Virus record (IMG/VR): IMGVR_UViG_3300044680_000064
Location: 9,632-73,631 of that record
Reading direction: 5' to 3' (one strand)
DNA length: 64,000 nt
DNA from: a virus
Taxonomy: Duplodnaviria; Heunggongvirae; Uroviricota; Caudoviricetes
Shown here: positions 1 to 64,000 of the stretch, piece after piece
Numbering within the stretch: the stretch's first letter is position 1
How the letters are laid out: every line of letters begins with the position of its first letter
Notes under the pieces: model-generated
Seen by the model: the letters and a program-made list of their open reading frames with translations, nothing else
Told to the model about the DNA's origin: nothing
The model's database searches: none
Position numbers and translations under genes: made by a program

Positions 1-131
1 GATCGCCGGGCCGGTGACGCCGATCCGCCGGCCGAGCTCGATGCGGGAGATGGACTTCTCGTGGCAGAGTCGTTCCAGTCGTTGCCCGAAGGACTCGCGG
101 TGCGGCGGCGCACTGATTGGCATGGTCTGTT

Positions 132-425
132 TCATGACAAAACTCCAGTCAGTTTCTTGACCGGCTTAACGCTCTTCGTCACTTCGATCGGCAGGAGTGC
201 CGGGAAGTGCCCGACCTGGAAGCGGAACCGCTGCCAGTGCTTGTGGACGAGCTTCTGGTCGTTTTCGGCGATGCGAAAGAAGTCCCAGCGCTTATCGCGG
301 CGATCTTCGAGTTCCTTGTCGCCGTATGTCAGGTGCGGCACGAACTGCTCTCGCATTGCGTAGCGACGGATCGCGGCGTCAACAGCGGACCACTTCAACC
401 GCTTCTGGCGTGACTTGATGCCCAT
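132..425 (-). CDS. hypothetical protein (97 aa)
   Basis: ATG at 423-425 overlaps the TAA of the upstream minus-strand gene (TAATG coupling). The ORF is open to TGA at 132-134. Confidence 0.4.
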   Translation of the reverse strand: MGIKSRQKRLKWSAVDAAIRRYAMREQFVPHLTYGDKELEDRRDKRWDFFRIAENDQKLVHKHWQRFRFQVGHFPALLPIEVTKSVKPVKKLTGVLS

Positions 426-649
426 TACACGATTCTCCTTGTCTTCCACGGGTCTGTCGCCTGCGCGTTCTTTACCTTCGCGGTTGGAGTCTGAACCCAT
501 ATCGCGTGCCTGCAAGTAGGGCACACCTCGGTCTTGGATTCCTCGCCGTCCATTTCGGCCGAGGTCAGCTCGATCTCGCAGCCGCAGTTCTTGCATTCGC
601 CGCGGCCGGACTCTTTGACTGGCAATCGACCTTGCTTGATGATCTTCAC
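425..649 (-). CDS. small zinc-ribbon protein (74 aa)
   Basis: CxxC...CxxC pattern (CKNCGC...CPTCRH). Part of a minus-strand operon. Confidence 0.45.
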   Translation of the reverse strand: MKIIKQGRLPVKESGRGECKNCGCEIELTSAEMDGEESKTEVCPTCRHAIWVQTPTAKVKNAQATDPWKTRRIV

Positions 650-942
650 GTCGGCACCTCACTGAATTTGAAGCGGACGGAGGTGTTCTTCCAGTTCGAC
701 TACCGTCCAGCGTGGATAGTTGTCTTACTACGCTCCGCCCGCTTCGTGGTCACTTCCATTTGTCTTCATGGTCGTTCTGGGTTTGCAGAACCGCTTGCGC
801 TATCGACGCTTCGACGCCCAGGACTTTCGGCATCTCCCAGTCGCCATCCGGGCTCCCTTCGGGAACGCCCCTGCTCCAGACTTGGACAATGATATCGGTT
901 CGAGTCCGGAAGACGCGTATCCAGTTCTGGCCACGTTTTTCA

Positions 943-1341
943 TCAATGACCGGCTTCGGCGCTTTCGCCATCGTCATTCTCCTCTGTCAGTTGTCGTTCG
1001 GCCTCACGGTACAGTTCGATCGCTACCGAGACGGCCTTTTTGACGCCGTTGAATTCATCGAATCGTTGCGAGTCCGGGTCATAGAAGCCGGACGCGATAT
1101 GCGCGATATCGCTCGGATCGACACCGTAGCATGCGTCTTCGTCGCCGGCCTCGCACGACGTAAGCGGCTCGCCGCAGTTGTCGCAGAGTTCAACGTCGTC
1201 TCGAAGCGATGCCATGTATTCGGCGACGTAGTCGTGGAGCTCAATCATGGCCGAGATCTTGTCGGACTTCTCGGACTTTGAATCGGCGTTGATATTGTCG
1301 ATTGCGGCTTTCGCTTCATCGACCCATGTAACGTCGGACAT
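943..1341 (-). CDS. acidic hypothetical protein (132 aa)
   Basis: Long ORF with a D/E-rich product. The GTCGTAGAAT motif lies 78 nt upstream on the minus strand. Confidence 0.45.
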   Translation of the reverse strand: MSDVTWVDEAKAAIDNINADSKSEKSDKISAMIELHDYVAEYMASLRDDVELCDNCGEPLTSCEAGDEDACYGVDPSDIAHIASGFYDPDSQRFDEFNGVKKAVSVAIELYREAERQLTEENDDGESAEAGH

Positions 1342-1419
1342 TCATCGCTCCGTGTTTGAAATAAGGCAGGGCGGCTCTTTTCGGTCAATTCGCCTACCGC
1401 CCCGCCTTTGCCGAATTGA

Positions 1420-1429
1420 ATTCTACGAC
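1420..1429 (-). promoter_or_regulatory. GTCGTAGAAT promoter-like motif (minus strand)
   Basis: Plus strand reads attctacgac. Lies upstream of the 943-1341 minus gene. Confidence 0.4.
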
Positions 1430-1992
1430 GGAAGCACTGGCTCGGTCGAGATTTTCTCGCAGAACCACTTGATTGCGTGCAGACACCAGAGAAATCGGTA
1501 GGCGTAATCCTCGCACGATGGCATGTCGCATCCATCCCAGATTCCGGATTCGTGCATCGCCTTGATAGTCTCATTGGCGTCGCCATCCCAAGTGTCGTGA
1601 TGCAGGCGAATCTCAAGTATCTTTTCGCGATTGTCCGGATTTTCTTCGAGCACCTCTTTCATTTCCTTATCGAAACACTCCGAGCTAAACTCGCGGATGC
1701 CGTCATCGCATGATGCGATGCACTTCTCGGCCGCGTAGTAGTAATCCCTGCAAGCTGAGCGCATAAAGGCAACCATATCGTCAGTGCGACGAAACAAGTA
1801 ATCACCCATGTCGCCGGTGTAGCAAAGGCTGCCAGGCCAAGTCACGATATGGAAGCTCATGTCCGAGCTGCTGGGCTTGCCGCATCGCCAGTGTCGATAC
1901 AAGCCGGCGCTGTGCCGTTGCTCAATGACATGCTCCGCAAGGTCTTTGTCGATCCTCTCCTTGACCATCGCTTCATTTTTCGACATTCTCAT
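1423..1992 (-). CDS. hypothetical protein (189 aa)
   Basis: 189-aa ORF. Diverges from the plus-strand gene block that starts near 2014. Confidence 0.45.
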   Translation of the reverse strand: MRMSKNEAMVKERIDKDLAEHVIEQRHSAGLYRHWRCGKPSSSDMSFHIVTWPGSLCYTGDMGDYLFRRTDDMVAFMRSACRDYYYAAEKCIASCDDGIREFSSECFDKEMKEVLEENPDNREKILEIRLHHDTWDGDANETIKAMHESGIWDGCDMPSCEDYAYRFLWCLHAIKWFCEKISTEPVLPS

Positions 1993-2294
1993 TCGATTCT
2001 CCCATAGTGCACAGTGAGCATTATATTACGGCGCTGGCTGAACTTGCACGATTTTTCGGACGACCGTAAAATTTATCAGATGTACGAACAGACACTACTC
2101 GAAGAGCGTATCCACAAACTCGAAGAGATGAATCGTTCGCTGGTCAGGATCATCGACCAAAAGAACGGAGACATCGAGAAGCGTGACGAGGCGCTCATTG
2201 CCTGGTGCCGTTTCGGCTTGGCCTACTTGGAAAACTGGCAAAAGACTATCCGAACCAAAGCACGTAAAAATGCGTGCAACAAGACATTGGACGC

Positions 2295-3074
2295 ATGGGA
2301 ACCAACAAGCGAAGCAAGGCCGCCACAAGGCTGACTCCAGAGCTCGAAGCGAAGATTCTTGAAACCCTGAACTCCGAAGAGTGGAAGAACCGCTCCACGA
2401 ACGCCATCTCCGCGCACCTCCAGTTGTCCTACAAAATAATCCGCACCGTTCGCACAAAGCACAATCTAAAGCCCAAACGCATCGAACTCGAACACGGCGG
2501 TCAGATGCGAGCCGGGCATATCGGCACGGACAAGGGCCGGCAAGAGCCGCTTACTATCCGCGAACGACAGCGCATGGAAGAGGCCGAGCCGATGGTTCAG
2601 AGACTGGCCCGCGGTGCCGCGAATGGCACCTTGAGCTATGACCAGCTGATAGACGTGGCGCATGACACAATCGAGATAGCGGCGCGCAAGTGGGATCCAA
2701 GTGAAGGCAGAGGCTGGATGACGTATGCGGGCAATGGCATCCGCATGGCGATCAAGCAGGCATTTTGGCGTCGGCGCCAGCAGCTCGAGGTCGAGCGAGT
2801 CTTTTCCGGCGACGACTGTGCCGAGAACCACATTGATGAGAAGTTCGAAGATGACAGGCGGGCGTTTTTGCGTGAACGAATTCGCGGACTGCCGCCACTT
2901 CCACGTCTGATATGCGAGAAGATCATCTTGCTGGCGAGCGAGGGGTGTCAGAGCAAGAAACCGGAGACGTTGGCGAAAGAGGTTGCCATGTTCTGGGATC
3001 GTTCGTTAGAATGGGCCAATCGACAAATCGAGATTGCACGACAACTACTTCTTCAAGGAGATTCCCGTGAGTGA
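2295..3074 (+). CDS. sigma-70 family RNA polymerase sigma factor
   Basis: Region 2-like WMTYAGNGIRMAIKQAF and a C-terminal HTH-like segment. The ORF track starts at 2274; ATG 2295 (MGTNKRS) is the chosen start. Confidence 0.65.
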   Translation: MGTNKRSKAATRLTPELEAKILETLNSEEWKNRSTNAISAHLQLSYKIIRTVRTKHNLKPKRIELEHGGQMRAGHIGTDKGRQEPLTIRERQRMEEAEPMVQRLARGAANGTLSYDQLIDVAHDTIEIAARKWDPSEGRGWMTYAGNGIRMAIKQAFWRRRQQLEVERVFSGDDCAENHIDEKFEDDRRAFLRERIRGLPPLPRLICEKIILLASEGCQSKKPETLAKEVAMFWDRSLEWANRQIEIARQLLLQGDSRE

Positions 3075-3486
3075 AACCAAGAGCAAGACTGCGGACAGCT
3101 TGGCCAAGCAAGCCGAAGCGATGGGTCTGACGGCCACGGCGACGCTCAAGGAGCCGAGCCCGGAGTCAGAGTTCGAGCGTAAACTGGCCTCTAATCCATT
3201 CGAAGGCGCACTTGTCGGTCGGCCAATCGGCAACATGCCGGCATCACCAGGCGCTGGCCTGTTGGGCGGTTGGTCGCCGGACGTTAAGCCAGGTCGCGAG
3301 GCGTTGATGTACCTTGAGGGCGGCGCGATCATGCTGCTCTACATCCCCGGCGATCTTGACGCCGACACCGTGCTGTCGTCAATTGGCAAGGATTACGCTA
3401 ATCGCTCGACTCAGCAGCGATTCAAGGGATTTCTCATTCCCGAACGATGCAGCGCCAGAATCTTCCATTCAGGCCGGCAGTCCTGA
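3067..3486 (+). CDS. hypothetical protein
   Basis: GTG start overlaps the sigma-gene stop. ORF 3034-3486. Confidence 0.3.
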   Translation: MSETKSKTADSLAKQAEAMGLTATATLKEPSPESEFERKLASNPFEGALVGRPIGNMPASPGAGLLGGWSPDVKPGREALMYLEGGAIMLLYIPGDLDADTVLSSIGKDYANRSTQQRFKGFLIPERCSARIFHSGRQS

Positions 3487-3501
3487 ACCGACAAGGAGTA
3501 A

Positions 3502-4107
3502 GTGATGCTGAACGGGCATGTCGTCTTGCACCTGTGGCGGGATGACGTCGATGACAAGTTCTTCTCGCTCCACTTCGAAACCGAGGGCGGCGAAGCGGTC
3601 GCGGTGAAGAAGCTGCGTGCCGCCGCGAACAAGCACCTGCACGAGCAGTTCGAGTTCAGGAGCTTGCGCTCATACGACATTCCGGACGGCCACGATGTCA
3701 CAAGCGATAATCCCGGCGTGCTGCGAGCAGAATATCCGCTCATGGGACCACCGGAACTTCCGCCGCCGCCGCCAACGGACGACGACGCTGACGGCGTGCT
3801 CGCTCCACCGGAGAACATGCAGGCGCCGGGTGCGGCCGGCATTCGGAAAGCCAAGGCGGAATCGCCAAAGCGGGCCGCGATCAACGGTGCTATGAAGCGG
3901 CTTGCCGACAACCCGCCAAAGGTCGAGATACAAAATATGCCCAAAACGTCTGGGCAACATATTTCCGTCGTATCATGTATACGGTGTGGCGGGGGCCACG
4001 ACGACCTTGCTTTGTACGCACTGAACAACGCGCCAGCGACCATCTCCGGCTGGGCGACCTGCCCGGAGACCGGCCAGCCCATGTTTGTTCGGACTGAAGT
4101 GATCTGA
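3502..4107 (+). CDS. hypothetical protein (201 aa), proline-rich middle
   Basis: Uninterrupted ORF. A PPPPP linker separates two halves. Confidence 0.4.
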   Translation: MMLNGHVVLHLWRDDVDDKFFSLHFETEGGEAVAVKKLRAAANKHLHEQFEFRSLRSYDIPDGHDVTSDNPGVLRAEYPLMGPPELPPPPPTDDDADGVLAPPENMQAPGAAGIRKAKAESPKRAAINGAMKRLADNPPKVEIQNMPKTSGQHISVVSCIRCGGGHDDLALYALNNAPATISGWATCPETGQPMFVRTEVI

Positions 4108-4117
4108 TTCTTCACAA

Positions 4118-4438
4118 TTGAGGTTCATCGCAATGAATGTCAAGAATGTTCGAACTATGCCTCTTCGTATCCCGAACGAGGATAGTACTGGAGTAGCGCA
4201 GGTCTCGCCACGTTGCGCAGATTTGCGGAGCTATTTGATTGCGCTCCGCGACAAATTAAAGCTAAACAACGGCGCAATTGCAGCACTTCATAGTAGCGTC
4301 GCTTCCTGCCCATGTGGCAGCGGTGAACTAACAGACAAGCCGGAAAGGGAGCCACTCATTGAGGTTGCCGCCGAGTGTCTTCGGATTGTCGAAGAATCAT
4401 TGAATCAGCTTGAATCTATCCGATCAGTAATCGGATAA
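4118..4438 (+). CDS. hypothetical protein (106 aa)
   Basis: ORF in the co-directional gene block. Confidence 0.35.
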   Translation: MRFIAMNVKNVRTMPLRIPNEDSTGVAQVSPRCADLRSYLIALRDKLKLNNGAIAALHSSVASCPCGSGELTDKPEREPLIEVAAECLRIVEESLNQLESIRSVIG

Positions 4439-4567
4439 TCATAGCAGGCATATTCCCGACTCCTTTTAGTTGGGGATCACGCCCCCGGCCGCTGACAACG
4501 GCGCGGGGGCATTAACAGACAGTGATCGCAGGCATCGCGAGCACGATGGAACCAAGGACGTAACGCC

Positions 4568-4852
4568 ATGTCGCATATCATATTGGACGAGCGCAAGGTC
4601 AAAAAAATCATCACCGACTACGCGAAGGATCGGAACTTCGCTGAAGAAGGCGAGGTGCTCGGTCCCGTGGCGATCGAGGTGCTCGACGGCAACGCGATCC
4701 AGATAGCGATCGAGATTCTGAGCCAGGAAGAGCTAAACGCCGCGGCTGGCGACGCCAGTGGGGCGCAAGACGCCTTCGATGATTCGGTGATTGAGCCGCC
4801 AGCAGTGATACCGTTTCCGCCACCATCCGGGCCAGGGCAATACAATGCGTAA
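4568..4852 (+). CDS. hypothetical protein (94 aa)
   Basis: ORF on the same strand as its neighbours. Confidence 0.35.
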   Translation: MSHIILDERKVKKIITDYAKDRNFAEEGEVLGPVAIEVLDGNAIQIAIEILSQEELNAAAGDASGAQDAFDDSVIEPPAVIPFPPPSGPGQYNA

Positions 4853-4911
4853 GCAACCACCAACGCCGACAACCAACAGCCGCCCATCATGGGCAGACAG
4901 GACGACAGGCC

Positions 4912-5481
4912 ATGATTAACTGCAAGTCTTTTACCGTCACTAACATGGGCGTTCCAGTTCAGCTCCAGGTGTATCCCAATTACACGACCAACCAAGCTGA
5001 GAGCGTCTTCGTTGATGGAAAATTCGTCAGCGTCGAGCTGGAGTCTGATCGCGAGGTAGGCATCCGTCAGTCATGGAGAAGCCGCATCAACATCAGTGTC
5101 CACGAGAAAGTGGCCGAAAAGATGCGACAAAACACAGACTGCGGCGTCGTCATTAGGCAAGGCGGTCCATTCAAAGTCCGCGGCATTGATTTCATGCACG
5201 TCGAGGTTGGCGAATCAGGCGTTGATCCGTGGCGAGAAAATGGCGAGTTCGTCGAGCGAGTCCTTATCGAACTCAGGACTGATCTCAAGCAGGGCGCACT
5301 TCTCAACAACGCCGCCGTCAGCCGCGAGTGGGCGCAATTGTTTCTGACTCCAGAAGAAGCCAAGGGATTTTATCTCGGACTCGGAATCAATTTTGAGTTG
5401 ATGGTCGGTATCAGTCTTCGCGACAGGCCGAGCCCAATCCGCCCAATTCCATACGGCTCGGCAGGAGTAGCCAGTGAGTGA
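4912..5481 (+). CDS. hypothetical protein (189 aa)
   Basis: ORF. Confidence 0.4.
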   Translation: MINCKSFTVTNMGVPVQLQVYPNYTTNQAESVFVDGKFVSVELESDREVGIRQSWRSRINISVHEKVAEKMRQNTDCGVVIRQGGPFKVRGIDFMHVEVGESGVDPWRENGEFVERVLIELRTDLKQGALLNNAAVSREWAQLFLTPEEAKGFYLGLGINFELMVGISLRDRPSPIRPIPYGSAGVASE

Positions 5482-5800
5482 CCACCAGAAATTTGTTCTA
5501 ATCCAGACATGCAGCGGCTGCCCAGAGCAGTATGACGTCTATTTGAACAAAGAATGCGTTGGTTATCTTCGTTTGCGACACGGATCATTCACCGCCAACG
5601 TTTTTGCACCCAAAACGGCTTGTACATGGGAAGAGGTCTATTCGGCGAGCCCGGCTGGCGACGGCATATTTGAACCGGATGAGCGTGAGAGATACCTGAA
5701 CGAAGCGTGCTACGCAATCCGAGCCTGTATCGAGAAAAAGCCACGCGAGCAACTGCCGGTTATCTTCGAGATCGGAACCAAAATCGACGCGTCGGAGTGA
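5474..5800 (+). CDS. hypothetical protein (108 aa)
   Basis: ORF overlapping the upstream stop by 8 nt. Confidence 0.35.
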   Translation: MSDHQKFVLIQTCSGCPEQYDVYLNKECVGYLRLRHGSFTANVFAPKTACTWEEVYSASPAGDGIFEPDERERYLNEACYAIRACIEKKPREQLPVIFEIGTKIDASE

Positions 5801-5803
5801 GCC

Positions 5804-6421
5804 ATGAGTCAATCAAGAGATTGGTTTGATACGGTGTTTGCAGGCATCATTATTTGTCTGGTCGTCAGCGGCTGCATCAACGGATCAACCGACAGAAGGA
5901 TCAACGCCACAGACGCCAAGATCGAGCAGCTCGACCGCAAAACCGACGAGATCCTCAAAATCGCCAAGAAGTTCACCGCGGCAGCGCCAGCAAGAATAAA
6001 GATCCCTCTTGAAGAACCTTTACGGTCGCAGATCAATGCCGCGTTGGCGGCAGTGCCAGAGGGAACCGTCAGACTTACGATTCGTGGAATTGTTCCTCCG
6101 CGCGACCGAGAAGTCGTATCCGGAATAAGCGTGTTTCTGAACTGCCGTGAGGCGAATTCGGAAACTTCGACTTCTTCGCCCAATTTTGTTGGCACGCGCG
6201 AATTCAATCAGTCGGAAACACAGGCATTCAACATTAATCTGACACCTGCGCTTTTGGCTTTGAGAAATGACGGCAAATTGGAATTGAAGAATCAGCTTTG
6301 GATTACGCTTGTGGCATATCCGGCGAAGGCTGAGGTGAAAATCCCGAAGGATTTTTCAATTTCCTTCGGTGAAGTGACGGTCACGGTCCCAAAAGCTAAA
6401 GGCGGCCCGTGGGACAAGTGA
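5804..6421 (+). CDS. putative lipoprotein
   Basis: N-terminal hydrophobic stretch ends in a lipobox-like LVVSGC. Confidence 0.5.
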   Translation: MSQSRDWFDTVFAGIIICLVVSGCINGSTDRRINATDAKIEQLDRKTDEILKIAKKFTAAAPARIKIPLEEPLRSQINAALAAVPEGTVRLTIRGIVPPRDREVVSGISVFLNCREANSETSTSSPNFVGTREFNQSETQAFNINLTPALLALRNDGKLELKNQLWITLVAYPAKAEVKIPKDFSISFGEVTVTVPKAKGGPWDK

Positions 6422-6735
6422 ATGATAATGAGGCATTTCTGATTCTGGCGAACGACTGTCCTGGATCGCTAAGCACGTTTGATATAGTACCACATCCGTC
6501 AGCGGTCGCGGCGTCGCCGTGTAGATCATTTGGCGGATTATGCCTTGATCTTCAGTAAGGTCAGTGCCGTCAGGGCGGAAGTGGATTGCGTCCCACACTC
6601 CCGAGCCGTTGAGTCGTGCCATGACTTGGGCTTCCCTTCTGCCGACGTTAAATTCCCGTTACCAGCGTCACGTCAGTCTTCGGAGTCGTTCCGGTCATTG
6701 CGATTCCTTCGCCTCGGAAAACAAGGAATAGGATC

Positions 6736-7161
6736 ATGTTACGACGCAAGTTCTTAAAATCAGTATTCGCTGGCATTGGCGGATTGGCTGCCGCGGCCAT
6801 CGTGCCAAAAAAGTCGTTCGCCTCCATCTACCAGAAGTGCGCCGGCAAGTACAATTTTGGCGACAGATTTGAGATGCGGTCCCTTCAGGTCGGAGCTGGC
6901 AGGCCGCCATGCGTCTTCACGATCACCGACGTGCCATTCTCGATCCTGGAGAGTATGAACGGCAGCCCCTGCGCAGCCACTGTCGGCCTGCAATCAATCC
7001 TCGGGCTGAGGCTGTTGAAGGTCAATGTATGCCGCTTTACGCCGACACTGCCCGCAGATGGGAAAACACGGTGCGACATCGAGCTTCACTTCGATAGCGA
7101 CGAAAGACTGATCGCACTGGTTCCGAAAGAGCAGAACGTTCCCGCCGAAGGAACACATTGA
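6736..7161 (+). CDS. Tat-signal secreted protein
   Basis: Twin-arginine motif RRKFLK followed by AGIGGLAAAA. Confidence 0.5.
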   Translation: MLRRKFLKSVFAGIGGLAAAAIVPKKSFASIYQKCAGKYNFGDRFEMRSLQVGAGRPPCVFTITDVPFSILESMNGSPCAATVGLQSILGLRLLKVNVCRFTPTLPADGKTRCDIELHFDSDERLIALVPKEQNVPAEGTH

Positions 7162-7377
7162 TGAAAGAAGACCAGTTCGAGTTCGACGACCGACACCAGG
7201 CCATCGCCGAAACAAATCGGCACTCCGTAAGTCCTAATTGCATCTCCGCCCGCCTGACCTTGAAAGACGGAAAGTTCATCGTTACAGTCAAGTATGTGGA
7301 AGAAGGCGAGTTTACTCCGGCCGAACTCGCCAGATATTACGCGACCGGAATACTCGAAAAACTACCAGTTCCAAGCA

Positions 7378-8070
7378 ATGGCACGGACGGCAATCAGCCA
7401 AATCCCGACTGATATCGCCAAAGAACTCACCCCAAAACAACGCGAGTTCCTACGCCTCTGCGTCGCCCGCGGTGCCAGCACTTCCGATGGCGTCATGATG
7501 CAATGTTATCTAGACGCAGGCTTCAAAGTAAATATTGATTCAGCACGCTCTTGCGGGAATAGATTGCTCCGTTCTGTGCATGCAAAAGCATATCTTGCTG
7601 AACTGCATAGACTTAAAGAAGATGCGGCCGTCGAGCGCATGAAAAGAGAGTGGCTCGAAAGCCTTGAAGAACGTCGCGTGCTGGCCCATTACGATCCCGC
7701 TGACCTGTACGACGAAGAAGGTAATCTACTGCCTCTCAAGGACATGCCGAGCACCGTGCGAAAAGCCATTACTGGCGTGCGGATGAATAAAAAGGGAACG
7801 AAGCTCATTGGCGTTCAGCTGGACAAGAAGCACCAGCACCTTGACGTGATCGAAGACAAATACAGCCTGATGCCGGATAACAAGCGGATCCCGGAGAAGC
7901 TCGAGATTTCTGGCGGGCTGACGGTCGAAGCGCTTCAACCTCGGGACCAGAGGCTAAAGATCATCGACGATGTTATCGCGCGCTGGGAAGCGGAGAAGGC
8001 CGGTGCTGAGAAAGTGACCGACACTACGCCACAAGCCTCCCTACCAGCCCATGAAAGTCCTGGAAGTTGA
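7378..8070 (+). CDS. terminase small subunit-like protein (Terminase_2 type)
   Basis: LTPKQREFLRLCVARGASTSDGVMMQCYLDAGF...SARSCGNRLLRSVHAKAYL matches the terminase small-subunit HTH motif. ATG at 7378 lies inside ORF 7294-8070. Confidence 0.55.
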   Translation: MARTAISQIPTDIAKELTPKQREFLRLCVARGASTSDGVMMQCYLDAGFKVNIDSARSCGNRLLRSVHAKAYLAELHRLKEDAAVERMKREWLESLEERRVLAHYDPADLYDEEGNLLPLKDMPSTVRKAITGVRMNKKGTKLIGVQLDKKHQHLDVIEDKYSLMPDNKRIPEKLEISGGLTVEALQPRDQRLKIIDDVIARWEAEKAGAEKVTDTTPQASLPAHESPGS

Positions 8071-8809
8071 GCTCGCGTCGATGCCGCATCATCTGGCAAT
8101 CGAGCGCGTGTATGAACGCCGGGCACTCCCGCAAGTCATTTAGAGCACGCTCTTTAATCTGACGCACCCGCTCCTTTGTAACGCCAAGCTCTTTGCCCAT
8201 CGACTCTAGCGTTCGATCTTCGAAAATGCACTCGCGGATGATTTGAATCTCGCGGCCGGTCAGGACCAATGACATGAGAGCGATAAGCTCGGCCTTGATC
8301 TTTGGCTCCTCGTCGTCGCTATACTCGTTGCCTGGCCCACGCGAGTCGAATACCTCGAGCGCTGATGCGTCGTAATGATTTCTCAAGGCTCCGTGCATCA
8401 TCTCGCTCATGTCGATGACGACACGGTACTTGAATCGTTTGTCTGTGGTCCTTGCACAGATTCGGAAGTCCGATGACTGGATCCCTTCTCGAATAGCCCC
8501 GCGGATGCACCAGGATGCGTAGGTCGAGAACTTGATCGGCTTGCCGTCTTTTGGATTTGTTCGAGTCGGATCGAATTTGCGAGCGGCCGCGCAGAGCCCG
8601 ATCCAGGCGGTATCGAGAATGTCTTCGTAGACGCAGAGCCGCTTGGCGTGGAAGTGTGTGTGCGAGTAAGAGAATGAGACGATATACGAAGCGTGTGTCA
8701 TCGCGATTTGACGCGCGAGCCCCTGATTGTCGATGACGAGCCTTTGCTGCTCGGGAGTGAGACGGTGGGTTTGCTTGACTGCGGCCTCTTCGCCACCAAT
8801 ACTGTCCAT
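8024..8809 (-). CDS. sigma-70 family RNA polymerase sigma factor
   Basis: Region 2 (FSTYASWCIRGAIREGI) and region 4 (LTGREIQIIRECIFEDRTLESMGKELGVTKERVRQIKERAL). ATG at 8807-8809 with an AAGGAG RBS. The 3' end overlaps the convergent TerS 3' end. Confidence 0.7.
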   Translation of the reverse strand: MDSIGGEEAAVKQTHRLTPEQQRLVIDNQGLARQIAMTHASYIVSFSYSHTHFHAKRLCVYEDILDTAWIGLCAAARKFDPTRTNPKDGKPIKFSTYASWCIRGAIREGIQSSDFRICARTTDKRFKYRVVIDMSEMMHGALRNHYDASALEVFDSRGPGNEYSDDEEPKIKAELIALMSLVLTGREIQIIRECIFEDRTLESMGKELGVTKERVRQIKERALNDLRECPAFIHALDCQMMRHRRELNFQDFHGLVGRLVA

Positions 8810-8858
8810 TGCTTCTCCTTCTCTTGTGCCGGTGCGATCCACGAAGTCCACCGGCACT

Positions 8859-8868
8859 ATTCTACCAC
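8859..8868 (-). promoter_or_regulatory. GTGGTAGAAT variant of the promoter motif (minus strand)
   Basis: About 50 nt upstream of the sigma ATG. Confidence 0.3.
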
Positions 8869-9065
8869 TTGACTTGACCAGCCTGCTGCTTGGCCAATAT
8901 CCTGCCAACGGTTGCTAGTATTTCTCTGCCAAGAATTTTACGGCACTGTTGGCACAAGTCTCCTCGCCATAGCGTTGTTTCGTGCTGAGTCACAGCATAC
9001 ATCGAGATTTTTACCGGCAAGCCCTTCGCCGCTTTAGTCTCGGTGCAGAAATCACAAATCGTCAT
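8862..9065 (-). CDS. small Cys-rich protein (67 aa)
   Basis: CDFC...CQQC pattern. Confidence 0.35.
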   Translation of the reverse strand: MTICDFCTETKAAKGLPVKISMYAVTQHETTLWRGDLCQQCRKILGREILATVGRILAKQQAGQVKW

Positions 9066-9072
9066 GTTATCC

Positions 9073-9321
9073 TCAAATCTGGTAGTCGATCAAAGCCAAT
9101 TCAGCGTCAGTATAGTGCCTAAATAGCGTCGTGTTTCCGCTCCCCTGCGTCGAACAGTGGCACAGGTACTTGCCGCCATGATTTATGGGCTGTTCGCACA
9201 TAAAGAGGCGACCGCCGCAATTCGGGCATTTGAGCGACTCGGGCGCATCGGCTGTCCAGTGTACTACGGTGAAGTTCGTGTGATTTGGCATCATGCTAGA
9301 ATGCTCCACAAGAACTTGCAC
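9073..9321 (-). CDS. zinc-ribbon protein (82 aa)
   Basis: CPNCGG...CHC pattern. Confidence 0.35.
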   Translation of the reverse strand: MQVLVEHSSMMPNHTNFTVVHWTADAPESLKCPNCGGRLFMCEQPINHGGKYLCHCSTQGSGNTTLFRHYTDAELALIDYQI

Positions 9322-9614
9322 GCGACATGCAAAAGCTGGTCGTCTTTGAACGACGTTACGCTCTCACATTTTACGACGTCGATGATAAAGTGGGCCACGA
9401 ATTCGGCAAGACCGAGCCAAATGTTTCCTGTCACGAGAGCCACGGCGCCTGCGTGGATGAGGCAGTGCATCGCCATCAACCACCACCAGGGCATGCCAGG
9501 AAATGCCGTGTGCTTGCTTTTCCCTTTGGCCAAGAAGTCGCCCTGCAACGGAAAGTCGCATAGCGCGTGGGCGACCATGAGGTAGAAGAGCGTGCGAATC
9601 ATGACTTGAGCCAC
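9291..9614 (-). CDS. small integral membrane protein (DUF3307-like?)
   Basis: Hydrophobic segments. The family call from the HALCDFPLQ motif is a memory-based guess. Confidence 0.4.
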   Translation of the reverse strand: MAQVMIRTLFYLMVAHALCDFPLQGDFLAKGKSKHTAFPGMPWWWLMAMHCLIHAGAVALVTGNIWLGLAEFVAHFIIDVVKCESVTSFKDDQLLHVACKFLWSILA

Positions 9615-10729
9615 TTCAAGATGTTCTGTTCAGCATCACGCCACAACCCGCGCAATTGATTCGACGTCGTGGTCAAACCGTACCTCTTTCTGGCCTCGAA
9701 CAATACGGAACTGAATGGCGTTGCGTCTTTGATGCGCAACGCGAATTCCTTCTGGCTGGTCAAGGCCGCATGGTCGATCCACAACTCAAGTAGGTGAGCG
9801 TACTCTGTCTGTATCTTGGCCTTGAGCTTGTAGAACGCCTCAGAGCATTCCGTGAAGTAAACAAGCAATTCCGATTCCTCTCCCGTTAGCACAAACGGAA
9901 GAAGGTGCTTTGGATTGAATAGGTTGTCGCCTTCGCCGCGCATGCGGTGGAGAGCCAGGTAAGTGGGCGACTTGATCTTGAATCGCCGCCCCCACTTATC
10001 GCGGATGACGACGCCCTCGAACGTTGGATCGGTCTTGCTCTCCTCGGCGAGCCACTCCTGAATCTCTTCAATGCTGTTGAACTGGAATTGCTCAACTTGG
10101 TTCAAAAGCGGGCTACCGTGGTCTGGATGAAGCTCGTGAATCGGGATCTCTTCAACACCTCGGAATGTAGATAGCAGGTAAACCTTTGGCTCATCATATT
10201 TGCGGACGATTTTGTTCCACGGCGATACAAACTCGCAAACGTAAGTGCAGGCCGGATTAAGCACATTATTGATATACGCGGCAAAATACTCGAATCCCAT
10301 CGCCTCGCGGATCGCCTCTTCCCACGTCTTGTCGCATCCATTCCCGATTACGCCGTCAGCGAATGTGCCACGGGTGTTGATCCGCCACTGCCCCTTGTAG
10401 TTGTACAGCAGGACGAGCGAGCCATCGACCTTCTCGGTGCACGTGAAATAGCTGAAGTCGAATTCGGCCATCTCGGTCTGGAACTCACCCCAGTTGAAGA
10501 ATCGCGAAAAGCCCTTGGCGACCACGTTCCAAGTATCGAGCTCGAGGACCAAGCCGCGGCACTCTCGCACGATTGGATTGGTCTTCGGGCTGTCTATTTG
10601 GTCGTAGTTCAGGATGACCAGAGGCAAATCTATATGCAACAGGTTGCTGATGCCGAGCTCAGCTTCAAGATCGCCAAGCGTCTTGCCGCTGCGCAGGTAG
10701 AGCTGAACGTTCAAGAGTCTGTCGGTCAT
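9599..10729 (-). CDS. ATP-dependent RNA ligase, T4 Rnl1-like
   Basis: Motif I TEKVDGSLV. ECRGLVLELD and SRFFNWGE resemble T4 Rnl1 ECRGIMFEMD and EKFFNLNE. Confidence 0.7.
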   Translation of the reverse strand: MTDRLLNVQLYLRSGKTLGDLEAELGISNLLHIDLPLVILNYDQIDSPKTNPIVRECRGLVLELDTWNVVAKGFSRFFNWGEFQTEMAEFDFSYFTCTEKVDGSLVLLYNYKGQWRINTRGTFADGVIGNGCDKTWEEAIREAMGFEYFAAYINNVLNPACTYVCEFVSPWNKIVRKYDEPKVYLLSTFRGVEEIPIHELHPDHGSPLLNQVEQFQFNSIEEIQEWLAEESKTDPTFEGVVIRDKWGRRFKIKSPTYLALHRMRGEGDNLFNPKHLLPFVLTGEESELLVYFTECSEAFYKLKAKIQTEYAHLLELWIDHAALTSQKEFALRIKDATPFSSVLFEARKRYGLTTTSNQLRGLWRDAEQNILKWLKS

Positions 10730-11073
10730 TTCTTAGCGTCTCCTTTTGGTCCGGCTGGCTTTGGCATCCAGTGCGTCGGCTCGGGATCGGAGCTGCAATG
10801 CGAATTATTCACGAACCAGACTTTTCGACATCCTTCCGAGATCGGCGAATATCGGCCTATGCCGACTGTTAGGCCGCCATTAAACTTGCTACGATTGATA
10901 AAAACGAGCACCTCAGTCCCATCCTTTGGCGCTTCGGAAATCGGCCTCCACTCCGTCGCGGCGCGGAGAGAGTCGAGTTCGTCTGCCATGTCGCAAAGAA
11001 TACCAGAAGCCACTTTTTCGCCATCTACAAACAATCCCTGGGCACGGCTACGTGCTTCATTCGTGTCGATCAC
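10726..11073 (-). CDS. DUF551-like phage protein
   Basis: WRPISEAPKDGTEVLV motif. Confidence 0.45.
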   Translation of the reverse strand: MIDTNEARSRAQGLFVDGEKVASGILCDMADELDSLRAATEWRPISEAPKDGTEVLVFINRSKFNGGLTVGIGRYSPISEGCRKVWFVNNSHCSSDPEPTHWMPKPAGPKGDAKK

Positions 11074-11272
11074 TTCGCACCTCCGGTGAGTTTGTCAATC
11101 TCGGCCAAAAGGAACCGCCCATCATCCGCGTCAAGGCTACCAAATCTGTGTAAGTGCGTCCCGTCGAGCATTGGGCTTTCGAGTCGTTCGGCGAGGACTT
11201 GACGTATCCGCTCCAGTCGAGATGGGTCGCTGGGCGAATGGCTACGTGAAATTTCGTTTTTTTCGCCCACGT

Positions 11273-11644
11273 TCATTTCTCCTTCAGTTGGCGGACGATA
11301 TTTACTGCTTGTCTGAACGTCAAAGCCTTATGACTCCACCACTTCGCAGCTAGTTCATTTTCGGACACTGACGATGCGTACTCAGCGGCGCGTTTTTCCA
11401 GTGCCTTCGCCGCCTCCTCCAGAACGTCGGCGCGGGCGGCAGTGATTTCCGACAAAACAAATGTGGTTAGGCCAAGCATCGCTCTTTGAATGCCAACCAC
11501 CTCAACCAACTTTCGAAAGTTCTTCCCTTCGCTATCATGCTTGGCTTCATTGACCGCTTTCATGAAGCTGGAAATGGCATCGCCAACTCGTTTTTCCGCA
11601 GTTGTTTCAGGCGTCGGCATTGTGTTGCTCCTTTGTGGCCGCAC
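11273..11644 (-). CDS. hypothetical protein (123 aa)
   Basis: ORF in the minus-strand operon. Confidence 0.4.
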   Translation of the reverse strand: MRPQRSNTMPTPETTAEKRVGDAISSFMKAVNEAKHDSEGKNFRKLVEVVGIQRAMLGLTTFVLSEITAARADVLEEAAKALEKRAAEYASSVSENELAAKWWSHKALTFRQAVNIVRQLKEK

Positions 11645-11964
11645 TCATGCGGGAGAGCAGGCAGTCGGGCGAGTGTTTTGGGGATTCGTCGCGCCACCAT
11701 CTGGACCGGCACAGACAACACTCGCTGCCGATGACTTCGTGTTGATTCGGCCTGGTTTGCATCCAAATATCCTTGATCGCAACCAAGTCGAGAGCTTCCG
11801 CAATCTCCGCATCCAAGCTGACCAGTAAATCGGCGCGGTTGTGACAACTACATTTGCAAAAGTCCGGGAGCATCGCTCCGGGCCAGTGGTTGATTCGCTC
11901 GCTGGGGCGGTGGTGGCAGGAGGGGCAGGTCACGGTGTCTCCGATGCTGGTTTGATGGTGGCGA

Positions 11965-12204
11965 CTACACGCCAGCCCCGCCATCAAGTGTCATTGTCGA
12001 TGATCGAATTATTTCGCCGATCTCTTCGAGATTCTCAAAGAACTTGAAAGAATCGCCGTCGCGAGGATCAGGCTTGTATCCTTCCGGCCACAAGCAAAAA
12101 GAGCCATCGTAAACACCGCCCTGAAGACCTACCTTTTTGCAGTTCTTCAATGCCATCTCTAAGCGGATCGCGGCGCTGCGCTGATTTTGTTTTGGAAGTG
12201 GCAC
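11965..12204 (-). CDS. hypothetical protein (79 aa)
   Basis: ORF immediately downstream of small zinc-ribbon gene A. Confidence 0.3.
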   Translation of the reverse strand: MPLPKQNQRSAAIRLEMALKNCKKVGLQGGVYDGSFCLWPEGYKPDPRDGDSFKFFENLEEIGEIIRSSTMTLDGGAGV

Positions 12205-12207
12205 ACT

Positions 12208-12372
12208 TCACCTACTTTCCGTTTCTGGCTTGTGTTTCCCGCATCCTTCTGACCGGTAAAACTCGCCGTCATCGTACCGTGTCGATCCACACTCGAATTC
12301 GTAGGTGCCAAGCTCCTCGGTCGGCAAATGCTCCTGGAAGGTGCAGGGCGAGGCACAGTGGGGGCAGGTCAT
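12208..12372 (-). CDS. small zinc-ribbon protein, paralog A (54 aa)
   Basis: MTCPHCASPC...FECGS. Lies inside repeat copy 1. Its ATG overlaps the upstream stop (ATGA). Confidence 0.4.
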   Translation of the reverse strand: MTCPHCASPCTFQEHLPTEELGTYEFECGSTRYDDGEFYRSEGCGKHKPETESR

Positions 12373-12374
12373 TT
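12232..12374. repeat. direct repeat copy 1 (~140 bp)
   Basis: About 90% identical to 12771-12912. Confidence 0.8.
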
Positions 12375-12749
12375 AATTGGCTTTCTGAGGTAGGGATACA
12401 TATCCATTGCGGCTATGAACTTTTCCGTAATAGAAGCGTCCATTTCTCTCAGCAACTCGGCCAGTCTTACATCTTGCTGGGCCGATTTGACTGCCCTCTT
12501 TTTCTTCGGATTCAAACTCAGCAATTCGTTCCTTGCCGACTGCATGACATTTAGAACATAAACAAATTTATCAACGCCTTCCTGACTCATGGCGTCTCCT
12601 TTTCTGGCCTGTGTACGCATTCGATAGCGGCGGGTTTTTCTGCCTTCATACCAGCCGCACTCCTCGCAGTTCCACGGCCCATATTGAACACCTACGCCAA
12701 TATCAACTTCATCGCGCCAGCACTGGCCGTTGCATTGCGGGCAATTCAT
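12369..12749 (-). CDS. zinc-ribbon protein (MNCPQCNGQC...)
   Basis: Internal ATG of ORF 12369-12893. The N-terminal extension shown in the ORF track falls in the repeat and is probably not coding. Confidence 0.35.
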   Translation of the reverse strand: MNCPQCNGQCWRDEVDIGVGVQYGPWNCEECGWYEGRKTRRYRMRTQARKGDAMSQEGVDKFVYVLNVMQSARNELLSLNPKKKRAVKSAQQDVRLAELLREMDASITEKFIAAMDMYPYLRKPIK

Positions 12750-12909
12750 CGTCACTTCCTCCGTCCTTTCGTTTCCCACATTCATCCGACTGGTAAAACC
12801 CGCCGTCATCGTACCGTGCCGATCCGCACTCGAATTCGTAGGTGCCCATCTCCTCGGTCGGCAAATGCTCCTGAAAGGTGCAGGGCGAGGCACAGTGGGG
12901 GCAGGTCAT
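12709..12909 (-). CDS. small zinc-ribbon protein, paralog B
   Basis: MTCPHCASPCTFQEHLPTEEMGTYEFECGS, inside repeat copy 2. Confidence 0.4.
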   Translation of the reverse strand: MTCPHCASPCTFQEHLPTEEMGTYEFECGSARYDDGGFYQSDECGKRKDGGSDDELPAMQRPVLAR

Positions 12910-12912
12910 TTC
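12771..12912. repeat. direct repeat copy 2 (~140 bp)
   Basis: Matches 12232-12374. Confidence 0.8.
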
Positions 12913-13072
12913 CACACCCTTCCGCAGAAGTATCCGAAATTAAAACTAGTCAAGTTGTAACTCCGGCTCATTCTGTCAGCTTGGACGCGAATGGTCGCGA
13001 TCTTCTCCTTGCATCGCCGGCATTTCTGCTTGTCGAAGTGCGACGGATATTCAGACTTTCGATGGTTTGTGC

Positions 13073-13465
13073 TCATCCCTTCGTCTCCGTGGATGCGAGA
13101 GCAGCGCGAGCGCTGCGACACATCGGACATGCGACAAGCTGAGGGGTTTGATGATATTCCGTTACTTTGCCAGTCCCGCCGCATTCACGGCATCCGCCGA
13201 TCATTACTGAGAGTGCCGCCCGCAGCTTCTCATTCTCGTCGGTGAGGCGCTTGTGGTTGTTGACAGAATCCCTGATGATCTTGGCATTGTCAGGCGGCAT
13301 GCTTTGCAAGCCAATCTCCCGATCTGCCATATGAGCAATCAAAACACCGTTCTTGTCGCGAACGTCTATTCCGTCCACGAAAACGTCAAGCTGCCACGGT
13401 ATCGGCGCGTGTTTCACTTCTTCCGTCATCGCTTCCTCGCTTTCAGGGGTTCGATATGCCGTCAT
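13073..13465 (-). CDS. hypothetical protein with C-terminal CxxC pairs
   Basis: Internal ATG (MTAYRT) of ORF 13073-13621. Confidence 0.4.
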   Translation of the reverse strand: MTAYRTPESEEAMTEEVKHAPIPWQLDVFVDGIDVRDKNGVLIAHMADREIGLQSMPPDNAKIIRDSVNNHKRLTDENEKLRAALSVMIGGCRECGGTGKVTEYHQTPQLVACPMCRSARAALASTETKG

Positions 13466-13511
13466 TCTACTACCGCGGCTTGACGCCGTAACAGAAATTG
13501 GGTAAAGTTTT

Positions 13512-13751
13512 GTGATGAAAGAGTGTACACTTATCGAAGTCCACACGCCTGGCGCTGAGGTCAGGATTGGCGATCTGGTCGCCGTAGTCTGCGGCATCTC
13601 GATCAAAGGGCCGGCCGACAATCCGCACGTCGCTTACGAAATCGCATGGTGGGATGGCTCGACTCGGCATTCGCAGTGGGTTCAGGAATTCGAGATCGCG
13701 GCAAGTGCAAACGGTCGTAGAATGGCGATTGGATTCATGAAACAGGAGTGA
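13512..13751 (+). CDS. hypothetical protein (79 aa)
   Basis: Sigma-70-like promoter upstream: TTGACG, 17-nt spacer, TAAAGT. Confidence 0.4.
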   Translation: MMKECTLIEVHTPGAEVRIGDLVAVVCGISIKGPADNPHVAYEIAWWDGSTRHSQWVQEFEIAASANGRRMAIGFMKQE

Positions 13752-14035
13752 TTGTGGACGCATCAGAACTGCCGACTGACACCATTACGCACATTGCCGG
13801 GCCACGCATGGACATGGCAGGCAGAATTATCCAACGATGCGTTGTGTGCGGACAAAAACTAGCGGACAGCCAAAACCGTATGGAACTGGCGAATCCTGAT
13901 GGCAACGTGTCGACGTTCCCGACATGGGAGCCTGGCGCTCTTGTTCAAATCGAGTCTGGCAATCCGACCAGATATTCGGTGATCGAGGACGACGGCGGCA
14001 AGATCGGACCTGATTACTGCATAAATTGGGAGTGA
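13748..14035 (+). CDS. hypothetical protein (95 aa)
   Basis: Start overlaps the upstream stop. Confidence 0.35.
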   Translation: MIVDASELPTDTITHIAGPRMDMAGRIIQRCVVCGQKLADSQNRMELANPDGNVSTFPTWEPGALVQIESGNPTRYSVIEDDGGKIGPDYCINWE

Positions 14036-14274
14036 CCATGACCGAGCAAGCAGCTGGGAAGAAAGTTGAAATACCGGATTACATGGTTGACGGTCAGCCA
14101 TTCCACGCATCGCACGTGATCGCATTGGCGCAGCGCCACATGCGCGAAGAGAACTGGTGGCCCGCACCAGGCGATTCGATCCCGCAGTATTTGCGGAAGC
14201 GAGGCCATGTCGTGATCCGTGGCCATGAGCATGCGGCGGCGCTTGCCGGCGAAGAGCCGCGGGAGATCATTTGA
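14026..14274 (+). CDS. hypothetical protein (82 aa)
   Basis: ORF. Confidence 0.35.
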   Translation: MGVTMTEQAAGKKVEIPDYMVDGQPFHASHVIALAQRHMREENWWPAPGDSIPQYLRKRGHVVIRGHEHAAALAGEEPREII

Positions 14275-14510
14275 TACCCGAAGTCTGCCAAAACTGTCAC
14301 TCTTCCAAGCTCTTCAGTACCGTGGACCTGGCGTTTCAGGAAGAATACGGTCTCGAGTCTGATCGTTGGCTGTGCGTCGCCTGCGGCGCCAAGGGAGAGT
14401 CGATCGCCATGAACTTCGCTGCTCGTCACAAACCGCCAGTCAATCCAGCAGCGGTTGCGCTGGCGATCATAATCGCCTTGCTGCTGGCGTGTATCTTGTC
14501 ATCGAATTGA
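14271..14510 (+). CDS. small membrane protein (79 aa)
   Basis: C-terminal hydrophobic helix. Confidence 0.35.
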   Translation: MIPEVCQNCHSSKLFSTVDLAFQEEYGLESDRWLCVACGAKGESIAMNFAARHKPPVNPAAVALAIIIALLLACILSSN

Positions 14511-14561
14511 AAGATTTCCTGTAACAAATTCCTTTCAACTTTGATATCTAGGAGTCGCCGC

Positions 14562-14885
14562 ATGTCCGGTACGTTTGGGGCTTTACGTATAGAGACGTTG
14601 GAGTGTCTGTTCGACACGCTCATCATCAAGCGCGATGCCGCGCCCGACGAGACGCCTGGCGGCGTTCTGCTTCCCGACGACGCGAAGGAAAAGCCGAAGA
14701 CCGGCACCGTCGTTCGCTGTGGGCCTGGGCTGATTCACGAGAAGACCGGGGAGCGCATTCCGATGGGCGTTTCGGTCGGTGATCGAATCTGCTTCAAGCC
14801 ATTCATTGGCCAGACGTTTCAGGACGCGGATGGCAAGTCGTTCGAGATTTCGAAGATCGAGCAGGTGTTGGCAAGAATCGAGTGA
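14562..14885 (+). CDS. groES: co-chaperonin GroES (Cpn10) homolog
   Basis: GroES pattern L..L.DTLIIKR...ETPGGVLLPD.AKEKPKTGTVV..GPG...GDRICF. AGGAG RBS 8 nt upstream of ATG 14562. Confidence 0.7.
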   Translation: MSGTFGALRIETLECLFDTLIIKRDAAPDETPGGVLLPDDAKEKPKTGTVVRCGPGLIHEKTGERIPMGVSVGDRICFKPFIGQTFQDADGKSFEISKIEQVLARIE

Positions 14886-14944
14886 CGCATGGGCTTACGC
14901 AAATCAGCAGATGGCATCCTTGACGATTTGGAAGGGAAAGAGTA

Positions 14945-15172
14945 ATGATTGTCAACGCCTATATCCAGTCCGGCCGCATGGTCGCATCGGCATACACAAA
15001 GCCAGCCATGCGCGAAAAACGCGCCGTTCTCTTATGGCATGACACACGAGATTGTGGCGGCGTCTATGATTTGCTGCAAAGCTGGATGCGTGCAGTCTGC
15101 TTGGAGCAAGGGCCGACCGCGTGCGTCTCATTTCGGATTGAACCACCTCCGCTGATATCAGACAATGGTTGA
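14945..15172 (+). CDS. hypothetical protein (75 aa)
   Basis: ORF. Confidence 0.3.
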   Translation: MIVNAYIQSGRMVASAYTKPAMREKRAVLLWHDTRDCGGVYDLLQSWMRAVCLEQGPTACVSFRIEPPPLISDNG

Positions 15173-15179
15173 GTGCGCG

Positions 15180-15189
15180 GTAGTAGAAT
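15180..15189 (+). promoter_or_regulatory. GTAGTAGAAT variant of the promoter motif
   Basis: 24 nt upstream of ATG 15213. Confidence 0.35.
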
Positions 15190-15212
15190 GACGGAAACGC
15201 AAGGAACAAGAT

Positions 15213-15638
15213 ATGCTTCTCATCAAAGATTTCCCGGTTTTTCGTGCAAACTTCGGCGTGTCGCTTGCTGGCTTTGATCTCAAGGAAATCGTTGGGCGAT
15301 TCCCAGAGCAGGCTCCGGGCTCGGTGCCGGTTGTCACAAAGTGCCATGCGACAATCGGCTTTGTGGATTCGCTGCGATACGCTGATGACGGCTCTGTGCT
15401 GGCCCATTTGCAGATTGAGAATTGCGGCGAGCTATTGGCGACAGTTTTGGCAGGTTGCGCCGATTTCAGCGGCTTTGTTCCAAATCCTGAAGTCAAGATT
15501 CTGCCGAAGGCGCACTTGAGCAAGCTGCAAATCTTGGAAGCTCCAAAACCGATTGGTGGGATGAAAAGCGGGAAGCCGCATCCTCCGAGCCCTAGCGACG
15601 ATTTTACCATGCCAGCGAGAAGTTCTGCAAGCAGTTAA
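15213..15638 (+). CDS. hypothetical protein (141 aa)
   Basis: ORF. Confidence 0.4.
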   Translation: MLLIKDFPVFRANFGVSLAGFDLKEIVGRFPEQAPGSVPVVTKCHATIGFVDSLRYADDGSVLAHLQIENCGELLATVLAGCADFSGFVPNPEVKILPKAHLSKLQILEAPKPIGGMKSGKPHPPSPSDDFTMPARSSASS

Positions 15639-15668
15639 GAGCCGCTATCTGCAAACGGAGATTGCGTA

Positions 15669-15968
15669 ATGCTGAAGGACCGAGGCGACAAAGAAGACCA
15701 CGACAAGGGCGGTCCATACTCCGCCGCTCACGAACTCATTGAGGTCGAGTCGCGGACGGCCGAGACTCGCGACCTCAAGCCAAACGATACCATCCTGCGC
15801 AAGTACGGCTTCGCCATTTACAGCAGGCCCAAGGGCAAGGAACCGACGTGGATCAAGAATGGCAAGCTGTACGATGAGGGCTGCGCTCTTGAAATCTGCG
15901 AACAAATCATGGCCAAGAACCCGGTGAACAAGAGCGACGTCCAGAAGAAAGCCAAAGACGAAGGCTGA
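15669..15968 (+). CDS. hypothetical protein (99 aa)
   Basis: ORF. Confidence 0.4.
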   Translation: MLKDRGDKEDHDKGGPYSAAHELIEVESRTAETRDLKPNDTILRKYGFAIYSRPKGKEPTWIKNGKLYDEGCALEICEQIMAKNPVNKSDVQKKAKDEG

Positions 15969-15991
15969 ATCTCACCTCTTTACAACTCCCC

Positions 15992-16001
15992 GTCGTAGAA
16001 T
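15992..16001 (+). promoter_or_regulatory. GTCGTAGAAT promoter-like motif
   Basis: About 30 nt upstream of ATG 16030, which has a GAGGGGG RBS. Confidence 0.45.
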
Positions 16002-16029
16002 ATTCGCATCACCACCATGAGGGGGTTTC

Positions 16030-16269
16030 ATGGCCAAGTGCGACGGTAAATGCCGATACTCCAAGAGACTGGCCAAGATGATGGCCAGTCGGCAGTCCAA
16101 GATCGCTGGTTGGCGCATCGACTGGTATCGGTGCCCGAATCGCGATCCGGACGGGAGCATTCATTATCACATTGGTTCGCACGATGTCAAACACCCAGTG
16201 TGGGTCGCGTTTGTGATTGCGTTTCGTGAGATTTTATCCGAACCAGAAGAATTGGGGGCCGCGGCATGA
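16030..16269 (+). CDS. hypothetical protein (79 aa)
   Basis: ORF with RBS. Confidence 0.4.
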   Translation: MAKCDGKCRYSKRLAKMMASRQSKIAGWRIDWYRCPNRDPDGSIHYHIGSHDVKHPVWVAFVIAFREILSEPEELGAAA

Positions 16270-16457
16270 TCGGTTGCATGAAGAAACTGAAGATAGTCAT
16301 GGAGCCTGAAAAAGGCAGTTCGATCGTTGATTGTGCGAAAGAGGCCCTTCGTCCGTGCATCGAGCACGACTCGCCGATTGAATTCATGTTTAACGGCACA
16401 CCGTATCGAGTCGATCCGAAGGATTTTCGTGCCTGCATAAAGGAGATTGGCAAGTGA
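16266..16457 (+). CDS. hypothetical protein (63 aa)
   Basis: ORF. Confidence 0.3.
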   Translation: MIGCMKKLKIVMEPEKGSSIVDCAKEALRPCIEHDSPIEFMFNGTPYRVDPKDFRACIKEIGK

Positions 16458-17017
16458 ACATCATTCGCTCGGCTCGCAAGAACCCGCTTCGCAATTACAT
16501 CGTCCCAGGGCTGACGAGCTGGCTTGTCAAGGATCGCGAGAACGACAACGACGTCTGCATTCGCATGTTCGAGATGGAGCGTGAGTTTGTGTGGCAAGTA
16601 ACGCCGCACTCCCATCGGTTCGACTTCGAATGCGTGGTGCTGGAAGGGCAGGTTCTAAACACGATCTACGTCGATCCGGAAGTAGAGATGGCCAAGCATA
16701 GGTTTTACGGAACCGAGCCAGATTTATATCGGCAGACCGACCTCGTTTACCTTGGCAAGCCAGGCCAGTATCGCCTTGGCGCGCAAATCCAAGTGTCGAT
16801 GTGCATCCGCACGTCTCTCTACGAACAGGGACAGACGTATCGTATGGATGCTGACCAGATTCACTCGATTCGCTTTTCCAAGGGGACGCAGGTCTTGTTC
16901 TTCGAAGGACCGATCAAGACGAACAAGAGCGTGTACTTGGAACCGATCGTGAACGGCCAGACCATCGAAACGATGAAGGTCGAGCCGTGGATGTTCCTGA
17001 AGGAAGGTGAGCGATGA
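16454..17017 (+). CDS. cupin-like protein
   Basis: HSHRFDFECVVLEG fits cupin motif 1 (HxH...E...G). Confidence 0.4.
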   Translation: MNIIRSARKNPLRNYIVPGLTSWLVKDRENDNDVCIRMFEMEREFVWQVTPHSHRFDFECVVLEGQVLNTIYVDPEVEMAKHRFYGTEPDLYRQTDLVYLGKPGQYRLGAQIQVSMCIRTSLYEQGQTYRMDADQIHSIRFSKGTQVLFFEGPIKTNKSVYLEPIVNGQTIETMKVEPWMFLKEGER

Positions 17018-17388
17018 GCGACGAAGCAGCCAAAGAAATCGTTGAAATTCCGCTCGATAAGGGGCTCGGTCTTCTGGCGCCAGGAGTCAAGCAGCTGTTC
17101 GGCATTGACCCGAGCAGTTTTGTTGCGCGGTACGAGCGCCAAGCCGATGGCGAGTTGGAGTATCTCGGCATCTTCCAGAATCCGGGCGGCAGCCAGCGTT
17201 GCGACGCGATGACGCCGGAGCAGTTCGAGGCCGCGATGCGGCAGCTTTGCTTTGGAGCAACATCAAGTAAAGCAATAGACAGACCAGCGGCCGACGCCTT
17301 AATGTGCCAGTGCTTAAGAGAGATTGGTTATGGTGCTGGCGTGGAGATATTCGAGAAAGCTCATAAATCTCACCGTGTTGGAGAATGA
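17014..17388 (+). CDS. hypothetical protein (124 aa)
   Basis: ORF. Confidence 0.4.
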   Translation: MSDEAAKEIVEIPLDKGLGLLAPGVKQLFGIDPSSFVARYERQADGELEYLGIFQNPGGSQRCDAMTPEQFEAAMRQLCFGATSSKAIDRPAADALMCQCLREIGYGAGVEIFEKAHKSHRVGE

Positions 17389-17390
17389 CA

Positions 17391-17558
17391 ATGGCTGTCG
17401 AACTGAAATCGCTGAAAGAAGTGGAAGCCGAATTGGCCGCTGATGGCAAGCCGTGGGCGGCGATGCAGGTAAGCATGGCCCGGCAGGAACTGGAATCGCT
17501 TCGTGTCAAGGTTGAAGACCTGGGCAGAAAGCTCGGCATTCGAAGGGGTGACGCATGA
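17391..17558 (+). CDS. small coiled-coil protein (55 aa)
   Basis: ATG to TGA. Below the ORF-track length cutoff. Confidence 0.25.
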   Translation: MAVELKSLKEVEAELAADGKPWAAMQVSMARQELESLRVKVEDLGRKLGIRRGDA

Positions 17559-17627
17559 GCAGGCGAGCTAAACTGTGGATGTATCTGATCTAATTCTGAA
17601 GCGGCCATATCACTACGATCCAGACTG

Positions 17628-18425
17628 ATGATTACACACGAATCATTTCTGCGCACGATCATCGACGAGCCTGATAACGACGGCCCGCGCATGGTCTACT
17701 CCGACTGGCTCGAAGAACAGGGCGATCCGCGTGGCGAGTTCATTCGCATCCAGTGCGAGATCGCACGCACGTTCCCCGGCGTCGCCGCAAATCCGGACTT
17801 TGACGAAAAACAGCTTGTTCAATTCGAGCGTGATGCGCCAGCCGCCGTCAAGCCAATTCCGGGGTGGCAGCGAACGATCGAGATGCGTAAGCGCGAGCAC
17901 GAATTGCTGGCGCTGGTTCCAGAAGAGATTGGCGGCAAGCCAAACAAGAGACAGCTATCCGATCTATGGATTCCACCTTCAATCAAAGACTGCATGACTT
18001 CGCCGGCCGTGACAATGGACGGCATCGAAGTGAATCCAAGTGAAGTCAAGTTCCACCGCGGCTTCATTCGTGACATCGCCTGCTCGTGGGAGTCGTGGCT
18101 GTCACGATACAAGGACATCCTCGCGAGCACGCCGCTGAGGCGGGTGAAGTTCACGACCGAATTGCCGAACCCTTCTTTGTGGACCGACGATAGGTTTGAG
18201 ACTTTCATTGGTTTCCGTGACAGCAACAACAATGGGATTTTTTGTGTCAACGCCAAGGATATGACAGCAGACGCGATGAAAATTCTGCGAGCGCGTCTTG
18301 CGCCGGAGTGGCACTCATTCTGCACGCGACAGATACTCAAGAAGAATTGGCCTGGAATCAAGTTCGAGCTTTATGAGCCACGGCTCCTGCCATTAATATG
18401 CAGATTCAGGATGGCGAGTATCTGA
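17628..18425 (+). CDS. protein with N-terminal TIGR02996-like repeat-companion domain
   Basis: ESFLRTIIDEPDNDGPRMVYSDWLEEQGDPRGEFIRIQ resembles a Gemmata-type domain. The call is from memory. Confidence 0.45.
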   Translation: MITHESFLRTIIDEPDNDGPRMVYSDWLEEQGDPRGEFIRIQCEIARTFPGVAANPDFDEKQLVQFERDAPAAVKPIPGWQRTIEMRKREHELLALVPEEIGGKPNKRQLSDLWIPPSIKDCMTSPAVTMDGIEVNPSEVKFHRGFIRDIACSWESWLSRYKDILASTPLRRVKFTTELPNPSLWTDDRFETFIGFRDSNNNGIFCVNAKDMTADAMKILRARLAPEWHSFCTRQILKKNWPGIKFELYEPRLLPLICRFRMASI

Positions 18426-19006
18426 TCGAATCTGGCGAGTCGTTGCTGGCTGGAGACTATATCACCGGAGATTCGGAACGACGAGTCGTTCGAGCGGAAT
18501 CACGCGGACGCGACGCGGCGATTGGCGTTTGCCTGCAAAACGTCGCAATCAGAGGTATTGCTCGCGTTCGACTGTGGGGCGGCGCTTGGTCGCCAACTAG
18601 TGGGCTTGAGTTTGGTCCGATATTAATTGTGTTTCGCGGCGAAAACTATTCAGAACTTAATCACAACTGGCTGGAAGTACTGATTACGCCGTCCATGCTC
18701 GCCCTCAACGGCCGGAAGTGGAAAGACGCTTCGGTCTCGGCTCAGATATGGCCCGTGGCAGTAGGCCAGCAAGGCGAAATCATTAACGTTGATGCGTCCA
18801 TTCGGCGAAATGGCCGTCGCCAACCGCCCACTGTGCGGATTCAGATTCCGTACACGATCACGTCGTCGTTGCGAGAGAACGAGTATCGGGTGCGCATCGC
18901 CATTCGCTTCACGGATGGGACTGGCGAACAGCTTCCTGACGTGCCGCTACGCGTGTACGATAGACAAAGCGTATACGATGTTCCCGATCCGGAGGCGGAA
19001 GCGTGA
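18398..19006 (+). CDS. hypothetical protein (202 aa)
   Basis: ORF. Confidence 0.4.
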   Translation: MQIQDGEYLIESGESLLAGDYITGDSERRVVRAESRGRDAAIGVCLQNVAIRGIARVRLWGGAWSPTSGLEFGPILIVFRGENYSELNHNWLEVLITPSMLALNGRKWKDASVSAQIWPVAVGQQGEIINVDASIRRNGRRQPPTVRIQIPYTITSSLRENEYRVRIAIRFTDGTGEQLPDVPLRVYDRQSVYDVPDPEAEA

Positions 19007-19032
19007 AGAATACGGGCGTGAATAAGTTCGCG

Positions 19033-19042
19033 GTCGTATAAT
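19033..19042 (+). promoter_or_regulatory. GTCGTATAAT promoter-like motif
   Basis: Upstream of two leader hairpins and the 19153 gene. Confidence 0.45.
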
Positions 19043-19049
19043 GCCGGTG

Positions 19050-19124
19050 TCAGGCGTTTTCAATCCCCTGAGACGCCTGATACATTCTGTCCGGGGTCGG
19101 CTCGAGAGGCAGGCGAGCCGACCC
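19050..19124 (+). promoter_or_regulatory. two tandem leader hairpins (8-bp stem and 11-bp stem)
   Basis: tcaggcgt...acgcctga and gggtcggctcg...cgagccgaccc, followed by a T-rich run. Confidence 0.45.
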
Positions 19125-19152
19125 TACTATGTTTGTCTCCATAGCGAGGACC

Positions 19153-19662
19153 ATGTCGATGAACCCGGAAAAGCGCAAAGAGATCGCGGCACGAGCCGCG
19201 GCAAGTCGCCAACAACCGAAAACACAGGCATCGGGCTGCAAAATCAACGGCCCGGCGTGCGAGGCTGTGGCCAAAATCGTGAAACAGAAGACGCTCGTCA
19301 AGCTGCCGTGCGGGCACGAATTCCCGCCGCAGAACCTGCCCAAGTGCGGTGCCTGCCGGGACAAGGATCGCAAGGCCAAGAACGAGAAGAACAGGGCCAA
19401 GATGGCTGCTAAGCTCGCCGCAGGCCAAGGAAATCCCGAGAAGGACGGCCAGCACAAGCTCAAGGGCCGTCTTCCCGACAAGGCGAAGTATATTTGCGAC
19501 TATGATTCCGAGGCCCAGGAATGGTCTGGGACGCTTTATGTGTCCGGTCAGACGTTCATGGCCAAAGCGAGCGGGTTGTTTCGGCTGGAGAAGCAACTGG
19601 ACGAGCAATACCGTGCTTGGCTTGCCTCCACGAGAGCGGAAATGGCAGAATTGGCGTCATGA
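19153..19662 (+). CDS. basic Cys-containing protein (~170 aa)
   Basis: ATG with a GAGGA RBS. ORF 19129-19662. Confidence 0.4.
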   Translation: MSMNPEKRKEIAARAAASRQQPKTQASGCKINGPACEAVAKIVKQKTLVKLPCGHEFPPQNLPKCGACRDKDRKAKNEKNRAKMAAKLAAGQGNPEKDGQHKLKGRLPDKAKYICDYDSEAQEWSGTLYVSGQTFMAKASGLFRLEKQLDEQYRAWLASTRAEMAELAS

Positions 19663-19702
19663 GAGACCATGCGCAGCTCGGTTGGTACGGAAAGGACCAA
19701 TT

Positions 19703-20035
19703 ATGAAGATCAGCAAGCGATCTTGGCATATTCGCTACTTGCGTTTCTGGGGCGTTGAATTCGAGAAGCTCCCTAAGAGCCTTTGCGGCTACTTCTGGAC
19801 CCTGTGTCTTCATTTGACGATTGTTCCGGCGTTCATGGTGATGACGTCGCCAATTTGGATTCCTATTGTTGCTTTAGGGGCAATGCTTGCTTGGCTCGAA
19901 GAAAAAGAGGCTGCGCGAAAAGCCAAACAAGAACTGATCCCGAAATCGCCGAGAGGGCCAAGGACGCTACTGGGCGCATGGCTGAAGGCCAAGAAAGAAA
20001 AGGTCTGTCCAATTATCGAATGGAGCGATGAGTGA
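19703..20035 (+). CDS. small membrane protein (~110 aa)
   Basis: Internal ATG of ORF 19349-20035 with an AGGA RBS. Two hydrophobic helices. Confidence 0.4.
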   Translation: MKISKRSWHIRYLRFWGVEFEKLPKSLCGYFWTLCLHLTIVPAFMVMTSPIWIPIVALGAMLAWLEEKEAARKAKQELIPKSPRGPRTLLGAWLKAKKEKVCPIIEWSDE

Positions 20036-20370
20036 TGGCCAGTCAGCGTTTGACCGATATGCCAGCCGAGGAGCAGCGAGAGCTAAAAAAGGCTCTCAAA
20101 GAGGCGATCGAAGCGCTGCTTCCGCCAGGCCGAGCGGGCGGCAAGTGCCCATATCTCATGGTCCTCTGCGATTACCCAGCGCCCGATGCCGATCCTTTCA
20201 CGCCGTATACGTGGACGCTGATTGGCAATGTCGTTGACGAGACCGGGCTGGCGATACTTGAAGAAGCGCACGCTCGCTTGAAGCAGCTGCTCAGCATGCA
20301 GGCCATGCAAGCGGCAGACAAAAACGAACCGGAGACGCCGCCATCAGAGCCATCGACGACGAGTTCCTGA
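20032..20370 (+). CDS. hypothetical protein (112 aa)
   Basis: ORF. Confidence 0.4.
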   Translation: MMASQRLTDMPAEEQRELKKALKEAIEALLPPGRAGGKCPYLMVLCDYPAPDADPFTPYTWTLIGNVVDETGLAILEEAHARLKQLLSMQAMQAADKNEPETPPSEPSTTSS

Positions 20371-20408
20371 AGGCATGCCGAACGCCAGGTCCATGCCAAT
20401 ACTGCGGT

Positions 20409-20774
20409 GTGCAGTGTTCAAAGCGCGAGCCGCACCATCTTCGAACTCGCGGGTTCAGGGCTGGAACACGCGTTGATGTATATTGGTGCGTGATGGCGCT
20501 TGGCTGCCACAAGGGCTGGGAATGCAAGTGCCATCGTGGGCGCCATGCCATAAAGCCAAACCCGACGAACCAGCAGATGCTCAAGAAGCAAGCCGAGATT
20601 CTTGGCTGTGTTCCTGACGACATCGAGGTTGCGTTCAACTGTTTTCGTGAGCTCGACAAGCGAGCCGAGCCGGCCGACGTTGAGACGTTCATGTTCGAGT
20701 GGGGCGATACGCTTAGCGACAAGGCGAAGCAGTTTGTGCGCGAGGCGTATGCGGTGGCGAGGAAAGAAAAATGA
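20409..20774 (+). CDS. HNH nuclease (small, terminase-associated type?)
   Basis: HH...GG...C.CH motif (EPHHLRTRG...ECKCHRGRHA). The N-terminal CQYC pair lies upstream of the first canonical start codon. Confidence 0.5.
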   Translation: MQCSKREPHHLRTRGFRAGTRVDVYWCVMALGCHKGWECKCHRGRHAIKPNPTNQQMLKKQAEILGCVPDDIEVAFNCFRELDKRAEPADVETFMFEWGDTLSDKAKQFVREAYAVARKEK

Positions 20775-21076
20775 GCGAGTGGGCACCCAAAACGCCGCCA
20801 GTCGAAGAATGTGGGCTCATTCTTTGCATCGGCGGGCCTCGTGACGGCTTGAGAATCGTATTGAACGATTATTGTGTTTTTCGAGGATACGTTCAGCTTC
20901 TGCCGAGGCCAAGATTCGCATTCGACGATTCCGATCTTACCTACACAACAGCATGGTATCGTCTGGAAAAAATTACCTGCACTGATCGAGTGTTCAATAT
21001 TTTGGTTCATGATGGCATGACGTGCGAGGAAGCATTCATGAGGCTTTTCGACAGATATCCTACCGAGCCACAGTGA
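20771..21076 (+). CDS. hypothetical protein (101 aa)
   Basis: ORF. Confidence 0.35.
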   Translation: MSEWAPKTPPVEECGLILCIGGPRDGLRIVLNDYCVFRGYVQLLPRPRFAFDDSDLTYTTAWYRLEKITCTDRVFNILVHDGMTCEEAFMRLFDRYPTEPQ

Positions 21077-21161
21077 GAGCCCGCGTGCGTAACGCGAGCG
21101 TCGGTCGCGGGCGACGTTCTGGAGAGAATCCGTCGCCCGCCACATTTTTAGGAGAGTATTC

Positions 21162-21959
21162 GTGAGCGACTTCGATATCCGCAAAATCGACTTGGCCAAA
21201 CTCAATAGCCTGACCAAGTACCCGTCGATTCCGACGTACCACGAACTTGGCGACCGCGGCACGCTGAAGGATGTCGTCGGCGTTCAGTTCGACGGCGCGG
21301 CGATCGTAACTGAGAAGGTTGACGGCACCAGCGGCAGAGTCATCTGCTGCCCGGATGGAACAATGATCGTCGGCAGCCGCGAGGAACTTTTGTGGGCTCG
21401 CGGCGATTTGATTGAGAACACGACGCTGCGGATCGTTGAGTCTGTCAAGCCGTACATGGAAAACATCAGGGCGCAGTCGTATCCGAACATCAATAAAATC
21501 GTCGTCCACTTCTTCGAAGTCTATGGAGCCAAGGTGTCGCCTGGGAAAGCGTCGAAGAATTACACGGCGGGCGACGCGACCGGCTGCCGCTTGTTCGACG
21601 TGGCCGTGCTCGTGGATAGTACATGGCAAAAGGTTATGGCGATGGACCGTTCGGAAATATCGCACTGGCGAGAGGGCGGCGGTCAGCATTTCGTGTCGAT
21701 GGAAGTTTTACGCGAGGCCAGCTTCCTGACTTCAATGCCATGCGTCCCAAACCGTGGCTTCTGCACGCCACCAGCAACGATTGACGAAGCCGTCCAGTTG
21801 ATGCGAGAATACTGGGAAAGCAAGTGTCCTCTCGACACGGGCTTATCTGGCCACTGCGAAGGCATCGTCATCCGTTCATCGGATCGCAAGAAGATCGCCA
21901 AGCTCCGTTTCGAGGACTATGAAAAGACTATCAAAGCACGAGAAAGGGTCTCGAAGTGA
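21162..21959 (+). CDS. ATP-dependent RNA ligase, T4 Rnl2-like
   Basis: KYPSIPTYHEL resembles Rnl2 KYSSLENHY. Motif I is EKVDGTS (Rnl2 has EKIHGTN). Motif EGIVIRS. Confidence 0.65.
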   Translation: MSDFDIRKIDLAKLNSLTKYPSIPTYHELGDRGTLKDVVGVQFDGAAIVTEKVDGTSGRVICCPDGTMIVGSREELLWARGDLIENTTLRIVESVKPYMENIRAQSYPNINKIVVHFFEVYGAKVSPGKASKNYTAGDATGCRLFDVAVLVDSTWQKVMAMDRSEISHWREGGGQHFVSMEVLREASFLTSMPCVPNRGFCTPPATIDEAVQLMREYWESKCPLDTGLSGHCEGIVIRSSDRKKIAKLRFEDYEKTIKARERVSK

Positions 21960-22156
21960 GCCTGGTCGATACCAACGCAAGGTGCCACTGCGGCGCCAAA
22001 GCAACGACAATCGTGATCGAAACCGATGCTCGGAGCGAGCGAGTTCATACTTCGCATTACTGTTGGCGGCATGATCCGAGCGGCGAGTATCAGCTGCGAC
22101 AACGGATAGCCAACGAAATTAAACTGAAACAAGAACAACACGACCCAAGGTGGTGA
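21956..22156 (+). CDS. small Cys/His protein (66 aa)
   Basis: CHCG...HYCWRH pattern. Confidence 0.3.
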   Translation: MSLVDTNARCHCGAKATTIVIETDARSERVHTSHYCWRHDPSGEYQLRQRIANEIKLKQEQHDPRW

Positions 22157-22216
22157 TTAGTGGCTACGGAAAGAATGGCGATAGCCAAGGAGCGTCGCCG
22201 GTAAACTCGCAAGTTC

Positions 22217-22486
22217 GTGAGCAAGAACATCGGCGCGATGATGTCGGCTCCGCGTGCGAATCGTCCGTCGAACAACAGGATCCGCGAGCAGCTGTTGATG
22301 ATGGTCAAGATGAACTTCGAAAACAAAGGCGAAGTTCCGTACATGAGCATCGACATTGACTGGGACGTTGTTCGCGATCTGCTTCACCCGAGCGTGGCGT
22401 CGCCCAGGCGTCCGATCAAGCGTAAGGCGAAGCGTCTCTCTGCGGGATGGGGGAATTTACTCACACCAAACGGATTCCGAAAGTAG
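22217..22486 (+). CDS. hypothetical basic protein (89 aa)
   Basis: ORF. Confidence 0.3.
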   Translation: MSKNIGAMMSAPRANRPSNNRIREQLLMMVKMNFENKGEVPYMSIDIDWDVVRDLLHPSVASPRRPIKRKAKRLSAGWGNLLTPNGFRK

Positions 22487-22693
22487 GCCAGGCATGGGCA
22501 TTATTCGATCAGCCAAGCGGGAAATGAAGAAGCGCCAAAAGGCATCATTTCTATTCCGCGGCACAGCCGAGTTCCGGGCCAAGGTACGCCGAGCGCGGAC
22601 ATCGAAGCAGAGCCGAAACGACATGACGATTGTGGTTGGTGGACAAAAGCCCACCGCCTGATGCTACAATGCGGGGAGAAAGGAATTTCCCCT

Positions 22694-23077
22694 ATGACAG
22701 CACTTCTCAAGCTCATTTTCTTGACACTTTGTCTGCCCATTCTCGACCAGGGTCCGACGCCAGCGGTTCAATCCGACTCTGACCGATTCAGGATCACCGC
22801 AGTCGAAGCCAAGCGCAATTACGAATTCGCTCTGGAGCACTATAATTGGTGCCAACAAAACGTGCCGAATACGTTATGGGAGCGGCAAGCGCAGTATTGC
22901 TATCAAGCGTGGGATGCGTTGGACAATGTCAAGAGATTCTGTTTTGAAGTGCACGAAGAGCGTATGATTCCAGTAAACTTGGAGAGGCTGCGAGACTTGC
23001 TCGGTCAGGACGCATGGGCTATCGGTCGCATGCCGCCGCCTGCTCCCTATTGGTACTTCCAAGAGAAATCTCGCTGA
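22694..23077 (+). CDS. secreted protein (signal peptide)
   Basis: MTALLKLIFLTLCLPILDQG signal-like N-terminus. ORF 22661-23077. Confidence 0.4.
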   Translation: MTALLKLIFLTLCLPILDQGPTPAVQSDSDRFRITAVEAKRNYEFALEHYNWCQQNVPNTLWERQAQYCYQAWDALDNVKRFCFEVHEERMIPVNLERLRDLLGQDAWAIGRMPPPAPYWYFQEKSR

Positions 23078-24422
23078 CCAGTTTCGATATGCCGTTGTGA
23101 ATCCCATTCATGGCCGCGCGGATCGAACTTTCAGTCTCTTTGTTCAAATCCTTCCATGTATCCAGCGCCGTCTGCCAATCCTTTTTGTGCTTGAGAAGGT
23201 GGCCTTGGATGTCGGCCATTGAAGTCTGCTCTCGCATGCACTCAGCGAACTCTTTTGACCAGTGATGGTCGATGCTCGGGTAGAATCGCTGGAAGATTCT
23301 GGCCGCTTGGATCTTGTCTGCGTAACCGAACTCCAAATCAACATCGGCACGACCAGGTCGGATCAATGCTGGATCTAGTTTGGCTTTGTGGTTCGTCGTC
23401 ATGAAGAGTAGCCGGCCTTCGGTTGCGGCCACGCCGTCGATCGCGTTCAGAATGCCGCTGAATGTGATACTCGTTTTGTCCTTCGTCTCGCCTTCATGAT
23501 TGATGTCGCGAGAAGTGAATATGGCGTCGATGTCTTCAAGCAGAACGACCGCCCCAGTTGGAACCTGACCCATGAGCGAACTCAAGTCGCTATCGCCAAT
23601 CATACGATCGCCTAGATTTAGCATGTAAACGTCGAGCCCGAGCGTGCCGGCAATAGCAACGACAGTCGATGTCTTGCCTGAACCCGGAACGCCGTGGAAA
23701 AGATAGCCGCGGCGGTACGGGATGCCAAGATTGTGATACCACCTCTTGCTCTCGATAAACTCTTTCGCGTCAGCCACGAGACTGTCGAGCATTCCATCGG
23801 GCAGAATCACAGACTCCTGTGGCCGAATCCGTCGTTGCGTCGGTCGCTGCCAATAACTGCCGGTTGACGATATGACCAGCGTCTCTTCGCCATCGCTTGG
23901 AAGTGCCATCTCCATTGCGTCTTGGATGATTTGGCGAATGACCTTTTGGCTGCGCCCGAAGGCCCAGATGCTGAACGTTTCTCGTTGAAAACGACCATCT
24001 CCGCCAGTTCCTTTGCCCGGCGTATCGCCAGACATGCGGCTAAGCCAAATCAGACGTTTTTTGTAGAAGAATACATGCTGGCCAATCGACGGCGTGAAAA
24101 TCAAACGCGGCCGTCGCTTCTTGGCGGCACCAACCGCCGCTCCTATTTCGCATGGTCCATCGTCGGCATCGTCACGGTTGTAAGTCGAGATCGTGATATG
24201 TCGTGATCGCTTGCTGTATGGCTGAAGATCAAGCCACAGTGAAATCCAGTTGAACGCTTGGTCCGTATTCTTGACGTCTCCAGTAACGCCGGAGTGGCGC
24301 CAAAACCAATCCTTCACCTTTCCAGGAATGTTTCGGCAGTAAGCCAATATTCCAGCGATAATCGTCGTGGCCACAAGGCTGACGGTCAACTGGTTTCCGA
24401 TCATAGAAGGATCAAATGGCAT
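23019..24422 (-). CDS. BCS1-like AAA+ ATPase (membrane-anchored)
   Basis: GYLFHGVPGSGKTS Walker A. LLEDIDAIF, SITFSGILNAIDGV and FMTTNHKAKLDPALIRPGRAD closely match the yeast Bcs1 AAA core. N-terminal TM helix. TAG stop. Confidence 0.8.
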   Translation of the reverse strand: MPFDPSMIGNQLTVSLVATTIIAGILAYCRNIPGKVKDWFWRHSGVTGDVKNTDQAFNWISLWLDLQPYSKRSRHITISTYNRDDADDGPCEIGAAVGAAKKRRPRLIFTPSIGQHVFFYKKRLIWLSRMSGDTPGKGTGGDGRFQRETFSIWAFGRSQKVIRQIIQDAMEMALPSDGEETLVISSTGSYWQRPTQRRIRPQESVILPDGMLDSLVADAKEFIESKRWYHNLGIPYRRGYLFHGVPGSGKTSTVVAIAGTLGLDVYMLNLGDRMIGDSDLSSLMGQVPTGAVVLLEDIDAIFTSRDINHEGETKDKTSITFSGILNAIDGVAATEGRLLFMTTNHKAKLDPALIRPGRADVDLEFGYADKIQAARIFQRFYPSIDHHWSKEFAECMREQTSMADIQGHLLKHKKDWQTALDTWKDLNKETESSIRAAMNGIHNGISKLVSEISLGSTNREQAAACDR

Positions 24423-25559
24423 TCAGTCTCCAATTTCGACTTCACCATACATCAAATCCACGGAGTCTTCTTTGCGACTCGAAAAATACTTCTCCAGCTC
24501 GTCGCGCAGCCCGATGCGATCCGGATTGAGTTGGTACACGCCAAACGAGTCGCGGTAAATATCCGTCATCGGATCGTATTGCTGCCGAGCGATGATATGC
24601 TGGCGCTCCCCGTAAAATCGGCGACGCTTGGATCCATGCCAGTGGTGAATGGCGTAGCAATCGACATAGCCAATGTTCTGCTTGCACGCGCGGAGCGCGC
24701 GATCTTGCCAGGCCGCGATCATTTCTCGGTAATGCGGATGACCACCAATCAACTCCGGGCGGTCCTTGCACAATTCCGAATGACCAACTAGGCCAAGAGT
24801 CATATAGTAGTCGGCGGACCCAAGCAAGCAAATGTCGATCATCCCGCCGACAGCATTGAAGGCGTCACGCCGGAATGCCCAGGCGAGGCCGACGGCACCT
24901 ATGCCGCCACTCTGGCGACGGCCTTTCGAGCCCATCTTTAGCTCACAACCGCTGTCGCCACTATCGCCGCCGGCCGCTCCCATCTTCAATGCTGCCTCCA
25001 GCGAGCCTCCAGGCAGGCGATTGGTGCAGTATTTGTACGCGAAGCCGAACTCATGCGACAACGGCCGGTGGGAAGGCGAGACATTGGTGTACGAGCTGAA
25101 AGGCTGGACAAAGGCGTGGTGCTGAAGCGCGTGAATGACTTCAATGCCAAAGTCGCTTCTCGTGAATAGGACGTCGGCGTCGATCCATGCGCCGTATTTC
25201 CACGTCGGATCGAATTTCGACACGCACAAATTAATCTGATTTTCTTTGTGCCACAGCACGTGCCCAGTGCGCAGTTGGAGATGATTCGGATTCTGCGAGT
25301 TCGTGACTTCGAACGGTCGATCGCCGTAGGCCAGCTCGCAGACGTAGACTTCAAGATTCTGAAGTTTCGTCAGGTGCTGATAGCAGTCATTGAAAAGCGA
25401 GATGCGCGACCTGAAGCGATAGGGGTTGGAATACACCATCGCAACGTGAAGAGTCTGGTCCGGCGCCCAGCGGCGATGCGCGGCGGTGCCGTTCTGGTGA
25501 TCGACGACGACCGAGGCTTGATGCGCAGCGTGATGGTGATCGTAATTAGCAGCTTCCAT
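24423..25559 (-). CDS. hypothetical protein, possibly GT-A-like glycosyltransferase (DXD)
   Basis: 378 aa, translationally coupled to the BCS1-like gene. WIDADVLF DXD-like motif. The family call is weak. Confidence 0.35.
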   Translation of the reverse strand: MEAANYDHHHAAHQASVVVDHQNGTAAHRRWAPDQTLHVAMVYSNPYRFRSRISLFNDCYQHLTKLQNLEVYVCELAYGDRPFEVTNSQNPNHLQLRTGHVLWHKENQINLCVSKFDPTWKYGAWIDADVLFTRSDFGIEVIHALQHHAFVQPFSSYTNVSPSHRPLSHEFGFAYKYCTNRLPGGSLEAALKMGAAGGDSGDSGCELKMGSKGRRQSGGIGAVGLAWAFRRDAFNAVGGMIDICLLGSADYYMTLGLVGHSELCKDRPELIGGHPHYREMIAAWQDRALRACKQNIGYVDCYAIHHWHGSKRRRFYGERQHIIARQQYDPMTDIYRDSFGVYQLNPDRIGLRDELEKYFSSRKEDSVDLMYGEVEIGD

Positions 25560-25803
25560 TCACGGCACTCTCTTGTATTGTGGATGCTTGTTGTTTTGGT
25601 AGCCTTACGCCGCATCGGCCGCAAAAATCCGCTACTTGCTTGTGGCCTTCTCGCTTGCATACGCATTCCGGGCAGGTGAAAACAATGCAATCGCCGACCG
25701 TGAATCGGTTCCAGCACTCAACGCATCGGACTGTGTATTCGCCAATGGGCATGTCAAGTTCCGCAACACAAAAACTTTTGACTACTGCTCGCACGAATCG
25801 CAC
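25546..25803 (-). CDS. zinc-finger protein (85 aa)
   Basis: CVEC...CPEC...CGRC pattern. Confidence 0.3.
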   Translation of the reverse strand: MRFVRAVVKSFCVAELDMPIGEYTVRCVECWNRFTVGDCIVFTCPECVCKREGHKQVADFCGRCGVRLPKQQASTIQESAVNGSC

Positions 25804-26112
25804 TCGTCATCGTCCCACGACGAATCGTCGCCGTCATCCTCGTCGTCTGGCACCGGGCGAGCGTGTATCGAGACCATTTCAAACGCTCCGAAAAACGGCG
25901 GCGGTTCGACGCTATCGTACATTCGCTCTCGGACAACGGCACGGAGATCGACGCTCATGCCATATTCTCGATTGTCTTAGGCCGGCCGCGACCGAGTCAA
26001 GCCGGGGAGTCAAAGAGGTGTGGTCGCGGCCGGCATTCGCATGTAATTTTGTTCACTCCCCGGTTCAGAAATAGTAATCTCGCGCGGCTGAAGTGTCAAG
26101 CCCGCTTGCGCG

Positions 26113-26122
26113 GTCGTAGAAT
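26113..26122 (+). promoter_or_regulatory. GTCGTAGAAT promoter-like motif
   Basis: 20 nt upstream of the AAGGAG RBS and ATG 26142. Confidence 0.45.
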
Positions 26123-26141
26123 AGAAAGGAAAGGAGCGATT

Positions 26142-26702
26142 ATGGACAAGTGCATGTGCCCTCATTGCGGCGAAGTCTTCGGTCGCCTTCTCGATAGCTT
26201 GATTCCGACGCACTCTTTCCCGAAACCGACACGAGCTGTCTGCCCAGGGTCAGGACAGGCACCGCGCAATCCAGACACTGATCGAAGGCCGCTATGGAAG
26301 GACGAGAATGCGCACGCGCTCGCGAACGTGCAAAAAGCCAAGCGTGACAACTTGGCTTTCACTTTTAACTCAGTCAAGAAGCCGATACCGCCGCAATGCT
26401 CTGCGATATTTCCCGCGGAGCGGCGCCGTACCGATCGACGTCGCCGAGTTATCGAGATCTTCTTCCCGCCAGAGGCAACACGGTACGACCGCCGCTTTCA
26501 GTTGCTCAAACGACTCGATAAGAGATCGTTCGTCTGGCACTGTGCAGATGACGAGATTCGGATGCGGTTGTGTTGGTTCGCCGAAGGCGTGAGTGGCAGC
26601 GATTGCGCCGTGGACTGCTTGAACTGTTCGAATTGGCTCGGGAAGGTCCGCCCTTACGAGCACGTAGACGTGTGCCAGTTTAACCTGCTCATCCATCTAT
26701 AG
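26142..26702 (+). CDS. Cys-rich hypothetical protein (186 aa)
   Basis: Strong RBS plus the promoter motif. It overlaps the antisense PTH2-like ORF, so one of the two may be spurious. Confidence 0.35.
   Translation: MDKCMCPHCGEVFGRLLDSLIPTHSFPKPTRAVCPGSGQAPRNPDTDRRPLWKDENAHALANVQKAKRDNLAFTFNSVKKPIPPQCSAIFPAERRRTDRRRRVIEIFFPPEATRYDRRFQLLKRLDKRSFVWHCADDEIRMRLCWFAEGVSGSDCAVDCLNCSNWLGKVRPYEHVDVCQFNLLIHL
26370..26696 (-). CDS. peptidyl-tRNA hydrolase PTH2-like ORF (108 aa)
   Basis: VYVLVRADL....VQAVHGA and SIGTAPL resemble PTH2 VVRxDL..GK.AAQ..HA and AIGP. Size fits PTH2. Immediately downstream of the tRNA pair on the same strand. Confidence 0.3.
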   Translation of the reverse strand: MDEQVKLAHVYVLVRADLPEPIRTVQAVHGAIAATHAFGEPTQPHPNLVICTVPDERSLIESFEQLKAAVVPCCLWREEDLDNSATSIGTAPLRGKYRRALRRYRLLD

Positions 26703-26745
26703 CATGACACGATCCTCAAAGTGGATACTGATCGTAAAACACAAG

Positions 26746-26815
26746 AGCCCGGTGCATGAGTTGAACATGCGACCTACGGATTAAAATCCGCCGCTCTACA
26801 CTGAGCTAACCGGGC
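26746..26815 (-). tRNA. degenerate tRNA-Lys(UUU)-like gene with a 6-nt anticodon loop (possible pseudo-tRNA or variant tRNA)
   Basis: Clover-leaf GCCCGGT/ACCGGGC acceptor, GCTC/GAGC D-stem, GCATG-TTCAACT-CATGC T-arm. Anticodon arm GCGGA-UUUUAA-UCCGU, with the loop one nt short of E. coli tRNA-Lys CUUUUAA. D-loop lacks GG. Confidence 0.5.
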
Positions 26816-26820
26816 TTAAG

Positions 26821-26844
26821 GGTCTGGGTTTGCAGCCCAGACCC
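26821..26844. other. perfect 8-bp hairpin between the two tRNAs (processing or structural element)
   Basis: ggtctggg-tttgcagc-ccagaccc. Confidence 0.4.
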
Positions 26845-26930
26845 GAAGAACCCTACTGTCAGGTCTTGCCTGATGCCAGGTTCTCGACCATTCGGGCACC
26901 GCACTGAAGGTCAAGTCATGCGAGGCCCAG

Positions 26931-27004
26931 AACCGGCAGCGGGATTTGAACCCGCGACAAGAACGTTTAGAGCGTTCCACTCTGGCCAGCTGAGTTATGC
27001 CGGT
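26931..27004 (-). tRNA. amber suppressor tRNA (anticodon CUA)
   Basis: Canonical 74-nt clover-leaf: acceptor ACCGGCA/UGCCGGU, U8, D-arm ACUC-AGCUGGCCA-GAGU, anticodon arm GAACG-CUCUAAA-CGUUC (U33, CUA, A37), variable loop UUGUC, T-arm GCGGG-UUCAAAU-CCCGC. Confidence 0.85.
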
Positions 27005-27018
27005 ATCAGTCTTTCGCC

Positions 27019-27028
27019 ATTCTACGAC
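27019..27028 (-). promoter_or_regulatory. GTCGTAGAAT promoter-like motif driving the tRNA cluster
   Basis: Ends 15 nt upstream of the suppressor tRNA 5' end. Confidence 0.45.
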
Positions 27029-27083
27029 CGTTCCCAAAAATCGGCAAGTTCTTTCCGCTTTTCCTGACAGCGGGCCGTCATCC

Positions 27084-27093
27084 GTCGTAAGAT
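27084..27093 (+). promoter_or_regulatory. GTCGTAAGAT variant motif, divergent from the tRNA promoter
   Basis: In the intergenic region upstream of the replication gene. Confidence 0.25.
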
Positions 27094-27366
27094 GTTTGAA
27101 CTGACCATCGTACAGCCATCGTAAACGCGCAAGCCTGAGCCCGCGCTCGGGATTGACGCCGCGCAGGTGTACAAGATATCATTTGTTGATTCGTCCGACA
27201 CCGCCTCTCGAACCGGCGCTCGGATACGTCACGGGATAAGGATCAGAAACACATGACCAGCGACTGAATCCTTCCCAACTGCCGTCCTTGAGATCACCTT
27301 ATCGTCTCCTGGAACGGGTTCGACAGTTGGGCGGGATTCTCTCGCTGGTCAAGAAGGCACACCCCA

Positions 27367-28479
27367 ATGCCAAGGCCGACACTTTTTGAGCATCCCAAGT
27401 TTCACAGGCTCGTCCATGAGCTAAAACTTCCCAGGCCATACGTCCTTGGTCTTCTGGAGTTCCTTTGGCGTCCTGGATACGCATCTGGGAACCCGATTAT
27501 TGGTGACGCAATCGACGTTGAACTGGTCGCCGAATGGCCGGGAACGCCGAACGCACTTGTAACGGAACTCGAAAAACTCCGTTTCATCGACCGTTTGGAA
27601 GATGGTCGTTATCAGATTCATGACCTCTTCGACCACGCTCCGGAGTATGTTTCGGAGCGAAGAAAGCGCGAAAACGAACGCAAAGTGGATAAGACTTGCG
27701 CTTTCTGTTCCGAAATATACCGAAACTCAGACCCAAGATCGACTTACTGTTCATCAAAGTGCAGGTCTGCGGCATGGAGAAAGTCGAATTGTGACGGAAA
27801 TGACACGGAAAATCACGGAAAGAACGAACCGAGCGCAGGTGACGGAACGCAAACGGAAAATCACGGCGCTCTTACTCCCGCGCGCGCTCGCGCTCTTAAA
27901 GAAGAAGAAATACATCTTGCTGCGCAAGATGTCTGCTCGGAGCCGATCAAAGCATCGGCTGCCGAGCCGATGGCTGCCGGCGAGTCCCAAGAGTCGTCCA
28001 AGGTGGTGATGTCTTTCCCGGTGGTTGGCAAGAAGCCAAATAGCGGTTTGACGGAATGGCCTCTCACCGAGGCCAAGGTGGCGGAGTATCAAGAATCTTT
28101 TCCTGGAGTTGACGTGATGGTAGAATGCCGAAAGGCTCGCCAGTGGTGCATTGACAACCCAACGAAACGAAAGACTGTCCGTGGAATGCCAAAGTTTCTC
28201 AGCGGCTGGCTCGCGCGGCAACAAGACCGCGGATCGACTCCAGCGCTTCAAGTCCAAGCGACACCGAAACCGCAAGGCCCGAATGGTCCAGCGCCGGCAG
28301 GCAGATTTCTGACTCCAGATGAGGAAAAACACTATTCGGGAAAATTGGACGAAAATACGCAGCTCCCCTACTGGAAAATCTGCACATGGCCTGGGTATAA
28401 AGAAAAATGCACTTGGCCCTGGTGCGTCGAGCAGCGCCGAAAACTTGCCGAAGAAAATCAAAAAAGAGACGTAGCATGA
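27367..28479 (+). CDS. putative replication initiation or replisome-organizer protein
   Basis: C-terminal TEWPLTEAKVAEYQESFPGVDVMVE...NPTKRKTVRGMPKFLSGWLARQQDR motif, typical of phage replication proteins. CxxC finger in the middle. Confidence 0.45.
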   Translation: MPRPTLFEHPKFHRLVHELKLPRPYVLGLLEFLWRPGYASGNPIIGDAIDVELVAEWPGTPNALVTELEKLRFIDRLEDGRYQIHDLFDHAPEYVSERRKRENERKVDKTCAFCSEIYRNSDPRSTYCSSKCRSAAWRKSNCDGNDTENHGKNEPSAGDGTQTENHGALTPARARALKEEEIHLAAQDVCSEPIKASAAEPMAAGESQESSKVVMSFPVVGKKPNSGLTEWPLTEAKVAEYQESFPGVDVMVECRKARQWCIDNPTKRKTVRGMPKFLSGWLARQQDRGSTPALQVQATPKPQGPNGPAPAGRFLTPDEEKHYSGKLDENTQLPYWKICTWPGYKEKCTWPWCVEQRRKLAEENQKRDVA

Positions 28480-28952
28480 ATCCATTCGCTGACAAGTTGA
28501 CACTAAAATTCGACGGCTCTTGCGAACCGCGCAATCCGGGCGGCGTGGCGACGTATGGATACGTCATCACGGCACCGGATGGCTCAATCGTCAAAGAGAC
28601 CGGAGGACTCGTCTGCAAGGGCGCCGGCGCGACGAACAACGTGGCTGAATATTCAGCTCTCGGCTTCGCGTTGCGATTCCTTGGCGACGAGCAGTGGCTC
28701 GGCAGTCTCGATATTTTTGGCGACTCTCAACTGGTCATCAAACAACTCACCGGAGAATGGGCGTGCAACAAAGAACATCTGCAACGACTGCGCGCCAGAT
28801 GTTTGGAGTTGCTCGATGTCGTCGCCAAGGGAAAATGGACGGCAACGTGGATACCGAGAGAGCAAAACAAACGGGCCGACAAGCATAGCCAAGAGGCTTA
28901 TGAACGCGAGACGGGATTGACATATCCCGAGAGAAGGAAAAAAACAAAATGA
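28476..28952 (+). CDS. ribonuclease H (RNase HI-like)
   Basis: FDGSCEPRNPGG...AEYSALGFALRFL...GDSQLVIKQLTGEW...REQNKRADKHSQ. ATGA overlap with the upstream gene. Confidence 0.75.
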   Translation: MNPFADKLTLKFDGSCEPRNPGGVATYGYVITAPDGSIVKETGGLVCKGAGATNNVAEYSALGFALRFLGDEQWLGSLDIFGDSQLVIKQLTGEWACNKEHLQRLRARCLELLDVVAKGKWTATWIPREQNKRADKHSQEAYERETGLTYPERRKKTK

Positions 28953-30784
28953 CGGATCAGGTGGGTTCAGCTATGCAAAGAGTGAATCTCGACAACATTC
29001 CAAAGTCACTGACAGAGCTACGTCAGTGGGTCGTCTGGAAAATGGCCAGGCGCTCTCCAGACGACAAAGAAGAAACAAAACTGCCGTTCCAAATTAATGG
29101 CGATTTTGCGGAAGCGGACAATCCCGAAACATGGTGTAGTTGGGGCTCGGCAAGATCGGCATATCAGTACGGCGATTACCGCGGCGTCGGATTCGAGTTC
29201 AGTGTCGATGATCCGTTTTGCGGTGTTGATTTGGACAAGTGCAGAAATCCAAAGACGGGCAAGGTCTCCGAATGGGCGAGAGAAATAATTCTGAAATTTG
29301 CGAGCTATGCCGAAGTCTCTCCGTCCGAAACTGGTGTCAAGATTTTCTGTCGTGGCAAATCGCCATTCGACCGCGGGCGAAAAAAGAAATTCCCGGAACT
29401 CGAAAAAGTCTGCGATGATCCGAAGGACGTTGCGATCGAAATCTACGATCAGCGGCGCTACTTCGCAGTCACCGGCTGGCGTTTGGGCGGCGTTCCGCAC
29501 GAACCGACCGAGTGCCAGGAACATCTCGAATGGCTGAAGTCGAAATATTTCAATGACGATCCGAAACCAGTTCAAGACTTCCGGAGCGGCGATGCAGTCT
29601 TCGAACGCGCTCGCAAGTATCTCGAAAAACTGCCGGCCGCTGTAAGCGGCTCCAACGGCCACGGCGCCACATTCCACGCTGCCTGCGTTCTCGTTCTCGG
29701 CTTTGAATTATCCGAGAGCGAAGCGATGTCACTCATGCGAGAATACAATGCACGCTGCCAACCATCGTGGTCTGAACGTGAATTGGAACACAAAGTAAAA
29801 TCGGCGTTTAAGCAACCAGGCCAGAGAGGGTTTCTTCGTAATTCGGCACCGGACAAATGGCAGGGTATTTCGGTGCCGGATTATGCTGCATCTCTGCCGC
29901 CCGAGCCGAAGACGACGACGTTGGTTGAAGCGACCAAGGGATACATCGAGTCGATTCGAAATGGGCAAGTTCCTCTCATCAGCACGAGCATTCCGGATTT
30001 GGATTTTGCGTTGAGTGGTGGACTTGAAAGAAGCGAAATGGTGATCTTCGCAGCCCGCCCTTCACATGGAAAATCACTTGCCGCATTGCAACTCGTCCAC
30101 CATTGGACCGCAACGGGAATTCCATGTGCCATTGTGAGCGAAGAAATGTCGCCGATGATGCTCGGCAAGCGCACTTTGCACTTTGTCAGCGCTCTGCATC
30201 AAGAGCACTGGCATCACGAAATTTGCCAACTCGAACACGAGATCGCCCAGTACGAAACAACGCATGCGCCGTGTCCAATTTTCGAGTCATGCGGCACGGC
30301 ACAAAAGGCAGTTGAATGTATCGAGCGATCGGTCGAAGAACATGGTGTTCGTTGCGCAGTGGTTGACTACGCGCAGCTTTTGCGATCGCCAGGTAAAACA
30401 CGATACGAGCAGGTTACAAACACGAGTATCGCCCTTCGTCAGTTAGCCAATCGCTGCAAAATAACGCTGTTGGTTTTGTGCCAACTCAATCGCGAGATCG
30501 AGCACCGGCCTACATTCACGCCGACATTGGCTGACATTAAAGAAACCGGCCAGCTCGAGCAGGACGCTGACGTTGTCGTTGGATTGTCATGGCCGTACAA
30601 GATGAACACGGAGGAGCCGCCAGATAAATACCAATTCCACATTCTGAAAAATCGCAACCGAGGAATCCGAGAAGCGTGTGTCAATTGCCGACTGGTTGCT
30701 GACCGCCAGATGATCCTCGATCCGCATCCAGGCCAATTCGGAATCGAGGCCGCTCATCCGCACCAACAAGGCATTCAGTTCTAA
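28949..30784 (+). CDS. bifunctional primase-polymerase (PrimPol) fused to DnaB-like replicative helicase
   Basis: N-terminal PrimPol-like LRQWVVWK...LPFQINGDFAEADNPETW. C-terminal RecA-like core with FAARPSHGKSLAALQL and VVDYAQLL. Confidence 0.8.
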   Translation: MTDQVGSAMQRVNLDNIPKSLTELRQWVVWKMARRSPDDKEETKLPFQINGDFAEADNPETWCSWGSARSAYQYGDYRGVGFEFSVDDPFCGVDLDKCRNPKTGKVSEWAREIILKFASYAEVSPSETGVKIFCRGKSPFDRGRKKKFPELEKVCDDPKDVAIEIYDQRRYFAVTGWRLGGVPHEPTECQEHLEWLKSKYFNDDPKPVQDFRSGDAVFERARKYLEKLPAAVSGSNGHGATFHAACVLVLGFELSESEAMSLMREYNARCQPSWSERELEHKVKSAFKQPGQRGFLRNSAPDKWQGISVPDYAASLPPEPKTTTLVEATKGYIESIRNGQVPLISTSIPDLDFALSGGLERSEMVIFAARPSHGKSLAALQLVHHWTATGIPCAIVSEEMSPMMLGKRTLHFVSALHQEHWHHEICQLEHEIAQYETTHAPCPIFESCGTAQKAVECIERSVEEHGVRCAVVDYAQLLRSPGKTRYEQVTNTSIALRQLANRCKITLLVLCQLNREIEHRPTFTPTLADIKETGQLEQDADVVVGLSWPYKMNTEEPPDKYQFHILKNRNRGIREACVNCRLVADRQMILDPHPGQFGIEAAHPHQQGIQF

Positions 30785-30808
30785 AATTCCGTCTGCTTTC
30801 TCGCGTTC

Positions 30809-30818
30809 GTCGTAGAAT
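30809..30818 (+). promoter_or_regulatory. GTCGTAGAAT promoter-like motif
   Basis: 23 nt upstream of ATG 30841. Confidence 0.45.
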
Positions 30819-30840
30819 GTTGGAAACGAAAGGAACTCGC

Positions 30841-31044
30841 ATGCACACGCCTCTACCCGAGCTTGTCGAACAAAACCCGGTCTTGAACGGCGCACCGTTC
30901 CGAATTCGTGGGTGCGACGTGATCTCTCGCGACAAGGGCTGGCGGGTGAAAATCGACGGCCATTGGTTCGGGCCTTTTCAGAATTTCAACGCGGTCGATG
31001 ACTATCTCGACGCGATCGAGAAAACTCAACGACAAGCGGCGTAA
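30841..31044 (+). CDS. hypothetical protein (67 aa)
   Basis: Internal ATG of ORF 30817-31044 with an AAAGGAA RBS. Confidence 0.35.
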   Translation: MHTPLPELVEQNPVLNGAPFRIRGCDVISRDKGWRVKIDGHWFGPFQNFNAVDDYLDAIEKTQRQAA

Positions 31045-31058
31045 ACCGGAGGACAACC

Positions 31059-31367
31059 GTGTTGGCTTTCATCGAAATATTCGAAATCGTTCTCGTCTTC
31101 ATTCTTGGCTTGTTCTTTTTGACGCAGATCATCGTGCCGACGTGGAAGGGAAGCATGTGGTTCCCAAGTTTCCGCTCAGAGGTTCGATGGCTTGAAAAGA
31201 GATTGCGTCACGCGCGACTTCACAACGAAATCGCCGAAGAAAAGAAACGTCTAGCGCGATTAGAATTTCATAGCGAGACGCCAGAAGAAAGCGATTCCGA
31301 TAGCGATATCGCGCCAACGATCCTGCCGACAAAACCAAAGAAACGTTCAACCAAAACCAAGGAGTGA
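31059..31367 (+). CDS. small membrane protein
   Basis: N-terminal TM helix followed by an acidic, Ser-rich tail. Confidence 0.35.
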   Translation: MLAFIEIFEIVLVFILGLFFLTQIIVPTWKGSMWFPSFRSEVRWLEKRLRHARLHNEIAEEKKRLARLEFHSETPEESDSDSDIAPTILPTKPKKRSTKTKE

Positions 31368-31370
31368 TTT

Positions 31371-32636
31371 GTGGAAGACCTGAATTTTCGTCGTATCGCT
31401 GCGATTATCGCGGCCGTGGTGATTGGAATTATTATCGTCGTCGCGGCGTTCTCAGTTGCGACCCACGTTGACGCGAGCGAGCTCGTCGTAAAGCAAAGTC
31501 CAGTGGCCGGCGACCTGACGTGGTACACCAGTCCTGGGATGAAGTACCAAGGATTCGGGAAGATCACGAAGTACAAGCGGCGATCGCAATTCTGGTTTTC
31601 GAGCAAGAATGACCAAGGCAAGCCGGAAGACGAGTCGATCGAGATTCGATTCAACGATGGCGGGCACGCGAACATTTCTGGCGGTATCTCGTGGGAGATG
31701 CCACTCGACGATGAGCATTTGACCGCGTGCCACCAAAAGTTCGGGTCGCAGGAGGCAATCGAGAAACAGCTCATCAAGACGGTTATTCAAAAATCCGTCT
31801 ATATGACCGGGCCGCTCATGTCTTCGACAGAGAGTTACGCCGGCCGTCGCAATGAGCTGTTGCAAATTATCGAAGACCAGATTCAGAACGGCGTATATCT
31901 GACCAAGACCGTCGTGGAGGCGCAGAAAGACCCGATCACTGGAGTCGAGCGAAAGATCAGCGTCGTTCAGCTTGTCACAGGCCAAGATGGCAAGCCTCTT
32001 CGCGCTGAGGATTCGGCCCTCAAAGAATTTGGTATTCACGTTTTCAACCTCGCGATCAACGACATCAAGTACGAAGATCGAGTTGAAGAGCAAATCAAGC
32101 AGCAGCAGCAAGCGACGATGCAAGTTCAGCTTGCCATCGCCGAAGCGAAGCGCGCCGAGCAGCAGGTCATGACGACTCAGAAGGAAGGCGAATCTTCCGC
32201 AGCCAAAGCCGAGTGGGAGCAAAAGACGATCGCCGCCAAACTGGTTCAAGAAGCCAAAATGAAAAAGGAAGTTGCCGAGACCGAGGCGAACCAGAAGCTG
32301 CAAGTCGCTCAATTGGATGCCAAGGCAGCTGAAGAGTTTAAGAAAGCTGAAACTTCCCGCGGCGAAGGCGAAGCGAACCGTCGAAAAGCCGTGATGGCAG
32401 CTGACGGCGCACTAGAGAAAAAACTGGCCGCATGGGTCGAAGCACAGAAGGCGTATGCCGAGGCGATCGGCAAGGCAGGTGTTCCTCACATTGTCTTCGG
32501 AGCGGACGGGAAGGGCGGAGGCGCTTCGTCAGGAGTCCAACAGCTCATCGACATTTTGTCGGCCAAGACGGCGATGGACTTGGACCTGAACATGAAGGTC
32601 AAGAAGCCAGAACCGAAAAACGACCAGCAGCCTTGA
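31371..32636 (+). CDS. SPFH/Band-7 (stomatin/prohibitin/HflC-like) membrane protein
   Basis: N-terminal TM helix, then an SPFH-like core and a long coiled-coil, Lys/Ala/Glu-rich C-terminus. Confidence 0.6.
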   Translation: MEDLNFRRIAAIIAAVVIGIIIVVAAFSVATHVDASELVVKQSPVAGDLTWYTSPGMKYQGFGKITKYKRRSQFWFSSKNDQGKPEDESIEIRFNDGGHANISGGISWEMPLDDEHLTACHQKFGSQEAIEKQLIKTVIQKSVYMTGPLMSSTESYAGRRNELLQIIEDQIQNGVYLTKTVVEAQKDPITGVERKISVVQLVTGQDGKPLRAEDSALKEFGIHVFNLAINDIKYEDRVEEQIKQQQQATMQVQLAIAEAKRAEQQVMTTQKEGESSAAKAEWEQKTIAAKLVQEAKMKKEVAETEANQKLQVAQLDAKAAEEFKKAETSRGEGEANRRKAVMAADGALEKKLAAWVEAQKAYAEAIGKAGVPHIVFGADGKGGGASSGVQQLIDILSAKTAMDLDLNMKVKKPEPKNDQQP

Positions 32637-32684
32637 CGCCTCGTCGGGCTAGCGGAAAGCCATGACGCCTGCCAAAATGGCGTC

Positions 32685-35492
32685 ATGGCGATCCCGCAGA
32701 AAAAACTCGATACACTTCGTCTCATCATCGCGGATCCAAAAACGGACCCGAAACTTCGCGCCGATGCTGAAGCATGTCTCGTCCGTGAGGCCACATTCGA
32801 AGAACGCTGTCCGTGGGCTTGCTACGAAGGCAGGCCGATCGAGTACGCGGAGCGCTTTCACGGCTTCCGCCTCACGCAAGATCAGAAGAAGATGTGCACG
32901 TATCTTCTTCAGCCGCCATATCGACTGCACGTTGACTCGGCCCACGGAGTTGGCAAATCGTGGCTGATGGCACTTCTGACAAACTGGTTTTTTGATACCT
33001 ACGATCCAGGCGTCGCGATCACCACCGGCCCGAGCGACAAATCGGTTCGCCAAAACATCTGGGGTCGCGTTCGTGAGATGCGTCAGGACATCAAGAAGAA
33101 GATCGCCAACTATCCATTCGCGATGATGCCGAGCAGCCCCGAGATGAAGACTGGAGAGTCGCATTGGGCCGTTGGCCAGGTCGCAGCGAAAGCCGAAGCA
33201 TTCCAGGGGAAACACTGGGAATATATGTTCTTCGGATTCGACGAGTCCGAGGGCTTGCCGGAGATTTATTTTGAGACCACCACGTCGATGTTCAAGTCGA
33301 ATGGGAAGCATTTCTGGTTCTCGATTTGCAATCCGCTATCGACCAGCTCTCCGGTGTATCTGAACACGCAAAAGATCGACTACGTCGGCCAAATGCTTTG
33401 GCGGCTCATGTCCGTGTCGGCGTTGAATCACGACAACATCAAAATCCAGATGAACGATGAAGGCAACGACACCGGCGTTGACCCGCCGATACCAGGCGCT
33501 GTGACGCTCGACCAGATTGACGACTGGATCACGGAGTACGGCTGCGACAAACTTGGACAAGGCGAGAAGCCTCAGCCGGGCGACTTCCAGTGGCGACCCA
33601 AGAAAACTAACGCGTGCCCGGAATGCGGATTGATATTTCAAAATCCAGTGGGCGGAGTTTTCCCGAAGCACGGGCAATCGCCGACCAAGCCTGATGGCTG
33701 CGAAGGAACTGGGCTGATAGCCGGTAATTGGTGGCGCCCGTCAGGGCTTGCCGAATCACGCATTCTTGGACGGCGCCCGAGCCACGGCGTCGAGGGTATT
33801 TGGAGCTCTGCGCTCTGGGAGTATTGCGAGAATCGGACAGAAGAGACTGCGATCCCATTTCCGCTTGACGAATTCCCGGAGTTCGGCTGCTTTGTCGCAG
33901 GAACTCTTGTGGAAACAAAATCTGGTCCTGTGCCGATAGAACAACTGAATGCTGGCGACATGGTTCTGACGCGGCAGGGATACAAGCGAGTGAAGGCGGC
34001 TTTTTGCACCGGGATACAACAAACACACACCCTGGTCTGCGAAAACGGACAAACTCTGACTGGGACAGGTAATCATCCAATTTGGGACGGCCACGGGTGG
34101 AAATCTCTTGGTTCGTTGACGAATCATGATATAATTTACACATGGAAACCAGCGAATACGAATACATTGAATATGACGGAATTGTTTGGCATAGAAAACC
34201 GCAAGCGAAACGGATATGGGAGCGAAACTATTTCCGCGGATACATTCCAAGACGCGGCGATATTCCCAGACGAAAACACTATCCGCTCCATCGGTATGTT
34301 TGGGAAAAATTCAACGGGCCGATTCCGAAAAGCCTCTGCATCCACCATAAGGACGAAGACACGTCCAATAACGACATCACTAATCTCGAACTACTCACGC
34401 GATCAGAGCACAGTAAGATTCATTCGGACAACTGGCGAGTCGTCCGAACAAGTGAATGTGAATTTTGCGGAAAAGAGTATCAGCACATTAGTGTGCCGTC
34501 TCGATTCTGTTCCAACAAATGCAAATGCGCATGGCGAAGAAAAAACAAAGTTGACAATGAGACCAGAACATGCAGCGAATGCTCAGTTTCATTCTCGTGT
34601 TGCAAATACGAACCAGCCACAACTTGTTCCCGTTTCTGTACGAACAAGAAATCTTGGAAAACTCGAAGAGGTCTACAACATAACAGTTGAGGATTGTCAC
34701 GAGTATTTCGCCAATGGTGTCCTCGTTCATAATTGTGACGTAGCTCGCTTTGGAGATGATGCAACTGGCTTCCACGGGCGCTGGGGCGGCGTCTCGCTGG
34801 TTCACGATCAGAAGTACGGATGGGACACAAACCAGATCGCCGGCCGACTCAAGGAAATGTGCGACGAGATGGCGCAGTTTGCAAACGCGGTGCGATTAGC
34901 AGCAGCGGTCAAGGCCGGCACGGAAAAGAACTTCAAGCCGTTCTATCCGCATCAATTTCCAGTCAAGATCGACTGCACTGGCGGCTGGGGCGGCGGCGTG
35001 CGCGACAAACGAGACAATTACAACTTCATCGAGATCAACTCATCCAGCACGGCCTATGCGGACTTGAAATATCCGAACATCCGTAGCGAGCTTTGGTTCC
35101 AAGTTGCCGAGAGGGCGCGGATGGGTCTTCTTGATTTGTCGCGGCTTGATGAGGCCGATCGGCAGGCGCTGAAGATCGAAGCGCTAGCGGTCAAATATTC
35201 GTTTGATTCGGCTGGAAGAAAGGTCGTCGAAAAGAAAGATGAGACGAAGAAAAGACTCAAACGATCTCCGGACAATGCCGACAGTTTTTGCCTAGCATTT
35301 TTGCATCACGGCCAAGCAGTTCCGCACATGGTCGGTCAAGAAATGACATCATCGCGCGGCGGACATGAAACTCTGGCGGCGAAGTTCGGAACGCTAGGGC
35401 GAGGCCCAAACTCAACTCGTGATCGCCACACGTTCGACTATGGCGCACAGCCGAAACCGGAACGCCGGTTCAAGACACTTGGAAGGCGTTAG
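32685..35492 (+). CDS. terminase large subunit containing an intein
   Basis: ATPase Walker A SAHGVGKS and Walker B FFGFDESEG. C-terminal nuclease motifs DVARFGDDATG, IDCTGGWGGG, SPDNADSF. Interrupted by Hint blocks. TAG stop. Confidence 0.8.
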   Translation: MAIPQKKLDTLRLIIADPKTDPKLRADAEACLVREATFEERCPWACYEGRPIEYAERFHGFRLTQDQKKMCTYLLQPPYRLHVDSAHGVGKSWLMALLTNWFFDTYDPGVAITTGPSDKSVRQNIWGRVREMRQDIKKKIANYPFAMMPSSPEMKTGESHWAVGQVAAKAEAFQGKHWEYMFFGFDESEGLPEIYFETTTSMFKSNGKHFWFSICNPLSTSSPVYLNTQKIDYVGQMLWRLMSVSALNHDNIKIQMNDEGNDTGVDPPIPGAVTLDQIDDWITEYGCDKLGQGEKPQPGDFQWRPKKTNACPECGLIFQNPVGGVFPKHGQSPTKPDGCEGTGLIAGNWWRPSGLAESRILGRRPSHGVEGIWSSALWEYCENRTEETAIPFPLDEFPEFGCFVAGTLVETKSGPVPIEQLNAGDMVLTRQGYKRVKAAFCTGIQQTHTLVCENGQTLTGTGNHPIWDGHGWKSLGSLTNHDIIYTWKPANTNTLNMTELFGIENRKRNGYGSETISADTFQDAAIFPDENTIRSIGMFGKNSTGRFRKASASTIRTKTRPITTSLISNYSRDQSTVRFIRTTGESSEQVNVNFAEKSISTLVCRLDSVPTNANAHGEEKTKLTMRPEHAANAQFHSRVANTNQPQLVPVSVRTRNLGKLEEVYNITVEDCHEYFANGVLVHNCDVARFGDDATGFHGRWGGVSLVHDQKYGWDTNQIAGRLKEMCDEMAQFANAVRLAAAVKAGTEKNFKPFYPHQFPVKIDCTGGWGGGVRDKRDNYNFIEINSSSTAYADLKYPNIRSELWFQVAERARMGLLDLSRLDEADRQALKIEALAVKYSFDSAGRKVVEKKDETKKRLKRSPDNADSFCLAFLHHGQAVPHMVGQEMTSSRGGHETLAAKFGTLGRGPNSTRDRHTFDYGAQPKPERRFKTLGRR
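33888..34733 (+). mobile_element. intein (282 aa) inserted at the start of the TerL nuclease domain
   Basis: Block A CFVAGTLVET, block B TGTGNHPIW, blocks F/G VYNITVEDCHEYFANGVLVHN followed by the C-extein Cys (CDVARFGDD). Confidence 0.75.
34142..34690 (+). CDS. HNH homing endonuclease encoded inside the intein in an alternate frame
   Basis: HHKDEDTSNNDITNLELLTRSEH HNH motif plus Cys-rich C-terminal zinc-ribbon repeats. Frame differs from the TerL/intein frame. TGA stop 3 codons upstream and TATAAT at 34130-34135. Confidence 0.6.
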   Translation: METSEYEYIEYDGIVWHRKPQAKRIWERNYFRGYIPRRGDIPRRKHYPLHRYVWEKFNGPIPKSLCIHHKDEDTSNNDITNLELLTRSEHSKIHSDNWRVVRTSECEFCGKEYQHISVPSRFCSNKCKCAWRRKNKVDNETRTCSECSVSFSCCKYEPATTCSRFCTNKKSWKTRRGLQHNS

Positions 35493-35691
35493 ATTTTACA
35501 CTCGACACCAGAGTCAATTCCTCAACCTTGTAGTGCGTGCCGCTGCCAGAGTCGCCTTGGCAACCTTCGCTCCAGCACTCGCCCTTGACGCAATAAATAC
35601 CACCGCCGAGATGGTCGGACGGCCGATAGGTATGCTCGTGCCCTTTCGGGCACCGAACGGTAACACCGATGGCGACTTGTTCGATCTTCAT
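35470..35691 (-). CDS. Cys/His-rich small protein (73 aa)
   Basis: ORF convergent with TerL. Confidence 0.35.
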   Translation of the reverse strand: MKIEQVAIGVTVRCPKGHEHTYRPSDHLGGGIYCVKGECWSEGCQGDSGSGTHYKVEELTLVSSVKSNAFQVS

Positions 35692-35698
35692 TTTTGGT

Positions 35699-35941
35699 TC
35701 ACGCCTTCCCCGCTAAGAACAGCACCGTGCACGGATCGCAAAGGTAGCACCGATCGCCAGGCTCCAGCACCTTCCCATAAATCGCGATCATCTGCGCGTC
35801 GAGTTCGGTCTGATTCGTATCGCACGGGATCAACTGGTTGCACCGCGCGCACTTGAAGCCGACGATGCGTTGGCCAGTCCAGTTCTTGAACCGAAATAGC
35901 CGTCGCACATGCTCTTTCAGCTTGGCGAGTTCGTTTGACAC
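35699..35941 (-). CDS. zinc-ribbon protein (80 aa)
   Basis: CARC...CDPC pattern. Confidence 0.35.
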   Translation of the reverse strand: MSNELAKLKEHVRRLFRFKNWTGQRIVGFKCARCNQLIPCDTNQTELDAQMIAIYGKVLEPGDRCYLCDPCTVLFLAGKA

Positions 35942-36019
35942 TGCTTTGCCCCTCTACGCGTCATTTCCAGACCTAAAGACATAGTACCAAACCGGAAGGT
36001 TTTCGGACACCGAGACGCT

Positions 36020-36463
36020 ATGTTTTGGCGAATAGCGACAACCTGCGTAATCCTTGGCGACGTAGCTCTCATCGGTTTTTATGACGTGCTCGCGAACAAG
36101 TACGGCGGCAATTCCGCCACGATCAGCCGTCAGTGCCTGAATACGTCTCTTGAAATTCCCGGATTCCGCTTCCTGATGTGTGCGCTATTTGGCGTGCTGA
36201 TGGGCCATTTGTTCGTGTGGCGGCGGCCGGGATCAGAAACTCAGGATCAGGAATTGTTCGCGCTGGCGTTTTTCGTTGGCTTGCCGCTGCTCGTGATCTC
36301 GTTCGACTTGATTGCGATGTTGCTCGGAATGAATCCGCGGCCGATGCACGCGACGCGCTGCGTTAATGAGTGGCTGAGCCAGCGGCCATACATCGAAGTG
36401 TTTCTCGGCTACGTTTTCGGCGTGATGGTCGGGAACCGATTTTTAGCGCAGCACGTGTTTTGA
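36020..36463 (+). CDS. integral membrane protein (147 aa)
   Basis: Four predicted hydrophobic helices. Confidence 0.4.
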   Translation: MFWRIATTCVILGDVALIGFYDVLANKYGGNSATISRQCLNTSLEIPGFRFLMCALFGVLMGHLFVWRRPGSETQDQELFALAFFVGLPLLVISFDLIAMLLGMNPRPMHATRCVNEWLSQRPYIEVFLGYVFGVMVGNRFLAQHVF

Positions 36464-36469
36464 ATAGGA

Positions 36470-36745
36470 GTGTGGACTTTGTGTGTGGTCAGTATGGTCA
36501 TGGACCATAAATGGGACGATTGGACCAGGAAATATGTCCAGCCGGTTACGCCGCCATCGCCGTATCAACCGTTCGTGACGCCGCCATTGCCAACGCCAGC
36601 GGAAATCGACGAATTTCGGCGGCTTCTTGAAAGAGCTCGTGAGTATGACAAACGAAATAACGAGCCAGATTGCGAACTTGAAAGCAAGCGACAAAAGTTG
36701 CGAGACCTAGCTGACATGCTCGGCGTGAAGATTGATTTTGTCTGA
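36470..36745 (+). CDS. hypothetical protein (91 aa)
   Basis: ORF. Confidence 0.3.
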   Translation: MWTLCVVSMVMDHKWDDWTRKYVQPVTPPSPYQPFVTPPLPTPAEIDEFRRLLERAREYDKRNNEPDCELESKRQKLRDLADMLGVKIDFV

Positions 36746-36976
36746 GTCCTGAGAGGGCTCGACGATGTCCGTCATGAACGAATATCGAGATGACAAAGAT
36801 CAGATTTCGTTGTTCTGGGATGCGATGACGATCAGCACTGACGAGTTAATGAAGATGCTAAAGATCGGACATCGGGAACCACACAGACATCCGGTCTACA
36901 GGAATTACATCGCAGTCGGAACGCCGGTATTGCGATCGGGCTGGCTGCAACAGTGCTATCAAGAGGACGTCGGCCA

Positions 36977-37219
36977 ATGCCAGAAGTTTCCCCCGTGAAT
37001 CCCGCACCGACTCCAAGCCCGGTGCCATCCGCGACCGCCACGTTGCTGGACAAGGTCGTGCATGGCCTGGGCGTGTTCGCGCTCGTGACGCTGGTGACAA
37101 TCGGCAACGAAGGCGTCAAGCATGCGACCGGAGCGGATTGGGAAAGCGCGGCCATCCAAGGCGCGATCGCCGCGCTCGTGACCTCTGGCGTGTCGTATGT
37201 TGGACTCCGAAACCGTTGA
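36977..37219 (+). CDS. small membrane protein (holin candidate)
   Basis: Pro-rich N-terminus and two TM helices. Internal ATG of ORF 36953-37219. Confidence 0.4.
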   Translation: MPEVSPVNPAPTPSPVPSATATLLDKVVHGLGVFALVTLVTIGNEGVKHATGADWESAAIQGAIAALVTSGVSYVGLRNR

Positions 37220-37236
37220 CCAGCGGAGGCGATTCG

Positions 37237-37629
37237 ATGGACCCGGAAGTCCTGAAGTTTGTCTGGCACATGCTGGTCGGTGTAGCGGGCGGCGGCGGTC
37301 TGGTTGCGGTTGGCGCTCGGTTTGTTCTCAAATATCGCCAGCAAACCAAGGACGAGCTCTCCAAGGTCTTGGCCGAACAGGCGCGCCAGATTCAGTCGTT
37401 ATCGAAAGAGGCTGGCGAAGACCGGGTGGAGATGAGAGCCCGCATCACGCAGTTGGAAACGCAGATTGAACGATCGCGCCTTGAGCACAACGACTGTTTG
37501 CAGAAGCAGGCCGAGCTTCGCGCCGAATTGGTCGTCCAGAAGGACACCGTAGCGAAGATGCACGCCGAGAATCGTGAATTGATGCAGAAGATTTACACCG
37601 CAGTCACGCAACCGACAACCACCAAGTAA
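37237..37629 (+). CDS. membrane-anchored coiled-coil protein (spanin or holin-like candidate)
   Basis: One TM helix (VGVAGGGGLVAVGARFVL) followed by a long coiled coil. Confidence 0.4.
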   Translation: MDPEVLKFVWHMLVGVAGGGGLVAVGARFVLKYRQQTKDELSKVLAEQARQIQSLSKEAGEDRVEMRARITQLETQIERSRLEHNDCLQKQAELRAELVVQKDTVAKMHAENRELMQKIYTAVTQPTTTK

Positions 37630-37637
37630 CTGGAGTT

Positions 37638-38195
37638 TTGACAATGGCACCTCCCGCTAAGAAAAACAAAGACGCTGCGACGCCGAACAAACCGAGCGCT
37701 CCGTTCAAGCCGACATCGTTGACGGATAATACAGGCGGCACCGTCAGCAGCACGCTCGCTGCCACAGCTGTTGAAATGACGCAGTTGATGGCACCTCTTC
37801 AGTTGGCCGACATCGCTAACTCGGCGGCGTATGCGATCACGATCCCATTCAACTTCACGCTCGTATCAGCGTTGTGGCGAACTGGCAAGCCGGCGACGAC
37901 CGGCTCCAAACTCGCCACGCTGACGTTATCGACGACGGGCGGCTCCTTGACGGGCGGCGTCATGGCGCTGACATCTGCCAATCAGACACCAGCTGGAGCC
38001 ACCGTTGCCGCAACGGCTATTTCCGGAGCGAACGCGACGCAGGCGGCCGGCAGCTCGATCATCTTGACTGGAAGCAGCGTTACAAGTTTTGTTGAAGGCG
38101 ATGGCGTCTGCGAACTTACGCTTATTAACAATGACCTCGCCAACACGCTCAGCTCTCTGGCTTCGAAAATCAATAAGATCGTTGACCAGCTGTGA
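37638..38195 (+). CDS. Thr/Ser/Ala-rich protein followed by a strong terminator (abundant structural protein?)
   Basis: Low-complexity T/S/A-rich sequence. An intrinsic terminator follows immediately. Confidence 0.45.
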   Translation: MTMAPPAKKNKDAATPNKPSAPFKPTSLTDNTGGTVSSTLAATAVEMTQLMAPLQLADIANSAAYAITIPFNFTLVSALWRTGKPATTGSKLATLTLSTTGGSLTGGVMALTSANQTPAGATVAATAISGANATQAAGSSIILTGSSVTSFVEGDGVCELTLINNDLANTLSSLASKINKIVDQL

Positions 38196-38213
38196 GCGAT
38201 TTATGAAACCAGC

Positions 38214-38247
38214 AGACCGGCGCAATCACGCGCCGGTCTTTTTTTTG
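38214..38247 (+). terminator. rho-independent terminator
   Basis: Perfect 10-bp stem agaccggcgc/gcgccggtct, 6-nt loop, T8 run. Confidence 0.75.
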
Positions 38248-38273
38248 AATTCCTATACCAGCCAATTCGTCTC

Positions 38274-38283
38274 GTCGTATAAT
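38274..38283 (+). promoter_or_regulatory. GTCGTATAAT promoter-like motif
   Basis: 40 nt upstream of ATG 38324. Confidence 0.45.
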
Positions 38284-38323
38284 GCCGGTTGTCCACCAAC
38301 TTCGTGACACGGAGTAACTGACA

Positions 38324-39106
38324 ATGAAGTTCCGTTTGAGCCTTCTCGCGCTATTCGTCGCCATCGCACCGATTTTCGCGGCCGATCCGCCAGCCCCAAC
38401 TCCTGAACCGCCGGTATCTCCCGGAGTCACGGTCCCGCTCAATGCCACGGGCGTCCCAGGAGAGTGGATTCTCGTGCCGTTCACGATTCGCTCGGGTGGA
38501 ACACCAGAGTTTCGCATTCTCGAGAGCGGACTTGCCGAGATCGACCTATCCAAGCTATTCCCAGACGATGTGGCCAAGAAGGCGACAGCCCATTTATTCA
38601 AGGCATCGCAGCCCGGCACGTACCACGTCGAAGTGCGGAACGCAAACGCCAGTGTTTTGAGCCCTATTGCGACAGTGACGATCAATGTCGTGCCGGTGAA
38701 CGTCAATCCGAATCCGATTCCCGGTCCAATCAACCCGAATCCGACTCCGGTAAATCCGAATCCAGGCCCGTCGCCGCCTGTGGCCGACAAAACGGCCCAG
38801 CACCTGTTCGTGATTATCATCGAAGACATGGTCAAGCGCACTCCGCAGCAGGGCGCTGTCATGTATGACAAGGATTTCCGTCAGTGGATGCTCACGAGCG
38901 GCCACAAGATCGAGATTTACTCGAAAGGCGACAAGGATTTAAGCCCGACGCTCGCACAGTTCGCCGCGCAGATGCAAAGTCTGCTTCCGATCGTGATTGT
39001 GCTTGACGCGGACGCCTCTGGAACTCAAAAACCGCTCAAGTCATTCACGCTTCCGGCCACTGGAGCCGATTTGGAAGCGATGCTCAAGAATCTCGTGTCG
39101 AAATAA
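38324..39106 (+). CDS. secreted protein with NPNP proline-rich linker
   Basis: Signal peptide MKFRLSLLALFVAIAPIFAA. Central NPNPIPGPINPNPTPVNPNPGP linker. Confidence 0.5.
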   Translation: MKFRLSLLALFVAIAPIFAADPPAPTPEPPVSPGVTVPLNATGVPGEWILVPFTIRSGGTPEFRILESGLAEIDLSKLFPDDVAKKATAHLFKASQPGTYHVEVRNANASVLSPIATVTINVVPVNVNPNPIPGPINPNPTPVNPNPGPSPPVADKTAQHLFVIIIEDMVKRTPQQGAVMYDKDFRQWMLTSGHKIEIYSKGDKDLSPTLAQFAAQMQSLLPIVIVLDADASGTQKPLKSFTLPATGADLEAMLKNLVSK

Positions 39107-39143
39107 CGCAAATCATCAAATGACCGTCAAATAAGAGGCTCAA

Positions 39144-39950
39144 ATGGATAACGCTGTTCAACTTCCCGATGGTTCGCACGCCAAAATGGGCTGTGTCCGA
39201 CCAGTTCACATTCGCTTCGGTGCCGTACCGATGTGGGCCGACAAGAATCCGGTCCTTGCCGAGAACGACTGCCCGGATCACGACGATTTAGCGCAGTTCT
39301 GCGAGCCGCCGAAGACCCAACACTATTCGAATTGCACAAACGCATCGCTGGCCTGGGGCGCGCAGGCGATTTTCAAGGCCAATGGCGTCGATTGCCCAGA
39401 CCTGTCGATGTCGTTCCTCTACGCGCTCAACAACGGCGGGCGCGATCAAGGGGCAATGTGCCGTGACGTGATCGCGAGCTGGATGGCGAAGGGCTTGCCG
39501 CCAGCCAGCGTCGTTCCCGAGTCGCAGATTTTCACGCCACGCGGCGGCTTCTCACGAGCGGTCCTCGCCGCGGCTTTGCAATGGCAAGGATTTGAAGTGT
39601 ACCAGTGCATGAACTGGGATGACGTGCGATCAGCTCTGGCCCGTCGTTTTATCGTGTATCACGGCTTCTCGCTCGGTCAGGCTTTCTTCCAGGCTCCGGA
39701 AGGCAAGGTTCCCGAGTTCGATGGCCAAGAGGTCAACGGCCATGCGCAGTGCTCTCGCGGTCTGACTCGTCGGTTCGGAGACTTGCGGACGATAACTCCG
39801 AACACCTGGGGATCGCAAGGATTCGGCGACAATGGCATCGGCTACATCCCCGAGAGCTATTTCGCTCCGACTCTTGGCGGTGATCCGAATCTGGATGCTT
39901 ACGCGATTCGTTCGGCGGAAATGCCGAAAGCGCCAGACATTCAAGCGTGA
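39144..39950 (+). CDS. papain-like (C1-type) cysteine peptidase
   Basis: CTNASLAWG resembles the catalytic Cys region. NGHA (His) and NTWGSQGFGDNGIGYIPESYF resemble the N.WG..WG..GY region. Confidence 0.45.
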   Translation: MDNAVQLPDGSHAKMGCVRPVHIRFGAVPMWADKNPVLAENDCPDHDDLAQFCEPPKTQHYSNCTNASLAWGAQAIFKANGVDCPDLSMSFLYALNNGGRDQGAMCRDVIASWMAKGLPPASVVPESQIFTPRGGFSRAVLAAALQWQGFEVYQCMNWDDVRSALARRFIVYHGFSLGQAFFQAPEGKVPEFDGQEVNGHAQCSRGLTRRFGDLRTITPNTWGSQGFGDNGIGYIPESYFAPTLGGDPNLDAYAIRSAEMPKAPDIQA

Positions 39951-40063
39951 CAACAACCGTCGCGATGGGATGAGCATCGCGGCGATAAACATCCCGGCTT
40001 CGTTCTAGTCAATCGAACCGGGATTTTCTTTTTCTACCGTTCCTATCACTGGAGACCTTTTCA

Positions 40064-40405
40064 ATGTCGAGTTCAGTTCCTCTTCTCGGTCAGCGTTGCG
40101 TGTTCATTGCGAACGCCAGCGACGTCGGCCGCGCACAGCACGGACACGTCTGCTATGTCAACGACGATAACACCGTCAACATCGCGTGCTTGACGTCTCG
40201 CGGAGCCGTCCAGGCGTTCGTGAACGTGAATTGCCACAAGGACGGCGACAAGCTGCCCGAGGATGCGTCGTTCTGCATCCTGCTTCCAGATCCGGCCGCT
40301 GAAGACGCGCACGACGCGATTGATTGCGTTCGGAAAATGCACCTTGAGGCCGTCAAAGCGGCCGAGGAAGCGAAGAAGAAACCGGCCGAGCCGGAGACCA
40401 AGTGA
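40064..40405 (+). CDS. hypothetical protein (113 aa)
   Basis: ORF. Confidence 0.35.
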   Translation: MSSSVPLLGQRCVFIANASDVGRAQHGHVCYVNDDNTVNIACLTSRGAVQAFVNVNCHKDGDKLPEDASFCILLPDPAAEDAHDAIDCVRKMHLEAVKAAEEAKKKPAEPETK

Positions 40406-40586
40406 TTTCAGGAAAAGCGTAATTCCCTGCTTGCAACCACGGGTCACGCTTCCCGAGTGTATCGGGATCAGCCGCATGGAGAATTCCCTCCAAGCGGCTT
40501 TTTCATGCGCTGAGTGGTCTTGCATACACCCATCACACTTCGTTATTCTTACCTGAAGTGAACACACGAACACTTCGGGGAAAGTC

Positions 40587-41798
40587 ATGTCAGCACGTGG
40601 ACTTGATCCAGAAAAGATAAAACAGATCGAAGAAATGCACCGGGCCGGCAAGACAAATCAAGAAATAAGGATCAAACTAAAGCTCTGCGAGAACACGGTC
40701 CTCAAGTACGTCCACGCCTTCGACGCGGGCGACGATCCTATCGCTCAGCACGACCGTAGAATCCAACAGCAGCGCGCAATTGAAGATCGTGTGAAGTCGA
40801 TCAAGGAAATACACTTCCGCCAGTTCCTCGAAAAGTGCATCGCCGAACAAGTCCAGCCACTCGAAATACCTAAGAAGCCGAAAGAGCGACCATCGCGGCG
40901 CCGATCCTGCCGCGCGCACGAGCGATATCCGCTCTTGACGCTAACCGATTGGCACTATGAAGAGACCGTCAATCCGGAAGGCGTACTCGAGCTGAACCAG
41001 TATTCAATCTCGATCGCTTGCAAGCGAATCTGGCGAGTTGTCCACTCATGCCTTGATTGGAAACGCGACATGGAGGCGAGCGGCCGGTACGTGATGCCGG
41101 AGTTAGTCGTCGCGCTCATGGGCGACATGATGACCGGCACGCTGCACGGCCTGGAACGCCATTCCGGCGCGCAGAATATCGTGCGGGCAGCGCTGGGATG
41201 CGGCGACTTGATCTCGCTCGTGCTCGCTGATCTGGCCGCGGCATTCCCGCGGATCAAGGTTGTCGGCGTCGTCGGCAATCACGGGCGGTTGCCGGACGAC
41301 AAGAAAGTGCCGACGAAAGACCCGACGCGCAGTTGGGATTTCCTCGCGTATCAGGTCGCGAAGAGGCGGCTTACCAACGTCAGTACCATTTCGTGGGATT
41401 TGCCGAACGCTTATGGCCGACTGTTTGATGTCGGCACGCATCCCTGTTATTTGGCTCACGGAAATTTCATTCAAAACAATCTCGGCATCGTAGGATATGG
41501 TGTACGCAGATTTTCTTCGGCATTGGCGAGCAATCTGAACGCGGCCGGCAAGTCGCTTCGGTACTGCTTCTTCGGTCACTGGCACCAGCAGAGCGCGGCG
41601 GAGTTCGCCGGCATGAGCACGTTCATCTGTCCGTCGCTCATCGGCACACAGGAGTATTCGTTCCTGTCGGGTGGGGCGGTTAATCGACCTGCTCAGCAGA
41701 TGTATATCATGGATAGAGAACTCGGCCTTGTGTCCCAAGAGACTTTCTACGGAGATGGTCCAGAAACAAATCCTGGCTCATACCAACTGGAGCTTTGA
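40587..41798 (+). CDS. calcineurin-like metallophosphoesterase with N-terminal HTH
   Basis: LMGDMMTG, VVGNHG, GHWH motifs. N-terminal KTNQEIRIKLKLCENTVLKYV HTH. Confidence 0.6.
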   Translation: MSARGLDPEKIKQIEEMHRAGKTNQEIRIKLKLCENTVLKYVHAFDAGDDPIAQHDRRIQQQRAIEDRVKSIKEIHFRQFLEKCIAEQVQPLEIPKKPKERPSRRRSCRAHERYPLLTLTDWHYEETVNPEGVLELNQYSISIACKRIWRVVHSCLDWKRDMEASGRYVMPELVVALMGDMMTGTLHGLERHSGAQNIVRAALGCGDLISLVLADLAAAFPRIKVVGVVGNHGRLPDDKKVPTKDPTRSWDFLAYQVAKRRLTNVSTISWDLPNAYGRLFDVGTHPCYLAHGNFIQNNLGIVGYGVRRFSSALASNLNAAGKSLRYCFFGHWHQQSAAEFAGMSTFICPSLIGTQEYSFLSGGAVNRPAQQMYIMDRELGLVSQETFYGDGPETNPGSYQLEL

Positions 41799-41801
41799 TC
41801 C

Positions 41802-42383
41802 ATGCGAGCCGATTGGCTTCACGACGGACCAATTCTCGGCAAGAGCCGCATGTACTCCATGCTCGCGGCCGGCGCGTTCGGCAACACAATTCCGCAATGG
41901 TTTAATCTTGACGAGTGGGAGCAATCCGCAGACGCCGCGCGCTATGCGACATGGGGCGTGCGCACGCTCGTTGCTGGCGGTCCATGCCGACTGTATTGCC
42001 CGCGTGAGGAAGTCCGCTCAACGGCGGAGCGCCCAGAGTATCGCGCGGCGGGCGTGAACATTTCGATGATGATCGACGCCATCGTCAATGCCACTCTCTG
42101 GGCTGATGTATATGATTCGGAAGACGGCTTAATTGTGTACGGCGTTCTTAATCCGCCGCGCGGAGCTTCGTGGCGAAAGCTGATGCCGAGCGAGGGCCGT
42201 GAGTACCGCGGAATCGCGGCGCAGATGCTACTCAAGCAAAAGTTGAATCCGAACAGTCTTGCCGATCTTGAGGCGCTGCGGGATCGCTGGCCTGGCCACG
42301 TTTACGAATTGTCCGCGTGCGAAAAGTGCATCGGAGTTATACCGCATCGAAACGGTGTGGTGTGGGAAGTCAGAAACTATTAG
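41802..42383 (+). CDS. hypothetical protein (193 aa)
   Basis: ORF. Confidence 0.35.
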   Translation: MRADWLHDGPILGKSRMYSMLAAGAFGNTIPQWFNLDEWEQSADAARYATWGVRTLVAGGPCRLYCPREEVRSTAERPEYRAAGVNISMMIDAIVNATLWADVYDSEDGLIVYGVLNPPRGASWRKLMPSEGREYRGIAAQMLLKQKLNPNSLADLEALRDRWPGHVYELSACEKCIGVIPHRNGVVWEVRNY

Positions 42384-42390
42384 GAAAACC

Positions 42391-42954
42391 ATGAAAACAA
42401 AGGTATTTCTGGACATGGATGGTGTGCTTGTTGATTTCGTGTCTGGCGCGTGCGCGGCGCATGGGATGCCAAACCCATACAAAGTCGATCCGATCAAGAG
42501 TCGCGGCGAATGGGGAATCGAAGCTCTTCTCGGTGTCTCGCCAGCGATGTTCTGGAAACCTCTTGGATTCGAGTTCTGGGCGAATCTCGATTGGATGCCA
42601 GACGGCCGCGAGATTCTAAAGCAAGTCGAGTTCTTTGTTGACATTGAAAACATCTGCATCCTGACCTCTCCATGCGACACGCCGGGTTGTATCGACGGCA
42701 AACGCGAATGGATAAAAAACAACATACCAGAATACAGGAAACAGATTCTTGTCGGGGCCGCGAAGCAATTTGTCGCCGGTCCAGGGAAAGTGTTGATCGA
42801 CGATTATCAGAACAACACAGACAAGTTCATCGACCACGGCGGCGAAGCGGTACTGATTCCGAGAATTTGGAACTCGTCATGGATGTTTGAAAAGGAACGG
42901 TCATCATCATTGGCTATCGGTGGCTACTTTGGCAAGCCAACCATTCGTGGATGA
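42391..42954 (+). CDS. HAD-family 5'(3')-deoxyribonucleotidase-like hydrolase
   Basis: VFLDMDGVLVDF (HAD motif I, NT5C-like). Internal ATG of ORF 42259-42954. Confidence 0.55.
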   Translation: MKTKVFLDMDGVLVDFVSGACAAHGMPNPYKVDPIKSRGEWGIEALLGVSPAMFWKPLGFEFWANLDWMPDGREILKQVEFFVDIENICILTSPCDTPGCIDGKREWIKNNIPEYRKQILVGAAKQFVAGPGKVLIDDYQNNTDKFIDHGGEAVLIPRIWNSSWMFEKERSSSLAIGGYFGKPTIRG

Positions 42955-43097
42955 CGACGGCCTTGAGCCCTGGGAGCGTCGGCCGTTCCGGTACGCCTTC
43001 GACACAGTCCTGGGAATTTGGCTCGGTACGATTATGGTGCTGTCGATCGTCGTTCTCGTGTTGTCCGCGCTCGTAAAAATCCGCTGGGAGTGAAGAC

Positions 43098-43598
43098 ATG
43101 GAAGCCGAGCAAGCAGTTGCAAACGTCAAGGCTATCTACATTCGTTGGATGATCCGCCGCGATATGACCGACGTCGTGCGCATCGAACGCGAGAGCTTTG
43201 ATTGCAGTTGGACGGAAGACGACTTCCTACGCTGCTTACGCCAACGCAACACCATCGGCATGGTCTGCGAGTTGATGGGCAATGTCGAAGGCTACATGAT
43301 CTACGAACTTCACGAGTCTCGGTTGCACATTCTGAACTTTGCGGTATCGCCGCTCGCTCGTCGCATCGGGCTTGGCCGGTCGATGGTTGAGAAGTTGATC
43401 GGCAAACTGTCTTCCCACAGACGAAAGCGTATTACTCTGGCCGTTCGCGAGACGAATCTCGGCGCGCAGTTGTTTTTCAAGGCGACGGGGTTCCGGGCGA
43501 CGAAGGTACTGCGCGGCTATTACGAGATGACCGGCGAAGATGGGTACGCGATGAAGTACGAGATTTGCGAGCCAGTTAAGCATCCCGTGCCGTGGTGA
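43098..43598 (+). CDS. GNAT N-acetyltransferase (RimI-like)
   Basis: LNFAVSPLARRIGLGRSMVEKL acetyl-CoA-binding motif. Confidence 0.6.
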   Translation: MEAEQAVANVKAIYIRWMIRRDMTDVVRIERESFDCSWTEDDFLRCLRQRNTIGMVCELMGNVEGYMIYELHESRLHILNFAVSPLARRIGLGRSMVEKLIGKLSSHRRKRITLAVRETNLGAQLFFKATGFRATKVLRGYYEMTGEDGYAMKYEICEPVKHPVPW

Positions 43599-43661
43599 CG
43601 ATCATGTTCTGTTTTGATTTCCTGCTTGGCGTGATCGTTTTCGGCGTCTGTCTATGGGCCT

Positions 43662-44063
43662 TTGCGAAACGAACCGATAGCCCGTGGTGGTGACATGGAC
43701 CAGATAGAACCGAAGGTCTTGCTTGGGATGGACGCTGAGGCGCAAGGCGCGTATCTCAGGCAGGCGTTTTACGAATGCACGGAACAGTGGTTCAATGTCT
43801 TCCGTGGCCGCGAAGGCGTGCTGTCAGCTGGCTGGAAGCCCATGAGCTTCAAGGAAGAATCAGCGATCATGGACGCATGGAGCTTCCTTTACAAAGCCTG
43901 CCGCGACACGGAGATTGGCCTGGCGATGCTGAAGGAACTTGGCGACCGGCAGAATCGCATCGACGCCCTAGAGAGGGAAGTCGCGAGGCTGAACGGCAAA
44001 ATCATCGCCGATCCCGATTATCGACTCAGCAGGCCGGAAGTTGTCAATCAACTCGGCAAATAA
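43662..44063 (+). CDS. hypothetical coiled-coil protein (133 aa)
   Basis: ORF. Confidence 0.35.
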   Translation: MRNEPIARGGDMDQIEPKVLLGMDAEAQGAYLRQAFYECTEQWFNVFRGREGVLSAGWKPMSFKEESAIMDAWSFLYKACRDTEIGLAMLKELGDRQNRIDALEREVARLNGKIIADPDYRLSRPEVVNQLGK

Positions 44064-44501
44064 ACACTCAATCGCTTCGAAGCACCTTTTGATTCTGCCC
44101 GTATCCCAAATATCATTTCCGGTGACGATCCACGGCTTTCGGTTCTTGTCGAGCAAGTCTTTGGCGTGCGACATGCACTCACCGAGCATGCTGTGAGTGA
44201 AAATCGGGATATCGAACGCTGTCGTCGGAAATCCGAACGGAGCGGGCGGGTCAAAACGTTTTTTCATCTCGGTCGCATCGACGATCCGCTTCTCGCCTTC
44301 AGGCGTCGCGAGGATGTCCGTCAACTCAGGCTCGCAGACTTTGATTTTCTTGTACGTCTCAAGAATGGATTCAAGCGTGACGCTGACCGATGCAGTCGAG
44401 CAGTTCAACCATGCGTTCGTGTAGGTATTCATATTGCCATTGTATCAAAATCTCCAGTGGGCTTGACGCGCGACATACCATTTCTGTAGTCTAGTGAAGA
44501 G

Positions 44502-45299
44502 TTGTCCATCAAGTGGGAAACTGACCAGTCAACAAAGAGGAACGAGACCGTGAAACTCCTTCGAACACTTTTCGCTTGCGCGCTAATCGCGACGTTCACA
44601 TTGCTGTATTCGAGTCCGCTTCTCGCCGCCGGCCATTGGGAACGACACTGCAACAACGGCTTCTGCACGTGGAGTTACGTGGAAGACGTTCCTGTTCAGG
44701 CCGTCGTTTCTCCGGTCGCCGTCGCGCCGGCCGCGAATGTCCAATACGGCTATGTGATCCCGGCCTCGCAACTGCCAACGTTCGAGATCAAGACCCCGAC
44801 CGCCCATGTCGCCCAAGAATTTCATGTCGGTGATCGTGTCCATCACGACGCCAACACGGACGGCGCGTTCCCGACCGGAACAGGTACAGTCGTCGCGGTA
44901 ATCCCCTGGAATACTGGCGACGGTTTTTCCTATCAGGTCCGTTGCGACGTGACTGGCCGAGTTCTTGGCGTGAACTTCAAGGCGTCCGAGCTCGTGGCAT
45001 TGAAGCCGGTCGCCGCGGCCGCGCCGGCCGTTGGCGCTGCCTTGTACGAATCCGCTCCAGTCGTTACGGTCGGTTGCCAAGCGTGTCAGGCTTGCGGCAA
45101 TGTCGGGCTCGGCACGCAGGTCGCGCAGAATCATCCCGCGCTGGCGAATTTCAAGCCGGTTCGCAACGTGATTGGCGGAGTCCTGAATTTCTTCCGCGGC
45201 GGGCGTCGCAATAAGGCGTCTGTCAGTGTTGGCTACGGCGGTTCGAATTGCGGCTGCAATGGTGCGTGCGGCGTAGCCGGTTGCACCTGCGGCCAGTGA
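44502..45299 (+). CDS. secreted protein with Cys/Gly-rich C-terminus
   Basis: Signal peptide LLRTLFACALIATFTLLYSSPLLAAG. C-terminal GCQACQACGN...GSNCGCNGACGVAGCTCGQ. Confidence 0.45.
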   Translation: MSIKWETDQSTKRNETVKLLRTLFACALIATFTLLYSSPLLAAGHWERHCNNGFCTWSYVEDVPVQAVVSPVAVAPAANVQYGYVIPASQLPTFEIKTPTAHVAQEFHVGDRVHHDANTDGAFPTGTGTVVAVIPWNTGDGFSYQVRCDVTGRVLGVNFKASELVALKPVAAAAPAVGAALYESAPVVTVGCQACQACGNVGLGTQVAQNHPALANFKPVRNVIGGVLNFFRGGRRNKASVSVGYGGSNCGCNGACGVAGCTCGQ

Positions 45300-45551
45300 G
45301 GCATCGGTCGCCGTCGTGCTTTCTAATCCCGATGCACCGTTCCGAAGCAGCACACGACGGCGACTGATTTTTGAACTGAAATACACCCCCTGAAGAGAGC
45401 CGGCTGGAGCGCAGGTGACGAAACTGTGATTGCTGGACAGAAGTCGTCGAGCCTGAACTAGCCAAAAAGTCCATGTTCGAACGAGCGCGGCGGACCAGCA
45501 ACCGCCGCCACTTTTTCTTTCAAGACAAAATCCTTTCTAGGAGTTTCAGCT

Positions 45552-45917
45552 ATGGGGCCGTTGGACCTTATTCGCCTTCAGCGCATCAAGCGCGAAGGCG
45601 TCCCTCAGATCCTGACCAATATCGCCAGCAACCCGACAACACCAGCCACGGCGCAGCCGTCGATCGCGTTCGTCAAGACGAACGACAGCGCTCAAGAGCT
45701 TTTGGCTCACGCCAGTTTGTTTGCCTTAAAACAGAAGGCCGCTTCCGGCTGTCCATTGTCGGCATCAACAATCGCGGCTCTGGGCGTCGATGATGGCTCG
45801 ATTCTCGGCAATCTCCCCTCTGGATGGTTCCAGAGTCTTCTGAGCACGGTCGTCGCCGACCTTCCGCAAATCCTGTCGTTCATCCAAGCCCTGAGCAAGA
45901 TGTTCGGTGGTGCATGA
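45552..45917 (+). CDS. hypothetical protein (121 aa)
   Basis: ORF. Confidence 0.3.
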   Translation: MGPLDLIRLQRIKREGVPQILTNIASNPTTPATAQPSIAFVKTNDSAQELLAHASLFALKQKAASGCPLSASTIAALGVDDGSILGNLPSGWFQSLLSTVVADLPQILSFIQALSKMFGGA

Positions 45918-46138
45918 GAACTTGGGGCGGCAGAAAACTCTGCCGCCTGTTCGTTTTCAATTGGTCAAGACGGTACTGTCCTAGCGTTGCGTTGCAGAGG
46001 TTGCAATGATTTCGTGTTCGGATAATATGAATGGACCGGCAGTGTTGTTGCACCGCCGGTCCCACGACAAGGCTTTGAAGGAGCCGAGCGTGTCCATTCA
46101 GAGTATCATCCGCACCGTCGAATTCAAACTCTATCTCA

Positions 46139-46834
46139 ATGCCGAACAAGAGCGCCCTACCAGAGGCCACTATGCGCCAATGCCGAAAGTGTTTTACTGA
46201 GAAACCAATTGATCGTTTTGCGAAGGCCAGAGGTCGGGATGGTTCGCCATGCCGTCGTCATACTTGCATGGACTGCGACAATGCTAGAAAGCGAGACATT
46301 CGTTGCGATCCGATCAAAGGAGAACGCAAGAGACTTCTTGGTCGCTTGAACGAAAAGAGGCTTCGAAGAACTCCGATTGGATGGTGCAAAAGAGGCGTAT
46401 TAAGCGCTCGCTGGAGAGCTTTGCAGGCCGGGATCGCTTTTACGATAACGTGGGAGGATGTCTTCGCGGTCTACCCTGCTGATGGAATTTGCCCAGCGCT
46501 CGGGATCGCGTTCCAACTCGGAGATCGCAGCCCATATAATCCGTCAATTGACCGTATAAATCCGAAGTTTGGCTACATTTCTGGAAACATTGCCGTTATC
46601 AGTAGACGGGCCAACGCGATCAAGCAGGATGCGACCTTTGAAGAATTAGAGAGAATCGCTCTTTGGCTGAAAGGCAAAATCGATCGGGACGTGGCCAGTG
46701 GCAAGGTGATCTTAGCTCGCGGCCTTGCAGTGGCAGGGCTGAAGCCTGTGGAGGGATCGACCACTATCGGCGAGCATCGTGCAAGCCGACAAGCCGGCCC
46801 GTTGAAGCAGGAAGTCCATGCAACGCATTGCTAG
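46139..46834 (+). CDS. HNH homing endonuclease
   Basis: CRRHTCMDCDN zinc finger and SIDRINPKFGYISGNIAVISRRANAIK HNH core. TAG stop. Confidence 0.6.
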   Translation: MPNKSALPEATMRQCRKCFTEKPIDRFAKARGRDGSPCRRHTCMDCDNARKRDIRCDPIKGERKRLLGRLNEKRLRRTPIGWCKRGVLSARWRALQAGIAFTITWEDVFAVYPADGICPALGIAFQLGDRSPYNPSIDRINPKFGYISGNIAVISRRANAIKQDATFEELERIALWLKGKIDRDVASGKVILARGLAVAGLKPVEGSTTIGEHRASRQAGPLKQEVHATHC

Positions 46835-46869
46835 GACACTACCGACACTACCGTCAAGACGGAGCGGCG

Positions 46870-47388
46870 ATGCCATTTCGACCACTCAGACGCTTGGAAG
46901 CACGGCTGGCGGCTGGCGTGTTCCTGAATCACGTCCAGAGCCGCACCGACCTCTCCGATGAGCAGCGAGCGGCCCTGGAGCGAGTTCGCGATGACAGCGT
47001 GGCGTTTCATCACGTCGTCAACGCCATCATGGATCAGCACTATCGTCCGAAGCTCCAAGAGCTGAGTGCTATCTTCGCAGAGAACGCGGTGGCGGCTCCT
47101 GAATTTGTTGGGAAGCAATATGGCTGGGACGTGATCGCTGAACATGCTGCGATTATCAACAGAAATCAAAATGCCCCAGCACCAGCGCCCGCCCCTCCGG
47201 CTCCGCCAGTGCCGCCTCCGATACCCATACCGACGAATCCGCAACATCCGCTGATTGCAAAAATCGTGGCGTGGTTAAACTCGTCTGGATTCGTCGCCAT
47301 CTACGACATTGTCGCTGTTCTGGTCACGCTTTTTTACCACATACCGATGCCGATTATTCCGGTGCCGAAGCCAACACCGGCCACTTGA
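46870..47388 (+). CDS. hypothetical protein with Pro/Ala-rich and hydrophobic C-terminus
   Basis: Internal ATG of ORF 46663-47388. Confidence 0.35.
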   Translation: MPFRPLRRLEARLAAGVFLNHVQSRTDLSDEQRAALERVRDDSVAFHHVVNAIMDQHYRPKLQELSAIFAENAVAAPEFVGKQYGWDVIAEHAAIINRNQNAPAPAPAPPAPPVPPPIPIPTNPQHPLIAKIVAWLNSSGFVAIYDIVAVLVTLFYHIPMPIIPVPKPTPAT

Positions 47389-47505
47389 AAAACCTTTCTG
47401 AGCGCGCTAGGTGCTGACGGCCTAGCCATAGCAGCCTCGGGATCGCAAGATTCCGGGGCTGTTGTGTTTTGCCATGTCTATTCGAGTCGCTGTGCCTATT
47501 AAGAC

Positions 47506-50500
47506 ATGGGAATACTACCGGCACCAAACGTCAACGCGCTGATGCGGCGCGACGACTACCCGATCGAAATTCTCGATTCCTACGGCAAGAAGCGTACTGA
47601 AGACGCCAACTTCCTGCTCGGGCACCAGCGCACGTTTGCAGCCGTCTATCAGACGTTCTCGAAGCAATACTTCTATCGCTTTGATGAAGCACGCATCCAC
47701 TCCGAAGAGAACTCGAAGGCGATGCGCAACGACGCCTTCATTTGCGCGCTGTTGCAAGAGCGGTACGTGCAGCTTACGTCATTAAACTGGCATCTTGAGG
47801 CAGAAGACGCTCGCAGCAACATTCAAGCCGAAGTCACCGGAAAACTCACGAACATCATTCGTGCAACAGACAGATGGGTCAATCTAGTTTGGACGCTTGC
47901 AGATGCCATTTGGTACGGGCGCATGGCCAGTGAATTGCGATGGGAAGCGCAGCCAGTCAACGGCGAGAACAGACTGTGTATTGTTGACCATCGACCGATT
48001 CTTGGCGACAAGATCCAATTCCAATATGACGGCCGGCCAGCGATCCAGGTCCACTCCAGCGCATTTGCCGAGTTGGAAAAAAAGGGAATCGTCAAGAAAG
48101 AAGACGAGCTCTACGGAAATCTGGCACCGACGTTGGTGCTGACCGATCCGCGCTGGCGAGACCGTTTCATATTCCATCGGCATCTCTCTGAGGATAACGA
48201 TTACTTTGAAGGCATGAAGGCTGGTGCCGTTCAGGGTATCGGATTGCGAAGTAAACTTTATTGGGCGTGGTGGCTTCGGGATGAGATCCTTGGGATGGCC
48301 TTGAACCATCTCCAGAAAATTTCGATGGGCGGAATTCTCGTCGTGTACTACGACGATGGCGACGCAGCTAGCCAGCTCGCTGCCGAGCAAGCTGCCATGA
48401 ATGCCGGCGAGCGATATGCGATCGCGATGCCGCGCACGAAAGGCAGTTCGAAGGACTCGAATGGCATGGAGTTCTTGGCGTTCAACGAAGCCGGCGTGAA
48501 GAGCATGACGGAAGTCATCTCAAGCTACTTCGAATCGCACATTGAAAGATTAGTCATCGGCCAAACTCTCTCCGCCAACACCGAAGGCTCTGGCCTGGGC
48601 GGCTCGGGCGTTGCCAGGCTGCACGAAGCGACGAAGTTGAAGCTGTTGCGATTCGACGCGCAGAACATGGCGGACACGCTGAGCAATGACTTGGTGATGG
48701 TCGCGCAGAAGTGGAACTTCCCGAACGCCAATTTCCGCACGCGATTCGTTTTTGACATACCGGACCCGGACGCCGCGGCGAAGTTGGAAGCGGCGATGAA
48801 GTTCATCCAGATCGGCGGCGTCGCGAAGGCGGAAGACGTGCGTCGATTTGCGGAGTTGGCGAAGCCGGAGAAAGACGATGAGGTGCTCTCGCAAGAACTC
48901 GTGCAGCGTAAGCAGATGGGCATCCAGATCGAAGGTCAGTTGCTTCTTGCCAAAGGGACGATGGCCTTGCAGCAGCAGGCAGTCCTCGAACAGCAGGCCC
49001 AGCAAGCTCAGCAGATGCAGGCGCTCGGCGCGAGCCCGCAAGCAGCCGCTCCGGGGCAGTCGGCCGCACCAGCCGCTGCTCAGCAATCAGCTCCAGCAGA
49101 AGCTCCAGCGGAACAAGAGCAAGCTGCTGCGCCAGCCGAACAGTCCGCGACACCCGAGCAAGGCGGCGGAGAAGCAACTGCCGCCGAAGTCGAGAACAAG
49201 CTGCTCGATATAGTTGCTGGCGATACCGATCCTGAATTGCCGAACATCGACCTTGGCGAAGAGCCGGTGATGGCGATGGAGGATGGAAAACTTGTACGCT
49301 ATGAATCAACCCATGCACCAAAAGGTGGCGTACAAATTCGCGGAGAATTTTATCCGGGCGGGCGCTTCATCCCTGGGGCTGTATTGGCTGCTGCCTCTCC
49401 GGAAGAAAAAGCCGAATTGGCCGCGAAGAAAGCCGAATCCGGTGAAGAAGTTCCTCAGATGCCGGCAGCGGGGCAGGATCAGCAACAAGTAGCCGCTAGC
49501 GACGAAGAACAGCCACAACCTCAGCCGCAAGAACAGCAGGTCGCGCAGGTTGTCCAGAAGATTCAAGCTCTCCCGGCGGTTCCGGAAGACGAATATCCGG
49601 CACTGCAAGAGACTCTATGGAAAGGCACAAAGAATCAGCGCGGCGTCGATCCGGAACAGCAGGAGGTTGTCTGGGCCAAGATGCTCGAGCTGTCACAGAT
49701 TCCTCGTGAGCAGTTTGCGAAAGTCGCCGGCCAGTTGTATTACAAAGCGACGCGGGCCGATCGAACGGAAGATGACAAGATCAATGCTAAAGCAGCTGGC
49801 TTGGTTCAGGGCTATATGCACCAGCGCGGCAAGATGGTCCGCGAGCAGGCGAGTACCCACGGCTTGCCGGCAGTGATCGACCGCGAAGTCCAGTCGGCGC
49901 AGAAATACATCAAGGGTCGCGGGCTGAAGATCGCGACGCAGCCGAAGTTCGTGAAGCGCCAATTCAATGACGATCTCATCAACCGCGGGATCGCCAGTGT
50001 CAGCGCTCCGTGGGTTGGTCTTGATCCGGACACGCTCAAGCAGAGGGCACGCGATGCCGACCAAGCTAGTCGTGTCGCCGGCCGGCGCGATCGCGATCAG
50101 TTCTTGGCAAATCCAAATGTGCAATCAGCGCTCATGGCAGCCAAAGGACCGAATGCGACTCCACAAGACAAGTACCGCGCCGAAGACGTACTGCGCGAAG
50201 CCGACAATGTGTACGATGATACGCGCGAATTCGAGAAGCGGGAGCGGCTTGGCTCTCTTGAGCACAAACAGAAAGTGCACCTTGCGAGCTCACTCGCGAC
50301 GGCGGACCTGATTAAGCACATTCTCAAGTGGGGCATCGACATCGCCGGGCCGATCGTCGGCGATTATGTGAAACGCAAGGTCAGCGGACGGCACGCGCAC
50401 ACCTACGCGGCCGATGATGGCGTCGTGGAGTATTCGGCCGCGGACGTGAGCGATGAGATCATTCTTGAGCTGACATTCTTGCTTCGCGACCGGATCAAGA

Positions 50501-51282
50501 ATCGCGTTCGGCGCCAGCAAATCGGGATTTCGGAAATTGAGCTTGAGCAAATGGCTACCGAGCAGGCGAAGATCTTCGCTCCGATGCTCGCGACTGTTAT
50601 CTTGCAAGTCGCAGCCGGTCAGGCGCCGACAGCGGCGCTAGAAGCAGGAATCTCCGAAGGCCAACAGGCAGCCGACTCGCAGAATCAACCGCAAGGCCCG
50701 CCGACTGGCGAACAGATGCAGGAAGCAGAGCAACAGCAACTGGAACAAACGCGAGTCTACTTCGACGACAACGGAGCGATGGTTGTCGAGTACGCTTCGC
50801 AAGCGTCTCCAAACACACATATCGACTGGACGCCAGACGGCGGCAATCGAGTGTTGGACATCGGCCGACTCTTGGAGATGGTTAAGTCTCGTCAGCCGTA
50901 CACGATTTCATTGGAGTCTGTGCGCCCGGACCTAATCAACCGTTCGCCTGACGCCGGCTTTAGCCAAGGGAAATACAAGAACTGCAACGTTGAAGTTCCG
51001 GCGCTCATTGATTCGCATGGCCGGTTGATCGACGGCCGACATCGCGCCGCGAAACTGTTCGACATGGGAGCTGACTCAATGCCGGCTCATGTCATCAACG
51101 AAGCCGAATTAAAAAAGGCGACGGTGCGAGCGAATCCGCCGATGGAAGGTCTCCACAAAAAGTTTGCCGGCTACGAAGGCACGCCGATGAGCGGGTATGG
51201 CGGCGAAGACGACGGCGACTCGCAGCCAAAACTCCCCGAAGGCCACGTCATCTCTCCAGAAGGCGAAACGGCCGCGAATTGA
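47506..51282 (+). CDS. portal-like protein fused to head-morphogenesis and ParB-like nuclease domains (1258 aa)
   Basis: N-terminal ~500 aa resemble a Mu gp29/DUF935-type portal. A Q/A-rich low-complexity linker follows. C-terminal LIDGRHRAAKL matches the ParB/Srx DGxHR motif. Confidence 0.5.
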   Translation: MGILPAPNVNALMRRDDYPIEILDSYGKKRTEDANFLLGHQRTFAAVYQTFSKQYFYRFDEARIHSEENSKAMRNDAFICALLQERYVQLTSLNWHLEAEDARSNIQAEVTGKLTNIIRATDRWVNLVWTLADAIWYGRMASELRWEAQPVNGENRLCIVDHRPILGDKIQFQYDGRPAIQVHSSAFAELEKKGIVKKEDELYGNLAPTLVLTDPRWRDRFIFHRHLSEDNDYFEGMKAGAVQGIGLRSKLYWAWWLRDEILGMALNHLQKISMGGILVVYYDDGDAASQLAAEQAAMNAGERYAIAMPRTKGSSKDSNGMEFLAFNEAGVKSMTEVISSYFESHIERLVIGQTLSANTEGSGLGGSGVARLHEATKLKLLRFDAQNMADTLSNDLVMVAQKWNFPNANFRTRFVFDIPDPDAAAKLEAAMKFIQIGGVAKAEDVRRFAELAKPEKDDEVLSQELVQRKQMGIQIEGQLLLAKGTMALQQQAVLEQQAQQAQQMQALGASPQAAAPGQSAAPAAAQQSAPAEAPAEQEQAAAPAEQSATPEQGGGEATAAEVENKLLDIVAGDTDPELPNIDLGEEPVMAMEDGKLVRYESTHAPKGGVQIRGEFYPGGRFIPGAVLAAASPEEKAELAAKKAESGEEVPQMPAAGQDQQQVAASDEEQPQPQPQEQQVAQVVQKIQALPAVPEDEYPALQETLWKGTKNQRGVDPEQQEVVWAKMLELSQIPREQFAKVAGQLYYKATRADRTEDDKINAKAAGLVQGYMHQRGKMVREQASTHGLPAVIDREVQSAQKYIKGRGLKIATQPKFVKRQFNDDLINRGIASVSAPWVGLDPDTLKQRARDADQASRVAGRRDRDQFLANPNVQSALMAAKGPNATPQDKYRAEDVLREADNVYDDTREFEKRERLGSLEHKQKVHLASSLATADLIKHILKWGIDIAGPIVGDYVKRKVSGRHAHTYAADDGVVEYSAADVSDEIILELTFLLRDRIKNRVRRQQIGISEIELEQMATEQAKIFAPMLATVILQVAAGQAPTAALEAGISEGQQAADSQNQPQGPPTGEQMQEAEQQQLEQTRVYFDDNGAMVVEYASQASPNTHIDWTPDGGNRVLDIGRLLEMVKSRQPYTISLESVRPDLINRSPDAGFSQGKYKNCNVEVPALIDSHGRLIDGRHRAAKLFDMGADSMPAHVINEAELKKATVRANPPMEGLHKKFAGYEGTPMSGYGGEDDGDSQPKLPEGHVISPEGETAAN

Positions 51283-51354
51283 CCGAGCCTCTTTGCCCGA
51301 CGATCGTGTGCTGCGTTTGCCTACGTCTCTTGAAACCAGACGAGGAAATGCGGC

Positions 51355-54300
51355 ATGGCAATCGTCACATATTCGGATCCAACCGTAGACTTCTTGAAAA
51401 CGCTCGACGACCCACGCCTCTGGGTCAAAGTGGAAAATGCACCTATCTTCAAGCCGCACGAGCGCACAATCAAGGGACCGGACGGCGCCGAGAAGAAAAT
51501 CGTCATCACCGAAGACGATTTGGAGCCGATTGCCCAGCAAATCAACCAATTGGCGGCTGACGATGGCTCCCTGCCGATCATGACCATCGGGCACCGCGTC
51601 CAAAACGATCCCAATTTCAAGGAAACCAATCAGCCGCCGTGGGTCGGTGTCGTCTGCAACGCCAAAAAGGGAACTTTCGGCCCGAAGAACAAGCCGGCTA
51701 TCACCGCGACCCTGTATTACAAGCGAAAGCACTGGGAAGAGGCCAAGGAATACCCGTTTCGCAGCATTGATTTCTACCCTGGATCGAACAAGGTATCCGG
51801 CGTCGCCCTGCTCACTCGCGATCCATACCTGTCGATGGGAATCATTTCCTACCAATCAGAAGACGCCTTGACGACGCCGTGGACCTATCACGCGCCGGCT
51901 AATGATGTTCCCGAGAGCCACACGTCCGTGCGAGCGCCAAAGGAAGGTATTGAGCTCGGTGGCCATAAGTTCGGACCAGGCCACTACATACCGCCTCACT
52001 ACATAGCGCACGCCACGCCTGAACAGTATTCGATGCTGACCGCTCGTCCGGCAGTTCCGGCGATCAAGCAGACCGGCTCGGTTCAGTCGCATGGTCTGTC
52101 CACACCAAAGGTTTCGACTCAGCGAGCCGCGAAGGAAATCGCCGCGGCCGGAAAGGCGCACATGGCTACGCACGGTGCCAACGGACCAATTCATAACGAC
52201 GGCGGCGAAGAAGCAGAAGAATACGCGCTGACGCAGCGTTTGAAGTCTGGGGCTGCGAAGTTTGGCAAGCGAACCGCGGCGAAAGCGATTCACAGCACTG
52301 CCGGCCATGCGGCGATCGGCGCTGGCGTCGGTGCCCTGGTTGGTGGAGCGCACAGCGCAATCAAGGGCGACAGCGTCGGCGAAGGTGCCGCGAAGGGCGC
52401 GATCGCTGGCGGTGCAGCCGGTGCTGCGTCGAAACAAATCTCGAAAAAGTTCCAGAAAAAGCGAATCAGCATCCCGGCTGTAATGACCTCGGCAGCTGGC
52501 AAGAAGCCAGTGAAGTATGGTCAGGGCGAGAAAATCGGCCGCACCATCGGCGAAATCGGCGGCGGGATCGCTGGCGGAGTCGGCGGCTCATTGGTGACTC
52601 CGGTTGTGGGCACGGCGATCGGCGGCGCGGGCGGGGCGCTGGCTGGCGGCGAGCTTGGAGCCGAACTTGGGAAGCACTTCGACAAGCCGGTGAAGATGGA
52701 GTCTGGTGGTGAGTCTCCGGTGCGAGCACCAGCTGGCGGGCTGGACATTGACGGCTGTCACTTCGCCGCAAATCATTACATCCCACCGAAGTACGTGGCG
52801 ATGATGACGCCCGAGCAGCACAAACTCTGCGGTAGCGATGGCGAGGCGGCGGAGTATAGCCTCGGTTCGAAAATGAAGAATGCCGCCGGCGCGGCGGCAT
52901 TGCTTGCCGGAACGATGGGCGGGATTCATTCGGTCCAAAAAGCCACGAATCCAGTTCGTGTCGGCATTCAGCAGGCCAATCAGCATGCCACGCAGAAGCG
53001 AGCGAATTCGGTGCAAATCGCGCCGCCAATACCAACCCGCCATGAGGCCGGAAAGAAGCCAGCGCAATACGGCGCGGCGAGTTCGCTAATCAAAGGCGCG
53101 GTCAATCTCGGCAAGGGCGCTCTCAAGAGCCAGACTCTACGGCGAGCGGCCACGGATGCAGCTGTTCAGGGGGGGCTCGATGTAGGCGTGAAGGCGCTTG
53201 GCGATCAGCTTTCAGGCCAAGGAATCAAGCACACGCTCACCGATCCGGCGACGCTTCACACCGGCTTGCTTGGAGCAGCCGCTGGCGGCGCAGCGGGGGC
53301 GATCGACCACAAACTGAACGGCGGCAAAACGGCTGTGCCAGCGGCATCGAACGACTCGCTTGGCAGTGCTCAATTGCAAGGGAAACGCAAGCCGGTCGCA
53401 TACGTCCTGAAGCCGCACGTCATGGTCGATCCGGGCAGCGGACAGCTCAAGATGGGCTACCAAAACATCTACGACGGGACAATCTGCTACGACGTTCAGC
53501 ACGCGCCGGCTGGCGCTCCGACGTCGCTGGCAGGAAAGACGTTCAAGCCAGGCGAATTCATCCCGGCCGCTGACATGGCGAAGGCGACGCCACAAGAAAA
53601 GGCCGCACTGTCGCAGCCGAAACCGGCAGCGGGCGCGATGCCTCAACTCGGCGGCGGCCTGCCTCAATTGCCGAAAATTCCCGGTGCCGCTCCTGCGCCA
53701 GCGGGCATGCCAACGATGGCCGCGCCGGGCGGAGAAGCAGGCAAGATGCCGGCCATGCCAACCGCAAAACCGCAAGCCGAATCTCCAGCGCCTGCCGCGA
53801 AGCCAGCAGCCGAAGCGCCGAAGGGTGCCGCACCGGCGAAAGTTGAAGCGCCAGAAGCGGACTTGTCCAAGACTGTGACGGACTTTGCGTCAACAGCTCC
53901 GCCTGAATTGCGCAAGGCGCTGACGAATCATCTCAATCAAACGATGGCCGGAAAACTCGGCAAGTTCATCAGCGGGGCGTCGCCCGAGCAACTCGAGAAA
54001 ATTGCCGCTGATTTGGCCAAGAAGCCGGTTTCTGACAATGGGCCGTCATGGGGAAAACTCATCACTGGTTCCGTTGAAGACGCCGGCCACGTCATTGGCA
54101 TCGGCAAAGGCGCGGACAAGCGTAGCTGGTGGGAGAAGAACGCTCCGAAGTGGCTTGGCGGAGCGGTCGATAAAAGCTATCGCGCCAACTTGGAAAAGTA
54201 TCCGGCGAAGAAGGCCGCGTCGATTGCGGTAATCGTTGGAGTGCTTGCAGGCGGATTCGCGGCCAAGCATTACATCAAGAAAAAAATCGGTGTCTCGATT

Positions 54301-55605
54301 CCGACCAAAGGCGGAACGGTCGGCGGCGTTGTCGGTAAAGGCATTGATTCGGTGATGCCGCTCATCGCGCACCAGTCTCCCGAAAACCCGCTGACTTTGC
54401 CTGCGTCAAATCGGCTGCGTTCCCCTACGTCTGTTGTAGCTTACGCGATGAGTATGCCAGGCTCGACAGACGCCAGCGTGCCACATTCAGCAGAGGGCCA
54501 CATGGCTGACGACAGCGAAGACGAAAACGAGCGTAACGAGAAACCGGGCGATCAGTCCGGCGAGACGGCAGGCGAAGAGCGTCAGGTCGCCGAAGAAGAC
54601 AAAGAGCCGGAAGGCTACGCTCAGCATTGCAAGTGCATGGAATACGCGATGCAGCATCACCCGAGGCTGTATGGCGTCGTTCAGCACTACGAAAACGCGA
54701 TGGCAGCCGAAGGCGCGAATCAAGAAGGCGACGCGGATCAGGAAGCGGCTCAAGACGACGAAGCCGCGGCCAGTGATTGCGAAGCCGCGGCCGACGAAGA
54801 GCATCAAGGCGAAGACGACGCCGAACTTCAGCGAATTCTCGGCGGCGGCGCCAAGGAAATGCCGGAACCTGAAGGCGACAAGCCGCAAGGATACGGCGTT
54901 GAAAAACTTCTGCCCGGCGGCGAGCAAGCGGACACGCTCGGGAAAAGCGCTCTCGGTGCCGGCCTTGGCGGACTAGCCGGTCTCGGTGTCGGTTCTGTTT
55001 TGGGTCATCCAGGAGCCGGAGCCGCAGTTGGCGCTGGCTTGGGCGGTTTAGCGGGGAAAAAAGTCATGTCTCAAGGCGATCAAGTTCCGGCCACGTATGC
55101 CGCGGCCGTCAACAATGCGTTTGAACAGGTCATCACCGAGCTCCGCTCTGTCAAGGGCGAGGTCGGGCAGCTCAAGCAGCGAGACGCCGCGAAGAGCAAG
55201 ACGATCGAAACGCTCTCCCGCGAGCGTGACGAAGCCAAGACGGTCGCCCTCATGTACCAGCTCCGGAATACCGGCGTGAAAGCCATTGGTCAGCCGGGCT
55301 CCAAGGAAGAGAAGGCCGTTTACGATCTTCTCCTCGCGATGGACGAGCCGAGCCGCACGGCCGAAGTCACCCGCATGCTGGCGTACTACGAAAAAGACGC
55401 CTCGACTCCGTACACGAATGCTGGCGCTCCGACCGGCCCGATGCTCGGCTCTGGTTTCGTGAGTCAAGCCGCTGTCACCGCGAACTCGAAACCGAAGACT
55501 CTGCCTCCGCACAAACTCGACGAAGCCTTGAAGTATATGCGGAAGACTGGCAAGGAGTTCGACGAGTGCGCCCAGTACGTGATGGACGGCGGCTCGGTCA
55601 ACTGA
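51355..55605 (+). CDS. giant head protein: Mu gpI-like protease/scaffold candidate with Gly-zipper repeats (1416 aa)
   Basis: Sits between the portal and the capsid gene. Tripled GxHYIPPxYxAxxTPEQ motif, GxxxG-rich tracts, acidic segment and terminal coiled coil. Confidence 0.5.
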   Translation: MAIVTYSDPTVDFLKTLDDPRLWVKVENAPIFKPHERTIKGPDGAEKKIVITEDDLEPIAQQINQLAADDGSLPIMTIGHRVQNDPNFKETNQPPWVGVVCNAKKGTFGPKNKPAITATLYYKRKHWEEAKEYPFRSIDFYPGSNKVSGVALLTRDPYLSMGIISYQSEDALTTPWTYHAPANDVPESHTSVRAPKEGIELGGHKFGPGHYIPPHYIAHATPEQYSMLTARPAVPAIKQTGSVQSHGLSTPKVSTQRAAKEIAAAGKAHMATHGANGPIHNDGGEEAEEYALTQRLKSGAAKFGKRTAAKAIHSTAGHAAIGAGVGALVGGAHSAIKGDSVGEGAAKGAIAGGAAGAASKQISKKFQKKRISIPAVMTSAAGKKPVKYGQGEKIGRTIGEIGGGIAGGVGGSLVTPVVGTAIGGAGGALAGGELGAELGKHFDKPVKMESGGESPVRAPAGGLDIDGCHFAANHYIPPKYVAMMTPEQHKLCGSDGEAAEYSLGSKMKNAAGAAALLAGTMGGIHSVQKATNPVRVGIQQANQHATQKRANSVQIAPPIPTRHEAGKKPAQYGAASSLIKGAVNLGKGALKSQTLRRAATDAAVQGGLDVGVKALGDQLSGQGIKHTLTDPATLHTGLLGAAAGGAAGAIDHKLNGGKTAVPAASNDSLGSAQLQGKRKPVAYVLKPHVMVDPGSGQLKMGYQNIYDGTICYDVQHAPAGAPTSLAGKTFKPGEFIPAADMAKATPQEKAALSQPKPAAGAMPQLGGGLPQLPKIPGAAPAPAGMPTMAAPGGEAGKMPAMPTAKPQAESPAPAAKPAAEAPKGAAPAKVEAPEADLSKTVTDFASTAPPELRKALTNHLNQTMAGKLGKFISGASPEQLEKIAADLAKKPVSDNGPSWGKLITGSVEDAGHVIGIGKGADKRSWWEKNAPKWLGGAVDKSYRANLEKYPAKKAASIAVIVGVLAGGFAAKHYIKKKIGVSIPTKGGTVGGVVGKGIDSVMPLIAHQSPENPLTLPASNRLRSPTSVVAYAMSMPGSTDASVPHSAEGHMADDSEDENERNEKPGDQSGETAGEERQVAEEDKEPEGYAQHCKCMEYAMQHHPRLYGVVQHYENAMAAEGANQEGDADQEAAQDDEAAASDCEAAADEEHQGEDDAELQRILGGGAKEMPEPEGDKPQGYGVEKLLPGGEQADTLGKSALGAGLGGLAGLGVGSVLGHPGAGAAVGAGLGGLAGKKVMSQGDQVPATYAAAVNNAFEQVITELRSVKGEVGQLKQRDAAKSKTIETLSRERDEAKTVALMYQLRNTGVKAIGQPGSKEEKAVYDLLLAMDEPSRTAEVTRMLAYYEKDASTPYTNAGAPTGPMLGSGFVSQAAVTANSKPKTLPPHKLDEALKYMRKTGKEFDECAQYVMDGGSVN

Positions 55606-55660
55606 GAACTTTTTCTTCGCTCCGCGATCAGGATTCAACCGGCTGACGAGGTAAGGCAAA

Positions 55661-56350
55661 ATGTTTCCAGTCCCTATCGCTTACATGCGTGGTTACGGCA
55701 AGCTGACGCAGACCGCCGGCACCGTCATTAGCCGGTTGGTCGAGCCGTGGAAGAAAGCCTACACGCGCATCTCGGACCTCTGGTACAACGCCGGCGCGAC
55801 CGCCCACGTCATCACCGCGATGCGACCGCTTTACAAGGTGACAACTTCCGCCGCGGCAGCCGCAGGCCAAGCAGTCATCAACATCAGCGCCGATCCCGGT
55901 AACTACTCGGCAATCTTCACGATCAATACCGCCAACAACCTCATCGCCGCCAACGACTACGTCGTCTATCAGACCGCCGATGGCAACTACACGCTCGACA
56001 CGGTCAGCTCCGTCTCGACGCTCGCGATCACGATGACGAACAACGTTCCGACCGCTGGCGTTTTGAATGGCGCGGATTTCTGGTGGTTCGGCATCACGAC
56101 CGACACCAACCCCGGCGACAATCAGGCTCATCCGCAGTTCGATTGCCCGGCGAGCGGCGTGACCAAGTTCGGTTCCGATCCTGGTGAAGCCGTCATGGGC
56201 TTCATCGGCACCATCCAAGGTCTGTCTCCAGTCGTCCCGAACTGGAAGATCAACGGCCAGAACGAGCCGATGATCCTGCAATCGAACAACGCGACCAACG
56301 CCGGAACGATGGAAAAGGTGGCCGCGGTATACACGATGGATTACAAGTGA
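55661..56350 (+). CDS. head-associated structural protein (229 aa)
   Basis: Located in the head module. Thr/Ala/Asn-rich. Confidence 0.45.
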   Translation: MFPVPIAYMRGYGKLTQTAGTVISRLVEPWKKAYTRISDLWYNAGATAHVITAMRPLYKVTTSAAAAAGQAVINISADPGNYSAIFTINTANNLIAANDYVVYQTADGNYTLDTVSSVSTLAITMTNNVPTAGVLNGADFWWFGITTDTNPGDNQAHPQFDCPASGVTKFGSDPGEAVMGFIGTIQGLSPVVPNWKINGQNEPMILQSNNATNAGTMEKVAAVYTMDYK

Positions 56351-56367
56351 GATAACGACATAAGTCG

Positions 56368-56790
56368 TTGTCATGTAAGGAGTTAGGTATGGGCCTCCAG
56401 CAAGGCTTTATCGCGAATGGTAACATTTACCCTTGCCGTTTCGTCATCATCGACACGAGCGTCGGTCAGGGCGGACGAGTGGACCAGTCCGGTGCCGGCG
56501 GCGTCATCTTCGGCGTGAGCCAGAAGGATTGCCGCATCGCTCCGATTCTGGACTCGAACGGCTACGCGGCCTCGGCTGGCGAACCGATCGCGGTCTACGA
56601 CCTGAACAGCGAGTGCGCCCTCGAAATCTCCGCGACCGTGACTCAGGGTCAGCTCTTGAAGAGCGACTCGAACGGCGAAGGCACGCCGGTCACGACCGAC
56701 AAGGACATCTACGGTGCCGTGGCGCTTCAGAACGGCGTCGCTGGCGACCAGATCAAGGTTAAGGTCTTGTTCGGCTATTACGAGGGTTGA
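56368..56790 (+). CDS. head decoration-like protein (DUF2190-like, 140 aa)
   Basis: GNIYPCRFVIIDTSVGQ...GDQIKVKVLFGYYEG. Sits immediately before the capsid gene. Confidence 0.45.
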   Translation: MSCKELGMGLQQGFIANGNIYPCRFVIIDTSVGQGGRVDQSGAGGVIFGVSQKDCRIAPILDSNGYAASAGEPIAVYDLNSECALEISATVTQGQLLKSDSNGEGTPVTTDKDIYGAVALQNGVAGDQIKVKVLFGYYEG

Positions 56791-57398
56791 TCGGATTCGT
56801 CTGCGTATACGCGAGATTTGCCGCGACCGTATCCGAGCTTGAGAGGAAGACCGAGTGCTTGGCGTTTGGACTTTATTTGCGAAACAACAGGACCAAGCAA
56901 TAGCATTTCTTCCTCAGTGAATTGGTTGCCTTTGATAACGTTGCAAAGGCCACAACATGGAACGACATTGTCGAGCGTGTAATGTCCGGCACTGTCAACG
57001 CGATCGAGCCAGGTGCCATTTTCGTGCGGCGTGAATTTGCAGTAGTGGCACGGCTGAAGTATTAAGTCTCCGTACTGCTCGATCGTTAAATGGAATTCGT
57101 GTTTTGCGCGACGAGCTGTGATCTTGGCAAATGTGAATCGGCCCTTAATCGTGCGACGATAAGCACGTGCCCTTAGAGCTTCGCAATGCAGGCAACGATA
57201 GGAGAATCGACGTTTTTGGATGCCGCTTGCGGTCGTGAGATTTTTAGCCACGAACTTGTCATAAGGCTTCCATTGTTTGCAGGTGCTACAGCGAAGTAAT
57301 TCTGGCGGTTGCGTTCTTTCCATGCAGCGCTTGCAGAGACCATCAATGACGGCTTTTGAAAGTTTGCAGTAGAGACAAAGGTCCATGAGGTTCTCCAA
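56778..57398 (-). CDS. HNH homing endonuclease (free-standing, inserted in the head module)
   Basis: GHYTLDNVVPCCGLCNVIKG HNH motif with N-terminal CxxC zinc fingers. Convergent overlap with the decoration gene. Confidence 0.65.
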   Translation of the reverse strand: MENLMDLCLYCKLSKAVIDGLCKRCMERTQPPELLRCSTCKQWKPYDKFVAKNLTTASGIQKRRFSYRCLHCEALRARAYRRTIKGRFTFAKITARRAKHEFHLTIEQYGDLILQPCHYCKFTPHENGTWLDRVDSAGHYTLDNVVPCCGLCNVIKGNQFTEEEMLLLGPVVSQIKSKRQALGLPLKLGYGRGKSRVYADESDQPS

Positions 57399-57482
57399 AC
57401 AAATACTGGTATTAGAGCATTATACCAGAATATGTTTTGAGAAACACGCCAGTCACAACAGCGTTTGGAGAAAAGGTTTAAC

Positions 57483-58625
57483 ATGACTCTTAACTTCCTG
57501 GGCGCGTTCGACAGCTATATTCCCGCCTTCAACGGTCAGGTGATTCAGTTCTCTAGGAACGACAAAGCCTGGAAGCTCAACAAATACTCCCAGCTCTTCC
57601 CATCGAAGACCGAACTCGGTCTTTACTACCGCATCGGAGTGGACTTCGATGTTCGGGTCGAGAACGACGAGCAATGGGTGTGGAAGAGCGGCGGCAAGCG
57701 TCCGGACTGGTCGAGCAGCGCTCCGAAGTTCGATCAAGTCGGCTATCGTTGCATCCGTCGAAGCAAGGGCGCGGGTTTGGATTGGCGGCAGATCGAAACG
57801 GCCGACGTCAAGACGATGGTCATCAACACCCGCGGCATCCGCAATCAGATGATGACCGCCCGCACGAATCGTTTGTGGAACGGGTATCTCGGCGGCACCG
57901 TGTCGAACTCGTTCGGCGTGGCGTCTGGCGGACTGGAGAACCCGGCGAACTGGGGCTCGAACACGGCGACGGCCCAGAGCTTGAATAACAATGCCGGCTT
58001 CTGGGATCAGGGCTCGAGCGAGCCGATGAGCCCGAACTTCTGCGCGATCAAGAAATCGCTGGACTCGGTGAAGAGCACGATCAATCTGCTCACCAACGGC
58101 GCGGTGAACGAGAACGATGACAGCAAGCTGATGCTGGTCTTGAATCCGGACGCGGCGTTGCGAATCAGCCAGAGCCCGGAAATTCACGCGTACATCAAAG
58201 AATCGCCTTACGCGATGGCCCAGATCACCGGCGACAAACCGGGCCAGAACTCGCAATGGGGTCTGCCCGACAAGTTGTACGGTTGGGATTTGGTTGTGGA
58301 AGACGCGGCGATCGTCACGCAGAATCAGAACGCGGCCGACGCGATCGGCAGCGAAGCATCGACGGTTGGCGGCTCGACCGCTCCTCGACGCTACATCAAG
58401 CAGTTCAACACGGCCTGCGTCTTGTCGCGAGTCGGCGGTCTGGACGGCGAAAACGGAGCGCCGAGCTTCTCGACCGTTCAAACGTACTACGTCGGCAAGG
58501 AACTGGAAACCAAGACCTTCGACGAGCCGAAGCATGAGCTGACCGAAGTCTATGTCGAAGAGAACCTCGTGCACGTCCTCGCGGCTCCGGCGAGTGGCTG
58601 GCTTATCACGAACCTGTTTGCGTAA
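57483..58625 (+). CDS. major capsid protein
   Basis: GGAGAAAAGG RBS and ATG 57483 (MTLNFLGAFDSY...). About 380 aa. Position and a strong terminator fit an abundant head protein. Confidence 0.6.
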   Translation: MTLNFLGAFDSYIPAFNGQVIQFSRNDKAWKLNKYSQLFPSKTELGLYYRIGVDFDVRVENDEQWVWKSGGKRPDWSSSAPKFDQVGYRCIRRSKGAGLDWRQIETADVKTMVINTRGIRNQMMTARTNRLWNGYLGGTVSNSFGVASGGLENPANWGSNTATAQSLNNNAGFWDQGSSEPMSPNFCAIKKSLDSVKSTINLLTNGAVNENDDSKLMLVLNPDAALRISQSPEIHAYIKESPYAMAQITGDKPGQNSQWGLPDKLYGWDLVVEDAAIVTQNQNAADAIGSEASTVGGSTAPRRYIKQFNTACVLSRVGGLDGENGAPSFSTVQTYYVGKELETKTFDEPKHELTEVYVEENLVHVLAAPASGWLITNLFA

Positions 58626-58658
58626 GTAACGACTTGTTACGGTCATAGTTACGGGAAA

Positions 58659-58687
58659 GAGGCGGGGCCGCAAGCCTCGCCTCTTTT
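58659..58687 (+). terminator. rho-independent terminator after the capsid gene
   Basis: 10-bp stem (one G-U) gaggcggggc/gcctcgcctc, CGCAA loop, TTTT. Confidence 0.55.
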
Positions 58688-59258
58688 GCTTTCAGGACAC
58701 ATCGTGCCGCAAACATCAATCTCCAGTCTGACGTCATACTGCACTCCAACGCAGTTGTTGATGTATCACGACCAGGTCATGGTCGGGACGCTGGCCGTTG
58801 ATGAGGGCATGACACCGCTTACTGTCGATCAGATCACGGACGAAGTGAATCCCAATCCGACGATTGCGCAGGCGTTGCTGACGGCGAGTGGTCAGGTCGA
58901 GTCGTGGTGTCTCCGCGGCGAGCGGTATGCGCCAACGGATTTGGCTGCGCTGACCGGCGCTAGCCAGGCGATGCTGATTGAACTGGTGGCGGACCTCGCG
59001 TTTTACCGTCTCGGGAAGAGGCGGTGGAAGGATCCGGTTAAAGAGTGTCCGGGCTACAAGGAAGCGATGGAGACGCTGAAGGCACTCGGCGAGGGCACGG
59101 CGATATTCAGTTTTCAGGAAAGCGCGGAAGCCGGGAATATGCAGTCCTTCGATTTGAAGTACAACTCGCAGGGCCAGCGGCAGCGGATCACGGACAAGGC
59201 TCGCCCATTCTTTGGCCGGCGCATGAACAATGGTCCCACATTCATTGATCTTGACTGA
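58686..59258 (+). CDS. head-tail connector or completion protein (Mu gp36/DUF1320-like?)
   Basis: ORF after the capsid gene. Start uncertain (TTG 58686, GTG 58704 or ATG 58761). Confidence 0.4.
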   Translation: MLSGHIVPQTSISSLTSYCTPTQLLMYHDQVMVGTLAVDEGMTPLTVDQITDEVNPNPTIAQALLTASGQVESWCLRGERYAPTDLAALTGASQAMLIELVADLAFYRLGKRRWKDPVKECPGYKEAMETLKALGEGTAIFSFQESAEAGNMQSFDLKYNSQGQRQRITDKARPFFGRRMNNGPTFIDLD

Positions 59259-59266
59259 GGGACAAA

Positions 59267-59839
59267 ATGGGCTTTGACCCAACGATTCAGCGTTCCGAGT
59301 TTGTGTCGATCGACCGCATCCATTTTCTGTTGGCGAAGAAGGCAGCGGACGCCGGCATTGTTACTGGCCCACAAAACGTCTGGCTTGTGATCGACGACGA
59401 GACAGCACCCCAAGAAGTTCCCTCACAAACCACATTTATTACGGTGCGACTGCCGGCGCTTATCCAAGAAGCTGGCGACGTCTTCGCTGGCGGCGGGATC
59501 CTCGATCGGCTGATGGTTCAGGGACAAACAAGGATCACGATTTGGACGTGGAGTGCGCTTGACACCTATGGCCGAATCACCGTTGCGGCGAGCCAGGTCA
59601 CAGGCAAGCCGCCACGCGGCGCCGCGTTAGTTGACAAGCTGATGGACGCGTTCTGGAATCAGGATTTGGTCGATCAAAACGAAGCAGGCGGCACGGCGTT
59701 GACCAACCGACCGATGAGCTTTGTTAGCTATGATCCGCCGCCAAGCGGCGACGCTGGCGCTAACGTGTGGCGTCCGTGGCGAGTGGTGTTTGGGGTCAAT
59801 TTTACGTGGGGTCGTAAGGCTTCTGAGACAGGCCAATAA
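59267..59839 (+). CDS. virion morphogenesis protein (190 aa)
   Basis: ORF in the structural block. Confidence 0.4.
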   Translation: MGFDPTIQRSEFVSIDRIHFLLAKKAADAGIVTGPQNVWLVIDDETAPQEVPSQTTFITVRLPALIQEAGDVFAGGGILDRLMVQGQTRITIWTWSALDTYGRITVAASQVTGKPPRGAALVDKLMDAFWNQDLVDQNEAGGTALTNRPMSFVSYDPPPSGDAGANVWRPWRVVFGVNFTWGRKASETGQ

Positions 59840-59866
59840 TTCACGAATCTATTCAGGAATCTATTC

Positions 59867-60313
59867 ATGCCGCAAGTGAGCATCGTTTACAGCGAAGACG
59901 AACAGAAAGAGGGCGACGCCATCGGTCGCGCTCGCGGCTTCCGCGACTGCCCGAAGTGCAGCCATTCTCTGCACTGGAAGGGAGTCCACGAGGTTGTTTA
60001 CTCAACCGGCGAGTTCGAGCTCAAGCAAGTTGTGCGCAACGTCGCACGCAGCTCACGCAAGATCGTGGCCGCTCGTGGAATCAATCTAACATGCGCGGAC
60101 TGTTGGGCTGGCATGTCGATCGACGAACGCGTCGCGGTGGTGCAAAAGCACTTCGGACTCCGCCAAGAAGCAATCCGGTTGCCAGTCACTACTCGATCAG
60201 CAGATGGCGTCGAGAAGGTCGATGAGAAGGACGCGCAACGCTATCGCACGCAGACCGCGGCCTTGACCGAAGAACAAACGCTGATTCTCGCGGCCGTCCG
60301 GGAGGGCAAATAA
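59867..60313 (+). CDS. zinc-ribbon-containing structural-module protein (148 aa)
   Basis: CPKCSH...CADC. Confidence 0.4.
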   Translation: MPQVSIVYSEDEQKEGDAIGRARGFRDCPKCSHSLHWKGVHEVVYSTGEFELKQVVRNVARSSRKIVAARGINLTCADCWAGMSIDERVAVVQKHFGLRQEAIRLPVTTRSADGVEKVDEKDAQRYRTQTAALTEEQTLILAAVREGK

Positions 60314-60801
60314 TGAATCTCTTGGGTGCAACCCTGAGCATCGGTCTCGCGTGGAACTCGCAAAAGGTTCTCACGAACTTCAATCCCGATACGCAGAACG
60401 GACAGTGCGCGGCCACTCTCGGCCCGACCGTATCGAGCGCGGCGTGCTCCGATGTCTGGTTCATCGGCGGCACGCTTGCGGCCTCGGGCTCGATCACTTT
60501 CGACCTTACCGCTCTCACCGACCATTTCGGCTCGTCGCTGACCGCGACCGGCGCGTACTGCATCGTCGTGACGGCAAGCGGAGCGTCATGGACGTACAGC
60601 CCCGGCGCGTCGAATGGTTTTGCATGGTTTTTGGGCGGAACTTCACCGACGATCACCGGGAATAGCGGCGATTGCTTTGGATACGGTTCGGCCACAACCG
60701 CTGGCGTCGTAAACAGTACGAACAAGACAATCAAGATTCTCAACAACAGCGGATCGGCGTCTCTCAACTATTCGATCGCCGTGCTGCTGAAGACGTCGTG
60801 A
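60313..60801 (+). CDS. Ser/Thr/Gly-rich structural protein (tail tube candidate, 162 aa)
   Basis: ATGA overlap with the upstream gene. Confidence 0.4.
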   Translation: MNLLGATLSIGLAWNSQKVLTNFNPDTQNGQCAATLGPTVSSAACSDVWFIGGTLAASGSITFDLTALTDHFGSSLTATGAYCIVVTASGASWTYSPGASNGFAWFLGGTSPTITGNSGDCFGYGSATTAGVVNSTNKTIKILNNSGSASLNYSIAVLLKTS

Positions 60802-60833
60802 CCGCTTTGACCGTCCTGAACGTGCGGTCAGAC

Positions 60834-62072
60834 CTATGGATTTAGAGCGGAAATTGCATCGTTATTGGCAGCTCTGTACGGTTCAAAAAGCCTGCTGCTG
60901 ATAACACGATCGAGACCGTCTTCGATTATTCTTCTCGCAATTAAGAATTTGCGAGGAAGCGATATTGTGGCGCGACAATAAAAATGCTTGCAAAGTTCGT
61001 AAATTTGACGTTTGCCGCCCAGCTCAATCAGCCATCCCTTGCCATGATCGCTTTGGCGTGGCTTGCATTGTGTTCCTGTGATCGTGGCGCAATAATCGGC
61101 AAATCCTTTGGTCATGAATTCGTTTCCAGTAATTGTTACGCGACCACAAATGGAACCGTCGCCGTCAATGACGCCGCGCCAGTAGTGTCGCATAAGTTCT
61201 CGCGGACCATTCCAGGGTCTTATAACCAAGGACTTTCTTGGACCTATTCGAATACCGGCGAGGTCACTGACCATCTTGGCGGAAATCCAGTTGAGACGAA
61301 CGACCTTGTACGGATTTCCGAGATAATTCATCTGTCTTCTCATGACCGGGCATGTGGATTTAATTTCTCGTCTGATTCGGTCCAAGATAAACCAATCATC
61401 ACCTTTGAGCATGATCGACAAAACATCATTGTCACCAATCCCGCCGTCAGCAGAGAAAAATCCGAGTATCCACGCCTTGGCCTCAGTGTCTATCCGCGAA
61501 AAATAGGAATCGTCAACGGATTCCTTAACGTCATTATGGCGACGCCGAAATTGACTTCTCTTAACGGTATCGGTGCAACCAGCGAATATGGCTCGTTGAA
61601 TGAAGCGCACCGATCTTCCGGTTCGTGCTTGTATAGAACCGATGCTTTCGCCATTCTCGAAAGCATCGGAAATAGCAATCATTTCTTGATACGGAGCCCA
61701 GATTTCCTCATCGGTCAACGGTTTGTAGAACGGCTGAATTTTTCTGTAAACGTGTGGAGCGCACACGTTGTATTTGACGGCTATGGTCTTTGGTGCAACG
61801 CCAGAGAGAAAATCAGCGACAATTTGTTCGTCTCGACGTTTAACGAATTCCATCGTCTCTTTAAGAGGAATTCCGACATAATACTTCCCGCGACCACACG
61901 AGGAATAATCTCGACGTTTGACGCCAGCTTTGGTCAAGGCTTCCGAGACAGTTCGGTGCTTGACGCCAATAGCGTTCGCAATATCAATCGTTTCCTGCCC
62001 GGACAAATAGCGATCGACGATGTTTTTGTTTCGCGTTCTAGCGGCATCTATGACGTGATATGGCAGGCTCAT
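60834..62072 (-). CDS. LAGLIDADG homing endonuclease (double-motif, free-standing)
   Basis: WILGFFSADGGI and WRGVIDGDGSI motifs with N-terminal HTH modules. Start reassigned to ATG 62070-62072, 26 nt downstream of a minus-strand GTCGTATAAT motif. TAG stop. Confidence 0.75.
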   Translation of the reverse strand: MSLPYHVIDAARTRNKNIVDRYLSGQETIDIANAIGVKHRTVSEALTKAGVKRRDYSSCGRGKYYVGIPLKETMEFVKRRDEQIVADFLSGVAPKTIAVKYNVCAPHVYRKIQPFYKPLTDEEIWAPYQEMIAISDAFENGESIGSIQARTGRSVRFIQRAIFAGCTDTVKRSQFRRRHNDVKESVDDSYFSRIDTEAKAWILGFFSADGGIGDNDVLSIMLKGDDWFILDRIRREIKSTCPVMRRQMNYLGNPYKVVRLNWISAKMVSDLAGIRIGPRKSLVIRPWNGPRELMRHYWRGVIDGDGSICGRVTITGNEFMTKGFADYCATITGTQCKPRQSDHGKGWLIELGGKRQIYELCKHFYCRATISLPRKFLIARRIIEDGLDRVISSRLFEPYRAANNDAISALNP

Positions 62073-62097
62073 GCGTTTGCCCTGTGACAGAGTTTCT

Positions 62098-62107
62098 ATT
62101 ATACGAC
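62098..62107 (-). promoter_or_regulatory. GTCGTATAAT promoter-like motif upstream of the LAGLIDADG gene
   Basis: Plus strand reads attatacgac. Confidence 0.4.
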
Positions 62108-62281
62108 TCGGCACGCCGATCGTATGCAAAAGAAAGGAGTGAGATGTGACCTTTTATCAGGCTAAAGCGGCTTCGCTAACCTGGAGCTCCACGTCTCAGC
62201 CGTTTCGAAAAGTGCCGACTGTCTTTTAAGTCGGAAGTCGCTGACACTTCTAACTTTACGTCAGAAGGGTATCTTTCGAAT

Positions 62282-62512
62282 TTGGACGGCATGTTCAGTT
62301 CGGAATTGAGCGCGGAAGGTCCATACAACGGCTCTCTCTCGATTTCGCAAGGCAGCACGACGGCTGTTACGTTTGCCACTGGCAACAGCGGCCCGAGCTT
62401 CACCGTTACCTATCGCTGGTCTGACATTTCTTTGGACGCTGCGGTCCACAATCAGGTGGTTCGCTGCTCGATTCAGGGCATATCGACCGGCACGTTTTCG
62501 ATCACACTTTGA
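62282..62512 (+). CDS. small structural-module protein (76 aa or longer)
   Basis: The frame is open from about 62180. Could be a gene remnant or short tail protein next to the endonuclease insertion. Confidence 0.3.
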   Translation: MDGMFSSELSAEGPYNGSLSISQGSTTAVTFATGNSGPSFTVTYRWSDISLDAAVHNQVVRCSIQGISTGTFSITL

Positions 62513-62525
62513 TTGAAGGATTTTC

Positions 62526-63032
62526 ATGTCAACAGTAGGAGCCGCGTTGAGCGACGTAGCGAAGCCACTGACCATCGAATGGCGTGGCAAGAAGGCTGAG
62601 ATCGGATACCTGAAGTGGAAAACGATCATCGTGCCGATGGAGGACTGGCTTACCGAGCAGGCGTGCAAGAAAAACTTGGCATACTTGATGAGTCTGTTCA
62701 ATGTTGGCTTGCTCACCAAGGAAGAGGTGATGGCCAAGCAGGAGGACTTCTCGAAGCAGCTGCTGTTGAACAATGCCTGCGGCTTTGGCTCGGAAGCGAT
62801 GATGTCGCTTTTGAAGATTGCTGACGCTGGGAAGCCGGAAGACTTGGCGAAGCCGTCGAATCCGAACGTGACGGGCATCCTGAAGCTGTTCACGCTGATT
62901 ACTGGGCGTTGCGAAGAAGACGTCATGGAGATGTACAGCGACGTGCCGGACGAGTTGTTTGAGAAGATCGGACTGGCGTTGAAGCGTAGTTTCCCGGATG
63001 CACCAGGCGAGGCCGCGCCGGGGGCGAAATGA
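62526..63032 (+). CDS. tail assembly chaperone-like protein (168 aa)
   Basis: Position and size in the structural block, with an ATGA overlap with the next gene. Confidence 0.35.
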   Translation: MSTVGAALSDVAKPLTIEWRGKKAEIGYLKWKTIIVPMEDWLTEQACKKNLAYLMSLFNVGLLTKEEVMAKQEDFSKQLLLNNACGFGSEAMMSLLKIADAGKPEDLAKPSNPNVTGILKLFTLITGRCEEDVMEMYSDVPDELFEKIGLALKRSFPDAPGEAAPGAK

Positions 63033-63868
63033 CCGCCCAACTTGACTTCGCGGCCGGCATTGATTGGGACAAGGCATTCGCTCAGCTGAAGCTGTGGCCA
63101 GCGAACCGGAGCGCGGAAGAGATTGGCAACCAGACGCCTCGGCAGACGTTTCAACTCTGGCGTGAGTTGAATGACCTGCGAAAGCTGTTCTTGGACGCGA
63201 CCGGGAACAAGACTGAATCCAAGGACGAGATTGGCAACGAACCGGAAGCCTTATTGCCAGCGTTGATTGACGCGGCATTGAATCAACCACGCGAATTGGA
63301 GCCATACGAGATGTTGGAAGAGAAAGCCAGCCCTGAGAACAAGCAGGTGATGAGCGGCGTCAAGAAGCCGATGGGCGTGCAGACGATCGCCGGCCTCGGC
63401 ATGGACAAATGGCCGTGCTGGCGCGCGACTCCGGACGAGTTGGCGGAGCGCGAAGCCGGTCGCAATCCTGACATCGACCCATTCGTGACCGATCGCTCGG
63501 TGATCTACCAGCGGTTTGCGGCAATGATATTCGAACATGGGCGCGAAGGTCGTCTGAAGCAATACGGCATCCCCAAGAAGCAGGACGAAGCTGACGAAGC
63601 CAGTGACGCGGCGTGCCAGAGCTACATCGAGCAGGCTTGGCGCATCAACTCCGCGAACTTCGCAGGCGTCGAAAAGGCGGCATCCGCTCCCCTGTTGGAA
63701 GGGATGAAGATCATCACCGAGCTGGCCGATGCCGGCAGGCTACAGGTTTACAACGTGCATGGCCACGACGAGGAAGTCGCGCTGGCTTTCTTGCAGCACA
63801 TTCGCAGCTGCTGGGCGCGTAAACTCAGTCGTGACCAGGCGAAGAAAATGGGCGAGTGCCGCGGCTAA
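63029..63868 (+). CDS. hypothetical structural-module protein (279 aa)
   Basis: ORF. Confidence 0.4.
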   Translation: MTAQLDFAAGIDWDKAFAQLKLWPANRSAEEIGNQTPRQTFQLWRELNDLRKLFLDATGNKTESKDEIGNEPEALLPALIDAALNQPRELEPYEMLEEKASPENKQVMSGVKKPMGVQTIAGLGMDKWPCWRATPDELAEREAGRNPDIDPFVTDRSVIYQRFAAMIFEHGREGRLKQYGIPKKQDEADEASDAACQSYIEQAWRINSANFAGVEKAASAPLLEGMKIITELADAGRLQVYNVHGHDEEVALAFLQHIRSCWARKLSRDQAKKMGECRG

Positions 63869-63883
63869 TTGAGGGACAGAATA

Positions 63884-64000
63884 ATGGCTTTCACCGATGA
63901 CATCCCCGGCGACGAACCGACTCTTGTGAATATCGACGACAAGACGCTGCCCGGTCGCGCCGTATTCACGGACAGTTCGACATTGGTTTTCCCTGACGGC
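63884..64000 (+). CDS. 5' end of next gene (truncated by window edge)
   Basis: ATG 63884 MAFTDDIPGDEP. Open to the end of the window. Confidence 0.25.
   Translation, partial: MAFTDDIPGDEPTLVNIDDKTLPGRAVFTDSSTLVFPDG

Follow-up and report, generated by a model that had tools for sequence, protein, structure and literature searches.

Our analyses indicate that the large terminase (TerL) gene in a 64,000-nt stretch of viral DNA (hereafter the window) probably constitutes a mobile element of two genes in one, in which a splicing intein harbours a separately initiated HNH homing endonuclease gene in reading frame +2. The proposal is founded on the anatomy and homology of the element, on the folds predicted for its parts, on the conservation of the +2 arrangement throughout a family of related inteins and on purifying selection acting on the HNH frame.

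An intein in a terminase is by itself routine, and the value of this locus lies in the nested gene. In both the JGI and the Logan assemblies the 935-aa protein is called as a single gene, as had been anticipated in an earlier note on this DNA, and labelled 'hypothetical protein'; automatic callers thus report one oversized product and the endonuclease is wholly missed. The family described below brings together free-standing relatives, intact nested copies, decayed remnants and bare mini-inteins, and constitutes a concrete data set for the model in which the splicing domain comes first and the endonuclease invades later, as well as for the homing cycle.

A divergent large terminase interrupted by an intein

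The TerL precursor was identified from the ORF list and a match to PHROG 2 as an ORF of 935 aa (32685..35492, stop included; this and all features below lie on the + strand). Its extein-only sequence matched PHROG 2 (terminase large subunit) over residues 59-597 with an E value of 8.6e-18, and a profile of intein-free homologs matched the solved TerL nuclease domain 8dkr_B (E 6e-7). The N-extein (401 aa, 32685..33887), delimited by alignments, comprises the ATPase domain up to ...PLDEFPEFG, the block ending at ...PEIG in intein-free homologs, and contains the Walker A-like HGVGKS and the Walker B-like FGFDESEG, in which G90, K91, D186 and E187 are invariant in homolog alignments. The C-extein (252 aa plus stop, 34734..35492), delimited by alignments and by 8dkr_B, opens with the +1 Cys (34734-34736), followed by the invariant nuclease Asp (34737-34739) of CDVARFGDD; D403, A405, G408, D410 and the SPDxxD motif S579-P580-D581..D584 are likewise invariant among the aligned homologs. 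The GK, DE, G-x-D-x-A and SPDxxD signatures of TerL are therefore all present, as befits an ATPase domain followed by a C-terminal RNase H-like nuclease domain. A Pfam search of TerL gave zero matches, which marks the family as divergent, and a blastn search of the gene against cultured phages gave no match. As judged by homology, ORF 32685-35492 is a divergent phage large terminase, in agreement with the host assignment of the earlier note.

The interruption of this gene could be delimited with precision. Four intein-free homologs (P0003-P0006, 598-687 aa) are contiguous, with no gap, exactly across the junction (...PEIG|CDVAR...), an alignment that the earlier note had suggested as a check and that confirms to the base the borders it had given for an intein, 33888-34733; a fifth homolog, P0002, carries an insertion at the identical site. 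Once the segment is taken out, ...PLDEFPEFG runs directly into CDVARFGDDATG... and 653 aa remain, a normal terminase length, as predicted, when set against the intein-free homologs. The corresponding intein-free junction DNA of the window gene would read ...GAGTTCGGC|TGTGACGTAGCT... The insertion site lies one residue ahead of the first nuclease-domain Asp, directly preceding this invariant residue of the G-x-D-x-A strand (PeiG-C-DvA aligned with kriG-F-DVA in 8dkr), so that its placement at the first catalytic motif of the nuclease domain was also correct.

The excluded segment encodes 282 aa with the features of a class-1 intein (Cys1 ... His-Asn; 33888..34733). It starts with CFVAGTLVET, holds LTGTGNHPIW and ends with VYNITVEDCHEYFANGVLVHN, the next codon being Cys, and its catalytic residues are complete: Cys1 (33888), TGNH, His-Asn (34728-34733) and the +1 Cys (34734). 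All splicing blocks are in frame, as first noticed from the sequence, namely block A, CFVAGTLVETKSG (33888-33926); block B, LTGTGNHPIW, with TGNH as its TxxH (34056-34085); block F, VYNITVEDCHEYF (34671-34709); and block G, ANGVLVHN (34710-34733). Pfam recognised Hint_2 (E 1.5e-9) and Intein_splicing (7.4e-9) in the segment, over gathering score. In the AlphaFold model of the segment, the N-terminal Hint subdomain (33888..34154; model residues 1-94), which also carries motifs and Foldseek matches to mini-inteins, and the motif-bearing C-terminal subdomain (34611..34733; model residues 247-290) both reach a pLDDT of ~90, and the model superposes on the solved mini-inteins Ssp DnaB, Npu DnaB, gp41-1 and Mtu RecA with target-normalised TM scores of 0.75-0.89. 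The Hint fold is thus modelled as being formed by the two intein ends only. Between them lies an in-frame linker of 152 aa (34155..34610; model residues 95-246) rich in T/S/N/R, with a pLDDT <50 and no Pfam domain. The GC content of the intein is 0.46 against 0.55-0.56 in the exteins. From sequence and model together, the product of 33888-34733 is a class-1 intein predicted to splice, an indirect argument for splicing being that TerL is essential and that the insert splits a catalytic strand.

An HNH endonuclease gene nested in frame +2

Read as a plain 282-aa intein, the segment had been only partly understood: the intein stands, but a complete HNH gene in frame +2 (= -1) relative to TerL and intein, encoding 182 aa plus stop (34142..34690), had been overlooked. 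The low-complexity appearance of the in-frame middle is explained by the presence of this gene on the same DNA, and its predicted disorder by its being the shadow translation of the HNH gene. The nested product contains the motifs HRYVWE, IHHKDED, NNDITNLELL and EHSKIH and two Cys4 zinc-ribbon-like motifs, and matches Pfam HNH_3 (PF13392; E 9.3e-19) and the HNH endonuclease family PHROG 15471 (6e-27, profile positions 29-176 of 183). It keeps every His, Asn and Cys that is invariant among 32 free-standing homologs (H50, H68, H69, N77, N81 and H90 are invariant across the 33 sequences), and its AF2 model has a mean pLDDT of 90.8. The ORF has its own ATG, 4 codons past the last upstream in-frame stop, and the TerL frame is free of stops across its 549 nt. 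Gene-call records contained no entry for the nested product.

A fold search returned as best solved fold, with a probability of 1.0, I-HmuI (PDB 1u3e), a nicking homing endonuclease of the HNH type that is encoded in an intron of Bacillus phage SPO1; the relationship was found by fold search only, a sequence search against the PDB giving no meaningful match. Over 162 aligned columns identity is only 18% and the TM score is low (0.35; E 5e-3). In both proteins the HNH core is preceded by an N-terminal DNA-binding part of beta structure; in the nested enzyme, by contrast, the C-terminal DNA-binding part consists of two Cys4 zinc ribbons, and the carrier is an intein rather than an intron. Relative to its free-standing homologs the nested HNH lacks an internal segment of ~35-40 aa, being ~20-30 aa shorter overall, and could therefore be impaired. 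By sequence and predicted fold, 34142-34690 is an intact HNH_3, I-HmuI-like homing endonuclease gene, the product of which has the HNH catalytic motif with its beta-beta-alpha-metal core and is predicted to be active.

A different role may be considered, in which the nested HNH would be a packaging cofactor of the terminase, lodged in terL for co-inheritance, and not a homing enzyme. HNH proteins are encoded beside the terminase genes of HK97-like cos phages. Free-standing homologs of the nested HNH directly adjoin terminase genes as well: in Acinetobacter phage BP10 the homolog precedes terS, and in Pseudomonas phage PAE1 it separates terL from portal. Assistance to terminases by HNH proteins in some phages is among the matters treated in PMC11855218. 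Against such a role, the closest TerL homologs (P0003-P0006, L001-L028) have neither the intein nor the nested gene, and both its fold and its family place the nested HNH with homing enzymes of the I-HmuI type. The intein and HNH unit moreover has numerous insertion sites in TerL, with two copies in some genes, and decayed copies exist. Given this spread of sites, the decayed copies and the I-HmuI fold, a selfish element fits better than an essential cofactor, and we consider the cofactor role improbable.

A family of inteins with the same arrangement

The +2 arrangement is a family trait. Among endonuclease-bearing relatives, comprising >130 loci and the isolated phage TJE1, the HNH gene always occupied frame +2 and left the host frame open, in samples partly picked by matches favouring open frames; the members being phylogenetically related, these counts do not represent independent events. 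A search with the whole intein yielded 82 loci, in which 84/84 HNH ORFs lay at offset +2 within an open host frame. With the Hint domain only as query, ~50 full-size members were recovered, all of them +2 and none in-frame or antisense, together with ~30 mini-inteins, two of which (L213 and L233) retain decayed +2 HNH remnants. When the HNH alone was used, 4/6 matches likewise proved to lie at offset +2 inside terminase inteins, which are more divergent ones. The Hint family has hundreds of matches in environmental viral contigs, and the full-size members examined all carry a +2 HNH. The distribution of the intein and HNH unit is sporadic, as is typical of a mobile element, with empty alleles, multiple sites and decayed copies. 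One metagenome scan and one genome scan for same-site relatives of the window intein found only distant family members. Against cultured phages, a tblastn search with the full intein returned TJE1, Highwayman and LS06-2018-MD07; the terL record of TJE1 has neither intein nor HNH annotated.

These observations bear on whether the offset is an artefact, that is, an ordinary in-frame HNH shifted by indels introduced in sequencing or assembly. Metagenome assemblies may contain indels, and in-frame HNH inteins in phages are among those cited in bioRxiv 10.1101/2025.01.02.630785. However, the artefact would require two compensating indels in a region where the TerL frame is stop-free over 549 nt, and a single shift cannot join the HNH to the N-terminal Hint half because a stop lies 4 codons before the ATG. 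The locus is identical over 4,808 nt in a second assembly (Logan SRR35360315), and the same +2 relation recurs throughout the loci above and in an isolated phage. The indel reading is effectively refuted.

Selection on the overlapping frames

With the in-frame peptide of the window held fixed, the HNH frame was open in 0/20,000 synonymous resamplings, so that it would stay open by chance in less than 1 in 20,000 cases. With the HNH protein held fixed, the probability of an open TerL frame in the window alone is 0.23-0.30 under local codon usage and 0.02 under uniform usage; since an open frame is unremarkable at P = 0.30, it is from the family data that selection on the host frame is argued. 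Over 16,902 codons of the family, 0 stops were found in the host frame versus 1,699 in the third frame, and in three free-standing homologs the frame equivalent to the host frame is broken by 4-12 stops. Mismatches between relatives at positions 1/2/3 of the HNH codons number 445/351/766, and in 13/13 family pairs identity is higher in the HNH frame than in the host frame. At the level of the family, rather than of the window's own site, purifying selection in the overlap therefore acts on the HNH frame rather than on the host frame.

Enzymes of the HNH_3 and I-HmuI type are usually encoded within introns or by genes standing on their own. The insertion might accordingly be removed as RNA, as a group I or group II intron with an HNH ORF in which the open TerL frame is incidental, and for the window alone such openness, with P ~0.3 given the HNH protein, would not be surprising. 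An Rfam search of 33500-35100 on both strands gave no match even at E <= 1, and hence no sign of a conserved ribozyme core; canonical intein blocks at both ends of the insertion, the predicted Hint fold and a host frame open in all family members argue for removal at the protein level and make the intron very improbable.

The element could also be fixed and non-mobile, with an intein that splices while the nested HNH is inactive or unexpressed and decays toward a mini-intein. Mini-inteins of the same Hint family exist, the remnants in L213 and L233 are decayed, and the window HNH, with its missing internal segment, is shorter than the free-standing homologs; the same-site intein in P0002 implies an age comparable to a divergence at ~40% identity, and no Shine-Dalgarno sequence precedes the HNH ATG. 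Decay and inactivity are nevertheless at odds with a complete ORF that keeps the invariant His, Asn and Cys and is confidently modelled, with a frame so rarely open by chance and with the purifying selection seen in family pairs. The GC content of the intein, 9-10 points under that of its flanks, fits a relatively recent foreign origin. We regard the fixed element as rather unlikely, and prefer a mobile one.

Comparison with known systems

Class-1 inteins are known from phage TerL, for instance in mycobacteriophages, TerL being the commonest phage intein host in the survey of Kelley et al. 2016 (PMC5050341). The window shares with them an in-frame Hint at a TerL catalytic motif, Cys1, TxxH, His-Asn and a +1 nucleophile. 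The mycobacteriophage TerL inteins are all located in the ATPase domain and mostly carry an in-frame LAGLIDADG (PMC5050341; bioRxiv 10.1101/2025.01.02.630785), whereas that of the window interrupts the nuclease domain, a single residue away from the first catalytic Asp, and encodes no endonuclease domain in its own frame.

Endonucleases in other frames of inteins were first proposed by Gorbalenya in 1998, as cited in later papers. They have since been described in actinobacteriophages, as an 'endonuclease VII-like HEN in frame 3' and as antisense LAGLIDADG and VSR (Gosselin, Arsenault & Gogarten, bioRxiv 10.1101/2025.01.02.630785), and in a cyanobacterial dnaX intein with a +2 LAGLIDADG ORF (Phillips et al., bioRxiv 10.64898/2026.09.14.751524); the origin proposed for such non-canonical inteins, which the window would share, is the invasion of a mini-intein by a free-standing endonuclease gene. 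The window has in common with them an endonuclease ORF in another frame between the splicing blocks, selection on the endonuclease frame and an in-frame translation of the overlap with no recognisable fold, and the same-strand offset (+2, 'frame 3') is likewise shared. The offset +2 is, among the alternative frames, the one poorest in stops. In contrast, the endonuclease of the window and its family is a ~180-220-aa, I-HmuI-like HNH_3 that bears two zinc ribbons and belongs to none of the endonuclease VII-like, LAGLIDADG and VSR types, and its Hint family differs from those of the named actinophages, none of which was returned by the full-intein tblastn search of cultured phages. While the two preprints describe such architectures as rare, here the arrangement is common among environmental phages, the family being abundant in environmental viral contigs and occupying many TerL sites. 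Out-of-frame intein endonucleases are thus known but rare (1998; 2025-26 preprints), and HNH_3 in this Hint family is new.

Two further systems resemble the window in part. In the ShiLan-type 'hidden' insertions of phage DNA methylases (Arsenault et al. 2025, PMC11855218), an out-of-frame HNH likewise lies inside an open host ORF with no visible RBS, and leaderless initiation is proposed; ShiLan lacks a splicing domain, and its insert presumably stays in the host protein (PMC11855218). In the window a complete Hint domain surrounds the HNH and, unlike in ShiLan, the shadow peptide should therefore be removed. Fractured genes with split inteins also have a separately translated, free-standing endonuclease gene between the intein halves (Dassa et al. 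2009, PMC2677866), but in that system two separate ORFs make up the host gene, and their products are spliced in trans (PMC2677866). As the window's host frame reads through the HNH gene, its intein is contiguous and is predicted to splice in cis.

Proposed homing cycle and expression of the nested gene

In the cycle that we propose, the N- and C-terminal Hint halves, tied by an unstructured tether of ~150 residues, would associate after translation, and excision of the intein would join ...EFG to CDVARF..., rebuilding the first catalytic strand of the nuclease and yielding the 653-aa terminase. A Hint domain able to accommodate a disordered tether of 150 residues may also be of use in intein engineering. 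The HNH would cut or nick the intein-free terminase alleles of co-infecting relatives, and repair of the cut allele would copy intein and HNH gene as one unit (homing).

The HNH would most likely be made by independent initiation rather than by frameshifting, either from a short leaderless transcript starting at the ATG and driven by TGaTATAAT 6 nt upstream, or by ribosomes initiating with no Shine-Dalgarno on a part of the TerL mRNA that is rich in AU and only weakly structured. RNA folding at the HNH start codon gave no strong structure (z = +0.87). In the first set of unique HNH ORFs the start codon is ATG in 72/76, with a median of 4 codons past the upstream stop, and a Shine-Dalgarno match is missing in 79%. 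A programmed -1 frameshift from the intein into the HNH frame was rejected: the TGA at 34127-34129, the last HNH-frame stop upstream, lies only 4 codons before the ATG (as does the family median), and the 12-nt window between stop and ATG contains no slippery heptamer.

It remains more conjectural, and on balance we doubt, that the family forms a large and old terminase-targeting lineage in which Hint and HNH have co-evolved in obligate dual coding at +2, with a leaderless HNH transcribed from an internal promoter. If true, the dosage and timing of the nuclease would be uncoupled from terminase synthesis, and the family would provide a natural system to study the upkeep and expression of overlapping selfish genes.

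The candidate promoter is an extended -10-like element, TGATATAAT (TGaTATAAT, 34127..34135), recognised from the sequence and from its enrichment in the family. It has the perfect extended -10 form, ends 6 nt before the HNH ATG and includes the TGA stop. A two-hexamer sigma-70 promoter scan did not flag the site because it has no -35. The expression of hidden overlapping endonucleases is left open in recent papers, as far as the account in PMC11855218 goes, and TGaTATAAT-N6-ATG offers a directly testable hypothesis for it, suggesting, from its sequence and position, a leaderless HNH transcript. The motif is present in only ~12-15% of members (11.6% of 112 unique at the 6-nt spacing), an enrichment at fixed spacing over a background of 0.03% per position. 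It overlaps host-frame D-I-I codons, at which synonymous sites are biased toward the motif (ATA in 15/16, GAT in 14/16).

The terminase intein and its insertion site

The earlier note had described an intein at 33888-34733 (+), carrying its splicing blocks in frame within a TerL precursor ORF of 935 aa (32685..35492, +), and every one of these positions was reproduced by translation and by Pfam searches of the segment (Hint_2, 1.5e-9; Intein_splicing, 7.4e-9, above the gathering score; PT-HINT). Rfam, including group I and group II introns, gave no match in the intein region. The 282-aa intein is contiguous, begins with CFVAGTLVETKSG, contains LTGTGNHPIW as block B (TGNH representing TxxH) and ends with VYNITVEDCHEYF-ANGVLVHN, the codon directly after it being translated as Cys. 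Its GC content is 0.46, versus 0.55-0.56 in both exteins and in the window. In silico excision fused ...PLDEFPEFG to CDVARFGDDATG... and left 653 aa, the terminase length that had been expected; at the DNA level, the intein-free junction joins ...CCGGAGTTCGGC to TGTGACGTAGCTCGC....

In the AlphaFold model of the intein, residues 1-94 and 247-290 were predicted with a pLDDT of ~90, and together these two parts superpose on the Ssp DnaB, Npu DnaB, gp41-1 and Mtu RecA mini-inteins with target-normalised TM-scores of 0.75-0.89. Residues 95-246 (nt 34155-34610) had a pLDDT of ~30.

The extein-only protein had no match in Pfam and was assigned to PHROG 2, terminase large subunit (E 8.6e-18, residues 59-597). 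A search of 5.8 billion proteins identified, apart from the protein of the window itself, five real homologs: four intein-free sequences of 598-687 aa (P0003, P0004, P0005 and P0006) and one of 829 aa (P0002) with a homologous insert at the same site. The four short homologs read continuously, as ...PEIG-CDVAR..., through the exact position of the window's 282 extra residues, and none contains the inserted region; the +1 Cys is native in three of these four alleles. A profile built from the intein-free sequences matched the solved large-terminase nuclease domain 8dkr_B (E 6e-7), aligning PeiG-C-DvArlGdD with kriG-F-DVADDGED and sPDalDa with SPNIADS. In TerL nuclease domains, which adopt an RNase H-like fold, the first-strand Asp binds metal and takes part in catalysis. 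With its insertion point one residue ahead of this Asp, the intein therefore splits the nuclease active site, as its proposed location at the first catalytic motif had implied. At the level of sequence, the feature was thus confirmed as a class-1 intein that is contiguous and lies within the nuclease active site of a phage terminase of divergent sequence, and it would be expected to splice.

Other features of the locus deserve mention. Among the six homologs, only the window's TerL has an insertion of ~40 aa, KKTNACPECGLIFQNPVGGVFPKHGQSPTKPDGCEGTGLIAGN (33597-33725, TerL residues ~305-347), whose CxxC...C pattern points to a small zinc-ribbon-like loop lying between the ATPase part and the nuclease part. 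The genes nearby are of phage type, among them those for a primase/helicase and an exonuclease. Directly upstream of terL lies an unusual terminase neighbour, encoding a 421-aa Band_7/SPFH-like protein (31371-32636, +; PHROG 11908, E 9e-53; Pfam Band_7), and no small terminase gene was recognisable between the two. Further upstream, a 370-aa protein (27367-28479, +) matched a family of phage replication-initiation proteins (E 6e-14) and also has a weak match to an HNH-endonuclease PHROG at residues 92-158 (E 7e-6). P0002, the only relative with an intein at the same site, is encoded on contig JGI 3300047160 (35,006 bp). An integrase gene lies ~3.6 kb upstream of it, the intervening genes include DUF1580 and PriCT_2 primase, and cellular-looking genes flank the locus. 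This arrangement points to an element integrated into a planctomycete-like genome, and the DUF1580 gene hints at a planctomycete host.

A predicted homing endonuclease gene nested out of frame in the intein

The interpretation as a TerL intein was supported, although it was incomplete in that it missed a second ORF of 182 aa (34142..34690, +), lying wholly within the intein in frame +2. Its product matched Pfam HNH_3 (E 9.3e-19) and almost the whole profile of PHROG 15471, 'HNH endonuclease' (6e-27). Compared with 32 free-standing homologs of ~200 aa, it keeps all the invariant residues (H50, H68, H69, N77, N81 and H90) as well as eight Cys arranged in two CxxC...CxxxC zinc-ribbon-like motifs, and lacks an internal segment of ~35-40 aa. 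Its AlphaFold model has a mean pLDDT of 90.8, and the best match among solved structures was the homing endonuclease I-HmuI (1u3e; probability 1.0, E 5e-3). We predict that it is an intact, separately translated homing-endonuclease gene, and infer both its nuclease activity and its target site. Given the low pLDDT of intein residues 95-246 and the HNH gene lying beneath them, the 'middle' of the intein is a shadow translation of that gene; the last ~27 HNH codons also overlap structured C-terminal Hint strands. Gene-caller records contain no HNH product. As had been foreseen, automatic annotation reports a single oversized call, a 935-aa 'hypothetical protein', in two assemblies that are identical over 4,808 nt.

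Antisense ORFs of considerable length (116-255 aa) also overlap the intein/HNH region in the window (33607-34167, 33756-34250 and 34480-34830, - strand) and in five related loci (L110, L116, L120, L133 and L157), probably as a by-product of a doubly constrained, stop-poor sequence.

Dual coding and the family of related inteins

To assess dual coding in the window, one frame's peptide was held fixed while synonymous codons were resampled, and the other frame was checked for stops. With the in-frame peptide fixed, the HNH frame was open in none of 20,000 resamplings (mean 8.4 stops), and it is therefore a genuine coding frame. With the HNH protein fixed, the TerL frame remained open in 30% of cases under local codon usage and 2% under uniform usage, which is unimpressive for the window alone. 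The TerL frame is often open under this constraint because a host-frame stop needs an NTA or NTG codon that is followed by a purine-initial codon; from the genetic code, we would expect +2 to be the alternative frame poorest in stops.

A first scan of IMG/VR, using four whole inteins as queries, yielded 416 confirmed relatives. In the best 80 of these, together with the window and locus L029, all 84 HNH ORFs lay on the same strand as a long host ORF, inside it and at offset +2. Since ranking by whole inteins favours conserved middles, the scan was repeated with Hint-only mini-intein queries, giving 490 relatives. Among the best 79 new loci, ~30 were true mini-inteins of 116-190 aa and ~50 were full-size inteins with every HNH at +2; none of the latter had an HNH in-frame, at +1 or antisense. 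Two of the mini-inteins retain decayed +2 HNH remnants (L213, 2501-2908, 136 aa, E 1e-7; L233, 2501-2947, 149 aa, E 3e-5), which look like snapshots of endonuclease decay. A search with the HNH alone returned six matches: two are free-standing, and four are nested at +2 within terminase inteins that are more divergent.

Across the 84 nested ORFs, 16,902 codons contained no host-frame stop, versus 1,699 stops in the third frame; three free-standing HNH homologs had 4-12 stops in the equivalent frame. Mismatches between related members fell on HNH codon positions 1/2/3 in numbers of 445/351/766, and amino-acid identity was higher in the HNH frame than in the host frame in 13/13 pairs. Both patterns indicate purifying selection on the endonuclease. 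The host frame is constrained essentially only to remain open.

Members of the family occupy many sites in TerL: ahead of the first Asp, which is the window's site, after GLDFGFT, within SPD/xxDA and within DH/xDAxRY. Some host genes carry two copies, or one copy and a LAGLIDADG intein (L029, L083, L114 and L157). For instance, L029 (106-3876, IMGVR_UViG_3300044511_000090) encodes a 1,256-aa TerL homolog with a LAGLIDADG-type intein in the ATPase domain and a second intein, CFVAGT...EYFANGILVHN/C, at the SPD/xxDA nuclease motif, containing a 219-aa HNH ORF in frame +2 (2955-3614). Two separate family inteins per host gene, mostly each with its own +2 HNH ORF, were observed in L114, L157, L209, L211 and L170; in L170, one is a mini-intein directly abutting the full one.

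The same architecture is present, unannotated, in the isolated phages Tetrasphaera phage TJE1 (in terL), Acinetobacter phage Highwayman and Rhodobacteraceae phage LS06-2018-MD07. In TJE1 (NC_019930), the annotated terL spans 13379-15565 and the HNH match 14773-15408, both intein and HNH being absent from the record's annotation. Free-standing HNH homologs adjoin terminase genes, immediately upstream of terS in Acinetobacter phage BP10 (L168, 2495-3136) and between terL and portal in Pseudomonas phage PAE1 (L169, 2265-2882). In Highwayman, the HNH homolog lies inside the terL intein, and the free-standing BP10/PAE1 and nested Highwayman genes are a possible donor-recipient pair for the model in which a free-standing homing endonuclease gene (HEG) invades an intein.

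Comparison with known systems

Gorbalenya reportedly proposed in 1998 that endonucleases are encoded out of frame within inteins. Three recent studies describe out-of-frame endonucleases, in architectures that their authors call rare; among the cases reported are a cyanobacterial dnaX intein with a +2 LAGLIDADG ORF under purifying selection (bioRxiv 10.64898/2026.09.14.751524) and phage methylases with a hidden out-of-frame HNH and no splicing domain (PMC11855218). The window's element shares with these the principle and even the offset, but differs in its endonuclease (HNH_3, I-HmuI-like, with zinc ribbons), in its target, the TerL nuclease domain, and in belonging to an environmental family that is very large and has the +2 arrangement in every full-size member examined. 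We rate it as a variant of a recently recognised, supposedly rare architecture, out-of-frame intein endonucleases having already been reported. In mycobacteriophages, TerL is the commonest intein host and all seven insertion sites are in the ATPase domain (Kelley et al. 2016, PMC5050341), unlike the nuclease-domain site of the window. Actinophage 'endonuclease VII-like' inteins, whose endonuclease lies in frame 3 (Angelicase, Keitabear and Sedona), were not retrieved by a full-intein tblastn against cultured phages.

Probable expression of the nested endonuclease

Of the 76 unique ORFs found in the first scan, 72 have ATG as the first start codon; the median distance from the preceding same-frame stop is 4 codons, and the conserved HNH N-terminus directly follows the start. 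These features indicate independent initiation of the HNH; frameshifting from the intein frame into the HNH frame was ruled out by the ATG starts and their short distance from the stop. A Shine-Dalgarno-like match is missing in 79% of the same 76 ORFs.

The route of expression that we infer starts from the sequence upstream of the window's HNH ATG, tgacgaatcaTGATATAATttacacATG, in which a perfect extended -10 element (TGnTATAAT; stretch TGATATAAT) ends 6 nt before the ATG. Transcription begun at the usual distance from this element would yield an mRNA whose 5' end is the A of the ATG or a base beside it, and which would thus be leaderless. Of 112 unique family members, 11.6% have this motif at the exact 6-nt spacing, versus 0.03% per position in the background. 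Sixteen members encode D-I at the motif's host-frame codons, with Ile as ATA in 15/16 (29% in their exteins) and Asp as GAT in 14/16 (47% in their exteins), and the spacer varies freely. This codon choice and spacing make a promoter of a leaderless HNH mRNA a suggestive reading. The window's element has no -35, and the motif is limited to one subfamily. Alternatively, the HNH could be translated by Shine-Dalgarno-independent internal initiation on the terL mRNA. The RNA around the HNH start is weakly structured (z = +0.87).

In a second subfamily (L087, L092, L115, L124-L127, L136-L141, L146, L150, L151, L155, L160, L163 and L166), a conserved cATAAAATaAAAAc, read in the host frame as N-H-K-I-K-T of block B, ends ~15 nt upstream of the HNH start codon. 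In 15% of members this stretch is scored as TAAAAT, resembling a -10 element; it may reflect either a promoter or the coding of block B alone.

Follow-up and report, generated by a model that had tools for sequence, protein, structure and literature searches.

The large terminase subunit gene (terL) in the window, the whole 64,000-nucleotide stretch of DNA that was analysed, contains an intein, and the DNA between the splicing blocks of this intein encodes a second protein in another reading frame. The arrangement is very probably a composite selfish element, in which a free-standing-type HNH_3 gene is overprinted on the linker of a terL mini-intein and is translated on its own. An overprinted intein/nuclease architecture has already been reported in 2025-26 preprints, with another nuclease; here, the nuclease is HNH_3 and the lineage is a different, widespread one. 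The same 64-kb window encodes a DnaB helicase and a Mu-type portal, placing the element in a phage context.

Architecture of the terL intein and its nested gene

The host gene is a single uninterrupted ORF of 935 codons, within which the intein, its parts, and the nested gene are arranged as follows:

32685..35492, + strand: TerL (terminase large subunit) precursor ORF, 935 aa, mod 3 = 0 (ORF list)
33888..34733, + strand: class 1 Hint intein, 282 aa, Cys402-Asn683 of TerL (Pfam Hint_2 and Intein_splicing)
33888..34154, + strand: Hint N-terminal splicing lobe, intein residues 1-89 (AlphaFold2 pLDDT 80-94, beta-strand architecture)
34127..34135, + strand: TGATATAAT, an extended -10-like element, its hexamer at -12..-7 from the A of the HNH start codon (motif count, relatives)
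34142..34690, + strand: nested HNH_3 homing-endonuclease gene, 182 aa, ATG start, TGA stop, mod 3 = 2, +2 relative to TerL (Pfam HNH_3)
34155..34610, + strand: intein-frame linker, intein residues 90-241, the "shadow" translation of HNH (predicted disordered, pLDDT about 30)
34611..34690, + strand: dual-coding stretch of ~27 codons, with the HNH C-terminal helix/tail over the first structured Hint-C strands (structure predictions)
34611..34733, + strand: Hint C-terminal splicing lobe, blocks F and G, ending ...VLVHN (pLDDT 80-94)

In the TerL frame, matches to Hint_2 (E = 1.5e-9) and Intein_splicing (E = 7.5e-9) flank the insert. The residues for splicing are present, comprising Cys1 (CFVAG...), T60 and H63 of block B (GTGNHP), His281-Asn282, and the +1 extein nucleophile Cys (VLVHN|C, codon 34734-34736), and all are invariant or nearly so across relatives. 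TerL homologues of about 600 aa (P0003-P0006) lack residues 402-683, and their alignment spans the junction (...G|CDVAR...). The insertion is in-frame and absent from these orthologous host proteins, and it lies at a conserved site, nuclease motif I (G|CDVARFGDD). Subtraction of the intein leaves a mature TerL of 653 aa, and the conserved catalytic residues and predicted fold suggest that the Hint mini-intein is competent to splice to this product.

The initial annotation had placed an HNH endonuclease with zinc ribbons inside the intein and out of the TerL frame, and both the frame and the identity hold. The 182-aa product of the +2 ORF matches Pfam HNH_3 (PF13392; E = 9.3e-19; 67.2 bits, curated cutoff 24.8) and contains two zinc ribbons, whereas the intein-frame translation of the same region has no HNH match in Pfam. 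Over the overlap, the TerL frame contains no stops and the third frame contains 13. The Ser/Thr/Asn/Arg-rich, low-complexity character ascribed to the TerL frame is also borne out, these four residues making up 41% of the linker versus 21% of the exteins. The limits of the dual-coding stretch come from two models, one giving the predicted HNH helix H164-175 and the other the predicted Hint strand E245-267.

All database homologues of the HNH protein (61/61) are stand-alone proteins, mostly of 195-265 aa, without a Hint domain, and the nested ORF is colinear with them from Met1 to the stop except for a central deletion of ~45 aa. The 182-aa ORF is without an exact match in the protein collection (best identity 42%), in which the TerL precursor is present at 100%. 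The GC content of the HNH gene is 0.446 (dip 0.43-0.46) versus 0.55-0.56 in the exteins, a foreign composition. The predicted fold is confident (pLDDT 91.7), and among solved structures it is matched best by I-HmuI (1u3e; 163 aligned columns, probability 1.00). Free-standing homologues often adjoin terminase or portal genes (BP10, PAE1, CL2); in phage BP10, a relative of Acinetobacter phage Highwayman, the homologue is a separate gene upstream of terS.

The segment deleted from the window HNH is a helical linker (EWHKSxEGRxWH) that joins the HNH core to the first zinc ribbon. It is present in most homologues, and the window enzyme could be weakened because of its absence. The copy might even be decaying and inactive, with its ORF still open, on the way to becoming a mini-intein. 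Its 182 aa, compared with about 200-220 aa in most homologues, would fit such a fate, but this reading is unlikely, since the window protein keeps 22/22 family-invariant residues, including the catalytic His/Asn and all eight zinc-ribbon Cys (an alignment of 33 sequences shows no variation at H68, H69, N77, N81, and H90), and its model folds with high confidence. In addition, the short form is conserved in the closest relative, P0002, despite exteins that are only 36-50% identical, and several other nested copies are of similar shortness.

Conservation and selection in two reading frames

Some 120 related inteins share the +2 arrangement, in isolates and in about 117 metagenomic or viral loci, and in none of them is the HNH in frame. 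Among these are loci L001-L003 and the isolates Tetrasphaera phage TJE1, Acinetobacter phage Highwayman, and Clostridium phage phiCDHM19; in these three phages, the annotation over the HNH gene is terminase only. The arrangement occurs in 76/80 metagenomic loci, a set that leaves aside P0002 and the window's own contig and in which the presence of the linker in the query favoured out-of-frame members. In a census of 80 viral loci seeded with the Hint lobes alone, 41-46 carry a +2 HNH and 32-36 are mini-inteins, and an HNH in-frame, in +1, or antisense is found in none. Carriers include phages of Actinobacteria, Firmicutes, and Proteobacteria as well as many metagenomic contigs; by tblastn, no fetched locus is close to the window lineage.

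An open intein frame is unremarkable in the window alone: given the HNH amino acid sequence, synonymous resampling yields P = 0.24. Its significance comes from the relatives, in which the per-locus probability ranges from 0.1 down to < 0.0003 (L001, 0.005; L005, 0.0007; L007, < 0.0003) and the intein frame is stop-free in 79/80 metagenomic loci with GC contents of 31-67%. In three close pairs of relatives, dN/dS over the overlap is 0.10-0.17 in the HNH frame and 1.6-3.0 in the intein frame, versus 0-0.17 for the Hint-N lobe in the intein frame. Judged by these ratios, purifying selection switches to the HNH frame over the overlap. For the window lineage, selection was assessed indirectly, by constrained back-translation of the P0002 protein in the +2 frame: the window HNH residue is encodable at 140/177 positions, compared with 36.5 +/- 5.4 in a shuffled null, and no stop is forced.

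Between the window and P0002, the Hint N- and C-lobes are 67% and 66% identical, and the linker, in the intein frame, 34%. The exteins are 36-50% identical (N-extein, 36%), less conserved than the intein lobes. The higher conservation of intein over extein and the sporadic distribution of the element lend indirect support to homing of the intein together with its HNH. Instead of homing, the nested protein might have been domesticated as a terminase-associated HNH that assists packaging or cos cleavage, as such cofactors do in HK97-like phages, and its location in the terL intein would then be incidental. The terminase and portal neighbourhoods of the free-standing homologues and the confinement of the nested copies to terL both favour such a role. 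It is nonetheless decidedly unlikely. The close TerL homologues P0003-P0006 have neither intein nor HNH, and mini-intein relatives have lost the HNH, as in P0010 compared with P0008/P0012 and in the 32-36 viral loci of the census. The conservation of intein over extein, the foreign GC composition, and the structural match to a homing enzyme, I-HmuI, likewise speak against a cofactor.

The initial annotation had left a choice between a free-standing endonuclease gene lying within a mini-intein and an ordinary HNH intein disrupted by two compensating indels. The first is upheld by the conserved +2 offset, by selection in the HNH frame, by the P0002 back-translation, and by colinearity with free-standing homologues. 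The second would make the present frame a relic of sequencing error or recent mutation, with a coincidental start codon and -10 hexamer. This explanation could draw on the exact precursor protein (P0001) being carried by one contig only, on the existence of canonical in-frame HNH_3 inteins (e.g., DNA polymerase P0016), and on the modest probability for the open frame of the window itself. It is extremely improbable, and the comparative data effectively refute it: the offset recurs in isolate genomes and is never in frame, the HNH frame is under purifying selection and is kept far better than the intein frame in P0002, the ORF has the native N terminus and stop of its free-standing homologues, and the frame junctions are without homopolymer runs.

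The start of the nested gene

The TATAAT that had been noted ahead of the ATG is present at 34130-34135 and is followed by 6 nt and then by the ATG at 34142. It forms part of TGATATAAT, a full extended -10 (TGnTATAAT) that occurs twice in the 64 kb versus 0.4 expected. The TGA of this element (34127-34129) is the upstream stop of the HNH frame; such an in-frame TGA had been claimed correctly, with the spacing to be amended from three codons to four sense codons (TAT AAT TTA CAC). In the Hint frame, TGATATAAT encodes (H)-D-I-I. Its placement fits a leaderless layout, with the hexamer at -12..-7 from the purine that opens the start codon.

The proposal of a -10 box serving a leaderless transcript finds comparative support in its positional part. 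TAnnnT lies exactly at -12..-7 in 25/70 non-redundant relatives (about 36%, against a background of about 1% per position) and in 10/28 further new non-redundant relatives, loci that are related by descent and do not count as independent events. The Asp codon at the hexamer site is GAT in 25/25 loci versus 10.0 expected, in a test run without conditioning on the presence of TAnnnT. The hexamer is kept through GAT, ATA, and AGA codons that are rare in those genomes, even in high-GC phages, and the H-D-R-V of P0002 is compatible with it, being encodable as GAT AGA GTN to give TAGAGT. Conservation of a comparable kind would be expected of an A/U-rich translation enhancer. In about a third of relatives, the start context is Shine-Dalgarno-like instead; in the Clostridium phage, AAAGGAG lies 8 nt upstream of a GTG start.

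A standard sigma-70 -35/-10 scan finds no promoter at the site, as a -35 at 17 bp is lacking. TTGACG at 34116-34121 was considered as a -35 and ruled out, lying only 8 nt from the hexamer. The consensus against which the element was judged is of the sigma-70 type and may not be that of the host. Comparative sequence evidence suggests that TGATATAAT may function as a promoter, and independent initiation of the HNH protein is well supported.

Programmed -1 ribosomal frameshifting, by which ribosomes would slip from the Hint N-lobe to make a Hint-N-HNH fusion with no independent gene, would account for an HNH that is always +2 (= -1) among related loci and, as far as the preprint text covers them, for the same frame in the actinophage endonuclease VII-like cases (10.1101/2025.01.02.630785), but it is hardly credible. 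In most loci, an HNH-frame stop precedes the start by 0-5 codons; in the window, this stop is the TGA four codons upstream, and no X XXY YYZ slippery heptamer lies between it and the ATG. An ATG, GTG, or TTG stands where the free-standing homologues begin in 77/77 loci (ATG in 61/77), and there are host-appropriate start signals such as the AAAGGAG of the Clostridium phage.

With independent initiation as the preferred reading, a more tentative extension is that this Hint family is a stable, obligately two-frame element, rather than a transient intermediate towards an in-frame intein, and that its HNH carries a portable TGnTAnnnT start signal. Here, the -10 would be written in the codons of the last Hint N-lobe beta-strand and transcription would start on the start codon itself; synonymous-site selection would keep the -10 in phages of several bacterial phyla, with Shine-Dalgarno contexts replacing it in some hosts. 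If this conjecture is true, a promoter, a structural protein segment, and a second-gene boundary share about 15 nucleotides.

Relation to known elements and proposed cycle

Out-of-frame HEN inteins were first described in 2025 in actinophages, where they were called rare (Gosselin et al. 2025; 10.1101/2025.01.02.630785). Similar to the present element, those described in the available text of that preprint contain a complete same-strand His-Me-finger homing nuclease ORF between the splicing blocks, in frame 3 (+2); their host genes include the terminase large subunit, and the intein-frame translation is unstructured with an open frame. The main differences are the nuclease, the Hint domain, and the host range. 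The nuclease reported in that text is endonuclease VII-like (IPR004211), with a CVDHDHETGRVRGLLCNDCN-type Endonuclease_7-like core in residues 1-67, whereas HNH_3 with two zinc ribbons is found here. The Hint domains begin CMTGDTPVLM... and CFVAGTLVET..., respectively. The preprint elements, as presented in that text, are confined to actinophages, whereas the present lineage spans three phyla and metagenomes. Searches by tblastn with the window and L002 HNH give no match in the phages of Gosselin et al. 2025. Membership in one family with these endonuclease VII-like nested HENs is rejected on the different nuclease core, the different Hint, and the lack of tblastn cross-hits. The main text of the preprint has no mention of start codons. 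In the text available, no conserved start-proximal motif is described, and the authors likewise suggest that a free-standing HEN invaded an intein.

Three further systems share parts of this design. The "hidden" HNH of ShiLan domains in phage DNA methylases is likewise out of frame within an open host ORF, its start codon (GTG or ATG) falling a few codons inside the insert, and leaderless initiation has been proposed for it (Arsenault et al. 2025, PMC11855218). The ShiLan-domain insert lacks a surrounding intein or other splicing element and therefore stays in the host protein, whereas the insert here would be removed by protein splicing. In canonical bifunctional HNH inteins, such as that of DNA polymerase P0016, the DNA order is the same (Hint lobe, HNH_3 and zinc ribbon, Hint lobe), but one polypeptide carries both activities, whereas here they fall to two proteins, each with a reading frame and a start codon of its own. 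In "fractured genes", split inteins with a HEN between the halves, a free-standing-type endonuclease gene likewise occupies the position of the intein endonuclease domain, an arrangement read as HEG invasion of an intein (Dassa et al. 2009, PMC2677866); there, the host gene is two ORFs joined by trans-splicing, in contrast to the continuous ORF here. I-HmuI has a comparable HNH core and extended multi-module DNA-binding layout, but it is group I intron-encoded and has a helix-turn-helix tail instead of two zinc ribbons, and the two proteins are only 19% identical with a low global TM-score (0.33).

In the proposed cycle, ribosomes on terL would cross the HNH DNA in the intein frame and produce a 152-residue disordered linker for which freedom from stops is the only requirement; of this first step, the open frame and the predicted disorder are shown. 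The Hint lobes would then splice the intein out to give the 653-aa TerL. The 182-aa HNH protein would be made separately from ATG 34142, either on a leaderless transcript from the embedded TGATATAAT or by internal initiation on terL mRNA. As its family and distribution pattern suggest, this I-HmuI-like nuclease would cut or nick the intein-less terL of co-infecting relatives, and the intein would be copied along with the nuclease gene during repair. Where the HNH gene is lost, a mini-intein would remain, as among the relatives.

Culturable carriers are at hand in Acinetobacter phage Highwayman, the C. difficile phages phiCDHM19 and phiCD119, and Tetrasphaera phage TJE1. Carrier phages are under-annotated for nucleases because gene callers miss nested ORFs, and a "low-complexity" intein linker may be the signature of a hidden gene. 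As a compact natural case of dual coding with an embedded expression signal, the element is of interest for the study of overlapping genes and for intein and HEG engineering. For the evolution of inteins, it provides strong comparative evidence for the "splicing first" model, until recently no more than a proposal, in which inteins gain endonucleases by capturing free-standing HEGs, and it indicates that a captured HEG can long persist as a separate, overprinted gene.

The TerL intein and its nested HNH gene

The gene content of the window is phage-like and includes a DnaB-type helicase, an SPFH protein, a Mu-type portal and a BCS1-like AAA ATPase. The features discussed here are as follows:

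32685–35492, plus strand: terminase large subunit (TerL) ORF, 935 aa
34142–34690, plus strand: nested HNH ORF, ATG 34142 to TGA 34690, 182 aa, in the +2 frame relative to TerL; Pfam HNH_3, E = 9e-19
47506–51282: portal ORF, 1258 aa, with the Mu-type portal domain confined to the first ~450 residues
51355–55605: large ORF, 1416 aa, with weak glycine-zipper matches and nothing else

The 1258-aa and 1416-aa ORFs carry large uncharacterised extensions.

Residues 402–683 of TerL are missing from four homologues of ~600 aa (P0003–P0006), for which the alignment runs straight through ...G|CDVAR.... The 282-aa insert starts with CFVAGTLVET, includes GTGNHP, ends with VLVHN followed by Cys, and matches the Pfam families Hint_2 and Intein_splicing; by these motifs, the insert is a class-1 intein that interrupts TerL at nuclease motif I. 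In an AlphaFold2 prediction of the intein frame, the Hint lobes (residues 1–89 and 242–283) are confident, with pLDDT 80–94, and the 152-residue stretch joining them has a pLDDT of about 30. The initial annotation had described this inter-lobe sequence as low-complexity and rich in Ser, Thr, Asn and Arg, in agreement with a content of these residues of 41% versus 21% in the exteins. GC content is 0.43–0.48 across the intein and HNH gene (33950–34700) and 0.55–0.59 in flanking terL, a dip that suggests a foreign origin of the whole element; the HNH gene itself is AT-richer than the exteins (GC 0.446 versus 0.55–0.56). Separately, the window's TerL contains a ~40-aa Cys-containing insertion, RPKKTNACPECGLIFQNPVGGVFPKHGQSPTKPDGCEGTGLIAGN (33600–33735, residues ~306–350), that is not present in the homologues P0002–P0006 and perhaps represents a small zinc ribbon inserted into the ATPase-nuclease linker.

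The HNH ORF lies out of frame inside the intein, as first proposed; its coordinates and Pfam match bear this out. The in-frame TGA, placed by the initial annotation three codons upstream of the ATG, is in fact separated from it by four codons. The 182-aa product has 61 database homologues, every one a stand-alone HNH_3 protein, mostly of 195–265 aa, and a Hint domain was found in none of them. Nested proteins align colinearly with the stand-alone homologues from their first residues, and both share a layout of β-hairpin, HNH core, helical linker and two zinc ribbons (CxxC...RFCSNKC, then CxxC...TCSRxC). The window HNH lacks ~45 aa of the helical linker, as does that of the TerL homologue P0002, judged by length, and it keeps 22 of 22 invariant residues in an alignment of 33 sequences. 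The predicted structure of the HNH-frame product has a mean pLDDT of 91.7, and its top match among solved structures is the HNH homing endonuclease I-HmuI (1u3e), with a probability of 1.00. About 27 codons (34611–34690) truly encode two proteins, the HNH tail in one frame and Hint-C in the other.

Conservation of the +2 frame and selection by frame

A sequence artefact as the source of the out-of-frame HNH is rejected on the evidence of P0002 and other relatives. P0002 (829 aa), whose exteins are only 36–50% identical to those of the window, carries its intein at the position used in the window, with equal linker length, and was examined at the protein level for compatibility with the window HNH in the +2 frame. 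Because a +2 codon consists of the last base of one TerL codon plus the first two of its successor, the P0002 protein is directly testable. Of its 177 positions compared, 140 can encode the residue seen in the window HNH, against 36.5 ± 5.4 (maximum 57) in 2000 shuffles and 25 in a +1-frame control, and this protein-based test found no forced stop in its +2 frame. Over the same stretch, identity in the intein frame is 34%. The DNA loci of three more distant homologues (P0007, P0009 and P0011; L001–L003) each contain an HNH_3 ORF of 185–230 aa in the +2 frame inside a homologous intein, which in these other TerL families occupies another insertion site. Searches of isolated phages with tblastn recovered a +2 HNH in the terL inteins of three phages, in which the ORF is unannotated and GenBank annotation over it consists of the terminase CDS only:

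Tetrasphaera phage TJE1 (L004), HQ225832: nested HNH ORF, 2501–3148
Acinetobacter phage Highwayman (L005), OZ038341: nested HNH ORF, 2489–3136
Clostridium phage phiCDHM19 (L007), LK985322: nested HNH ORF, 2056–2721

Frame aside, tblastn matches of the HNH family also lie inside a phiCD119 gene and in terminase or Hint-domain genes of Vibrio and Rhodobacteraceae phages. In Acinetobacter phage BP10, the HNH homologue has an annotated gene of its own immediately upstream of terS, and terL is intein-less; Highwayman and BP10 are naturally matched for homing experiments.

Two censuses extend the comparison. A metagenome scan with the intein alignment as query returned 80 loci, a sample biased because the query included the linker; the family HNH is in the +2 frame in 76, no nested HNH match is seen in 4, and an HNH in frame 0 or +1 occurs in none. 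The intein frame is stop-free in 79 of these 80 loci, at GC contents from 31% to 67%. A second scan, of viral contigs with the Hint lobes only, gave 41–46 long inteins with a +2 HNH and 32–36 mini-inteins among 80 loci; in-frame, +1 or antisense HNH was found in 0 of the 80. Across 103 loci, median identity is 38% for Hint-N and 34% for HNH, with a positive correlation between them (Spearman 0.33), which fits a long association of both parts. Upstream of the intein, two metagenomic loci (L016, 1161–2150; L049, 956–2074) contain a long open segment with a second, weaker HNH-family match, in which zinc-ribbon and HNH modules are in changed order; a further nuclease gene or a second insertion could account for it.

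Selection was examined in three pairs of related loci, 4–9% divergent. Substitutions by HNH-frame codon position (11/11/42, 3/4/19 and 11/13/38) are dominated by third positions, and HNH-frame dN/dS is 0.17, 0.10 and 0.16, versus 2.4, 3.0 and 1.6 for the intein frame across the same bases. In the Hint N-lobe, intein-frame dN/dS is 0.11, 0 and 0.17; thus, the frame under selection changes where the nested gene begins and ends. In addition, synonymous codons of each HNH were redrawn and stops in the intein frame counted.

Probability of zero stops in the intein frame on resampling of synonymous HNH codons
Window: 0.24
L004 (TJE1): 0.10
L002: 0.05
L001: 0.005
L005 (Highwayman): 0.0007
L007 (phiCDHM19): below 0.0003

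The window alone is therefore weak evidence, and the family is decisive. The third frame contains 6–33 stops in every locus tested.

Start of the HNH gene

Frameshifting into the HNH frame to give a Hint-HNH fusion is unlikely, given that an HNH-frame stop precedes the start by 0–5 codons in most loci, that a slippery heptamer is absent, and that a start codon (ATG 61, GTG 15, TTG 1) lies where stand-alone homologues begin. The Clostridium phage has AAAGGAG 8 nt upstream of its HNH GTG, evidence for independent initiation suited to the host.

The initial annotation had also proposed a −10 box for the gene. A full extended −10, TGATATAAT, is present upstream of the ATG, a motif found twice in 64 kb versus 0.4 expected, and its hexamer position, exactly −12 to −7 from the A of the ATG, recurs in relatives; the standard −35 is absent. 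TAnnnT lies exactly at −12 to −7 in 25 of 70 non-redundant relatives (background 0.94% per position), compared with 0–4 loci at neighbouring offsets, and in 10 of another 28 non-redundant viral loci, from outside the set behind the idea. T1, A2 and T6 are fixed, and positions 3–5 are variable. In the Hint frame, T1 occupies the wobble position of a conserved Asp codon, which is GAT in 25 of 25 loci, where the codon usage of the individual loci predicts 10.0. In 18 of 25, ATA or AGA follows, codons that are nearly missing elsewhere in high-GC loci. Where TGA is already there, the need for a stop codon does not explain the T at −12. These patterns, in loci that are mutually related, point to nucleotide-level selection on the start-proximal hexamer.

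The main alternative to a promoter is that the hexamer acts as an A/U-rich translation enhancer. Against the promoter reading, a σ70 −35/−10 scan found no −35 element at the site, about a third of loci have a Shine-Dalgarno-like context instead, the TAnnnT loci are related to one another, and recognition of a σ70-type −10 by the host is assumed. The hexamer geometry nevertheless appears to fit a leaderless promoter best. The sole other TGnTATAAT in the 64 kb, TGGTATAAT (57419–57427, minus strand), is followed after 21 nt by the TTG start of a minus-strand ORF (56778–57398); it is plausibly a genuine promoter and suggests that extended −10 signals are in use in this genome.

Proposed homing and relation to known systems

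From sequence comparisons, we infer homing of the terL intein with its nested HNH. Between the window and P0002, the intein lobes are better conserved than the exteins, and intein-less TerL alleles exist; both count for homing. One intein family occupies two TerL sites, with C-D-x-x-R-[FY] after the splice point at both: most members (C-extein starts of L008–L087) are inserted at nuclease motif III (...DD.G|CDALRY...), and those of the window (34734–34760) and P0002 at motif I (...FG|CDVARFGDD). The common sequence suggests an insertion-site switch aided by local similarity. HNH-deleted relatives are common, the mini-intein of P0010 having 128 aa versus 341 aa in P0008 and P0012. Such mini-inteins of 128–145 aa also occur in L034, L054, L080 and 32–36 of the viral loci L088–L167, and in L034 a remnant of the last zinc ribbon persists in the +2 frame. 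These derivatives fit the degeneration phase of a homing cycle.

The nested homing endonuclease (HEN) architecture is already known in principle and is of a very recently recognised kind. A 2025 preprint on actinophages (Gosselin et al., 10.1101/2025.01.02.630785), by its own account the first on out-of-frame HEN inteins, regards them as rare and suggests that free-standing HENs invaded the inteins. Also described are HNH genes inserted out of frame where no intein is present (PMC11855218, 2025) and an out-of-frame HE in the cyanobacterial dnaX intein (2026 preprint). The nuclease of the 2025 preprint is of the CVDHDH...CNDCN type, unlike that of the window, and its Hint differs too; tblastn with the window's HNH family as query gave no matches to the preprint's sequences. 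The window element belongs to a distinct, widespread lineage of out-of-frame HEN inteins. Its invariable +2 frame, the frame-switching selection signature and the conserved start-proximal hexamer apparently go beyond the published descriptions consulted.
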